NCBI RefSeq assembly: GCF_003334765.1
Contig: NZ_QOWT01000033.1
Direction: 5' to 3' (one strand)
DNA length: 44,004 bases
DNA from: Escherichia coli
GTDB taxonomy: Bacteria; Pseudomonadota; Gammaproteobacteria; Enterobacterales; Enterobacteriaceae
The notes under the pieces were generated by a model. It had not been told where the DNA came from, searched no databases, and was given only the letters and a program-made list of their open reading frames with translations. This document shows positions 1 through 44,004 of the stretch, one piece after another (within the stretch, counting starts at the first letter, position 1; each line of letters opens with the position of its first letter). Made by a program: the position numbers and the translations under genes.

Positions 1-331
1 TCTGTTGTCAGGTTTTACCTCTCAACGTGCGGGGGTTTTCTCTTTCCAGCAACCAATGCCACCAGGGATAAAGCCCCGCAACATTGCGCCTCACCGGATA
101 ACGCCGGCTTGGTGTGGATACTACGTCGCAATTCATCTTCACTTCATCCCTGAAATGTTTGCAATGAAGAGTACATTCCGGCTTTTCAACAGCTGTTGCA
201 GTGGTTTCGTGCAGGGTGTGGTACAGGCTCGCAATTCTGATTAACGACCTGTCCAGGTAGTATGAAGAAATACAATAAGCAGGAATTTATATTATCTCCC
301 CCGATTACCGTCATCGGAGGAGATATAACTG

Positions 332-1432
332 TCAGGCAAATATCGTCATCAAATAGGCGGCAAACAGTGCCAGATGCGCTGCGCCATTGAGCACGTTAGT
401 ACGTCCGGTGGAGAAGGAGATATGGCACAGCACTAAAGAGGCCACCATCACCACCATTTCTGGCGCACCAAGTGCAAACTGCAATTCGTTACCCGTCATA
501 AAGGCAATTAGCGTGACGACAGGTACGGTAAGCGAAATGGTTGCTAACACTGAACCAAAGAACAGATTCATCGCGCGCTGAACCTGGTTGTTCAACACTG
601 CTTTTAATGCACCTAAACCTTCCGGCGACAGAATCAACAGTGCCACCAGGAAGCCAGTAAAGGCGACAGGGGCATTCATGCTGTCGAGCAATGTCTCCAG
701 CGAGCTGGCGTTCATTTTGGTCACCGCAATAACGGCAATCAGATGGATAATCAACCAGATAGCATGCCACAGGCTGCTATGGGCAGACGGTTTACCGTGA
801 TGCGGGTCGTCATCATCACTGTCATCTTCGTGCTCGTAGACAAACAAACTTTGATGCGTTTTGGTCTGGATCAGCAAAAATACGCCATACATTGCCGCAG
901 AAATTAATGCTACCAGTAACGCCTGACCGGTTGAAAAATTCGCCGCAGGCAGAGCCATTGGAAATACCAGTACGATTATCGCCAGGGGGAACAGCGCAAT
1001 TAAATACTGCTTGATACCAAACAGATTCATATATTGGGTGGCAAACTTACGACCGCCCAACAATAATGAAAAGCCAACCAGCCCACCGGTAACAATCATA
1101 ATGATTGAATAGAGCGTATCACGCATTAGCGTTGGCGCGGCGTCGCCGGTTGCCATTAAAGCTGAAATCAAACTGACTTCAAGAATAACCACTGAAAGGC
1201 TAAGAATAAGCGAACCGTAAGGTTCTCCCAGGCGATGGGCTAATACGTCCGCATGACGGACAACACTAAAGGCGCTACTTAAAATACCAATAAGCGCAAG
1301 AAGATTGATGGCAATGACCACTGGTAGTGTCTGGCTGCTTCCCCACAGGAACAGCACTACCAGCGCCAGAACCGGGAAAATAAGCGAAGTCTCCTTGTGG
1401 CGGGTTTTTACCGCCTCTTGAGCATTTGACAT
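332..1432 (-). CDS. chaA: Ca2+/H+ (Na+/H+) antiporter ChaA
   Basis: ORF 332..1519 translated; recognised ChaA sequence begins at internal Met (MSNAQEAVKTRHKE...), giving a 366-aa polytopic membrane protein; start codon read on the minus strand at 1430-1432. Confidence 0.93.
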   Translation of the reverse strand: MSNAQEAVKTRHKETSLIFPVLALVVLFLWGSSQTLPVVIAINLLALIGILSSAFSVVRHADVLAHRLGEPYGSLILSLSVVILEVSLISALMATGDAAPTLMRDTLYSIIMIVTGGLVGFSLLLGGRKFATQYMNLFGIKQYLIALFPLAIIVLVFPMALPAANFSTGQALLVALISAAMYGVFLLIQTKTHQSLFVYEHEDDSDDDDPHHGKPSAHSSLWHAIWLIIHLIAVIAVTKMNASSLETLLDSMNAPVAFTGFLVALLILSPEGLGALKAVLNNQVQRAMNLFFGSVLATISLTVPVVTLIAFMTGNELQFALGAPEMVVMVASLVLCHISFSTGRTNVLNGAAHLALFAAYLMTIFA

Positions 1433-1701
1433 TATGGTTATCCCTTTGCAGATGAATTTATCGAAAATGTAAAAAATAGGTAGGAAAAATAACAGAAAGT
1501 GTCTGGATATCGGTAACATTTTACGAATTTTTACCCCGCTGTCGATTTTTTACTCATTGGGGCATAAAAATAAGTATTACGTTTAGACAATGTTTGTTTT
1601 AGCGTTTCTTAAGAAGAGTCTGACCTGAAAATTCTTATGTTTTGGCAAGAGTAGATATTGTTGACCACACTTAATGTTCAACTTTGTAAAAGGAGTCAAC
1701 G

Positions 1702-1932
1702 ATGCCGTATAAAACGAAAAGCGATCTGCCGGAAAGCGTAAAGCACGTTCTACCGTCTCATGCCCAGGATATCTATAAAGAAGCGTTCAACAGCGCATGG
1801 GATCAATATAAAGATAAAGAAGATCGGCGTGATGACGCCAGTCGCGAAGAAACCGCGCATAAAGTGGCCTGGGCTGCTGTGAAGCATGAATATGCCAAAG
1901 GGGATGATGATAAATGGCATAAAAAATCGTAA
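1702..1932 (+). CDS. chaB: cation transport regulator ChaB
   Basis: 76-aa ORF (MPYKTKSDLPESVKHV...), AGGAG Shine-Dalgarno 6 nt upstream of the ATG. Confidence 0.92.
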   Translation: MPYKTKSDLPESVKHVLPSHAQDIYKEAFNSAWDQYKDKEDRRDDASREETAHKVAWAAVKHEYAKGDDDKWHKKS

Positions 1933-2089
1933 AACCGGTCGCTTAGTTAAAGCTATTCGTGCGGTGTTGCCTTGCAAGTGGTCCGTGGATTGCATATTGT
2001 CCCGTTAGTGGTTTCAAAATGAGCAGTAAAAATGTCCGGAAGACACCAAAAAGTTGTCGCAGGGAAGTATGCAGTGGCGGAGGTGTAAG

Positions 2090-2785
2090 GTGATAACGCG
2101 TGATTTCTTGATGAATGCCGATTGTAAAACGGCATTTGGTGCCATTGAAGAATCACTCTTATGGTCAGCAGAACAACGGGCGGCTTCGCTGGCGGCGACG
2201 CTGGCTTGTCGACCTGATGAGGGACCGGTGTGGATCTTCGGCTATGGATCGTTGATGTGGAATCCGGCACTGGAGTTTACCGAATCGTGCACCGGTACAC
2301 TGGTTGGATGGCATCGCGCATTTTGCCTGCGCCTGACCGCCGGGCGCGGGACTGCGCACCAGCCGGGACGGATGCTTGCACTGAAAGAGGGCGGACGCAC
2401 CACAGGCGTCGCCTATCGACTGCCAGAAGAGACGCTGGAGCAGGAACTAACCCTGTTGTGGAAGCGAGAGATGATTACCGGCTGTTATCTGCCAACCTGG
2501 TGTCAGCTTGATCTTGATGATGGACGCACAGTAAACGCCATTGTGTTTATTATGGACCCGCGACATCCAGAATATGAATCTGATACTCGCGCTCAGGTCA
2601 TCGCGCCGTTGATTGCGGCGGCGAGCGGTCCGCTGGGAACCAACGCACAATACCTGTTTTCACTGGAACAGGAGCTTATCAAACTGGGAATGCAGGACGA
2701 TGGGCTGAATGATTTGCTGGTATCGGTAAAAAAACTGCTGGCGGAGAATTTTCCGGATGGTGTGTTACGTCCGGGATTCGCCTGA
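2090..2785 (+). CDS. chaC: glutathione-specific gamma-glutamylcyclotransferase ChaC
   Basis: ORF 2054..2785; recognised protein starts at a GTG (VITRDFLMNADCK...) preceded by GGAGGTG; 231 aa. Confidence 0.9.
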   Translation: MITRDFLMNADCKTAFGAIEESLLWSAEQRAASLAATLACRPDEGPVWIFGYGSLMWNPALEFTESCTGTLVGWHRAFCLRLTAGRGTAHQPGRMLALKEGGRTTGVAYRLPEETLEQELTLLWKREMITGCYLPTWCQLDLDDGRTVNAIVFIMDPRHPEYESDTRAQVIAPLIAAASGPLGTNAQYLFSLEQELIKLGMQDDGLNDLLVSVKKLLAENFPDGVLRPGFA

Positions 2786-2828
2786 GTAAACTTCCCGCAT
2801 AGTGGGGCGTCAGACGCCCCCTCAAACA

Positions 2829-3182
2829 TTAAAATGTGAGCACTTTATCGGCTGACAGCGTCCATTGCGCCAGTTCCACAAGAGTACCGATTTCCACCCC
2901 ATCAATCAGAGGAAGTGTACTAATCCCGCGCCCGTCGGTACAGGTTTTGCACAATTTCACCGGTACATTCTGAGCGGTAAGGATCTCCAGCATTTGCTGA
3001 ATGTTGTAGCCTTCCCCTGGTTTTTGCCCGCGCAACCCGGCTGTGACCGCATCAGACATGAGGAACAGACGCAGATCCAGATTGCTCTCCTGCTCTCGTA
3101 ACGCAATGGCCAGCCGCAAGCTGTTAAACAAGGATTCGCTCCCGTAAGGTGCGCCATTGGCAACGATCACGATTTTTTGCAT
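2829..3182 (-). CDS. ychN: DsrE/TusD-like protein YchN
   Basis: 117-aa ORF (MQKIVIVANGAPYGSESLFNSLRLAIAL...). Confidence 0.9.
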   Translation of the reverse strand: MQKIVIVANGAPYGSESLFNSLRLAIALREQESNLDLRLFLMSDAVTAGLRGQKPGEGYNIQQMLEILTAQNVPVKLCKTCTDGRGISTLPLIDGVEIGTLVELAQWTLSADKVLTF

Positions 3183-3199
3183 TATTTACTCCTGTATTC

Positions 3200-3303
<104 letters not shown>

Positions 3304-3304
3304 T

Positions 3305-3344
<40 letters not shown>

Positions 3345-3366
3345 ATTACCGGAAGTTACCGACGTT

Positions 3367-4761
3367 TTGAGCCGTTTCGTTCCTCGCATTATCCCGTTTT
3401 ATTTACTCTTGCTTGTAGCAGGCGGTACAGCTAACGCACAATCTACCTTCGAGCAAAAAGCGGCAAATCCCTTTGATAATAACAATGATGGTCTGCCGGA
3501 TTTAGGCATGGCTCCCGAAAATCATGATGGGGAAAAACACTTTGCTGAAATTGTGAAAGATTTCGGCGAAACCAGTATGAATGATAACGGGCTGGATACT
3601 GGCGAGCAGGCAAAAGCTTTCGCATTGGGAAAAGTCCGCGACGCGCTTAGTCAACAGGTTAATCAGCACGTAGAGTCCTGGCTATCACCGTGGGGAAATG
3701 CCAGTGTTGACGTCAAAGTGGATAACGAAGGACATTTCACCGGCAGTCGTGGAAGCTGGTTTGTGCCGTTACAAGATAATGATCGTTATCTCACCTGGAG
3801 CCAGCTTGGTCTTACTCAGCAGGATAATGGGTTGGTGAGCAATGTGGGCGTTGGGCAACGCTGGGCGCGCGGCAACTGGCTGGTGGGTTATAACACTTTT
3901 TATGACAACTTGCTGGACGAAAATCTTCAGCGAGCGGGCTTTGGTGCCGAAGCGTGGGGCGAATATTTGCGATTATCGGCAAACTTTTATCAGCCGTTTG
4001 CTGCATGGCATGAACAGACAGCCACGCAGGAACAACGGATGGCGCGCGGGTACGACCTGACAGCTCGGATGCGCATGCCGTTCTATCAACACCTCAATAC
4101 CAGTGTCAGCCTAGAACAGTATTTTGGTGATCGTGTTGATTTGTTTAACTCTGGTACGGGTTATCACAATCCCGTCGCGTTGAGTCTGGGATTAAATTAC
4201 ACCCCTGTGCCATTAGTCACTGTGACGGCCCAGCATAAACAGGGTGAAAGTGGCGAAAATCAAAATAACCTCGGGCTGAATCTTAATTACCGCTTTGGTG
4301 TACCGCTCAAAAAACAACTTTCTGCGGGCGAGGTTGCCGAAAGTCAGTCGTTACGTGGTAGTCGCTATGACAATCCGCAGCGAAATAATCTACCGACTCT
4401 TGAGTACCGACAGCGAAAAACGTTAACGGTGTTTCTGGCGACACCGCCGTGGGATCTAAAACCTGGCGAAACAGTGCCGCTGAAATTACAAATCCGCAGT
4501 CGTTACGGTATTCGGCAACTGATTTGGCAGGGCGATACGCAGATATTAAGTTTGACGCCGGGCGCACAAGCCAACAGCGCGGAGGGCTGGACGCTGATCA
4601 TGCCTGACTGGCAGAACGGGGAAGGGGCAAGCAATCACTGGCGATTGTCTGTGGTGGTGGAAGATAACCAGGGGCAGCGTGTCTCCTCCAATGAGATCAC
4701 GCTAACGCTTGTCGAACCGTTCGATGCATTGTCAAACGACGAACTGCGCTGGGAACCGTAA
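3367..4761 (+). CDS. ychO: putative invasin/intimin-like outer-membrane protein YchO
   Basis: 464-aa ORF from a TTG; N-terminus looks like a signal peptide (RIIPFYLLLLVAGGTANA|Q). Exact start uncertain, no in-frame ATG nearby. Confidence 0.8.
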   Translation: MSRFVPRIIPFYLLLLVAGGTANAQSTFEQKAANPFDNNNDGLPDLGMAPENHDGEKHFAEIVKDFGETSMNDNGLDTGEQAKAFALGKVRDALSQQVNQHVESWLSPWGNASVDVKVDNEGHFTGSRGSWFVPLQDNDRYLTWSQLGLTQQDNGLVSNVGVGQRWARGNWLVGYNTFYDNLLDENLQRAGFGAEAWGEYLRLSANFYQPFAAWHEQTATQEQRMARGYDLTARMRMPFYQHLNTSVSLEQYFGDRVDLFNSGTGYHNPVALSLGLNYTPVPLVTVTAQHKQGESGENQNNLGLNLNYRFGVPLKKQLSAGEVAESQSLRGSRYDNPQRNNLPTLEYRQRKTLTVFLATPPWDLKPGETVPLKLQIRSRYGIRQLIWQGDTQILSLTPGAQANSAEGWTLIMPDWQNGEGASNHWRLSVVVEDNQGQRVSSNEITLTLVEPFDALSNDELRWEP

Positions 4762-5412
4762 TCAGAAAATGCGCTCCTGATGCACCCATACCGCTGCTTC
4801 CACGCGAGACTTGAGCTTCATTTTCTTCAGCATGTGCTTGACGTGCACTTTTACTGTGCTTTCGGTGATATCCAGGCGGCGGGCAATCATCTTGTTCGGC
4901 AAACCCTGGGCAATCAGCTTGAGAATATCGCGCTCGCGTGGGGTTAACTGGTTAACATCGCGCTCAGTAGTGGCACGGTTAGCGCGCAAGCTGGCGGCCA
5001 GAACAGGCGTTAATGCTTCGCTTAATACCATTTCGCCAGCAGCTGCCTGATGCAATGCTTTCAGCAGATCTTCCGGTTCCATATCTTTTAACAGATAGCC
5101 ATCCGCGCCGCGTTTCAGTGCGGTGACCACATCTTCTTCATGGTTAGAGACGCTGAATACCACAATGCGCCCTGAGAGGGACTTTTCGCGCAGTTTATCC
5201 AGCGTTTCCAGACCGTTCATGCCGGGCATATTGAGATCTAACAGGATCAGATCGGGATCAAGAGACTCCGCCAGTTCAATACCCTGTTCGCCATTACTCG
5301 CTTCGCCAACCACGGTGATATCTGGTGCCATACTGATAAGCTGTTTTACGCCAGTTCGCAGCATCGGGTGATCGTCAATCAGCAGGATAGTAGCCGGTTC
5401 CTGATTACTCAT
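4762..5412 (-). CDS. narL: nitrate/nitrite response regulator NarL
   Basis: ORF 4762..5526; recognised NarL begins at internal Met ([21 protein letters not shown]...), 216 aa; receiver domain plus LuxR-type HTH. Confidence 0.95.
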
Positions 5413-7201
5413 GGGTATCTCCTTGGACGTCTGTGAAAGTTTTTTCGGGAATAAAGGTGACCACCACTTCGGTGCCACCTGATTCACGACGGCGGACGCG
5501 GCAATCGCCTCGTAAACTTTGCGCACGATCGCGCATTATTATCATGCCGTAGTGATTGCTGCGGATGGCATTTTCAGGCACGCCGCAGCCGTTATCCTGG
5601 ACGGTCAGTTTGACCTGATTATCGTTTTGCGCCACCGTCACCACGACTTCACTCGCTTGCGAATGTTTGAGGGCGTTACTTAATGCCTCACGGGCAATTT
5701 GCAACAAGTGGATTGCCTGATGCGAAGGCACCAGGCGAGGCGGCAATTGATAATCCAGCTTCACCGGGAAGCCAAATTTGGCGCTGTACTCTTCGCAACT
5801 CGCCTCCAGCGCCGGACGTAATCCAGGCTCGGTGAGCTGCAAGCGGAATGTGGTGAGCAATTCACGCAACTGCGCCCAGGATGCATTCAGTTCGTTACGG
5901 ATCTGACTTAACAGTTCGCGGCTGCTTTCTGGCAGCGCATCGCCCTGCATCTGTAAACAACTCACCTGCATCTTCATGCAAGAGAGAGATTGGGCAATAG
6001 AATCATGCAGTTCGCGCGCAATGGTGGCACGCTCTTCCATCACGATCAACTGTTGCTGACGTTCCTGATGGCGATCCAGCGCCAGCGTGGCGGTGAGTTG
6101 TTCAACCAGGGTATCCACCAGTTGTTGTTGATCATGGCTAAGATGACGCCCCTGCGGCAGGGTCGCCAGCAAAATACCGTACTGCGTATGAGAGTCAGCC
6201 AGCCGCCACTTCAGGGTCGTGCCGCGATCACCAACGGGTAATACGCCGCGCGGGCAGAGCTGGCAGCCTTTATCATCACAAGTCATATCTGGCTGGCAGG
6301 TAAACTCCTGATGATTCTCTTCATCATCAGTGTCATACACCCGCAATTCGATATCACGTAGCAGGGTTAAATTCTGTAAGCCGTTGAGTACAGGTGACAG
6401 GCGTTCACACAGCGGGGCGCGGGAATGCAAACGGCGGTTAGCCTGCCATAAAAAAGAGAGGATCTGATTTTTATGCTCCAGCCCGGCGGTTTTCTCCTGA
6501 ACCCGCTGCTCAAGTACGGCATAACTTTCGGCCAGTTCTGCAGACATATTGTTCAACGCAGTTCCAAGCATCGCCATTTCGTTGCGCCCGCTGATGTTTG
6601 CGCGTTGGGTAAAATCGCGATGACTGACGGCACTCGCCATTGCCAGCAGTTGCCGCCACGGTTGTAGCAGTCGCGCCCGCAACCAGATAATAGTGAACAC
6701 CAGTAAAAGTGCCATAAATACCGCCATTACCCGATGGACCAGTACCACTGTCTCGATGCGCATTTCCGTGGTGCGGTCAAAACCAGATACCAGTTGATCA
6801 AGCCCGGCAACAAACTGGCTGACATCCGCTGACACCGTTTCTCGGTTTTGTGCACGCATCAGCGCAGGGATCAGTTCATTACGCCAGTAATCTTGTAAAC
6901 CCTGTAATTGCGCCAGTTGTCCGTCTCGTTCTGCTGCTCGAGTCAACTCGGCGCTAAATGCCGTTTGTTCCATCTCTTTAATTAAGGGCTTGTCTTTCTC
7001 GCTTAATGGCACTGCCGCCAACAGACGGTAACTTTGCATGCGCAGCGATCCCGCTTTGTTGATCGCATGGGCGCTGCCCTGAACGCCTTGCACCAGCCAG
7101 CCAGAAACCGCCATCCCTGCCAGTCCAATAGCAGTAGAAAGCAACACAATAAGCGCAACCTGATTAACCAGGGTGAGCGGAGAGAGACAACGTTTAAGCA
7201 T
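5405..7201 (-). CDS. narX: nitrate/nitrite sensor histidine kinase NarX
   Basis: 598-aa ORF ([21 protein letters not shown]...); stop codon overlaps the narL start by 8 nt. Confidence 0.95.
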
Positions 7202-7297
7202 GTAAACCTCTTCCTTCAGGCTTTAAATGAGCAATAACCTTAATGAATGTGACGATACATTCTGGAATGGCAGTATTCTCGGCTATTGGCTGAAGTA

Positions 7298-7324
7298 TAC
7301 CCATACCCGGAAAGAGTTACTCCT
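7298..7324 (+). promoter_or_regulatory. candidate NarL heptamers (TACCCAT, TACTCCT) upstream of narK
   Basis: Heptamers matching the NarL consensus TACYYMT seen in the narX-narK divergent region, roughly 200 bp upstream of the inferred narK start site. Confidence 0.5.
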
Positions 7325-7466
7325 TATTTGCCGTGTGGTTAGTCGCTTTACATCGGTAAGGGTAGGGATTTTACAGCACCGTGAAAAATCTCATAATTTT
7401 TATGAAGTCACTGTACTCACTATGGGTAATGATAAATATCAATGATAGATAAAGTTATCTTATCGT

Positions 7467-7480
7467 TTGATTTACATCAA
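7467..7480 (+). promoter_or_regulatory. FNR box TTGATttacATCAA (narK promoter)
   Basis: Perfect match to FNR consensus TTGAT-N4-ATCAA, about 60 bp upstream of the narK ATG. Confidence 0.75.
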
Positions 7481-7539
7481 ATTGCCTTTAGCTACAGACA
7501 CTAAGGTGGCAGACATCGAAACGAGTATCAGAGGTGTCT

Positions 7540-8931
7540 ATGAGTCACTCATCCGCCCCCGAAAGGGCTACTGGAGCTGTCATTACAGATTGGCGACCGG
7601 AAGATCCTGCGTTCTGGCAACAACGCGGTCAACGTATTGCCAGCCGCAACCTGTGGATTTCCGTTCCCTGTCTGCTGCTGGCGTTTTGCGTATGGATGTT
7701 GTTCAGCGCTGTTGCGGTGAACCTACCGAAAGTCGGCTTTAATTTTACGACCGATCAGCTATTTATGTTGACTGCGCTGCCTTCGGTTTCTGGCGCGTTA
7801 TTACGTGTTCCATACTCCTTTATGGTTCCTATCTTCGGTGGTCGTCGCTGGACGGCGTTCAGCACCGGTATTCTGATTATTCCTTGCGTCTGGCTGGGTT
7901 TTGCCGTGCAGGATACCTCCACGCCTTATAGCGTCTTCATCATCATCTCTCTGCTATGCGGCTTTGCTGGCGCGAACTTCGCATCCAGTATGGCAAACAT
8001 CAGCTTCTTCTTTCCGAAACAGAAGCAGGGTGGCGCGCTGGGTCTGAATGGTGGTCTGGGAAACATGGGCGTCAGCGTCATGCAGTTGGTTGCTCCGCTG
8101 GTGGTATCACTGTCGATTTTCGCAGTATTTGGTAGCCAGGGCGTCAAACAGCCGGATGGGACTGAGCTGTATCTGGCGAATGCGTCCTGGATATGGGTGC
8201 CGTTCCTTGCCATCTTCACCATTGCGGCGTGGTTTGGCATGAACGATCTTGCTACCTCGAAAGCCTCCATCAAGGAGCAGTTGCCGGTACTCAAACGGGG
8301 TCATCTGTGGATTATGAGCCTGCTGTATCTGGCAACCTTCGGCTCCTTCATCGGCTTCTCCGCGGGCTTTGCAATGCTGTCAAAAACGCAGTTCCCGGAT
8401 GTTCAGATTCTGCAATACGCTTTCTTCGGGCCGTTTATTGGTGCGCTGGCGCGTTCTGCAGGTGGTGCATTATCTGACCGTCTGGGCGGAACTCGTGTCA
8501 CGCTGGTGAACTTTATTCTGATGGCGATTTTCAGCGGCCTGCTGTTCCTGACCTTACCGACTGACGGGCAGGGCGGAAGCTTCATGGCGTTCTTCGCGGT
8601 CTTCCTGGCGCTGTTCCTGACAGCTGGGCTGGGTAGTGGTTCCACTTTCCAGATGATTTCAGTGATCTTCCGTAAACTGACAATGGATCGCGTGAAAGCA
8701 GAAGGGGGTTCTGACGAACGTGCGATGCGTGAAGCGGCAACCGACACGGCGGCGGCGCTGGGTTTCATCTCTGCGATTGGCGCGATTGGTGGCTTCTTTA
8801 TCCCGAAAGCGTTTGGTAGCTCGCTGGCATTAACGGGTTCGCCAGTCGGCGCAATGAAGGTATTTTTGATTTTCTATATCGCCTGCGTAGTGATTACCTG
8901 GGCGGTATATGGTCGGCATTCTAAAAAATAA
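7540..8931 (+). CDS. narK: nitrate/nitrite transporter NarK (MFS)
   Basis: ORF 7534..8931; recognised NarK starts MSHSSAPERATGAV... at the ATG at 7540; 463 aa. Confidence 0.95.
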   Translation: MSHSSAPERATGAVITDWRPEDPAFWQQRGQRIASRNLWISVPCLLLAFCVWMLFSAVAVNLPKVGFNFTTDQLFMLTALPSVSGALLRVPYSFMVPIFGGRRWTAFSTGILIIPCVWLGFAVQDTSTPYSVFIIISLLCGFAGANFASSMANISFFFPKQKQGGALGLNGGLGNMGVSVMQLVAPLVVSLSIFAVFGSQGVKQPDGTELYLANASWIWVPFLAIFTIAAWFGMNDLATSKASIKEQLPVLKRGHLWIMSLLYLATFGSFIGFSAGFAMLSKTQFPDVQILQYAFFGPFIGALARSAGGALSDRLGGTRVTLVNFILMAIFSGLLFLTLPTDGQGGSFMAFFAVFLALFLTAGLGSGSTFQMISVIFRKLTMDRVKAEGGSDERAMREAATDTAAALGFISAIGAIGGFFIPKAFGSSLALTGSPVGAMKVFLIFYIACVVITWAVYGRHSKK

Positions 8932-9076
8932 ACCGTTACTCGTCATACTTCGGGTTACATGTGCTGCGGCTGCGTTCATTCACCCCAGTCACTTACTTTA
9001 GTAAGCTCCTGGGATTCATTCACTTGCCGCCTTCCTGTAAACCGAATTATATAGAGTAAAATATTTGATTATCCTT

Positions 9077-9103
9077 TGCGCGGCATGATGTCGCGCTTTT
9101 TTT
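9077..9103 (+). terminator. narK rho-independent terminator (GC hairpin plus T run)
   Basis: GCGCG...CGCGC inverted repeat followed by about seven T residues, roughly 150 bp after the narK stop. Confidence 0.6.
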
Positions 9104-9178
9104 ATGCGTCATTTAGTTACAACATACTAATGTTATATGGTTTATTTCGCCGGATTTCATTAAGAGCCATTAATATGT

Positions 9179-9208
9179 TACCCATGGGGAATACTCCTTA
9201 ATACCCAT
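9179..9208 (+). promoter_or_regulatory. NarL heptamer cluster (TACCCAT, TACTCCT, TACCCAT) upstream of narG
   Basis: Three consensus NarL heptamers within 30 bp, about 200 bp upstream of the inferred narG start site, matching the known far-upstream NarL site architecture. Confidence 0.75.
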
Positions 9209-9331
9209 CTGCATAAAAATCTTAATAGTTTAAATAACTACAGGTATAAAACGTCTTAATTTACAGTCTGTTATGTGGTGGCTGTTAATTATCCTAAAGG
9301 GGTATCTTAGGAATTTACTTTATTTTTCATC

Positions 9332-9345
9332 CCCATCACTCTTGA
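9332..9345 (+). promoter_or_regulatory. FNR box TTGATcgttATCAA (narG promoter)
   Basis: Perfect FNR consensus about 100 bp upstream of the narG ATG. Confidence 0.8.
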
Positions 9346-9446
9346 TCGTTATCAATTCCCACGCTGTTTCAGAGCGTTACCTTGCCCTTAAACATTAGCA
9401 ATGTCGATTTATCAGAGGGCCGACAGGCTCCCACAGGAGAAAACCG

Positions 9447-31553: not shown

Positions 31554-31567
31554 TACTGGAGCTCGCG

Positions 31568-32476
31568 ATGATGTTAAGTAAGAAAAACAGCGAGACGCTG
31601 GAAAATTTCAGTGAAAAGCTGGAGGTCGAAGGGCGCAGCTTGTGGCAGGACGCACGTCGACGTTTTATGCATAACCGTGCGGCGGTTGCCAGTCTGATAG
31701 TGCTGGTGCTGATCGCGTTATTTGTAATCCTGGCACCGATGCTTTCCCAGTTTGCCTATGACGATACTGACTGGGCGATGATGTCCAGCGCCCCGGATAT
31801 GGAGTCCGGTCACTACTTTGGTACTGACTCATCCGGTCGCGACCTGCTTGTGCGCGTTGCGATTGGCGGGCGTATCTCACTCATGGTCGGTGTTGCTGCG
31901 GCACTGGTGGCTGTGGTCGTCGGGACACTTTATGGTTCGCTTTCCGGTTATCTGGGCGGTAAAGTGGATTCGGTAATGATGCGTCTGCTGGAAATCCTCA
32001 ACTCCTTCCCATTCATGTTCTTCGTCATTTTGCTGGTGACCTTTTTCGGTCAAAACATCCTGCTGATTTTCGTGGCGATAGGCATGGTTTCCTGGCTGGA
32101 TATGGCTCGTATTGTGCGTGGGCAAACCCTGAGTCTGAAGCGCAAAGAGTTTATTGAGGCGGCACAAGTTGGCGGTGTATCGACATCGGGCATTGTTATT
32201 CGCCACATTGTGCCGAATGTACTCGGTGTGGTGGTGGTCTACGCATCACTTCTGGTGCCCAGCATGATCCTCTTTGAATCTTTCCTTAGCTTCCTGGGGT
32301 TGGGTACGCAAGAGCCGTTAAGCAGCTGGGGTGCATTGCTGAGTGATGGCGCGAACTCGATGGAAGTCTCTCCATGGTTATTGTTGTTCCCAGCGGGATT
32401 CCTCGTGGTGACGCTGTTTTGTTTCAACTTTATCGGCGATGGCTTGCGTGATGCCCTCGACCCGAAAGATCGTTAA
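31568..32476 (+). CDS. oppC: oligopeptide ABC transporter permease OppC
   Basis: 302-aa ORF (MMLSKKNSETLENFSEKLEVEGRSLWQDARRRF...). Confidence 0.96.
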   Translation: MMLSKKNSETLENFSEKLEVEGRSLWQDARRRFMHNRAAVASLIVLVLIALFVILAPMLSQFAYDDTDWAMMSSAPDMESGHYFGTDSSGRDLLVRVAIGGRISLMVGVAAALVAVVVGTLYGSLSGYLGGKVDSVMMRLLEILNSFPFMFFVILLVTFFGQNILLIFVAIGMVSWLDMARIVRGQTLSLKRKEFIEAAQVGGVSTSGIVIRHIVPNVLGVVVVYASLLVPSMILFESFLSFLGLGTQEPLSSWGALLSDGANSMEVSPWLLLFPAGFLVVTLFCFNFIGDGLRDALDPKDR

Positions 32477-32487
32477 GGAGTGCAGCC

Positions 32488-33501
32488 ATGAGCGTAATTG
32501 AAACTGCAACTGTGCCGCTCGCACAACAACAGGCTGACGCACTGCTGAACGTGAAAGATTTGCGTGTCACCTTTAGTACCCCGGACGGCGACGTCACGGC
32601 GGTCAATGATTTGAATTTTTCCCTACGTGCCGGAGAAACGCTGGGTATTGTAGGTGAGTCTGGTTCGGGTAAATCGCAAACTGCATTTGCGTTGATGGGC
32701 CTGTTGGCTGCCAACGGACGTATTGGCGGATCGGCAACCTTCAATGGGCGTGAAATCCTCAATTTGCCAGAGCATGAACTCAATAAACTGCGCGCTGAAC
32801 AAATCTCAATGATTTTTCAGGACCCAATGACTTCGTTGAATCCCTATATGCGCGTCGGTGAGCAGTTGATGGAAGTGCTGATGCTGCATAAGAACATGAG
32901 CAAAGCTGAGGCGTTTGAAGAGTCGGTGCGGATGCTCGATGCGGTAAAAATGCCGGAAGCGCGTAAACGCATGAAAATGTACCCGCACGAATTTTCTGGC
33001 GGCATGCGTCAGCGAGTCATGATTGCGATGGCCTTGTTATGTCGACCTAAGCTGCTGATTGCGGATGAACCAACAACTGCGCTGGACGTCACCGTACAGG
33101 CGCAGATCATGACGCTATTAAATGAACTGAAGCGGGAATTTAATACCGCCATCATTATGATCACCCACGATCTTGGCGTGGTGGCGGGGATCTGCGACAA
33201 AGTGCTGGTAATGTACGCCGGGCGCACGATGGAATATGGCAACGCGCGCGATGTCTTTTATCAACCCGTTCATCCTTATTCTATCGGTTTGCTCAACGCG
33301 GTGCCGCGTCTCGATGCGGAAGGTGAAACAATGTTGACCATCCCGGGTAATCCGCCAAACCTGCTGCGATTACCGAAAGGTTGCCCGTTCCAGCCACGTT
33401 GTCCGCATGCGATGGAAATTTGTAGTAGCGCACCGCCGCTGGAAGAGTTTACGCCTGGCCGTCTGCGTGCTTGCTTTAAACCGGTGGAGGAACTGTTATG
33501 A
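32488..33501 (+). CDS. oppD: oligopeptide ABC transporter ATPase OppD
   Basis: 337-aa ORF with Walker A (GESGSGKS) and ABC signature (FSGGMRQR). Confidence 0.96.
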   Translation: MSVIETATVPLAQQQADALLNVKDLRVTFSTPDGDVTAVNDLNFSLRAGETLGIVGESGSGKSQTAFALMGLLAANGRIGGSATFNGREILNLPEHELNKLRAEQISMIFQDPMTSLNPYMRVGEQLMEVLMLHKNMSKAEAFEESVRMLDAVKMPEARKRMKMYPHEFSGGMRQRVMIAMALLCRPKLLIADEPTTALDVTVQAQIMTLLNELKREFNTAIIMITHDLGVVAGICDKVLVMYAGRTMEYGNARDVFYQPVHPYSIGLLNAVPRLDAEGETMLTIPGNPPNLLRLPKGCPFQPRCPHAMEICSSAPPLEEFTPGRLRACFKPVEELL

Positions 33502-34502
33502 ATGCTGTAACTGAAGGAAGAAAAGTCCTCCTTGAAATCGCCGATCTTAAAGTGCACTTTGAAATCAAAGATGGCAAACAGTGGTTCTGGCAACCGCCGA
33601 AAACGCTCAAAGCCGTCGATGGTGTCACTCTTCGCCTGTATGAAGGGGAAACATTAGGTGTGGTAGGGGAATCGGGATGCGGTAAGTCCACCTTTGCTCG
33701 CGCCATCATCGGTTTGGTCAAGGCGACCGACGGTCATGTTGCCTGGTTAGGTAAAGAGTTGCTGGGCATGAAACCCGATGAATGGCGTGCCGTTCGCAGT
33801 GATATTCAGATGATTTTCCAGGATCCGTTGGCATCGCTAAACCCGCGTATGACCATCGGCGAGATCATCGCTGAACCACTGCGTACTTATCATCCGAAAA
33901 TGTCACGCCAGGAAGTTCGCGAGCGCGTGAAGGCGATGATGCTGAAAGTCGGGTTATTGCCTAACCTGATTAACCGCTATCCGCATGAGTTCTCTGGTGG
34001 GCAGTGCCAGCGTATCGGGATTGCGCGTGCTCTTATTCTTGAACCGAAGCTGATTATCTGTGATGAGCCGGTGTCGGCGCTGGACGTGTCAATTCAGGCA
34101 CAGGTGGTCAACCTGCTCCAGCAATTGCAACGTGAGATGGGATTGTCATTAATTTTTATCGCTCATGACCTGGCCGTGGTAAAACACATTTCCGATCGTG
34201 TGTTGGTGATGTATCTCGGCCATGCGGTAGAACTGGGGACCTATGATGAGGTCTACCACAATCCACTACATCCTTACACCAGGGCATTGATGTCGGCAGT
34301 CCCCATACCTGATCCGGATCTGGAGAAGAACAAAACCATCCAGTTACTGGAAGGGGAATTACCGTCGCCGATCAACCCGCCTTCCGGTTGTGTTTTCCGT
34401 ACCCGTTGCCCGATTGCCGGTCCAGAGTGCGCCAAAACACGTCCTGTTCTGGAGGGGAGTTTCAGACACGCCGTTTCTTGCCTGAAAGTCGATCCGCTTT
34501 AA
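33498..34502 (+). CDS. oppF: oligopeptide ABC transporter ATPase OppF
   Basis: 334-aa ORF with Walker A (GESGCGKS); ATGA overlap with the oppD stop. Confidence 0.96.
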   Translation: MNAVTEGRKVLLEIADLKVHFEIKDGKQWFWQPPKTLKAVDGVTLRLYEGETLGVVGESGCGKSTFARAIIGLVKATDGHVAWLGKELLGMKPDEWRAVRSDIQMIFQDPLASLNPRMTIGEIIAEPLRTYHPKMSRQEVRERVKAMMLKVGLLPNLINRYPHEFSGGQCQRIGIARALILEPKLIICDEPVSALDVSIQAQVVNLLQQLQREMGLSLIFIAHDLAVVKHISDRVLVMYLGHAVELGTYDEVYHNPLHPYTRALMSAVPIPDPDLEKNKTIQLLEGELPSPINPPSGCVFRTRCPIAGPECAKTRPVLEGSFRHAVSCLKVDPL

Positions 34503-34510
34503 AAACAATA

Positions 34511-34536
34511 AGGGCTGACAGTTGTCAGCCCTTTTT
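34511..34536. terminator. terminator hairpin between convergent oppF and yciU
   Basis: GGGCTGACA...TGTCAGCCC inverted repeat flanked by an A run upstream and a T run downstream; could serve both strands. Confidence 0.7.
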
Positions 34537-34554
34537 CACGCTAAAAGCGATTAT

Positions 34555-36379
<1,825 letters not shown>

Positions 36380-36521
36380 AGATTAGAAATCCTTTTGAAA
36401 GCGCATTGTTATGAGTTTACGCATATGGATTCATCTGGCAAATAAAAACGCGGGAAAAGCACTGGTCAGCGTCGGGGGTGGGGGTATAATGACCATTCTG
36501 TTATTGCATAGAGTAGTTAAC

Positions 36522-36695
36522 ATGAAGCGGAGTAGAACGGAAGTGGGGCGCTGGCGCATGCAGCGTCAGGCTAGCCGACGTAAATCGCGTTGGCTTGAGG
36601 GGCAATCGCGCCGAAATATGCGTATCCACAGCATCAGGAAGTGCATTCTAAACAAACAGCGTAACTCGTTATTGTTTGCGATCTACAATATCTAA
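36522..36695 (+). CDS. yciY: small basic protein YciY
   Basis: 57-aa ORF (MKRSRTEVGRWRMQRQASRRKSRWLEGQSRRNMRIHS...) starting at the ATG at 36522; a TATAAT hexamer lies about 35 bp upstream. Confidence 0.5.
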   Translation: MKRSRTEVGRWRMQRQASRRKSRWLEGQSRRNMRIHSIRKCILNKQRNSLLFAIYNI

Positions 36696-36749
36696 ATGTA
36701 CTGGGCACCATTGCGGTGCCCAATAAGTTTACTCTTCCGTCTTTAAACT

Positions 36750-38003
36750 CTATTTTTGCGCCGATTCTTTACTGTCAGCTTTCGTTTCTAGTTCATCGTT
36801 ATCGCTGAAAATACCATGACCTGAGTTCAACAACATTGAAACGAGCATATCATTATTAATCTCTTCACCATTTAAAACTCGCGCCAGAATTTCGCTGCCA
36901 AACAGTTGCGGTGAGAGAATGATATCCGGATGTACCATCTTAATCTTATTCAGGTTTTTGCTATCACTGACGGCGAGAACTGTTTTGACATCACTGCTCA
37001 TATCTTTTGCCGAGAGTACAACAAACGCGTTATCTGCATCGTTATCACTCAGCGCCAGAATGGCCCGGCAACGATCGATTCCCGCTTTCTTTAATACAGA
37101 ACTGTCATTACTGTCACCGGGGATAACATCAGCATTATCGCCTAAGCGTTGCTCAAGTTGCTTGATATCATCTTCAGGCAAGTTGCTGATAACCGTTACG
37201 TTTTGTCCGCGTTGATTCAGTTGCAGGATCGTATTGATGGCGAGAATCGAATGTCCGCAAACAATAAAATGATCTTTACGATGCATTGTATGATTGTTTC
37301 CTTTTACAAGTTTGTTGAATCCCCCGCGGATAAGCGGACCAAAAATTGAGGTCATAGATGTGGCAAAAACGGTAATGCCGGAAATAATGACCGAAATAGT
37401 GAACAATCGTGCTGATTCAGAAACAGGGACAATATCGCCATAGCCGACGGTTGACATGGTTTCTATCGAAAAATAGAACGCGGTCATCAAACTTTCTATT
37501 CGCGGATTAAAACCTTCGCTTAAATAAAGCGCACCGTAGGTTGAGTAAAACAGTAATGTCGTGAAACTAATAAATGCAAAAATTGTCCCGGCTGCGGCGC
37601 TACTGTGGGAGAAGTCTTTGCGCAGTATCAGCAAAAACACCAGCGTAAAAATGCAAAATCCAATACTAAATTTCAGCCAGGGATAAAAATGCAGGGTGTA
37701 AATTAGCGCTATCAACAACAAAATGATACTGATTGCCCATGCGAGCTTTGCCCGGAACAGTAAGCCAATGGAGTTCAGGACAAGAAAGACGCCGAGCATA
37801 AAGAGTGGGGCGTTTGCCAGCAAGGAGAGATCCAACTCTGAAAATGCTTTGATATGGAAAATATCAAGCAAATTGACCGACATACCATAGATTGTTTTAA
37901 AAATAAGCAATCCATTTAAAAAGACGGCCAGCGCGAGAATGTCGTGCCGAAGGGTCACCCATAAATTTGTTGCTGTTTGTTTGAATGTAGCCCAGTGACT
38001 CAC
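36750..38003 (-). CDS. kch: voltage-gated potassium channel Kch
   Basis: ORF 36750..38021; recognised start V SHWATFKQTATNLW at a GTG (417 aa); K+ selectivity filter TVGYGD and C-terminal RCK domain. Confidence 0.9.
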   Translation of the reverse strand: MSHWATFKQTATNLWVTLRHDILALAVFLNGLLIFKTIYGMSVNLLDIFHIKAFSELDLSLLANAPLFMLGVFLVLNSIGLLFRAKLAWAISIILLLIALIYTLHFYPWLKFSIGFCIFTLVFLLILRKDFSHSSAAAGTIFAFISFTTLLFYSTYGALYLSEGFNPRIESLMTAFYFSIETMSTVGYGDIVPVSESARLFTISVIISGITVFATSMTSIFGPLIRGGFNKLVKGNNHTMHRKDHFIVCGHSILAINTILQLNQRGQNVTVISNLPEDDIKQLEQRLGDNADVIPGDSNDSSVLKKAGIDRCRAILALSDNDADNAFVVLSAKDMSSDVKTVLAVSDSKNLNKIKMVHPDIILSPQLFGSEILARVLNGEEINNDMLVSMLLNSGHGIFSDNDELETKADSKESAQK

Positions 38004-38302
38004 TGATACCTCTGTAACCACAATTTTGTTTAATTATCTTAGCGTGCACATTTTCTGAACATACATGCAGCGCGTGAATGTGTTAAACAATAGTAGATGA
38101 CTTTATCCGCAGTAATCAAAGGATTTGAGCGAGCAACTGTACCTCAGGAAAGGTCATTTTTCCTGAATATGCTCACATCATATAAAGAAATACAGATAAA
38201 GTTATTATCTGCTTGTGGTGGTGAATGCACTGACCGGCTATAAGGAAAGGCCAAACAAGAACACGGTTGCAAAAACCGTGCCCTTAAATATTGAATCTCT
38301 AT

Positions 38303-38599
38303 TCAGAACACTTTCTTAAATGGTTTCACTGAAACGTGTTCATAGACTCCTGCCGCTACGTACGGGTCAGCATCGGCCCAGGCCTGAGCTGCTTCCAGCG
38401 ATTCAAATTCAGCAATAACGGTTGAGCCAGTAAATCCCGCAGCCCCTGGATCGTTACTGTCTACCGCTGGCATTGGACCAGCTGTCAACAAACGACCTTC
38501 ATCATGCAGTAACTGTAAACGTGCTAAATGTGCCGGACGAACGGAAAGGCGTTTTTCGAGGCTATCAGCTTTGTCTTGAGCGTAAATAACATACAACAC
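38303..38599 (-). CDS. yciI: YciI-like protein
   Basis: ORF 38303..38695; recognised start [18 protein letters not shown] at a GTG; 98 aa. Confidence 0.85.
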
Positions 38600-38752
38600 G
38601 GGCACAACTCCTTGTTCGGGAAAGTTGTAAAGTACGTTATTTGAAAGGGCGAAGATCTGCAACGGAAAGATGATGTCTTTGTTAAGGCCATGCATAAAGT
38701 AAGGGTAATTACGCCAAAAATGACATTTTCACTGATCCTGATCGTCTTGCCT

Positions 38753-38779
38753 TATTGAATATGATTGCTATTTGCATTT
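38753..38779 (+). promoter_or_regulatory. Fur box in the tonB promoter
   Basis: AT-rich hexamer repeats (TTGAATATGATTGCTATTTGCATT) 45-70 bp upstream of the tonB ATG, resembling the Fur consensus. Confidence 0.65.
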
Positions 38780-38822
38780 AAAATCGAGACCTGGTTTTTC
38801 TACTGAAATGATTATGACTTCA

Positions 38823-39542
38823 ATGACCCTTGATTTACCTCGCCGCTTCCCCTGGCCGACGTTACTTTCGGTCTGCATTCATGGTGCTGTTGTGGCGGGT
38901 CTGCTCTATACCTCGGTACATCAGGTTATTGAACTACCTGCGCCTGCGCAGCCGATTTCTGTCACGATGGTTACGCCTGCTGATCTCGAACCGCCACAAG
39001 CCGTTCAGCCGCCACCGGAGCCGGTGGTAGAGCCAGAACCGGAACCTGAGCCGATCCCCGAACCGCCAAAAGAAGCACCGGTGGTCATTGAAAAGCCGAA
39101 GCCGAAACCTAAGCCAAAACCGAAGCCGGTGAAAAAGGTACAGGAGCAGCCAAAACGCGATGTCAAACCCGTAGAGTCGCGTCCGGCATCACCGTTTGAA
39201 AATACGGCACCGGCACGCCTGACATCAAGTACAGCAACGGCTGCAACCAGCAAGCCGGTTACCAGTGTGGCTTCAGGACCACGCGCATTAAGCCGTAATC
39301 AGCCGCAGTATCCGGCACGAGCACAGGCATTGCGCATTGAAGGGCAGGTTAAAGTTAAATTTGACGTTACGCCGGATGGTCGCGTGGATAACGTACAAAT
39401 CCTCTCAGCCAAGCCTGCGAACATGTTTGAGCGTGAGGTGAAAAATGCGATGCGCAGATGGCGTTATGAGCCGGGTAAGCCAGGCAGTGGGATTGTGGTG
39501 AATATCCTGTTTAAAATTAACGGCACCACCGAAATTCAGTAA
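38823..39542 (+). CDS. tonB: energy transducer TonB
   Basis: ORF 38772..39542; recognised start MTLDLPRRFPWPTLLSVCIHGAVVAG at the ATG at 38823; Pro-rich (EP)n and (KP)n repeats; 239 aa. Confidence 0.96.
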   Translation: MTLDLPRRFPWPTLLSVCIHGAVVAGLLYTSVHQVIELPAPAQPISVTMVTPADLEPPQAVQPPPEPVVEPEPEPEPIPEPPKEAPVVIEKPKPKPKPKPKPVKKVQEQPKRDVKPVESRPASPFENTAPARLTSSTATAATSKPVTSVASGPRALSRNQPQYPARAQALRIEGQVKVKFDVTPDGRVDNVQILSAKPANMFEREVKNAMRRWRYEPGKPGSGIVVNILFKINGTTEIQ

Positions 39543-39548
39543 GCAGAA

Positions 39549-39580
39549 AGTCAAAAGCCTCCGACCGGAGGCTTTTGACT
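39549..39580. terminator. bidirectional terminator between tonB and yciA
   Basis: AGTCAAAAGCCTCCG-ACC-GGAGGCTTTTGACT perfect palindrome, flanked by a short A run on the tonB side, lying between the two convergent stop codons. Confidence 0.85.
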
Positions 39581-39581
39581 A

Positions 39582-39980
39582 TTACTCAACAGGTAAGGCG
39601 CGAGGTTTTCCTTCAGGATCAACCGCGACATACTTAAATAATGCTTCTGTCGCTTTATAGCGTTGCCCAATTGGTTCAGACGCTACTTTTTTCACCCACA
39701 CTTCAATATTAATGCTGACCGATGTCGTCCCTTTCTGGACACAGCGTGCATAGCAGCACACCACATCGCCGACCGCAACCGGCCGTAAGAAAGTCATTCC
39801 TTCAACCCGCACAGTCACTACGCGACCGTGGGCAATTTCTTTTGCCAGAATAGCGCCGCCAATATCCATTTGTGACATTAACCAACCACCAAAGATGTCA
39901 CCATTGGCATTGGTATCGGCGGGCATGGCTAAAGTACGTAAAACAAGATCGCCCTGAGGGACGTTATGTGTTGTAGACAT
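39582..39980 (-). CDS. yciA: acyl-CoA thioesterase YciA
   Basis: 132-aa ORF (MSTTHNVPQGDLVLRTLAMPADTNANGDIFGGW...), hotdog fold family. Confidence 0.95.
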   Translation of the reverse strand: MSTTHNVPQGDLVLRTLAMPADTNANGDIFGGWLMSQMDIGGAILAKEIAHGRVVTVRVEGMTFLRPVAVGDVVCCYARCVQKGTTSVSINIEVWVKKVASEPIGQRYKATEALFKYVAVDPEGKPRALPVE

Positions 39981-40084
39981 GGTAAAACCGACTTAAAAGG
40001 AAAATCACAGGCGCGATGCTACTATGATTTTCCTGAGGAGAACAGAGGAGATACAGCGCCAGCCCCGAAGGACTGGCAGTCTGG

Positions 40085-40624
40085 TTAGGATTTATCTTCC
40101 TGCGGCATGTGGCGGTAGATATAGATACCGCTTAACAATGTGAAGATTAAGGTAAGGGCGGTCAGGCCAAAGACTTTAAAGTTGACCCAAATATTTTGCG
40201 GCAGCCAGAATGCGATGTAGATGTTTGCCAGACCGCAAAGGATAAAGAAAACAGCCCAGGCCAGATTCAGCTTCGACCATACCGGTTGCGGCAGCGTGAG
40301 TTCTTTACCCAGCATCCGCTGAATTAGCGGCTTTTTCATCACCCATTGGCTGACTAACAGGGCTCCCGCAAATAGAGCATAAATGACTGTAACCTTCCAT
40401 TTAATAAACTCATCATTGTGGAAGAACAGCGTCAAGCCACCGAAGACGACCACCAGAACAAAAGTGATCAGGGCCATCTTCTCAACCTTACGAAAGCGAA
40501 CCCAGCTATAGATAAGCACAATCGCCGTGGCGACGATCAGCGCCGCAGTAGCCGCATAGATGTCATAAATCTTGTAAAACGCGAAAAAGACAACCAGCGG
40601 TAAAAAATCAAGAAACTGCTTCAT
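40085..40624 (-). CDS. yciB: inner membrane septation-associated protein YciB
   Basis: 179-aa hydrophobic ORF ([29 protein letters not shown]...). Confidence 0.93.
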
Positions 40625-40653
40625 TTTACGATTCCGTAATCAAATGCTTAAGG

Positions 40654-41397
40654 TTATTGGCGAATCAACATATACAGGCGGAACAGATAGATGAGCAATA
40701 TGGCTGAAATCAGGTTGCTCAAGGTGTTCGCCAGTACGGCACCAATTTCCGGGGTTAATGCGGCAAAAGAAGAGGCAAAAAGCAGCAACAGTGTTTTTGC
40801 CAGCAACCAGCTCAGTACTGCGGGTGCCACCAGACGCATATTCGCCCAAGTCAGCCGCATACTGCTACGCATCGAGGCAAAAACGCCCATTTTGTCCTGT
40901 ACCAACATCACCGGTGCCAGGGCCAGTAAAATGGCCATGATAATTCCCGGAACGACCACCAGCATGATGCCAATCTGTACTAAAAGGGTAGTCAGAAAAA
41001 TCAGAATAAATAACTTTGGCAATATCGGCGCACTGGCACCAATAGCTCGCAGCGCACTGACTCTCTGACCCGCAGACACCAGCTGGATAATTAATATTAC
41101 GCCTCCGGCGAGAATGGCGTTACCGATTAATCCTGAAAAAGTGGACGCCGCTGAAGCCTGCAGCAAAATTTGTTGCTGTTCCGGTGACATATTCTGAACC
41201 AGGTCGAACAACCCACTACTGCCGCTAACGGGCACGCCGTCATTGAGCTGCGCAAGCTGTGCATCACTGGGTGAGAAAACATGCCCTAACACCACTGTGA
41301 TAAACGCACATAGCAACGATACCAACAGAATGGTCATAAATTGATTACGGAAGAAATTTCCGGTGTCACGGTATACGGACTGCGCCGTGATAGACAT
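40654..41397 (-). CDS. yciC: UPF0259 inner membrane protein YciC
   Basis: 247-aa ORF ([32 protein letters not shown]...). Confidence 0.93.
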
Positions 41398-41591
41398 GCA
41401 CTCTCCTTGAGTTTTATGCAGGTGTTAATTAGCGGGCAATTGTACCCTGGTTAAGCCTCGGGTGGCAGCATCAGGTCTTGTATGGAAAAGCATATCTTTG
41501 TAAAGCGGAGGTAATTGCTGGCCTTCAGGCATGGGCAAATCGCGGCAAGTGGCGACCGAGTTAATATTTGCGTAGCGAAAATATTTAAAAA

Positions 41592-41605
41592 TTGATTTAA
41601 ATCAC
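41592..41605 (+). promoter_or_regulatory. FNR-like box TTGATttaaATCAc upstream of ompW
   Basis: 13 of 14 match to the FNR consensus about 155 bp upstream of the ompW ATG; ompW is known to be anaerobically induced. Confidence 0.55.
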
Positions 41606-41753
41606 ATTAACCAGGATTCTCAATGCAACTTCTAAATTAATCCAGATCAATAAAGGGTGAATTATCATATGTAATGTGATCTATGTAGGATCATTTGTTA
41701 CTCCAATGTAGGTATATTCGTCACGTTTTTATAACCATAACGACGGAGCGGAT

Positions 41754-42407
41754 ATGAAAAAGTTAACAGTGGCGGCTTTGGCAGTAACAACTCTTCTCTC
41801 TGGCAGTGCCTTTGCGCATGAAGCAGGCGAATTTTTTATGCGTGCAGGTTCTGCAACCGTACGTCCAACAGAAGGTGCTGGTGGTACGTTAGGAAGTCTG
41901 GGTGGATTCAGCGTGACCAATAACACGCAACTGGGCCTTACGTTTACTTATATGGCGACCGACAACATTGGTGTGGAATTACTGGCAGCGACGCCGTTCC
42001 GCCATAAAATCGGCACCCGGGCGACCGGCGATATTGCAACCGTTCATCATCTGCCACCAACACTGATGGCGCAGTGGTATTTTGGTGATGCCAGCAGCAA
42101 ATTCCGTCCTTACGTTGGGGCAGGTATTAACTACACCACCTTCTTTGATAATGGATTTAACGATCATGGCAAAGAGGCAGGGCTTTCCGATCTCAGTCTG
42201 AAAGATTCCTGGGGAGCTGCCGGGCAGGTGGGGGTTGATTATCTGATTAACCGTGACTGGTTGGTTAACATGTCAGTGTGGTACATGGATATCGATACCA
42301 CCGCGAAGTATAAATCTGATGGTCGTAAACTGGCTAAAGGCAGTTATAGCGACAATGTACGCCTTGACCCGTGGGTGTTTATGTTCTCGGCAGGATATCG
42401 TTTTTAA
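41754..42407 (+). CDS. ompW: outer membrane protein W (8-strand beta-barrel)
   Basis: 217-aa ORF (MKKLTVAALAVTTLLSGSAFAHEAGEFFMRAGSATVRP...) with signal peptide and C-terminal ...SAGYRF. Confidence 0.93.
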   Translation: MKKLTVAALAVTTLLSGSAFAHEAGEFFMRAGSATVRPTEGAGGTLGSLGGFSVTNNTQLGLTFTYMATDNIGVELLAATPFRHKIGTRATGDIATVHHLPPTLMAQWYFGDASSKFRPYVGAGINYTTFFDNGFNDHGKEAGLSDLSLKDSWGAAGQVGVDYLINRDWLVNMSVWYMDIDTTAKYKSDGRKLAKGSYSDNVRLDPWVFMFSAGYRF

Positions 42408-42411
42408 TTTT

Positions 42412-42459
42412 CTCTGCAAAACCTCTGCAAAACTCTTCTGCAAAACTCTTCTGCAAAAC
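42412..42459 (+). repeat. four tandem direct repeats of TCTGCAAAAC (11-13 bp period)
   Basis: Copies at about 42413, 42424, 42437 and 42450, between the ompW stop and the integrase stop. Confidence 0.85.
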
Positions 42460-42483
42460 TGGTCATCAAATGACCAGTTTTTT
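42458..42483 (+). terminator. rho-independent terminator hairpin after ompW, overlapping the integrase stop codon
   Basis: ACTGGTCAT-CAA-ATGACCAGT stem-loop followed by a T run; the integrase TGA stop (42466-42468) sits in the hairpin and its last codons are encoded by the stem and T run. Confidence 0.75.

Positions 42484-44004: not shown

Follow-up and report, generated by a model that had tools for sequence, protein, structure and literature searches.

The window analysed here, a stretch of 44,004 nucleotides of Escherichia coli DNA, contains a junction at which ychO and the terminal gene of the narXL operon face each other tail to tail. The features at this junction are:

3367–4761, + strand: ychO coding sequence, inverse autotransporter of 464 aa with a TTG start and a TAA stop, supported by the open reading frame list, the translation and RefSeq
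4762–5412, − strand: narL coding sequence, response regulator of 216 aa with its TGA stop at 4762–4764, the protein being identical to WP_000070491.1
5405–7201, − strand: narX coding sequence, the upstream gene in the narXL operon, with an 8-nt overlap with narL
4759–4764, no strand: abutting stop codons TAA/TCA, read from the sequence and conserved in E. coli

Bases 4759–4764 read TAATCA, in which the TAA of ychO (4759–4761, + strand) directly abuts the TGA of narL, seen as TCA on the + strand. A reading made previously from the sequence only had described exactly this arrangement, two stop codons without a spacer, and it was borne out by the bases themselves, by RefSeq and by the complete E. 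coli genomes, 5,422 of 5,426 of which carry the 100-nt junction at an identity of at least 95%. RefSeq places ychO of MG1655 at 1273784..1275178 (+) and narL at 1275179..1275829 (−), which gives a spacing of zero; for the ychO/narL part, window coordinates are obtained by subtracting 1270417 from those of NC_000913.3. The DNA is that of a K-12-like E. coli, and positions 3200–5600 of the window were 100% identical to MG1655. Elsewhere, the window has no IS5U between ychE and oppA (16287–16565), and at about 28428–28431 it has a single tRNA-Tyr/RtT unit, versus tyrT plus tyrV in NC_000913.3, which makes it about 650 bp shorter; outside those differences, identity to MG1655 was 99.6–99.96%.

With an inter-stop gap of 0 nt, ychO and narL form a convergent pair of coding sequences without a spacer (inter-stop distance ≤0), and their gap was the smallest among the 8 convergent junctions of the window, the remaining seven of which measured 39–281 nt. 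A zero gap is not exceptional genome-wide, because 58 convergent overlaps of coding sequences have been counted in E. coli (Lillo & Krakauer 2007, PMC2174442). The convergent chaC/ychN junction (2786–2828) provides an internal contrast: its spacer of 43 nt contains the hairpin GGGGCGTCAGACGCCCC, and Term-seq has mapped a strong 3' end to 1273216(−), window 2799. Another Rho region, which lies antisense to chaC, was reported at 1272857(−), window 2440 (both PMC7815308). Between this junction and ychO, the sigma-54 binding motif TCGGTACAGGTTTTGCA (site IA11, PMC4591121) occupies window positions 2935–2951 on the + strand, antisense within ychN and 416 nt upstream of the ychO start; as it points toward ychO, it could be a ychO promoter.

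The same sequence-only reading had argued that such a junction has no room for a terminator, and that transcripts from each gene must consequently run antisense into the other. A scan of positions 3000–7600 with a consensus terminator pattern returned 8 sites, compared with 5.0 ± 2.0 in shuffled sequences, and none of them was at the junction. When 300–350 nt of read-through RNA was folded for either strand, the energies were not below those of shuffles (z = +0.57 and +0.42), and neither pattern scanning nor folding of both strands revealed a credible intrinsic terminator in the last codons of ychO or narL. An Rfam scan of the whole window likewise gave no match at the ychO/narL junction, its matches being RtT and one tRNA elsewhere. 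Most of the local hairpins tested were weak or had no U-tract, and the sole one that folded better than shuffles, at 4485–4515(−) (−8.3 kcal/mol, z = −3.1), is short and situated past the Rho zone described below. Within about 100 nt 3' of the ychO stop, there is only one terminator-like site:

4830–4856, + strand: weak hairpin and T-run inside narL antisense (4830–4846 plus ACTTTTAC), with a 6-bp stem, −7.8 kcal/mol, z = −0.58

This hairpin is probably non-functional as a terminator. A palindrome around the narL stop itself (RNA AUCAGGAG / UUUCUGAU, window about 4759–4779) is weak and is followed by no U-tract, and it is gone in species whose narL ends in TAA. In the absence of a spacer, no GC-rich hairpin with flanking A- and T-tracts lies between the two stops, as a bidirectional intrinsic terminator would have. 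Because there is neither intergenic room nor an intrinsic terminator, both transcripts have to continue into the facing gene, and this part of the argument held; for the narXL strand, it is shown experimentally by the bicyclomycin (BCM) data given below. What the argument overlooked is that a transcript can be ended by Rho inside the coding sequence of its neighbour.

Rho-dependent terminators within the neighbour's coding sequence are a known solution for spacer-less convergent pairs. In Supplementary file 2 of Adams et al. 2021 (PMC7815308), a bicyclomycin-sensitive Rho termination region classed as 'antisense ychO' has its best coordinate at 1274961(−), which converts to window 4544, that is, 218 nt past the narL stop and inside ychO. 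DirectRNA-seq coverage in the 800 nt upstream and downstream of this coordinate was 101/6 without BCM and 649/408 with BCM, with a Rho score of 10.58 (p = 5e-14), so that read-through is increased by bicyclomycin. The coordinate stems from comparisons of 800-nt windows in one condition (LB), and the zone is therefore coarse, the exact site and the rut assignment lying below its resolution. In the curated Term-seq list of the same study, the interval between 1273216 and 1287242 contains no discrete 3' end, which suits diffuse Rho termination and modest or low expression; the narXL 3' end thus has neither an intrinsic hairpin with a U-tract nor a Term-seq peak. The features concerned are:

4500–4600, − strand: approximate Rho-dependent termination zone of narXL, at coarse resolution, with the published peak at window 4544
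4605–4682, − strand: C-rich, G-poor tract in narXL-sense RNA, 41% C and 17% G, candidate rut site

The C/G ratio of the tract is 2.36, which ranks at the 99.5th percentile when every 78-nt window of the 44 kb is taken on both strands. Read along narXL-sense RNA (4682 to 4605), the untranslated tract occupies the stretch 82–160 nt after the narL stop, and about 60 nt separate its end from window 4544 downstream. We infer from this placement, which is the geometry expected of a rut site followed by a release site, that the tract serves as the rut site. In 60 loci that carry ychO, the equivalent tract has its peak a median of 95 nt beyond the stop of narL. The tract overlies the conserved YchO motif W-x-L-S-V-V-V-E-D, and may be a by-product of protein constraint. 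At third codon positions, 46 of 59 loci had a larger excess of G3 over C3 in the tract than elsewhere in the gene; both amino-acid composition and phylogeny confound this count. The test was rejected as evidence of nucleotide-level selection, since many residues of the region have codons that end in a purine and the species are not independent.

Published total RNA-seq data on wild-type (WT) and rnc mutant cells (Huang et al. 2020, PMC7373196, Table S1c), in which an older annotation is used and ychO is named ychP, gave the following sense and antisense levels:

ychO, sense/antisense RPM: WT 8.6/5.5, rnc-14 9.9/10.7, rnc-38 6.4/9.8
narL, sense/antisense RPM: WT 72.5/1.6, rnc-14 76.9/0.86, rnc-38 27.8/2.1

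The sense and antisense labels were taken at face value, since the Strand column of this table disagrees with the annotation for many genes; narL and narX, for example, are given as '+' and narH and narJ as '−', and the sense and antisense values nonetheless look sensible. Antisense RNA over ychO was about as abundant as the weak sense signal of this gene, while that over narL amounted to about 1–8% of sense. Read-through under laboratory conditions is therefore essentially one-way, from narXL into ychO. Double-stranded RNA captured by p19 was represented by 26–87 RPM over ychO and 2–10 RPM over narL (PMC7373196). The SMRT-Cappable-seq 2018 supplement has no entry for narL or ychO.

The junction was also compared across 80 narL loci of Enterobacterales, one genome per species, in each of which ychO homologues and both stop codons were located. 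In 62 of these species, ychO follows narL directly and in convergent orientation; the genera include Escherichia, Salmonella, Citrobacter, Enterobacter, Klebsiella, Kluyvera, Cedecea, Mangrovibacter, Serratia and Rouxiella. The inter-stop gaps were distributed as follows:

−4 nt: 23 of 62 species, the commonest form
0 nt: 12 of 62 species
+1 to +11 nt: 19 of 62 species
+21 to +46 nt: 5 of 62 species
−48 to −54 nt: 3 of 62 species

A gap of −4 to +11 nt was thus found in 54 of the 62 ychO-bearing species other than E. coli. In the −4 cases, the shared stops were always CTAA, TTAA or CTAG, which is automatic when narL ends in ...TT(T/C) TA(A/G); four-nucleotide overlaps of two stops (CTAA, TTAA, CTAG or TTAG) are the modal convergent overlap in bacteria (PMC2174442). 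A variable tail of about 20 residues separates the final conserved motif of YchO, VVVED..GQRVSSNEITL, from the stop; together with the small gaps, this is the pattern expected of stop-codon drift where there is no spacer element to keep. In a metagenome-assembled genome (MAG; L016), Shimwellia (L054) and Entomohabitans (L055), no stop closes the ychO frame near that of narL, and the frame continues for 48–54 nt antisense to the narL coding sequence. The convergent overlap at these loci appears to be a longer one, and in the MAG sequencing errors may be involved. The three Kluyvera loci (L022, L035 and L037, about 6655–6697) have a 43–46-nt spacer between narL and ychO with the long inverted repeat TTAATTGTCGTGACAGG...CCTGTCACGCACAATTAA, possibly a bidirectional hairpin that was gained or retained in the genus.

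Where ychO is absent, narL tends to be followed by a hairpin terminator: Hafnia, one Enterobacterales MAG and one Dickeya have a clear GC hairpin and T-run just past the narL stop, and GC-rich inverted repeats were seen by eye at other ychO-less loci, e.g., in Acerihabitans and a second Dickeya. In E. albertii NBRC 107761 (L004, 6652–6795), ychO is deleted save for its last 144 nt, with about 1.27 kb lost (window 3348–4617); the remnant adjoins the narL stop and keeps much of the C-rich tract, which is suggestive but concerns a single case.

Before these data are combined, two less favoured accounts of the junction need to be weighed. The abutment would be meaningless if the true stop or frame of ychO differed from the annotated one, or if the gene were decaying; the ychO entry has in fact been revised ('ychP' of U00096.2 has 1254 nt and a later start), the C-terminal tail of YchO past the last conserved motif is poorly conserved, and most of the gene is deleted in E. 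albertii. However, the revision touched only the start; the annotated stop is where the 464-aa open reading frame, whose residues 64–341 form an intact, full beta-domain (Pfam IAT_beta PF11924, E=1.5e-102), meets its first in-frame stop codon. Two of the more divergent E. coli strains sampled (97–98% identity) have ychO and narL annotated as abutting, with the same 1395-nt ychO coding sequence, the homologous proteins of 62 species stop at this point or a few residues from it, and the phenotype of a ychO mutant has been complemented in trans (PMC4787180). Both ychO and narL, the latter with its RefSeq-identical protein, are thus real genes with correct stops, so that a different true stop for ychO, which the sequence-only reading had named as a way in which it could fail, did not emerge, and an annotation artefact is highly improbable. 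The other account holds that intrinsic terminators are embedded in the partner's coding sequence, at 4830–4846(+) with its T-run for ychO and at 4448–4425(−) or 4508–4494(−) for narXL. These three terminator-like matches exist, the hairpin at 4485–4515(−) does fold better than shuffles, and intrinsic terminators are predicted for a minority of E. coli genes in convergent overlaps (only 20%, PMC2174442). The number of matches did not exceed that in shuffles, however, the stems are short and the U-tracts interrupted, no Term-seq 3' end has been reported at any of the candidates (PMC7815308), and the read-through is BCM-sensitive; we consider embedded terminators to be very unlikely.

A regulatory role of the junction deserves more attention. 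As a functional excludon, the spacer-less junction would be kept as a means by which transcribing either gene represses its partner, by collision of RNA polymerases or cleavage of the duplex by RNase III, coupling nitrate sensing to an adhesin. The pair is in the core list of ExcludonFinder 2025, among the 165 convergent overlapping pairs ('excludons') of MG1655 found in at least 50% of 58 RNA-seq datasets (PMC12288877), and the two transcripts do overlap (Table 1 of that study; 5–11 RPM antisense over ychO). At a zero-nt gap any 3' UTR satisfies the definition, however, so that this listing is close to automatic and reports overlap, not regulation. The captured double-stranded RNA and the near-equal sense and antisense signals over ychO would also suit an excludon, as would the conservation of the tight junction over many genera, which could come from selection and not drift; ychO is, moreover, reportedly induced in infected chick tissue (PMC4787180), and the balance might be reversed in vivo. 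Against this stand the small antisense fraction over narL, the parts of the p19 cluster and duplex tables of PMC7373196 that were available, in which ychO (as ychP) and the ychO/narL pair were not found, and the rnc mutations, which caused no clear rise in ychO or narL sense reads in the same data. Upstream of ychO there is only one isolated NarL heptamer (TACYYMT, 3187–3193), and the window as a whole has 31 such sites versus 22.5 ± 4.8 expected. A regulatory link from NarL to ychO was accordingly dropped, the heptamer being isolated and the count in the window not clearly above chance. Taken together, these data make a functional excludon unlikely. In a related form, the architecture would be a selected regulatory device, in which Rho-limited read-through from narXL caps YchO, induction of ychO in the host depresses NarL by polymerase collision, and the C-rich tract is kept partly for its rut nucleotides; its scope would be the gap of −4 to +11 nt seen in this survey in most Enterobacteriaceae and in Serratia. 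Such a device, which would link the control of nitrate respiration to adhesion, is in our view quite unlikely. A regulatory junction of any kind would tie nitrate sensing to an adhesin, and no finding here points so.

Our favored reading, at a probability of roughly three in four, is that two unrelated transcription units meet tail to tail in a compact junction, in which Rho acting inside ychO ends the narXL transcripts and the zero gap arose by neutral drift. According to this reading, no intergenic terminator would be needed: narXL transcripts would pass the narL stop and become untranslated, the untranslated RNA would expose the C-rich, G-poor tract 82–160 nt downstream, antisense to the 3' coding region of ychO, and Rho would then stop the transcripts roughly 200 nt inside ychO. 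In the opposite direction, transcription of ychO is weak in culture, and the part of it that reaches narL is negligible next to the narL mRNA. The stop codon of ychO would have drifted neutrally to its present position, with no spacer element to preserve. Directly shown are the anatomy, the BCM-sensitive termination region and the levels of sense and antisense RNA; we infer that the architecture has no regulatory role. The mutual transcriptional interference that the sequence-only reading had suggested is unsupported in laboratory conditions, because Rho limits the extension of narXL transcripts and read-through from ychO is negligible in culture.

The feature is real, ordinary and already known, in that the abutting coding sequences, the overlapping transcription and the Rho region are all contained in public annotation or published tables. 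The cross-genus survey adds no more than two points: the tight junction is ancient, and it obeys the general rule for convergent overlaps. The pair may serve as a textbook case of spacer-less convergent genes terminated by Rho inside the neighbour's coding sequence, and is otherwise of little wider importance. A practical consequence concerns gene deletion. For a delta-ychO mutant of avian pathogenic E. coli (APEC), one recombination arm was the last 50 nt of narL to its stop, window 4762–4811 (PMC4787180); as this arm ends at the narL stop, the cassette replaces the whole narXL 3' UTR and the Rho termination region. Precise ychO deletions thus remove the 3' untranslated and termination region of narXL, and possible effects on narL need to be controlled for.

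Several known systems resemble the ychO/narL junction to different degrees. Bidirectional intrinsic terminators, such as that of chaC/ychN, likewise end two transcription units that face each other; chaC/ychN does so with a 43-nt spacer, a GC-rich hairpin and a strong Term-seq 3' end, whereas ychO/narL has neither spacer nor hairpin. With the excludons (PMC12288877), ychO-narL shares the RNA-seq coverage on which they were defined; the regulatory meaning of the concept would come from reciprocal expression and RNase III dependence, and the overlap here is strongly asymmetric. The likeness to Rho-terminated 3' read-through and antisense regions (PMC7815308) extends to the listing of the region itself, the C-rich, G-poor tract upstream and the lack of a discrete Term-seq end. 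Convergent overlapping or abutting pairs, as explained by the stop-codon-mutation model (PMC2174442), are similarly arranged tail to tail with no spacer and mostly without intrinsic terminators. The two stops of the E. coli pair abut (gap 0) and share no bases, in contrast to the modal shared-stop overlaps; otherwise the pair is alike, and among its relatives, 23 of 62 have the modal gap of −4 itself.

Follow-up and report, generated by a model that had tools for sequence, protein, structure and literature searches.

Identity and genomic setting of the control region

The control region shared by narX, which encodes a nitrate sensor, and the divergent narK, which encodes a nitrate transporter, contains an inverted pair of heptamers of the type bound by the nitrate regulator NarL, TACTCAC-t-ATGGGTA (7414-7428). 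Is this pair a true NarL target and, if so, of which kind? In the earlier note on this DNA, the region was described as the control region of the divergent narX and narK, containing an FNR box and heptamers of the NarL type, and the pair was said to resemble a NarL/NarP 7-2-7 site with 1-nt rather than 2-nt spacing and to be perhaps weak or non-functional. Here, we have examined the sites of the oxygen regulator FNR and of NarL in this region within the window (the whole stretch of DNA that was analysed, 44,004 nucleotides) and in orthologous regions of other Enterobacterales.

The limits of the intergenic region were exact: the ATG of narX is at 7201 (minus strand) and that of narK at 7540 (plus strand), with narL past narX and narGH past narK. 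The 338 bp in between (7202-7539) had a match in 5416 of 5426 complete E. coli genomes (95-100% identity) and were 100% identical to positions 1277619-1277956 of E. coli K-12 MG1655 (NC_000913.3). The flanking annotation, the identity with MG1655 and the sites listed in databases all agreed with the earlier description of the region, which is the known E. coli narXL/narK control region, and its motifs are already catalogued FNR and NarL sites. Over 7391-7451, only 1248 of 4400 matching records were identical to the window. At position 7407, which closely precedes the heptamer pair and falls within no motif, G/A variation is common in E. coli.

The window as a whole differed from MG1655. It contains a single tRNA-Tyr/RtT unit (16293-16555) in place of tyrT and tyrV with rttR in MG1655, and further indels downstream of narGHJI shift the coordinate offset. 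On account of this single RtT/tRNA unit and the other indels, the sequence identifies the window as coming from an E. coli strain other than K-12 MG1655, though its narX-narK region is identical. Because of the indels downstream of narGHJI, distant features were mapped to K-12 by BLAST, feature by feature. An Rfam scan of the whole 44-kb window gave no match within 7202-7539, and its sole matches were RtT and tRNA at 16.3-16.6 kb. An open reading frame at 7227-7445 (72 aa) spans non-conserved intergenic sequence, in which orthologs have indels. In addition, a ModE DNase I footprint has been reported within the narX-narK intergenic region, and ModE is thought to act on narXL.

For phylogenetic footprinting, a search of genome contigs with NarK yielded 80 loci, and the 46 of them with narX divergently upstream were kept as orthologous regions. 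These 46 Enterobacterales regions, from Escherichia, Citrobacter, Enterobacter, Klebsiella, Raoultella, Kosakonia, Rahnella and others, were aligned.

FNR sites and the narK core promoter

The following features of the narK core promoter were identified:

7467-7480, no strand: FNR site 1, TTGATttacATCAA, 10/10 match to TTGAT-N4-ATCAA, centre placed at -41.5 of the narK promoter, a class II position
7429-7442, no strand: FNR-like site 2, aTGATaaatATCAa, 1 mismatch, centre at -79.5, 38 bp upstream of site 1
7502-7507, plus strand: narK -10 hexamer TAAGGT, whose position follows from FNR at -41.5
7515-7539, plus strand: predicted narK leader, with Shine-Dalgarno AGAGG at 7530-7534

The perfect FNR box that had been claimed at 7467-7480 was indeed present, and it was perfect in all 46 orthologous narX-narK regions. 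By chance, such boxes should number about 0.046 in 44 kb and 0.00035 in 338 bp; the 44-kb window contains three, at narK, at narG (9342-9355) and inside purU. The one in purU (TTGATAAGCATCAA, 17078-17091) lies within the coding sequence (ORF 16715-17557, minus strand). Two 1-mismatch FNR boxes (41592-41605 and 41637-41650), 45 bp apart, were also observed 104-162 bp upstream of the ATG of ompW (41754), which is a reported FNR target. At narK, an FNR ChIP peak with a site at -41.5 and activation by FNR has been described (Myers et al., 2013), and reviews place narK under direct control of both FNR and NarL. In Salmonella, narK mRNA was drastically lowered in the absence of NarL or of FNR and was nearly unaffected in the absence of NarP.

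Since FNR site 1 was placed at -41.5, the narK start was inferred to be A7515, which lies 7 nt after TAAGGT and 41.5 bp from the centre of this site. The hexamer has the form TAAKGT in 34 of the 46 orthologs. All heptamer positions given below (-214 to -67) were computed from this inferred start with FNR site 1 fixed at -41.5. When the same rule was applied to narG in the window, its heptamers were placed at -208, -195, -185 and -89. Two of these fall at the -195 and -89 regions known to be essential for narG (PMC4549865), and the placement rule is thus sound. A scan of 7100-7650 for sigma-70 promoters and terminators returned a single plus-strand promoter candidate, TTTACA-16-CATAAT (7370-7397), which was rejected on the grounds that one such match compares with 1.3 in shuffled sequences and that neither hexamer is conserved.

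FNR-like site 2 was absent from the earlier note. Among the loci compared, only those of E. albertii and E. coli had two or fewer mismatches. Because the other 44 orthologs had 3 to 10 mismatches, this putative site is lineage-specific and confined to Escherichia.

NarL heptamers and their conservation

A NarL weight matrix was built from 63 heptamers of genes other than narK (MotifAdjuster Additional file 4). Scanning 7202-7539 with it, a check that the earlier note had proposed, revealed a clear excess of heptamers: 3 matches reached 9 bits or more where the window's own density predicts 0.12, 13 reached 5 bits or more where 3.9 would be expected, and the two halves of the inverted pair scored 6.5 and 9.1 bits. 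The NarL sites recorded for b1223 (narK) in RegulonDB/CoryneRegNet are given in the MotifAdjuster supplements (PMC2718512), where the in vitro NarL binding study of Li, Kustu and Stewart (1994) is cited for them. When mapped with their flanks, the nine heptamers listed there for b1223 were all located in the window at the stated sequences. A further entry for narK, CACTGTA, is a transcription error, and such database transcriptions are known to contain errors; protection of 7414-7428 by NarL is documented at second hand, through them. The nine listed heptamers are as follows:

7298-7304, plus strand: NarL heptamer TACCCAT, 7/7 match to TACYYMT, centre at -214, 9.1-9.2 bits
7318-7324, plus strand: NarL heptamer TACTCCT, 7/7 match to TACYYMT, centre at -194, 9.3-9.4 bits
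7335-7341, minus strand: NarL heptamer GTGGTTA, centre at -177, below 5 bits
7352-7358, minus strand: NarL heptamer ATCGGTA, centre at -160, 7.0-7.1 bits
7358-7364, minus strand: NarL heptamer AAGGGTA, centre at -154, 7.0-7.1 bits
7414-7420, plus strand: NarL heptamer TACTCAC, left half of the inverted pair, 6/7 consensus, centre at -98, 6.5 bits
7422-7428, minus strand: NarL heptamer TACCCAT (ATGGGTA on the plus strand), right half of the inverted pair, 7/7 consensus, centre at -90, 9.1 bits
7432-7438, minus strand: A/T-rich NarL heptamer ATAAATA, centre at -80, 5.4-5.5 bits, overlapping FNR-like site 2
7445-7451, minus strand: A/T-rich NarL heptamer ATAGATA, centre at -67, 5.4-5.5 bits

Of the NarL-type heptamers that had been noticed within 7298-7324, both TACCCAT and TACTCCT were full matches to the consensus and were well conserved: the -214 heptamer was identical (TACCCAT) in 40 of the 46 orthologs, the -194 heptamer had the form TACYYCT in 40, and the spacing between them was 20 bp in all 46. 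The distance from the -214 to the -98 heptamer was 116 bp in 39 of the 46. Five database-listed heptamers, three at 7335-7364 and two at 7432-7451, go beyond those that had been named in the earlier note. Neither group was conserved outside Escherichia among the 46 orthologs, and the middle heptamers (7335-7364) were polymorphic within Escherichia as well. Judged from this alignment, the heptamers under selection are those at -214, -194 and -98, and the lineage-specific elements are those at -177, -160, -154, -80 and -67 together with FNR-like site 2. A literature search for NarL ChIP-exo data at narK found none.

Elsewhere in the window, a pair of NarL heptamers, each scoring 9 bits or more, was found at 5406-5417 (TACTCATGGGTA), overlapping by 2 nt and lying exactly across the narX stop codon and the narL start codon. 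They are probably a coding coincidence.

A further conserved element was observed between the upstream and downstream NarL sites:

7381-7401, no strand: A/T-rich block GTGAAAAAtctcataaTTTTT, centre at about -123

Its elements GTGAAAAA and TTTT were nearly invariant in the 46 orthologs, and an A/T tract at -135 of narG (AAACGTCTTAATT) resembles it. The block is probably a DNA-bending (IHF-type) site, with a weak match (3 mismatches) to the IHF consensus WATCAANNNNTTR. IHF is presumably involved at the narK promoter; a literature search on this promoter and IHF found no report. The only match to the IHF consensus with a single mismatch (7460-7472, minus strand) overlaps the FNR box and was judged to be due to chance.

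The inverted heptamer pair at 7414-7428

The two halves of the pair are separated by a single base, t7421, so that the description of a 1-nt spacing, distinct from a 7-2-7 site, was correct. The doubt about its function was a different matter. Both heptamers are database-listed NarL sites of narK, with Li, Kustu and Stewart (1994) cited as the source, and for this reason the suggestion that the pair is weak or non-functional is not supported. The left half is conserved as well, and the 9.1 bits of ATGGGTA are about as high as the score of any heptamer in the narX-narK region. Apart from the known adhE 7-2-7 site, the narK pair was the only convergent one in the 44 kb in which both members scored at least 6.4 bits at a spacing of 0-4; for a spacing of 1-2, 0.0014 such pairs per 338 bp would be expected at random.

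Comparison across genera revealed a different behaviour of the two halves. The left half was TACTCAC or TACTCAT in 38 of the 46 orthologs, with close variants in the rest, and its start was 53 bp from FNR site 1 in all 46. With the left heptamer as anchor, the right half was then scored at spacings 0-4 in every ortholog. Among the window and the 46 orthologs, the best right half was found at spacing 1 in 24 of 47 and at spacing 2 in 21 of 47. A right half of the form xxGGGTA at spacing 1 was present in Escherichia, most Citrobacter and Pseudocitrobacter; when the right half of E. coli is read at spacing 2, it scores -2.1 bits. Right halves at spacing 2 were observed in Pseudescherichia (AGGGGTA/AGGAGTA, 9.1-9.3 bits), Leclercia (GGGAGTA, 6.6 bits), Kosakonia, Phytobacter and relatives (ATGAGCA, 5.5 bits) and Enterobacter wuhouensis (AGGAGCA, 5.6 bits). 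Klebsiella, Raoultella, Rahnella and many Enterobacter had a poor right half at either spacing. On the basis of this alignment, it is the left half that is constrained, and the right half is labile from genus to genus.

With regard to the 7-2-7 class, convergent TACYYMT-like heptamers are present at 7414-7428, but the exact 2-bp spacer is not found in E. coli. According to the literature, NarP binds only 7-2-7 sites and NarL also binds other arrangements, and dimer binding has been described for the 2-bp spacing. The 7-1-7 arrangement fits narK being NarL-specific and not NarP-responsive. Taking the database listing and the sequence together, we consider the pair to be a genuine NarL target, but one whose 1-bp spacer sets it apart from canonical 7-2-7 dimer sites.

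Alternative explanations

Two other readings of the pair have to be weighed against this one. It could be a functional 7-2-7-type dimer site that tolerates a 1-bp spacer, at which a NarL dimer, and possibly NarP, would be bound as at nirB, fdnG and napF. Both halves are good heptamers in convergent orientation, such pairs are very rare by chance, and a true 7-2-7 arrangement occurs at the same position in several genera (with AGGGGTA, AGGAGTA, GGGAGTA or ATGAGCA as the right half). However, the spacer is 1 bp in all Escherichia and nearly all Citrobacter loci, the literature ties both dimer binding and NarP to the 2-bp spacing, deletion of narP barely affects narK in Salmonella, and the MotifAdjuster table (PMC2718512) does not mark narK as 7-2-7, all of which makes a dimer site of this kind quite improbable. 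It could also be that only the left heptamer TACTCAC (-98) matters and that ATGGGTA is a fortuitous or weakly contributing neighbour, in which case the pair would not be a functional unit. Such a view would suit the near invariance of the left half and the variability of the right half, which takes 26 different forms among the 46 orthologs and, in roughly half of them, falls short of 4 bits at both spacings. We regard it as doubtful, considering that ATGGGTA is a database-listed NarL site with a 7/7 match to the consensus (9.1 bits) and corresponds in both position (-90) and orientation to the essential -89 heptamer of narG; moreover, about half of the orthologs have kept, at spacing 1 or 2, a right half that reaches 4.3 bits, compared with about 2% by chance.

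A third possibility concerns the far-upstream heptamers and depends on a candidate narX promoter, which was proposed from conservation:

7275-7280, minus strand: candidate narX -10 hexamer GAGAAT (ATTCTC on the plus strand)

Across the 46 orthologs, positions A2, A4, A5 and T6 of this hexamer showed little or no variation, and its distance from the TACCCAT heptamer was 23 bp in every case. The narX start is predicted near 7268 on the minus strand, which would put TACCCAT at the -35 position of the candidate promoter, and the -214 and -194 heptamers may double as sites of NarL autoregulation at narX. In a stronger form, the heptamers at 7298-7324 would serve mainly narX, at about -33 and -53 of the GAGAAT promoter, and would mediate positive autoregulation of narXL. 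The conserved hexamer at its invariant distance speaks for this, as does the fact that databases hold no separate NarL sites for narX; in addition, a source citing Darwin and Stewart (1995) reports that narXL is activated by NarL and repressed by FNR. At the same time, databases assign these heptamers to narK, the equivalent -208 and -195 heptamers are needed for activation of narG, which has no divergent gene, and the 116-bp distance from the -214 to the -98 heptamer is also kept in 39 of the 46 orthologs. The narX and narK roles are not mutually exclusive in any case. A main role in narX expression is therefore conceivable, but it is not the reading that we would favor.

A proposed compound promoter for narK

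The explanation that we prefer, with a probability of about 0.9, is that narK is driven by a narG-type compound promoter, in which an FNR class II site is combined with multiple NarL sites, the pair at 7414-7428 being one of the NarL targets. The layout is of the narG type, with centres at -214/-194 and -98/-90 in narK compared with -208/-195/-185 and -89 in narG. In such a promoter, FNR, which is active in the absence of oxygen, would bind the box at -41.5 and recruit RNA polymerase as a class II activator. NarX would sense nitrate, leading to phosphorylated NarL, which would occupy single or irregularly spaced heptamers, that is, the -214/-194 group and the -98/-90 group. Weaker, lineage-specific heptamers are present in E. 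coli in addition. The A/T block at about -123 between the two groups would probably be bound by a bending protein (possibly IHF, as at narG), which would bring the upstream NarL to the promoter.

The regulation of narX and narK is already known, and the sites have been present in regulatory databases since the 1990s. What is added here is a ranking of the listed narK sites by conservation and the observation that the spacing of the right half-site shifts across genera. Our check removes the doubt on the 7414-7428 pair and suggests an idea, small but testable, on how half-site spacing bears on NarL/NarP specificity. According to this idea, the register of the half-site beside TACTCAY would have switched, as the Enterobacteriaceae evolved, between 7-1-7 (Escherichia and Citrobacter) and 7-2-7 (Pseudescherichia, Leclercia, Kosakonia, Phytobacter and Enterobacter wuhouensis), deciding whether narK responds to NarL only (nitrate) or also to NarP (nitrite). 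We consider this speculative and would give it low odds; if true, it would represent a natural rewiring of two-component cross-talk through half-site spacing.

Comparison with known systems

The closest known system is the narK promoter of K-12 itself (RegulonDB/CoryneRegNet; Bonnefoy and DeMoss, 1992; Kolesnikow et al., 1992; Li, Kustu and Stewart, 1994; Myers et al., 2013), which is the same DNA with the same heptamers and an FNR site listed at -41.5, with zero sequence difference.

Next comes narGHJI, whose control region is also contained in the window:

9179-9390: narG control region, with TACCCAT, TACTCCT and TACCCAT (9179-9208), AGGGGTA (9298-9304) and a perfect FNR box (9342-9355)

Like narK, narGHJI has its perfect FNR box placed at -41.5, the heptamers TACCCAT and TACTCCT near -200, an inverted heptamer at -89/-90 and an A/T-rich tract between the heptamer groups, and it has no canonical 7-2-7 site. 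The -89 heptamer of narG, AGGGGTA, is the positional and orientational counterpart of ATGGGTA at -90 of narK. Several differences could also be observed. The upstream heptamers of narG are three, 13 and 10 bp apart from start to start, whereas those of narK are two and 20 bp apart; in narG, unlike narK, there is no good partner heptamer beside that at -89; and only narK has an additional FNR-like box at -79.5 and shares its control region with the divergent narX.

The 7-2-7 sites of nirB, fdnG, napF, nrfA, yeaR, ogt and adhE resemble the narK pair in that two convergent TACYYMT-type heptamers are present. The window contains one of them, the canonical TACTCAC-tt-CTGGGTA (27254-27269), about 200 bp upstream of the adhE start, which is a known NarL site listed for b1241 and is adjoined by a 1-mismatch FNR box (27278-27291). 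In these sites the spacer is 2 bp, in contrast with 1 bp in the E. coli narK pair, which is unlisted as a 7-2-7 site and belongs to a gene that is NarP-independent in Salmonella.

Follow-up and report, generated by a model that had tools for sequence, protein, structure and literature searches.

The narGHJI Control Region of a K-12-like Escherichia coli Strain: an Unaltered FNR, NarL, and IHF Promoter with Sites Held at Fixed Distances among Enterobacteria

The narK-narG Locus

The DNA analyzed in this study (the window, 44,004 nucleotides) is a segment of the E. coli chromosome that extends from chaA to ompW. Positions 3583-13583 are identical to bases 1274000-1284000 of K-12 MG1655 (NC_000913.3), with 0 mismatches in 10,001 bases, and in this interval a window position is the K-12 coordinate minus 1270417. 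The control region considered here is directly 5′ of narG (ATG at 9447) and 3′ of narK (stop at 8931). The annotation of the identical K-12 DNA places the following genes around it.

Within 3583-13583, minus strand: narL and narX
7540-8931: narK, with its stop at 8931
8920-9103: narS, a putative sRNA in the RefSeq annotation
9447-13190, plus strand: narG, nitrate reductase A alpha subunit, an open reading frame of 1247 amino acids; the identical DNA is narG b1224 in NC_000913.3

The strain differs from MG1655, with about 99.9% identity over most of the aligned sequence and about 99.6% identity between the tyrT-tyrV region and ychE, and these alignments identify the source as a K-12-like strain, though not MG1655. 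Unlike MG1655, it is without the IS5 copy (IS5U) between ychE and oppA, at about window position 28430. The tyrT-tyrV/rttR tandem-repeat region (window 16287-16565) is shorter than that of MG1655.

The first-pass annotation had described the segment 5′ of narG as the textbook narG promoter, intact in this strain, and the identity of the sequence with K-12 bears this out. With a probability of about 0.97, window 9167-9459 is the E. coli narGHJI promoter, with the same sequence as that used in the classical K-12 work and acting by the established FNR/NarL-P/IHF mechanism. The narG control region is entirely known; it is ordinary and already explained. Little is at stake. The control region is unaltered in this strain, which should therefore express nitrate reductase A anaerobically and in response to nitrate just as K-12 does.

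Numbering and Sites of the Control Region

The primers narGup223 and narGDown have been used to amplify a narG fragment designated -223 to +70 (PMC9314961, supplement). The genomic part of narGup223 begins at 9167 (-223) and that of narGDown finishes at 9459 (+70), so that the transcription start falls at 9390. Sites were sought with consensus scans in which mismatches were allowed, and their positions are given below together with their centers in the published numbering.

9179-9185, plus strand: NarL heptamer TACCCAT, center -208, exact TACYYMT match
9192-9198, plus strand: NarL heptamer TACTCCT, center -195, exact TACYYMT match
9202-9208, plus strand: NarL heptamer TACCCAT, center -185, exact TACYYMT match
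9261-9273, plus strand: candidate IHF core TTACAGTCTGTTA, center about -123, degenerate in E. coli
9289-9304, no strand assigned: NarL "-89 region", comprising TTATCCT (plus strand, center -98, 2 mismatches), AA, and AGGGGTA, a 7-2-7-like inverted pair
9298-9304, minus strand: NarL heptamer TACCCCT, center -89, exact match; the plus strand reads AGGGGTA
9342-9355, no strand assigned: FNR box TTGATcgttATCAA, a perfect TTGAT-N4-ATCAA palindrome, TTGATCGTTATCAA; center 9348.5, which is -41.5, the class II activator position
9378-9383 (-12 to -7), plus strand: TACCTT, probable -10 hexamer, 29 bp 3′ of the FNR-box center and conserved
9390, plus strand: transcription start (+1) in the published numbering, on which both primers agree
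9390-9446, plus strand: narG 5′ UTR of 57 nucleotides, with a Shine-Dalgarno sequence GGAG at 9436-9439, read from the sequence

The three NarL heptamers that had been assigned to 9179-9208 are present at exactly those coordinates as exact matches on the plus strand. All of the sites named in the first-pass annotation exist, but its list was incomplete: it omitted the -89 region at 9289-9304, and it postulated an IHF site without locating it. The spacing relative to the known narG promoter had been named beforehand as the comparison that could refute this reading, and -208/-195/-185 and -41.5 agree with the published architecture. In that architecture, NarL-P protects a low-affinity -195 region and a high-affinity -89 region from DNase I, full induction needs both NarL regions in addition to bound FNR and IHF, and narG is described as lacking true 7-2-7 sites (PMC4549865). 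The promoter is also described as FNR- and NarL-dependent with an IHF site (PMC9314961).

The perfect FNR box that had been reported does exist, but its coordinates were shifted by exactly 10 bases: the interval given, 9332-9345, reads CCCATCACTCTTGA, and the box is at 9342-9355. The narGHJI operon is tabulated with FNR at -41.5 and an FNR ChIP peak (PMC3688515). From its base composition the window should contain about 0.05 exact FNR boxes; it contains three, in the narK promoter, in the narG promoter, and in the interior of purU. The last of these is a perfect TTGAT-N4-ATCAA sequence at 17078-17091 (K-12 locus L002, 17728-17741), inside the purU coding sequence, and is probably a chance match. 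In the narK promoter, which follows the same logic as narG, the FNR box at 7467-7480 is perfect and the one at 7429-7442 has a single mismatch; NarL heptamers match exactly at 7298 (plus), 7318 (plus), and 7422 (minus). Just 5′ of the real narG box, a degenerate FNR-like sequence, TTCATccccATCAC (2 mismatches), occupies 9326-9339 with its center at -57.5 and overlaps a one-mismatch NarL-like heptamer, TCCCCAT, at -57.

The -10 hexamer is assigned less directly. TACCTT at 9378-9383 is probably the narG -10 element, as judged from its 29-bp distance to the FNR-box center and from its conservation (89% column identity in 108 species, among the matches listed); the optimal class II spacing between the FNR center and the -10 element is described in PMC9314961. 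A generic σ70 scan of 8850-9550 did not call the narG promoter, a miss that is uninformative because the promoter is activator-dependent, with a poor -10 and no -35.

IHF binding to the narG region is reported to be required (PMC4549865, PMC3688515), and because the DNA is identical to that of K-12 the published site is present here. The best candidate in E. coli, TTACAGTCTGTTA, has 3 mismatches to WATCAANNNNTTR and escapes a scan that permits up to 2 mismatches. At the orthologous position, 43 of 108 species have a core with no more than one mismatch centered at -123, and 6 more have one at -124 (among the matches listed); the aligned species read, for example, AAATCAATGTGATAG. The conserved bases of the core are CA (9264-65) and GTTA (9270-73). 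The orthologous positions and the literature together point to 9261-9273 as the candidate core in E. coli.

Conservation of the Control Region

Of 5426 complete E. coli genomes, 5415 contain the 343-bp segment 9104-9446 with at least 80% coverage, at 90-100% identity. In an alignment of strains (from which the S. arizonae row, taken from the wrong flank of the gene, was disregarded), five divergent E. coli strains with 95-100% identity have the -208, -195, -185, -98/-89, FNR, and -10 sites all unchanged, and the substitutions among them fall in the spacers, for example at 9273-9285. A natural disrupted narG promoter is seen in E. coli FDAARGOS_943 (locus L127, 3200-4120), where IS1A is inserted at about 9302, inside the -89 NarL site, so that the NarL and IHF sites upstream of it are cut off from the FNR box and the core promoter.

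Relatives were retrieved with a degenerate pattern based on narG codons 3-16, which yielded at least 120 enterobacterial species. A perfect FNR box is located 100-145 bp 5′ of the narG ATG in 113 of 120 species, and in all but one of those 113 the distance is 100-121 bp (among the matches listed). For the footprint, 108 sequences were aligned and anchored on the perfect box; the value of 1.00 for the FNR half-sites is therefore by construction, and 113/120 is the independent figure. The mean identity to the E. coli base over these 108 species, among the matches listed, is 0.89 for the -10 hexamer, 0.85 for the -195 heptamer, 0.78 for the -89 heptamer, and 0.70 for the -185 heptamer, as compared with 0.34 for the other spacer columns. 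Heptamers with no more than one mismatch pile up at four positions only in the same 108 species (among the matches listed): -195 on the plus strand (89/108), -185 on the plus strand (57/108), -89 on the minus strand (49/108), and -98 on the plus strand (48/108). The first four bases of the -185 heptamer, TACC, are nearly invariant across species, again among the matches listed.

Distances are kept as well as sequences. Among the 113 species whose FNR box is perfect, the block TACYCCTTAATAC begins exactly 150 bp 5′ of the start of that box in 89 and 151-152 bp 5′ of it in 15 more (among the matches listed). Sites at fixed distances with diverged spacers fit the accepted arrangement, in which two NarL regions are joined by an IHF bend; the loop itself is unproved by the footprint. 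The addition to what is known of narG is modest, namely that evolution preserves the -195, -185, and -89 heptamers and the IHF core, as well as how far each lies from the FNR box.

Most of the 5′ UTR is also conserved. Positions 9397-9446 are nearly invariant, with an identity of 0.85 as compared with 0.34 for the promoter spacers (108 species, among the matches listed). The predicted fold of the 5′ UTR is no more stable than that of shuffled sequence (z = 0.15), which rules out a structured leader as the reason for this conservation. A scan of 8700-9600 against Rfam (E ≤ 1) matched the narG leader to none of the known RNA families and returned two weak, below-threshold matches only: RyhB, at the narK terminator, and V_AS5, at the repeat in the narK 3′ UTR that is described below.

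Mechanism and Alternatives

Under anaerobic conditions, an FNR dimer on the box at -41.5 would carry out class II activation of RNA polymerase at the weak -10 hexamer TACCTT. In the presence of nitrate, NarX would phosphorylate NarL, and NarL-P would occupy both NarL regions, with high affinity at -89 (9289-9304) and with lower affinity at -195, where the region comprises -208, -195, and -185 (9179-9208). IHF bound between the two NarL regions, at about -123, would bend the DNA and place the far-upstream NarL-P complex near the promoter-proximal complex. Full induction would need FNR, NarL-P, and IHF together. Protein binding and the requirement for both NarL regions and IHF are established in the literature on the identical K-12 sequence and by that identity should hold here, whereas the geometry of the loop at narG is one that we infer.

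Because the region is identical to that of K-12 MG1655, chance is not an issue for its motifs. The contrary reading would treat the heptamers and the palindrome as fortuitous consensus matches in AT-rich intergenic DNA that have no regulatory role. TACYYMT is indeed short, the window is not enriched in it (31 heptamers versus 22.5 ± 4.8 expected, which is not significant), and a perfect FNR-like palindrome is also found inside the purU coding sequence. However, when the window was simulated 3000 times with a first-order Markov model, any three heptamers fell within 30 bp in just 10 simulations, and three on the same strand did so in 1. The sequence is, moreover, that of an experimentally dissected promoter, the positions agree with the published -195, -89, and -41.5, and the sites are kept in place across about 100 species (among the matches listed) while the spacers have diverged. 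Identity with K-12 and positional conservation refute the chance reading, to which we attach next to no probability.

Two other alternatives concern the upstream half of the promoter. In one, there is no discrete IHF-stabilized loop; NarL-P oligomerizes cooperatively from -195 to -89, and IHF is an auxiliary, purely architectural factor. Spreading of NarL along the DNA is mentioned as an alternative (PMC4549865), and weak one-mismatch heptamers at -153 and -147, as well as one on the minus strand at -148 in 13 species (among the matches listed), are consistent with it. On the other hand, the interval from -180 to -100 is poorly conserved except for the IHF core, IHF is reported as required (PMC4549865, PMC3688515), and 89 species keep precisely 150 bp between the -195 block and the FNR box (among the matches listed). 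Such a fixed distance is more in keeping with a geometric or helical-phase constraint than with a continuous protein filament, and we consider spreading unlikely. The other alternative restricts the functional far-upstream site to -195 and -185, with -208 as a recent Escherichia-specific addition of little or no role. The mean column identity at -208 is 0.30 (108 species, among the matches listed), against the 0.85 and 0.70 of -195 and -185; there is no enrichment of heptamers at -208 in these 108 species (among the matches listed), and E. albertii is without the -208 heptamer. Against this, the E. coli heptamer is an exact consensus match, it is invariant in the five divergent E. coli strains that were aligned, the standard full-length narG fragments begin at -223 and so contain it, and conservation is uninformative on function within E. 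coli. That -208 is dispensable is conceivable but doubtful. From its distribution, the -208 heptamer appears to be specific to the Escherichia lineage, and its contribution is less certain than those of -195 and -185.

Comparison with Other Promoters

The control region of the K-12 narGHJI promoter has the same DNA and the same site positions as the window, with no difference between them. An FNR box at -41.5 and NarL heptamers are shared by the class II FNR promoters that are co-regulated by NarL, namely nirB, nrfA, narK, dmsA, and frdA. At nir, NarL acts from a single 7-2-7 site at -69.5, where it displaces IHF and Fis (anti-repression). At narG, unlike nir, IHF acts as a co-activator, and NarL requires two regions, apart from each other, that extend up to -208. 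At frdA and dmsA, NarL represses. The σ54 enhancer promoters, such as nifH and glnHp2, resemble narG in having a remote activator site at a fixed distance and phase with an IHF bend between. They differ in that narG has a σ70 promoter with a class II activator, and NarL is not an ATPase of the σ54-enhancer type.

TerD and the narK 3′ Region

Upstream of the promoter sites, the highest conservation is that of the block TTAGTTACAACATACTAA at 9113-9130, with an identity of 0.84 (in the species among the matches listed). It occurs once in the window and, by its sequence, is part of the replication terminus site TerD and not a nar regulatory site.

9078-9103: narK terminator (terminator prediction), its T-run just before TerD
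9110-9132, minus strand: TerD, a 23-mer that reads CATTAGTATGTTGTAACTAAATG on the minus strand from 9132 to 9110, unannotated in the RefSeq record

The 23-mer at 9110-9132 fits the Ter consensus: position 6 is G, and positions 8-18 carry the full core ATGTTGTAACT. The Ter core is defined as positions 6 and 8-18 (PMC8347550), and the core of this site matches, base for base, that of terB as written in the primers of PMC10025158. In K-12 coordinates the site is NC_000913.3 1279527-1279549, within the published TerD interval 1279446..1279676 (PMC10287960). Its position 1-6 end, the non-permissive side (PMC8707476), points to higher coordinates, so that forks heading to lower coordinates meet the non-permissive face, an orientation that agrees with the block to counter-clockwise forks attributed to TerD (PMC5638614). 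The TerD 17-mer, sought in the literature as an exact string, gave no match. Other candidates considered for TTAGTTACAACATACTAA, namely a NarL 7-2-7 site, a ModE, ArcA, OmpR, or LysR-/GntR-type operator, and a divergent promoter, are superseded by its identity as a Ter site, and an 8-codon open reading frame at the same place (ATG at 9104) was rejected, its ATG not being conserved.

TerD begins 7 bp after the T-run of the narK terminator and is 47 bp 5′ of the -208 heptamer; its non-permissive face is turned to narG. Of the 112 species with enough upstream sequence, 85 have a Ter core at this place in the same orientation, and in most of these 85 the distance to the -195 NarL block is about 75 ± 2 bp (among the matches listed). 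It is absent in Buttiauxella, Hafnia, Cedecea, Pluralibacter, Pseudocitrobacter, and Atlantibacter, among others. The two elements could be functionally coupled, with bound Tus serving as an architectural or insulating element of narG or, conversely, with the NarL/IHF complex or narG transcription modulating fork arrest. We regard such coupling as highly improbable. A functional link has no support in the present data, and a passive explanation is more likely, in which a Ter site is well placed at a spot shielded from transcription and insertions and deletions seldom arise. Transcription interferes with Tus-Ter, and this spot, past the narK terminator and 5′ of a promoter that fires away from it, would be transcription-free.

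The narK 3′ UTR contains an ERIC/IRU-like repeat at 8935-9060, inside the RefSeq narS annotation (8920-9103), which is probably ERIC, as judged from the ERIC consensus and primers; the weak, below-threshold match to V_AS5 falls on this repeat. Of 5417 complete E. coli genomes, 2454 contain the full 515-bp narK-narG spacer and the others match from query base 129, which indicates that the repeat is polymorphic. Copies of the repeat are also found on plasmids.

Follow-up and report, generated by a model that had tools for sequence, protein, structure and literature searches.

The DNA between yciC and ompW is the experimentally mapped ompW control region of Escherichia coli and carries a conserved dyad at the CRP site

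The 356-bp intergenic DNA between the divergent genes yciC and ompW (positions 41398 to 41753 of the window, i.e., of the whole 44,004-nucleotide stretch that was analyzed) raises the question of which regulators act on ompW and through which sites. An initial annotation of this interval had proposed an FNR-like box, a second palindrome that might bind another regulator, and a leader long enough to host the targeting of ompW mRNA by small RNAs. The yciC gene is on the minus strand, with the end of its start codon at 41397, and ompW is on the plus strand, with its ATG at 41754; the surrounding gene order, tonB-yciA-yciB-yciC-ompW, is that of E. coli. Of 5426 complete E. coli genomes, 5423 contained the interval. 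When positions 41398 to 41813 were compared with strain K-12 MG1655, no base differed, and therefore the published data on the K-12 ompW promoter apply directly to the window. Indeed, all of the sequences quoted by Xiao 2016 (PMC4886647) matched the window at the positions predicted with a start site at 41725. The interval is the E. coli ompW control region, its sites have previously been mapped by experiment, and it is in this sense already known.

It is highly probable that the interval as a whole is explained by a sigma-70 ompW promoter in its downstream 160 bp, which integrates FNR, ArcA, CRP, and NarL and gives rise to a short leader. Binding and its effects were established by others on the identical sequence; the present analysis contributes the mapping onto the window (Table 1), the motif statistics, and the conservation. 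For the latter, ompW loci from 80 Enterobacteriaceae species were collected, and the 200 bp upstream of the ATG were aligned. Conserved blocks were found amid variable DNA, namely, the FNR box at -81.5, AATGTTAAATTA, the dyad, the NarL heptamers, TATATT, and the Shine-Dalgarno region. The K-12 promoter is curated in RegulonDB (PMC13058942), and a 2026 phylogenetic-footprinting paper has matching peaks for FNR (twice), CRP, NarL, and ArcA/Fur near the core promoter; a paper on the LysR-type regulator STY2660 names ompW merely in passing.

Table 1. Positions of ompW and of its regulatory features in the window
Feature	Position	Strand	Sequence and basis
Candidate marsox MS-C homologue	41567..41596	+	TTTGCGTAGCGAAAATATTTAAAAATTGAT; suggested by positional homology with Salmonella only
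FNR site -126.5, repressing	41592..41605	+	TTGATTTAAATCAC; EMSA, mutation, deletion (Xiao 2016, PMC4886647); ChIP-seq (Myers 2013)
FNR site -81.5, activating	41637..41650	+	TTAATCCAGATCAA; 9/10 consensus; EMSA (Xiao 2016, PMC4886647)
Position homologous to Salmonella ABS-1	41655..41670	+	Alignment; AATGTTAAATTA in most enterics, GGGTGAATTATCATAT in E. coli
cAMP-CRP site -42.5, catabolite-sensitive activation	41675..41690	+	TGTGATCTATGTAGGA; Xiao 2016 (PMC4886647)
Dyad TGATC-N7-GATCA, centre -40	41677..41693	.	TGATCTATGTAGGATCA; right arm overlaps -35 region
NarL 7-2-7 site -18.5, nitrate repression	41699..41714	+	TACTCCAATGTAGGTA; EMSA (Xiao 2016, PMC4886647)
-10 hexamer TATATT	41713..41718	+	7 bp upstream of start site; boxed in Fig. 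2A of Xiao 2016 (PMC4886647)
ompW transcription start site	41725 (G)	+	Published 5' RLM-RACE; window identical to K-12 here
5' untranslated leader, 29 nt	41725..41753	+	From start site and ATG; Shine-Dalgarno GGAG at 41745-41748
ompW coding sequence	41754..42407	+	217 aa; last ~100 nt unlike K-12
Predicted RybB 5' seed pairing site	41758..41774	+	AAAAGUUAACAGUGGCG; ompW codons 2-7 (+5 to +21); RNAduplex

In the published 5' RLM-RACE experiment, a single product was obtained, which placed the start site at a G that precedes the ATG by 29 bp, in agreement with the earlier genome-wide map of Mendoza-Vargas 2009 (in Xiao 2016, PMC4886647). About 327 of the 356 bp are consequently untranscribed with respect to ompW and represent promoter or intergenic DNA. 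The -10 hexamer is a conserved feature: in 79 of the 80 loci, TATATT precedes the ATG by 39 to 43 bp. The start site is downstream of both the FNR-like box and the palindrome, rather than upstream of them, and both are therefore promoter elements. The long leader that had been proposed is not compatible with this start site, which leaves only 29 nt; so short a leader would hold the ribosome-binding site only.

Small-RNA targeting was considered separately. RybB, a sigma-E small RNA, and MicA have both been published as repressors of ompW, and the RybB-ompW interaction has been reported to be conserved among Escherichia, Salmonella, and Citrobacter, with Klebsiella as an exception; the alignment made here agrees with this pattern. 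K-12 RybB and MicA were duplexed (RNAduplex) against the first 149 nt of the ompW mRNA. The best pairing of the RybB 5' seed was predicted within codons 2 to 7, outside the interval, at -15.5 kcal/mol (a value reached by 4.4% of shuffles), compared with -8.4 kcal/mol for the leader alone. In 58 of the 80 species, the best RybB duplex was located in the coding sequence, within its first 30 nt, and in every example listed it ended between +21 and +30. By this computation, RybB most likely pairs with codons 2 to 7, and the idea that the leader hosts the small-RNA target was not borne out. For MicA, the best duplex of nucleotides 1 to 24 with the same 149 nt was equaled by 38% of shuffles, and no MicA site on ompW was assigned since this is no better than chance.

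These results also bear on an RNA-based interpretation of the palindrome, in which a long ompW 5' leader would carry it as a hairpin or as a host for small-RNA pairing. Such an interpretation could appeal to the known repression by RybB and MicA and to the single-stranded DNA fold of the palindrome, which at -3.7 kcal/mol is a little more stable than that of shuffled sequences (z = -2.9). However, the single RLM-RACE product 29 nt before the ATG, matched by the earlier genome-wide map (PMC4886647), leaves the palindrome outside the transcript, the best RybB seed duplex is found in the coding sequence and not in the leader, and the arms are invariant without co-variation, which points to sequence-specific recognition of DNA. 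We give this interpretation hardly any credence. As a hairpin or terminator proper, the palindrome was rejected on the same grounds, i.e., the weak fold, the location upstream of the start site, and the lack of co-varying arms. An Rfam scan of positions 41300 to 42500 with E values of up to 1 returned a single meaningless snoRNA match downstream of ompW and none in the region itself.

The FNR-like box at 41592-41605 was confirmed; it agrees with the consensus at 9 of 10 positions and is a genuine FNR site according to ChIP-seq, EMSA, and mutagenesis. It is, however, the repressing site of the promoter, and the activating site at -81.5 had been absent from the initial annotation. When the window was scanned for TTGAT-N4-ATCAA with no more than 1 mismatch, 7 matches were obtained, compared with 2.25 expected from shuffles, and 2 of the 7 were inside the 356-bp interval, whose proportional share of the expectation is about 0.02. 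With the FNR-D154A protein, EMSA demonstrated binding to both boxes, as verified with site mutations, and a TCAA-to-CTGG mutation in the -81.5 site lowered anaerobic expression about 3-fold; repression from -126.5 requires prior occupancy of -81.5 (Xiao 2016, PMC4886647). The ChIP-seq table of Myers 2013 likewise gives an ompW FNR site at -126.5. Neither center is at the classical activating position of -41.5 or -61.5, a point on which the original authors agree (PMC4886647). Rather than through direct class I or class II contact, activation of ompW by FNR has been proposed to occur by countering H-NS, which silences the promoter aerobically (Xiao 2016, PMC4886647).

The two FNR sites differ in how widely they are conserved. 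In 77 of the 80 Enterobacteriaceae loci, the -81.5 position, at an unchanged distance from the ATG, was occupied by a box with at least 8 of 10 consensus positions; the conserved form of this box is TTAAYC-YR-GATCAA. A box of the same quality (at least 8 of 10) at -126.5 was found mainly in Escherichia, Citrobacter, and Salmonella, although its left half, AAATTGA, is kept more widely. Under oxygen limitation, FNR at -81.5 would activate ompW, and a second FNR dimer at -126.5, together with ArcA, would then damp expression.

Three perfect FNR consensus boxes were noted elsewhere in the window. The box at 9342-9355 belongs to the narG promoter and precedes the narG ATG (K-12 1279759) by 105 bp. 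The box at 7467-7480 lies between two large divergent open reading frames, at a position that we take to be the narX-narK intergenic region. The third, at 17078-17091, is within the purU coding sequence and is probably due to chance.

ArcA repression of E. coli ompW has been published, also in an independent ChIP-seq target list, and is described as FNR-dependent (Xiao 2016, PMC4886647). In Salmonella, an ArcA site, ABS-1, was demonstrated at -70 to -55 (PMC3358236). The alignment showed that in most Enterobacteriaceae an ArcA-type box (AATGTTAAATTA) adjoins the -81.5 FNR site at the homologous position, but this box has diverged in E. coli, where positions 41655-41670 read GGGTGAATTATC. Because ArcA repression of ompW is reported to be FNR-dependent, the E. 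coli ArcA site may lie elsewhere than at this position. Further upstream, SoxS/MarA boxes have been demonstrated in Salmonella, where marsox box MS-C is TTTGCATAGCGTGAATATGTCAAAATTGAT (PMC3709825). The stretch of the window that is homologous to MS-C in position, a candidate at the level of the alignment, extends into the left half of the -126.5 FNR site.

At the downstream end of the promoter, the site TACTCCA-AT-GTAGGTA consists, as read from the sequence, of two inverted heptamers with a 2-bp gap, each of which agrees with TACYYMT at 6 of 7 positions. In EMSA, phosphorylated NarL bound this site, and a TAC-to-CAT mutation relieved repression (Xiao 2016, PMC4886647). The inverted heptamers keep their symmetry through matching changes in other genera, e.g., TACTCATTTGTGAGTA in Enterobacter. 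With nitrate, phospho-NarL at -18.5 would block the core promoter.

The palindrome TGATC-N7-GATCA does exist, but its coordinates had been misassigned: positions 41657-41675 read GTGAATTATCATATGTAAT and hold no TGATC-N7-GATCA, and the dyad is found about 20 bp away, at 41677-41693. It is the single exact match in the 44 kb, where 0.06 would be expected and where 6 of 100 shuffles contained one. In keeping with the suggestion that it might bind another regulator, the dyad coincides with the published cAMP-CRP site at -42.5, i.e., a site for a CRP-family regulator. The dyad overlaps the CRP 16-mer, and the NarL site is just downstream. The published cAMP-dependent EMSA shift with CRP was abolished by deletion of TGTGA, and induction by galactose was gone as well; the effect of CRP was assayed with a lacZ fusion on glucose versus galactose (Xiao 2016, PMC4886647). 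We infer that this 5-bp deletion was confounded in vivo since it displaces the two FNR sites, too, by half a turn of the helix relative to the promoter, and the contribution of CRP was therefore not isolated in that experiment.

The CRP assignment is less clean than that of FNR. The left half-site, TGTGA at 41675-41679, is perfect (5 of 5), and all 79 distinct sequences of the alignment share it. The right half at the canonical N6 spacing, TAGGA in E. coli, agrees with TCACA at 2 of 5 positions and is unconserved except for the GA of GATC. The 16-mer as a whole has 3 mismatches, and at that level the window gave 124 matches compared with 161 in shuffles; the consensus scan was accordingly rejected as standalone support. 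The center of the published 16-mer is at -42.5 and that of the conserved dyad is at -40, with the class II reference near -41.5. Without glucose, cAMP-CRP on the TGTGA half-site of the dyad, near -42, would activate ompW.

What is conserved among the species is the dyad. Its form is GTGATC-N7-GATCAC in most Enterobacteriaceae, with GATCAT as the right arm in E. coli, and it was found at a fixed distance of 36 to 37 bp from the -10 hexamer in about 75 of the 80 species. The arms carried 1.81 bits per position, compared with 0.94 for the 7-bp spacer, of which there were 30 different forms. The conserved partner of TGTGA is a TCAC(T) at 11-bp spacing, which scored a mean of 3.77 of 5, in contrast to 2.42 of 5 for the partner at N6. 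This N11 partner is 5 bp, or half a helical turn, too far away for a single CRP dimer.

The near-invariant arms and free spacer would suit an operator, (G)TGATC-N7-GATCA(C), for a further dimeric regulator, a competitor or partner of CRP at the -35 region. They would equally suit a two-register CRP switch, in which an activating center at -42.5 and a nonproductive one at -37.5 are mutually exclusive. Along the same lines, the arms with their flanks resemble CRP half-sites (AATGTGATCT, AGATCACTT) whose GTGA/TCAC cores are 11 bp apart instead of the canonical 6, and the right arm makes a poor -35 hexamer (2 to 3 of 6, by reading), so that its conservation is difficult to attribute to promoter function alone. 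Against either version, the right arm has been lost in Pseudocitrobacter and in Kluyvera ascorbata, while the left half-site is retained (as TGTGATC in the former and as TGTGAC in the latter); the left half-site would accordingly be the essential part. Moreover, C, A, and T all occur at the outermost position of the right arm, and it is common for genuine CRP sites to combine a strong half-site with a weak one. The cAMP-dependent binding of CRP to this fragment is published and needs TGTGA (Xiao 2016, PMC4886647). On balance, a further regulator or a two-register switch is unlikely. If the dyad were nevertheless more than a CRP site, the published model of the ompW promoter would be incomplete. 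We know of no regulator with this motif, and the dyad is, to our knowledge, unlike the motifs of Fur, OxyR, LuxR/SdiA (lux box), SlmA, DeoR, and NorR and the T-N11-A of LysR-type regulators.

A different function for the same letters would follow from the three GATC sequences, two in the dyad and one in the -81.5 FNR box, if these formed a Dam-methylation-sensitive element at which methylation or SeqA modulates the regulators. All three are conserved in nearly all 80 species. The two in the dyad are 11 bp apart and the one in the FNR box lies 32 bp upstream, so that, as read from the sequence, they occupy roughly the same face of the helix. However, GATC is perhaps a by-product here, since it belongs to the optimal CRP half-site TGTGATCT and since a G often precedes ATCAA in FNR sites, and the conservation reaches the flanking T and A, beyond GATC itself. 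A literature search combining ompW with GATC, Dam, or undermethylation found no paper linking them. A methylation-sensitive element is thus quite improbable. Simplest, if itself doubtful, is the reading that CRP binds mainly via the perfect left half-site and that the right arm would have an additional role, which could be that of a second CRP register at -37.5, of a site for another factor, of a constraint from the -35 region, or of a Dam/SeqA effect of the GATC pair; the literature search returned nothing on any of these.

Two stretches next to the promoter were also examined. Toward yciC, a 30-codon pseudogene fragment of a YkgJ-family cysteine-cluster protein is annotated by the NCBI pipeline at 41425-41514 on the minus strand. 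For a segment within this stretch, at about 41484-41508 (AAAAGCATATCTTTGTAAAGC), conservation extends to Lelliottia and Huaxiibacter, and the annotated stretch may instead be yciC promoter DNA. A candidate yciC promoter is the sigma-70-like match CTGCCA-18-TACAAT (9 of 12) at 41439-41468 on the minus strand, directed toward yciC, although the number of sigma-70-like matches in the scanned region was no higher than in shuffles.

On the other side, identity with K-12 runs up to 42304, after which (from 42305 on) the last ~100 nt of ompW are replaced, so that OmpW of the window has 217 residues (...TTAKYKSDGRKLAKGSYSDNVRLDPW...), compared with 212 (...TTANYKLGGAQQHDSVRLDPW...) in K-12. Directly downstream of ompW, within the region 42305-43822, are a phage integrase gene (42466-43596, minus strand) and an excisionase gene. 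The 3' end of ompW has been interrupted by a prophage, whose DNA encodes a new C-terminal segment (possibly a surface loop) and keeps the reading frame open. The same ompW-prophage junction was found in 1729 of 5426 complete E. coli genomes, and the 217-residue protein resembles OmpW of E. albertii, C. amalonaticus, and C. sedlakii. OmpW is a receptor for colicin S4, and the swap of the C terminus could change its receptor specificity. At 42413-42460, past the ompW stop codon and before the integrase gene, is a 13-bp tandem repeat, TCTGCAAAACTCT, in 3.8 copies, followed by the inverted repeat CTGGTCATCAAATGACCAG; this repeat stretch probably belongs to the attachment or terminator region of the prophage.

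The ompW promoter is a textbook-like case of a single promoter that integrates signals for oxygen (FNR, ArcA), carbon (CRP), and nitrate (NarL), as was published in 2016 for the same sequence. Beyond correct annotation, the practical weight of the present analysis is small. Its one small addition comes from the comparison of species, in which the conserved element is the dyad, with an 11-bp gap between CRP-type cores, and not the canonical 16-mer of the literature.

The closest known system is the E. coli K-12 ompW promoter itself (Xiao 2016, Front Microbiol 7:799), to which the promoter of the window is identical and onto which the sites and the start site map one-to-one; the sole difference is the 3' end of the gene, due to the prophage insertion, outside the interval. 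The ompW promoter of Salmonella Typhimurium has the same architecture, and its FNR box, dyad, NarL-like heptamers, and -10 hexamer all align with those of the window. However, Salmonella and most enterics keep the ArcA box GTTAAATTATAAGAAC well, whereas E. coli has diverged to GGGTGAATTATCATAT. With the promoters that have two FNR sites and peak microaerobically, which Myers 2013 compare with cydAB, ompW shares one activating and one distal, damping FNR site as well as co-repression by ArcA, but its sites are at -81.5 and -126.5 and not at the classical -41.5 or -61.5. Finally, in common with class II CRP promoters (TGTGA-N6-TCACA near -41.5), ompW has a perfect TGTGA with consensus flanks at about -42 and cAMP-dependent binding and activation; unlike in those promoters, the second half at N6 is weak and unconserved, the inverted partner is at N11, and the site is centered at -42.5.

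What the first reader, a model, noticed from the sequence alone, without database searches (positions are those of the whole stretch)
42412..42483. Direct-repeat array and terminator hairpin at the integrase 3' end: candidate arm-type Int sites and att junction
Four TCTGCAAAAC repeats sit between the ompW stop and the integrase stop, and the integrase's last five codons are encoded by the terminator stem and T run. In lambda the P' arm carries tandem direct Int arm-binding sites next to int, so this array is positioned like arm-type sites, implying the crossover core lies at or just inside the ompW 3' end. Alternatively it is a simple sequence repeat prone to slippage.
Basis: inference. Interest (0 to 1): 0.6.

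Follow-up and report, generated by a model that had tools for sequence, protein, structure and literature searches.

The report
Prophage integrase arm sites beside ompW
The four short repeats are very probably the accessory ('arm-type') docking sites that a lambda-like prophage integrase uses to insert into and leave the E. coli ompW gene; this is an ordinary, well-understood part of a phage attachment site, here carrying one extra slipped copy.

Summary
Four exact TCTGCAAAAC copies lie at 42413-42459, followed by a hairpin and T-run that overlap the integrase stop codon.

The window holds attL of the common "PPompW" lambdoid prophage.
- A four-way att alignment puts the crossover block at 42274-42301, 106 bp inside ompW.
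- The phage supplies a substitute ompW 3' end, then the repeats, then int.
- The repeats are absent from empty ompW loci, so they are phage P'-arm DNA.
- Relatives carry one more copy on the opposite (P) arm, at a fixed 133-134 bp from the core and next to an IHF consensus site.
- The Int has a lambda-type arm-binding N-domain.

Phage 21 is the nearest studied relative (Int 50% identical) and has the same layout with GTTTTGGGGAAG. e14 has it with GTTTTGATAAC.

In about 75 arrays across Enterobacterales, a triplet spaced 13 then 11-12 bp recurs in four motif classes. The classes track the Int N-domain, not the catalytic domain.

Three copies is the norm. The window's fourth copy is a 13-bp slippage duplicate, and other isolates have 4 or 5.

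Verdict: predicted Int arm-type sites (confidence about 0.87), a new member of a known kind. Binding was not tested.

The parts
41754..42407 (+). Chimeric ompW (217 aa). The host part runs up to the core; the 3' end is phage-derived.
   Evidence: ORF. Bases 41754-42273 are 520/520 identical to K-12 ompW. Annotated as ompW in matching genomes.
42274..42301 (.). Common core (identity block shared by attB, attP, attL and attR): CAGTGTGGTACATGGATATCGATACCAC. Strand exchange must occur here.
   Evidence: Four-way alignment of attB (K-12), attP (CP025907), attL (window, 300709, PPompW) and attR (300709, PPompW). Sequence left of it is host in attL and phage in attR; sequence right of it is phage in attL and host in attR.
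42278..42301 (.). Candidate core-type Int sites: inverted repeat GTGGTA (42278-42283) / TACCAC (42296-42301), 12 nt apart, around the near-palindrome ATGGATATCGAT. The overlap region is presumed to be centred near 42290.
   Evidence: the repeat finder. The role is inferred by analogy with the lambda C-O-C' core.
42302..42407 (+). Phage-supplied substitute ompW 3' end (P' arm DNA). It restores the reading frame but changes the loop sequence (KYKSDGRKLAKGSYSDN against K-12 NYKLGGAQQHDS).
42413..42422 (-). Arm-type site, core-proximal copy (GTTTTGCAGA when read in the int direction).
42424..42433 (-). Arm-type site, second copy (11 bp from the first).
42437..42446 (-). Arm-type site, third copy. 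One of the two 13-bp units TCTGCAAAACTCT is the extra, slipped copy relative to the closest relative (strain 300709).
   Evidence: Alignment gap of exactly 13 bp. Spacing is [13,13,11] against the canonical [13,11].
42450..42459 (-). Arm-type site, int-proximal copy. Its last bases form the foot of the hairpin.
42456..42483 (.). Hairpin (8-11 bp stem, 3-nt loop) plus T6 on the + strand and A-run/U4 on the - strand. Candidate bidirectional intrinsic terminator for the chimeric ompW and for int. The int stop codon (42466-42468) spans the last base of the 5' stem arm and the first two loop bases.
   Evidence: Folds (z = -6.1 and -4.3). Sequence.
42466..43596 (-). Integrase, 376 aa, lambda-type heterobivalent tyrosine recombinase with an N-terminal arm-binding domain.
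   Evidence: Pfam PF09003 over residues 2-71 (E = 1.6e-21) plus PF00589. Lambda Int structures 5j0n and 1z1b match at E about 1e-55. 50% identical to phage 21 Int.
43574..43822 (-). Excisionase (xis), overlapping the int start.
   Evidence: ORF. Annotated xisE or excisionase in LC567822 and NZ_CP025903.

Best explanation
The window contains attL (B-O-P') of a lambdoid prophage of the PPompW type, integrated inside E. coli ompW. The TCTGCAAAAC repeats (GTTTTGCAGA in the int direction) are the P'-arm arm-type binding sites of the prophage's heterobivalent tyrosine integrase.

**Proposed mechanism (inferred from lambda and phage 21):**
- The Int N-terminal domain (residues about 1-65) binds these sites.
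- The C-terminal domains bind the core at 42274-42301.
- Together with a single arm site and an adjacent IHF site on the P arm (at the far prophage end, outside the window) and with Xis, this bridging builds the intasome that carries out integration and excision.

**Why the sites sit where they do.** The core lies 106 bp inside ompW, so the phage carries a substitute ompW 3' end between the core and the arm sites. This places the sites about +128 to +165 bp from the core centre.

**Copy number.** The canonical array is a triplet spaced 13 then 11 bp. The window has a fourth copy made by duplication of one 13-bp unit, probably by replication slippage and probably near-neutral.

**Hairpin.** The hairpin and T-run serve as the replacement terminator for the chimeric ompW and as the terminator of the convergent int.

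**Shown here:** position, phage origin, copy on both arms, conservation, co-variation with the N-domain. **Inferred:** actual Int binding and requirement for recombination.
For: 1. **Phage origin.** The repeats are present in attL and attP and absent from attB and attR.
2. **Int type.** Int has the lambda Arm-DNA-binding domain, PF09003, E = 1.6e-21, and aligns with lambda Int structures from residue 14.
3. **Motif on both arms.**
   - In L001, L002 and L003 the 9-mer CTGCAAAAC occurs only in the P' array and once on the P arm, 128 bp before the core, in the same orientation, with no other copy in 30-50 kb.
   - Five mutually diverged P arms keep the motif at 133-134 bp from GGTAYATGGA.
   - BLAST homology among P arms starts at the motif.
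   - An IHF consensus lies 18-19 bp core-proximal of it.
4. **Homologous architecture in known phages.**
   - The phage 21 GenBank record annotates '3 subsites P1P2P3, consensus YYTTCCCCAAAA' right after int. A fourth copy lies on the P arm about 117 bp beyond the core.
   - e14 has a TTTTGATAA triplet plus one P-arm copy about 114 bp from the core.
   - Lambda P'1-P'3 abut the int stop, and P1 lies about -139 from the overlap, in the same orientation.
5. **Family-wide pattern.**
   - 75 arrays fall into four motif classes (TTTTGCAG, TTTTGGGG, TTTTGATAA, TTTTACTG). 66 have 13/11 or 13/12 spacing.
   - Where cargo genes separate int from the array, the array stays with the core and still matches the N-domain class.
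6. **The motif tracks the N-domain.**
   - N-domain identity is 0.80 within a class and 0.56 between classes. For the catalytic part the values are 0.69 and 0.60.
   - Same-class pairs go as low as 45% identity in the catalytic part. Different-class pairs go as high as 75%.
   - 7 of 12 fixed CAG-versus-GGG differences lie in residues 0-40.
7. **Independence from the core target.** The same TTTTGCAG motif serves phages that target icd (Yersinia, Providencia, Xenorhabdus) and ompW. This is expected if arm and core recognition are separate.
Against: - No binding or recombination experiment exists for this phage. Nakamura et al. 2021 (PMC8112680) define only a 121-bp att sequence and never mention arm sites.
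- The P arm is not in the window, so the both-arms criterion rests on relatives.
- int and attP are physically linked, so motif/N-domain co-variation is partly co-inheritance. The N-versus-C contrast mitigates this but does not remove it.
- No IHF consensus was found between the core and the P' array in the window, yet the about 128-bp gap needs some bend.
- The information profile is partly circular, because arrays were selected by the exact 8-mer.
- Experimental support for phage 21 arm sites (Wang et al. 1997, J Bacteriol 179:5705) is cited from memory. The paper could not be retrieved.
Confidence: 0.87

Rival explanations
1. The array is a functionless simple-sequence repeat that expands and contracts by slippage.
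For: Copy number does vary. About 35 of 39 evenly sampled E. coli lysogens have three copies. Independent expansions give 4 copies in L101 (CCC-spacer 13-mer), L102 (11-mer) and the window (TCT-spacer 13-mer), and 5 in L100. Arrays of 2, 4 or 5 copies also occur in other genera.
Against: - A neutral repeat would not keep the same 8-10-mer, the same triplet number and the same 13/11 spacing across genera whose Int proteins are only 50-57% identical and whose flanks are unalignable.
- It would not have a solitary copy at a fixed distance on the other arm.
- It would not switch motif in step with the Int N-domain.
Confidence: 0.04
2. The repeats bind a different recombination-directionality or host factor (Xis, Fis, IHF or a repressor) rather than Int.
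For: attP arms carry sites for such proteins. The motif is A/T-rich at one end. No binding data exist.
Against: - In lambda, Xis sites are confined to the P arm near the core (established knowledge), whereas this motif sits at the outer edge of both arms.
- The motif does not match the IHF consensus, and a separate IHF consensus sits next to the P-arm copy.
- Host factors are invariant across hosts, yet the motif changes in four classes in step with the Int N-domain.
- In phage 21 the homologous triplet is annotated as part of the integration site attP (three subsites), not as a site for another factor.
Confidence: 0.05
3. The array is an RNA-level element: part of the ompW 3' UTR or terminator, or a sib-like retroregulator of int.
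For: The array is transcribed at the end of the chimeric ompW mRNA, before the hairpin. On the - strand the repeats can pair with each other (-28 kcal/mol, z = -4.3).
Against: - No Rfam family matches; the only hit has E = 0.27 and 19 bits against a 60-bit threshold.
- In phage 21, e14 and most relatives the terminator lies between the host gene stop and the array, so the array is not in the host transcript.
- The hairpin lies on the int side of the core and stays linked to int in both phage and prophage states, unlike lambda sib.
- The P-arm copy has no such transcript context.
Confidence: 0.03
4. The repeats are host sequence native to the ompW downstream region.
For: None found.
Against: K-12 attB and the attR copies of lysogens read TAATTCCGCACAAAAACGACCCCGTAATATACGGGGTC after ompW, with no repeat. 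The free-phage-like record CP025907 carries the array next to int.
Confidence: 0.01

Closest known systems
Phage 21 attP (integrates in icd): P' arm triplet GTTTTGGGGAAG plus one P-arm copy
   Same: - Int is 50% identical over its full length and has the same arm-binding domain.
- Triplet of direct repeats just past the int stop, spaced 13/12 bp.
- The motif shares GTTTTG..GA(A/G).
- One same-orientation copy lies about 117 bp beyond the core on the P arm, with an adjacent IHF consensus.
- The core lies inside a host gene and the phage carries a substitute 3' end.
   Different: - The central bases of the motif are GGGG, not GCAG.
- The target is icd, not ompW.
- In phage 21 the order is int stop - repeats - terminator - gene end. 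Here it is int stop within the terminator - repeats - gene end.
- The window has four copies.
e14 element attP/attL/attR in E. coli K-12
   Same: - Same Int family (N-terminus MAARPRKNNV...PNLYPLYSRK).
- TTTTGATAA triplet with 13/11 spacing beside the icd substitute end.
- One P-arm copy about 114 bp from the core, followed by an IHF consensus.
   Different: - Different motif class.
- 3 kb of cargo (ymfD, ymfE, lit) lies between intE and the array.
- The target is icd.
Lambda attP arm-type sites P1, P2, P'1-P'3 (consensus C/AAGTCACTAT)
   Same: - Heterobivalent Int.
- Three tandem P' sites abut or overlap the int stop.
- P1 has the same orientation as the P' sites and sits about -139 bp from the overlap centre. 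This compares with about -140 here, measured in relatives and using the inferred overlap centre.
- An IHF site lies next to P1.
   Different: - Unrelated motif.
- Lambda P' sites are spaced 10-11 bp and lie at +57 to +78. Here they are spaced 11-13 bp and lie at +128 to +165, because a substitute gene end intervenes.
- Lambda has an inverted P2; no second P-arm copy was found here.
PPompW prophages (Nakamura et al. 2021, PMC8112680; LC567822 and related records)
   Same: Same prophage family and integration site. Int is 99.5% identical. Their annotated 121-bp 'duplication due to insertion' covers the core plus the substitute ompW end.
   Different: - That work treats the whole 121 bp as att and does not describe arm sites.
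- PPompW has three copies with a CCC spacer and a different substitute OmpW loop.
- The true identity block is only 28-31 bp.

Membership tests
Arm-type sites of a heterobivalent (lambda-type) tyrosine integrase | The cognate integrase has an N-terminal arm-DNA-binding domain. | tested here: met
   PF09003 over residues 2-71, E = 1.6e-21. Aligned with lambda Int structures 5j0n and 1z1b, E about 1e-55.
Arm-type sites of a heterobivalent (lambda-type) tyrosine integrase | The sites lie in phage-derived arm DNA: present in attP and attL, absent from attB. | tested here: met
   Four-way att alignment.
Arm-type sites of a heterobivalent (lambda-type) tyrosine integrase | The same motif occurs on both P and P' arms flanking the core. 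| tested here: met
   Shown in relatives only, because the P arm is outside the window. A single copy lies 128 bp before the core in L001, L002 and L003, and at 133-134 bp from GGTAYATGGA in five diverged P arms.
Arm-type sites of a heterobivalent (lambda-type) tyrosine integrase | The arm motif is distinct from the core-type inverted repeats. | tested here: met
   The core has GTGGTA/TACCAC, which is unrelated to GTTTTGCAGA.
Arm-type sites of a heterobivalent (lambda-type) tyrosine integrase | The motif is conserved under divergence and specific to the Int arm-binding domain. | tested here: met
   Four motif classes match N-domain signatures in about 66 full-length homologues. The N-domain separates the classes and the catalytic domain does not.
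Arm-type sites of a heterobivalent (lambda-type) tyrosine integrase | Accessory bending-protein (IHF) sites lie between arm and core sites. | tested here: inconclusive
   A perfect IHF consensus lies next to the P-arm copy in the ompW type, e14 and phage 21. None was found in the window's P' arm.
Arm-type sites of a heterobivalent (lambda-type) tyrosine integrase | Direct binding by the Int N-domain, and requirement for integration or excision. | not testable with these tools
   Needs EMSA or footprinting and recombination assays.
Phage 21 / e14-type attP (intragenic core with substitute gene end) | The core lies inside a host gene, the phage carries a replacement 3' end, and the Int is a homologue. 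| tested here: met
   Core at 42274-42301 and replacement at 42302-42407. Int is 50% identical to phage 21 Int.
Phage 21 / e14-type attP (intragenic core with substitute gene end) | The P' array is a triplet spaced 13 then 11-12 bp. | tested here: met
   66 of 75 arrays are canonical. The window is [13,13,11], a triplet plus one duplicated 13-bp unit. The closest relative, L003, is [13,11].
Intrinsic (rho-independent) terminator | A G+C-containing stem-loop followed directly by a U-run. | tested here: met
   8-bp stem with 4 G-C pairs, 3-nt loop, U6 on the + strand, z = -6.1. On the - strand the U-run is only U4. The hairpin was not listed by the simple scan. Termination itself was not tested.
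Lambda sib-type retroregulator of int | The element lies beyond attP, so integration separates it from int. | tested here: not met
   The hairpin overlaps the int stop on the int side of the core and stays linked to int in both attP (L002) and attL.
Slippage-prone simple sequence repeat | Copy-number polymorphism among close isolates. | tested here: met
   3, 4 and 5 copies occur, with independent unit duplications. This is superimposed on a conserved triplet rather than replacing it as the explanation.

The most novel reading that the evidence does not exclude
Slippage in the arm-site array (3, 4 or 5 copies, arising independently on several backgrounds) acts as a heritable, reversible tuner of prophage stability. 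Under this reading, extra Int N-domain sites on attL change intasome geometry or Int occupancy and so raise or lower excision frequency. The array would then be a contingency locus for lysogen maintenance in a prophage carried by about a third of sequenced E. coli.
Probability: 0.08. Interest if true: 0.5.

Novelty: new member of a known kind. Interest (0 to 1): 0.3.

Why it matters
- It refines the attachment site of a very common E. coli prophage. The junction is present in 1729 of 5426 complete genomes, and the family includes Stx- and effector-carrying PPompW elements.
- The published 121-bp "att" resolves into a 28-bp crossover block, a phage-supplied ompW end and a set of arm sites. This gives the minimal attP limits: from the P-arm motif to the int-proximal repeat, roughly 320 bp.
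- The family-wide pattern is a ready-made natural experiment on how the lambda-type arm-binding domain reads DNA. It comprises four arm motifs differing in 2-4 central bases, each tied to a distinct N-domain signature and independent of the core target.
- That pattern could guide the design of orthogonal integrase/attP pairs of the phage 21 type, which I recall are already used in chromosomal integration vectors.
- Biologically it is the expected arrangement, not a new mechanism.

Tried and rejected
- **Rfam scan of 42200-42650.** Only a spurious sub-threshold snoRNA hit, so a known RNA family was rejected.
- **Simple terminator scan.** It missed the hairpin, so I relied on folding instead.
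- **Wang et al. 1997 (phage 21/e14 attP).** I tried to read it, but it is not held, and title searches found only papers citing it. The experimental status of the phage 21 arm sites is therefore from memory plus the GenBank annotation.
- **Phage records H66, H94 and H95.** Fetched hoping for intact attP of other classes, but they are prophage excerpts with host flanks. They gave P' arrays only.
- **IHF consensus between core and array in the window.** None at one mismatch or fewer, apart from a site upstream of the core in host DNA.
- **Exact source of the window.** No complete E. coli genome is identical across the junction. The best is 98.1%, strain 300709, with three copies. The E. albertii NBRC 107761 Int is 100% identical but also has three copies.
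- **Second, inverted P-arm copy (lambda P2-like).** None was seen by eye in the P arm of CP025907.
- **Information-content profile.** Kept only as illustration, because the selection by exact 8-mer makes it partly circular.

Full report
**1. The observation**

The sequence is as described.
- TCTGCAAAAC occurs exactly four times, at 42413, 42424, 42437 and 42450 on the + strand, spaced 11, 13 and 13 bp. It occurs nowhere else in the 44-kb window.
- Tandem Repeats Finder reports a 13-bp period, 3.8 copies and 94% matches.
- The array lies between the ompW stop (42405-42407) and the stop of a 376-aa ORF on the minus strand (42466-43596).
- Directly after the last copy comes CTGGTCAT-CAA-ATGACCAG (42459-42477), followed by six T (42478-42483).
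- Folded as RNA, the 91-nt region gives -18.4 kcal/mol with z = -6.1 on the + strand, and a comparable hairpin on the - strand with z = -4.3.
- The minus-strand ORF ends ...W-K-K-L-V-I-stop. The T-run encodes KK and the 3' stem arm encodes LVI. The stop codon takes the last base of the 5' stem arm plus the first two loop bases.
- The simple consensus terminator scan did not list this hairpin. I think this is because the stem can extend into the flanking A and T runs.

**2. What the locus is**

The ORF is a lambda-type integrase.
- Pfam finds the lambda Arm-DNA-binding domain (PF09003, residues 2-71, E = 1.6e-21) and the catalytic domain.
- Lambda Int crystal structures match at E about 1e-55.
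- An excisionase ORF overlaps its start (43574-43822).

The junction is common. DNA searches find it in 1729 of 5426 complete E. coli genomes. It also occurs in GenBank records named "PPompW". These are the lambdoid prophages at ompW described by Nakamura et al. 2021 (PMC8112680). That paper defines a 121-bp attL/attR, confirms attP by PCR, and does not mention arm-type sites.

**3. Where the crossover is**

I aligned seven att sequences:
- attB from K-12 (L004);
- attP from a free-phage-like record, CP025907 (L002);
- attL from the window, strain 300709 (L003) and PPompW (L001);
- attR from L003 and L001.

All share CAGTGTGGTACATGGATATCGATACCAC, which is window 42274-42301.
- To its left, attL is host and attR is phage.
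- To its right, attL carries a diverged ompW 3' end that is also present in attP, while attR carries the native ompW end and its native terminator.

Strand exchange must therefore occur within 42274-42301, 106 bp inside ompW. Bases 42302-42407 are a phage-supplied replacement of the gene end.

The block contains GTGGTA/TACCAC 12 nt apart around ATGGATATCGAT. This is a plausible C-overlap-C' core.

The host part of ompW is 520/520 identical to K-12. The repeat array is absent from attB and attR and present in attP.

**4. Evidence that the repeats are arm-type Int sites**

*(a) The motif is on both arms.*
- In L001, L002 and L003 the 9-mer CTGCAAAAC occurs only in the P' array and exactly once more, on the P arm. 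That copy lies 128 bp before the core, in the same orientation, with no other copy in 30-50 kb.
- Five mutually diverged P arms keep it at 133-134 bp from the core's GGTAYATGGA.
- BLAST similarity among diverged P arms begins at query positions 51-53, which is where the motif starts. The motif therefore marks the outer edge of the conserved attP.
- A perfect IHF consensus lies 18-19 bp core-proximal of it.

*(b) Known relatives have the same architecture.*
- Phage 21 Int is the closest characterised homologue, at 50% identity. Its complete-genome record annotates [quoted passage not shown] immediately after the int stop. A terminator, the substitute icd end and the core follow. A fourth copy lies about 117 bp beyond the core on the P arm.
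- Read in the int direction, phage 21 has GTTTTGGGGAAG and the window has GTTTTGCAGAAG/GTTTTGCAGAG. These are visibly the same site family.
- e14 in K-12 has a TTTTGATAA triplet beside its icd substitute end and one P-arm copy about 114 bp from the core, followed by an IHF consensus.
- In lambda, P'1-P'3 abut the int stop. P1 lies about -139 from the overlap, in the same orientation as the P' sites and next to H1. The corresponding figure here is about -140. It is measured in relatives and uses the inferred overlap centre.
- From memory, not verified here: Wang et al. 1997 (J Bacteriol 179:5705) showed that the minimal phage 21 attP extends to the outermost dodecamers, and that 21 and e14 differ in arm-site consensus.

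*(c) The pattern holds across the family.* A scan of one genome per species returned 80 Int homologues from Enterobacterales.
- Printing the DNA after each int stop showed tandem repeats in about 60 of them.
- Several others carry the array 0.6-2.5 kb further on, beyond inserted cargo genes.
- In all, 75 arrays fall into four motif classes: TTTTGCAG (28), TTTTGGGG (26), TTTTGATAA (17) and TTTTACTG (4). 66 are triplets spaced 13 then 11 or 12 bp.
- The TTTTGCAG class serves both icd-targeting phages (Yersinia, Providencia, Xenorhabdus and others) and the ompW phage. The arm motif is therefore independent of the core target, as expected for a bivalent integrase.

*(d) The motif tracks the N-domain.*

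Each class has its own N-terminal signature:

| Motif class | N-terminal signature |
|---|---|
| TTTTGCAG | MARPRKYN..PGLSCYTDARTKK |
| TTTTGGGG | MAARPR.HK..PNLYCKLDKRTGK |
| TTTTGATAA | MAARPRKNN..PNLYPLYSRK.NK |
| TTTTACTG | MAGRPRKHN..QNLFCFTDPRTKR |

Identity within and between classes:

| Region | Within class | Between classes |
|---|---|---|
| N-domain | 0.80 | 0.56 |
| Catalytic part | 0.69 | 0.60 |

- Same-class pairs go as low as 45% identity in the catalytic part.
- Different-class pairs go as high as 75% in the catalytic part.
- 7 of the 12 fixed differences between the CAG and GGG classes lie in residues 0-40.
- int and attP are linked, so some of this is co-inheritance. The N-versus-C contrast and the cargo-separated cases argue for a functional tie.

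**5. Copy number**

Three copies is the norm.
- All nine IMG/VR matches have three positions, though in L009 the first reads CTGCAAAAT.
- About 35 of 39 evenly sampled E. coli lysogens have three.
- The closest relative of the window, strain 300709, has three.
- The window differs from 300709 by exactly one 13-bp unit (TCTGCAAAACTCT).
- Other isolates expanded independently. L101 has 4 copies through a CCC-spacer 13-mer, L102 has 4 through an 11-mer, and L100 (an O157:H7 strain) has 5.

**6. The hairpin**

It has the form of an intrinsic terminator for the chimeric ompW (U6). It is a weaker one for the convergent int (U4).

In phage 21, e14 and most relatives the replacement terminator lies between the host gene stop and the array. 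In the ompW lineage it lies on the int side and overlaps the int stop, so ompW transcripts read through the arm sites.

It is not sib-like, because it stays linked to int in both attP and attL.

**7. Verdict**

The finding is real, and its main interpretation holds with confidence about 0.87. These are the P'-arm Int-binding sites of the PPompW-type prophage, homologous to the phage 21 and e14 dodecamers.

The att junction proper is not in the flagged interval. It lies at 42274-42301.

This is a new, previously unannotated member of a well-known kind of element. Interest is modest for the site itself. The four-class arm-site/N-domain correspondence seen in passing is somewhat more interesting.

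What remains untested is physical binding and the functional effect of 3, 4 or 5 copies.

Noticed in passing
window 42302-42407 (compare L004 and L001): The phage-supplied ompW 3' end is not a faithful copy. Between ...MDIDTTA and VRLDPWVFMFSAGYRF, K-12 has NYKLGGAQQHDS, the window (and strains 300709 and S19-141) has KYKSDGRKLAKGSYSDN (5 residues longer), and PPompW/204576 has KYKSGVTTVKDS. By position this should be the last extracellular loop of the barrel. Lysogeny would then rewrite a surface loop of OmpW, which some phages use as a receptor (PMC10132071, PMC12032242) and, as I recall, colicin S4 does too. Two phage alleles exist.
   Followed up: partly
loci L016-L099 (Int homologues across Enterobacterales): There are four arm-motif classes (TTTTGCAG, TTTTGGGG, TTTTGATAA, TTTTACTG). 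Each is tied to a distinct Int N-terminal signature and is independent of both the catalytic-domain clade and the core target (icd, ompW, dcp, potC). This is a natural recognition-code data set for the lambda-type arm-binding domain.
   Followed up: yes
L017, L031, L042, L046, L064, L067; e14 in L099 5899-5931: In several relatives 0.6-3 kb of cargo genes (in e14: ymfD, ymfE, lit) lie between the int stop and the arm-site triplet. The triplet stays next to the substitute gene end and core rather than next to int.
   Followed up: partly
P arms of ompW prophages: L002 21743-21782, L001 43755-43794, L104, L106, L107: Similarity among diverged P arms starts at the single P-arm motif, and a perfect IHF consensus follows 18-19 bp later. 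Together with the int-proximal repeat this delimits a functional attP of roughly 320 bp.
   Followed up: partly
L105 (E. coli Z1324SEC0014 attR): An IS903B-family element has replaced the outer P arm, including the P-arm motif and the IHF site. That prophage has probably lost the ability to excise normally.
   Followed up: no
L104 and L106 (attR-like junctions): The sequence right of the P arm is a diverged ompW-like core (CGGTCTGGTACATGGATATCGATACCGAA...), annotated as a partial OmpW-family pseudogene rather than the native ompW end. It may be the 'attB-in-PP_3' ompW-like site inside prophages reported in PMC8112680.
   Followed up: no
12-13 bp on the int side of the first arm site in TTTTGCAG-class loci (e.g. 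L021, L041, L082); window about 42462-42472: A recurring degenerate element (A/G)TTTT(T/G)TGTAC or ATTTTGTAGCC precedes the triplet at about one repeat spacing. It could be a weak fourth Int site or just a constraint from the int C-terminus or stop region.
   Followed up: no
window 1-42273: The rest of the window is ordinary E. coli chromosome (ORFs consistent with tonB, yciA, yciB and yciC upstream of ompW; yciC and ompW are annotated in matching genomes). The prophage runs off the right end of the window, inside the exonuclease gene, so attR and the P arm are not available here.
   Followed up: partly
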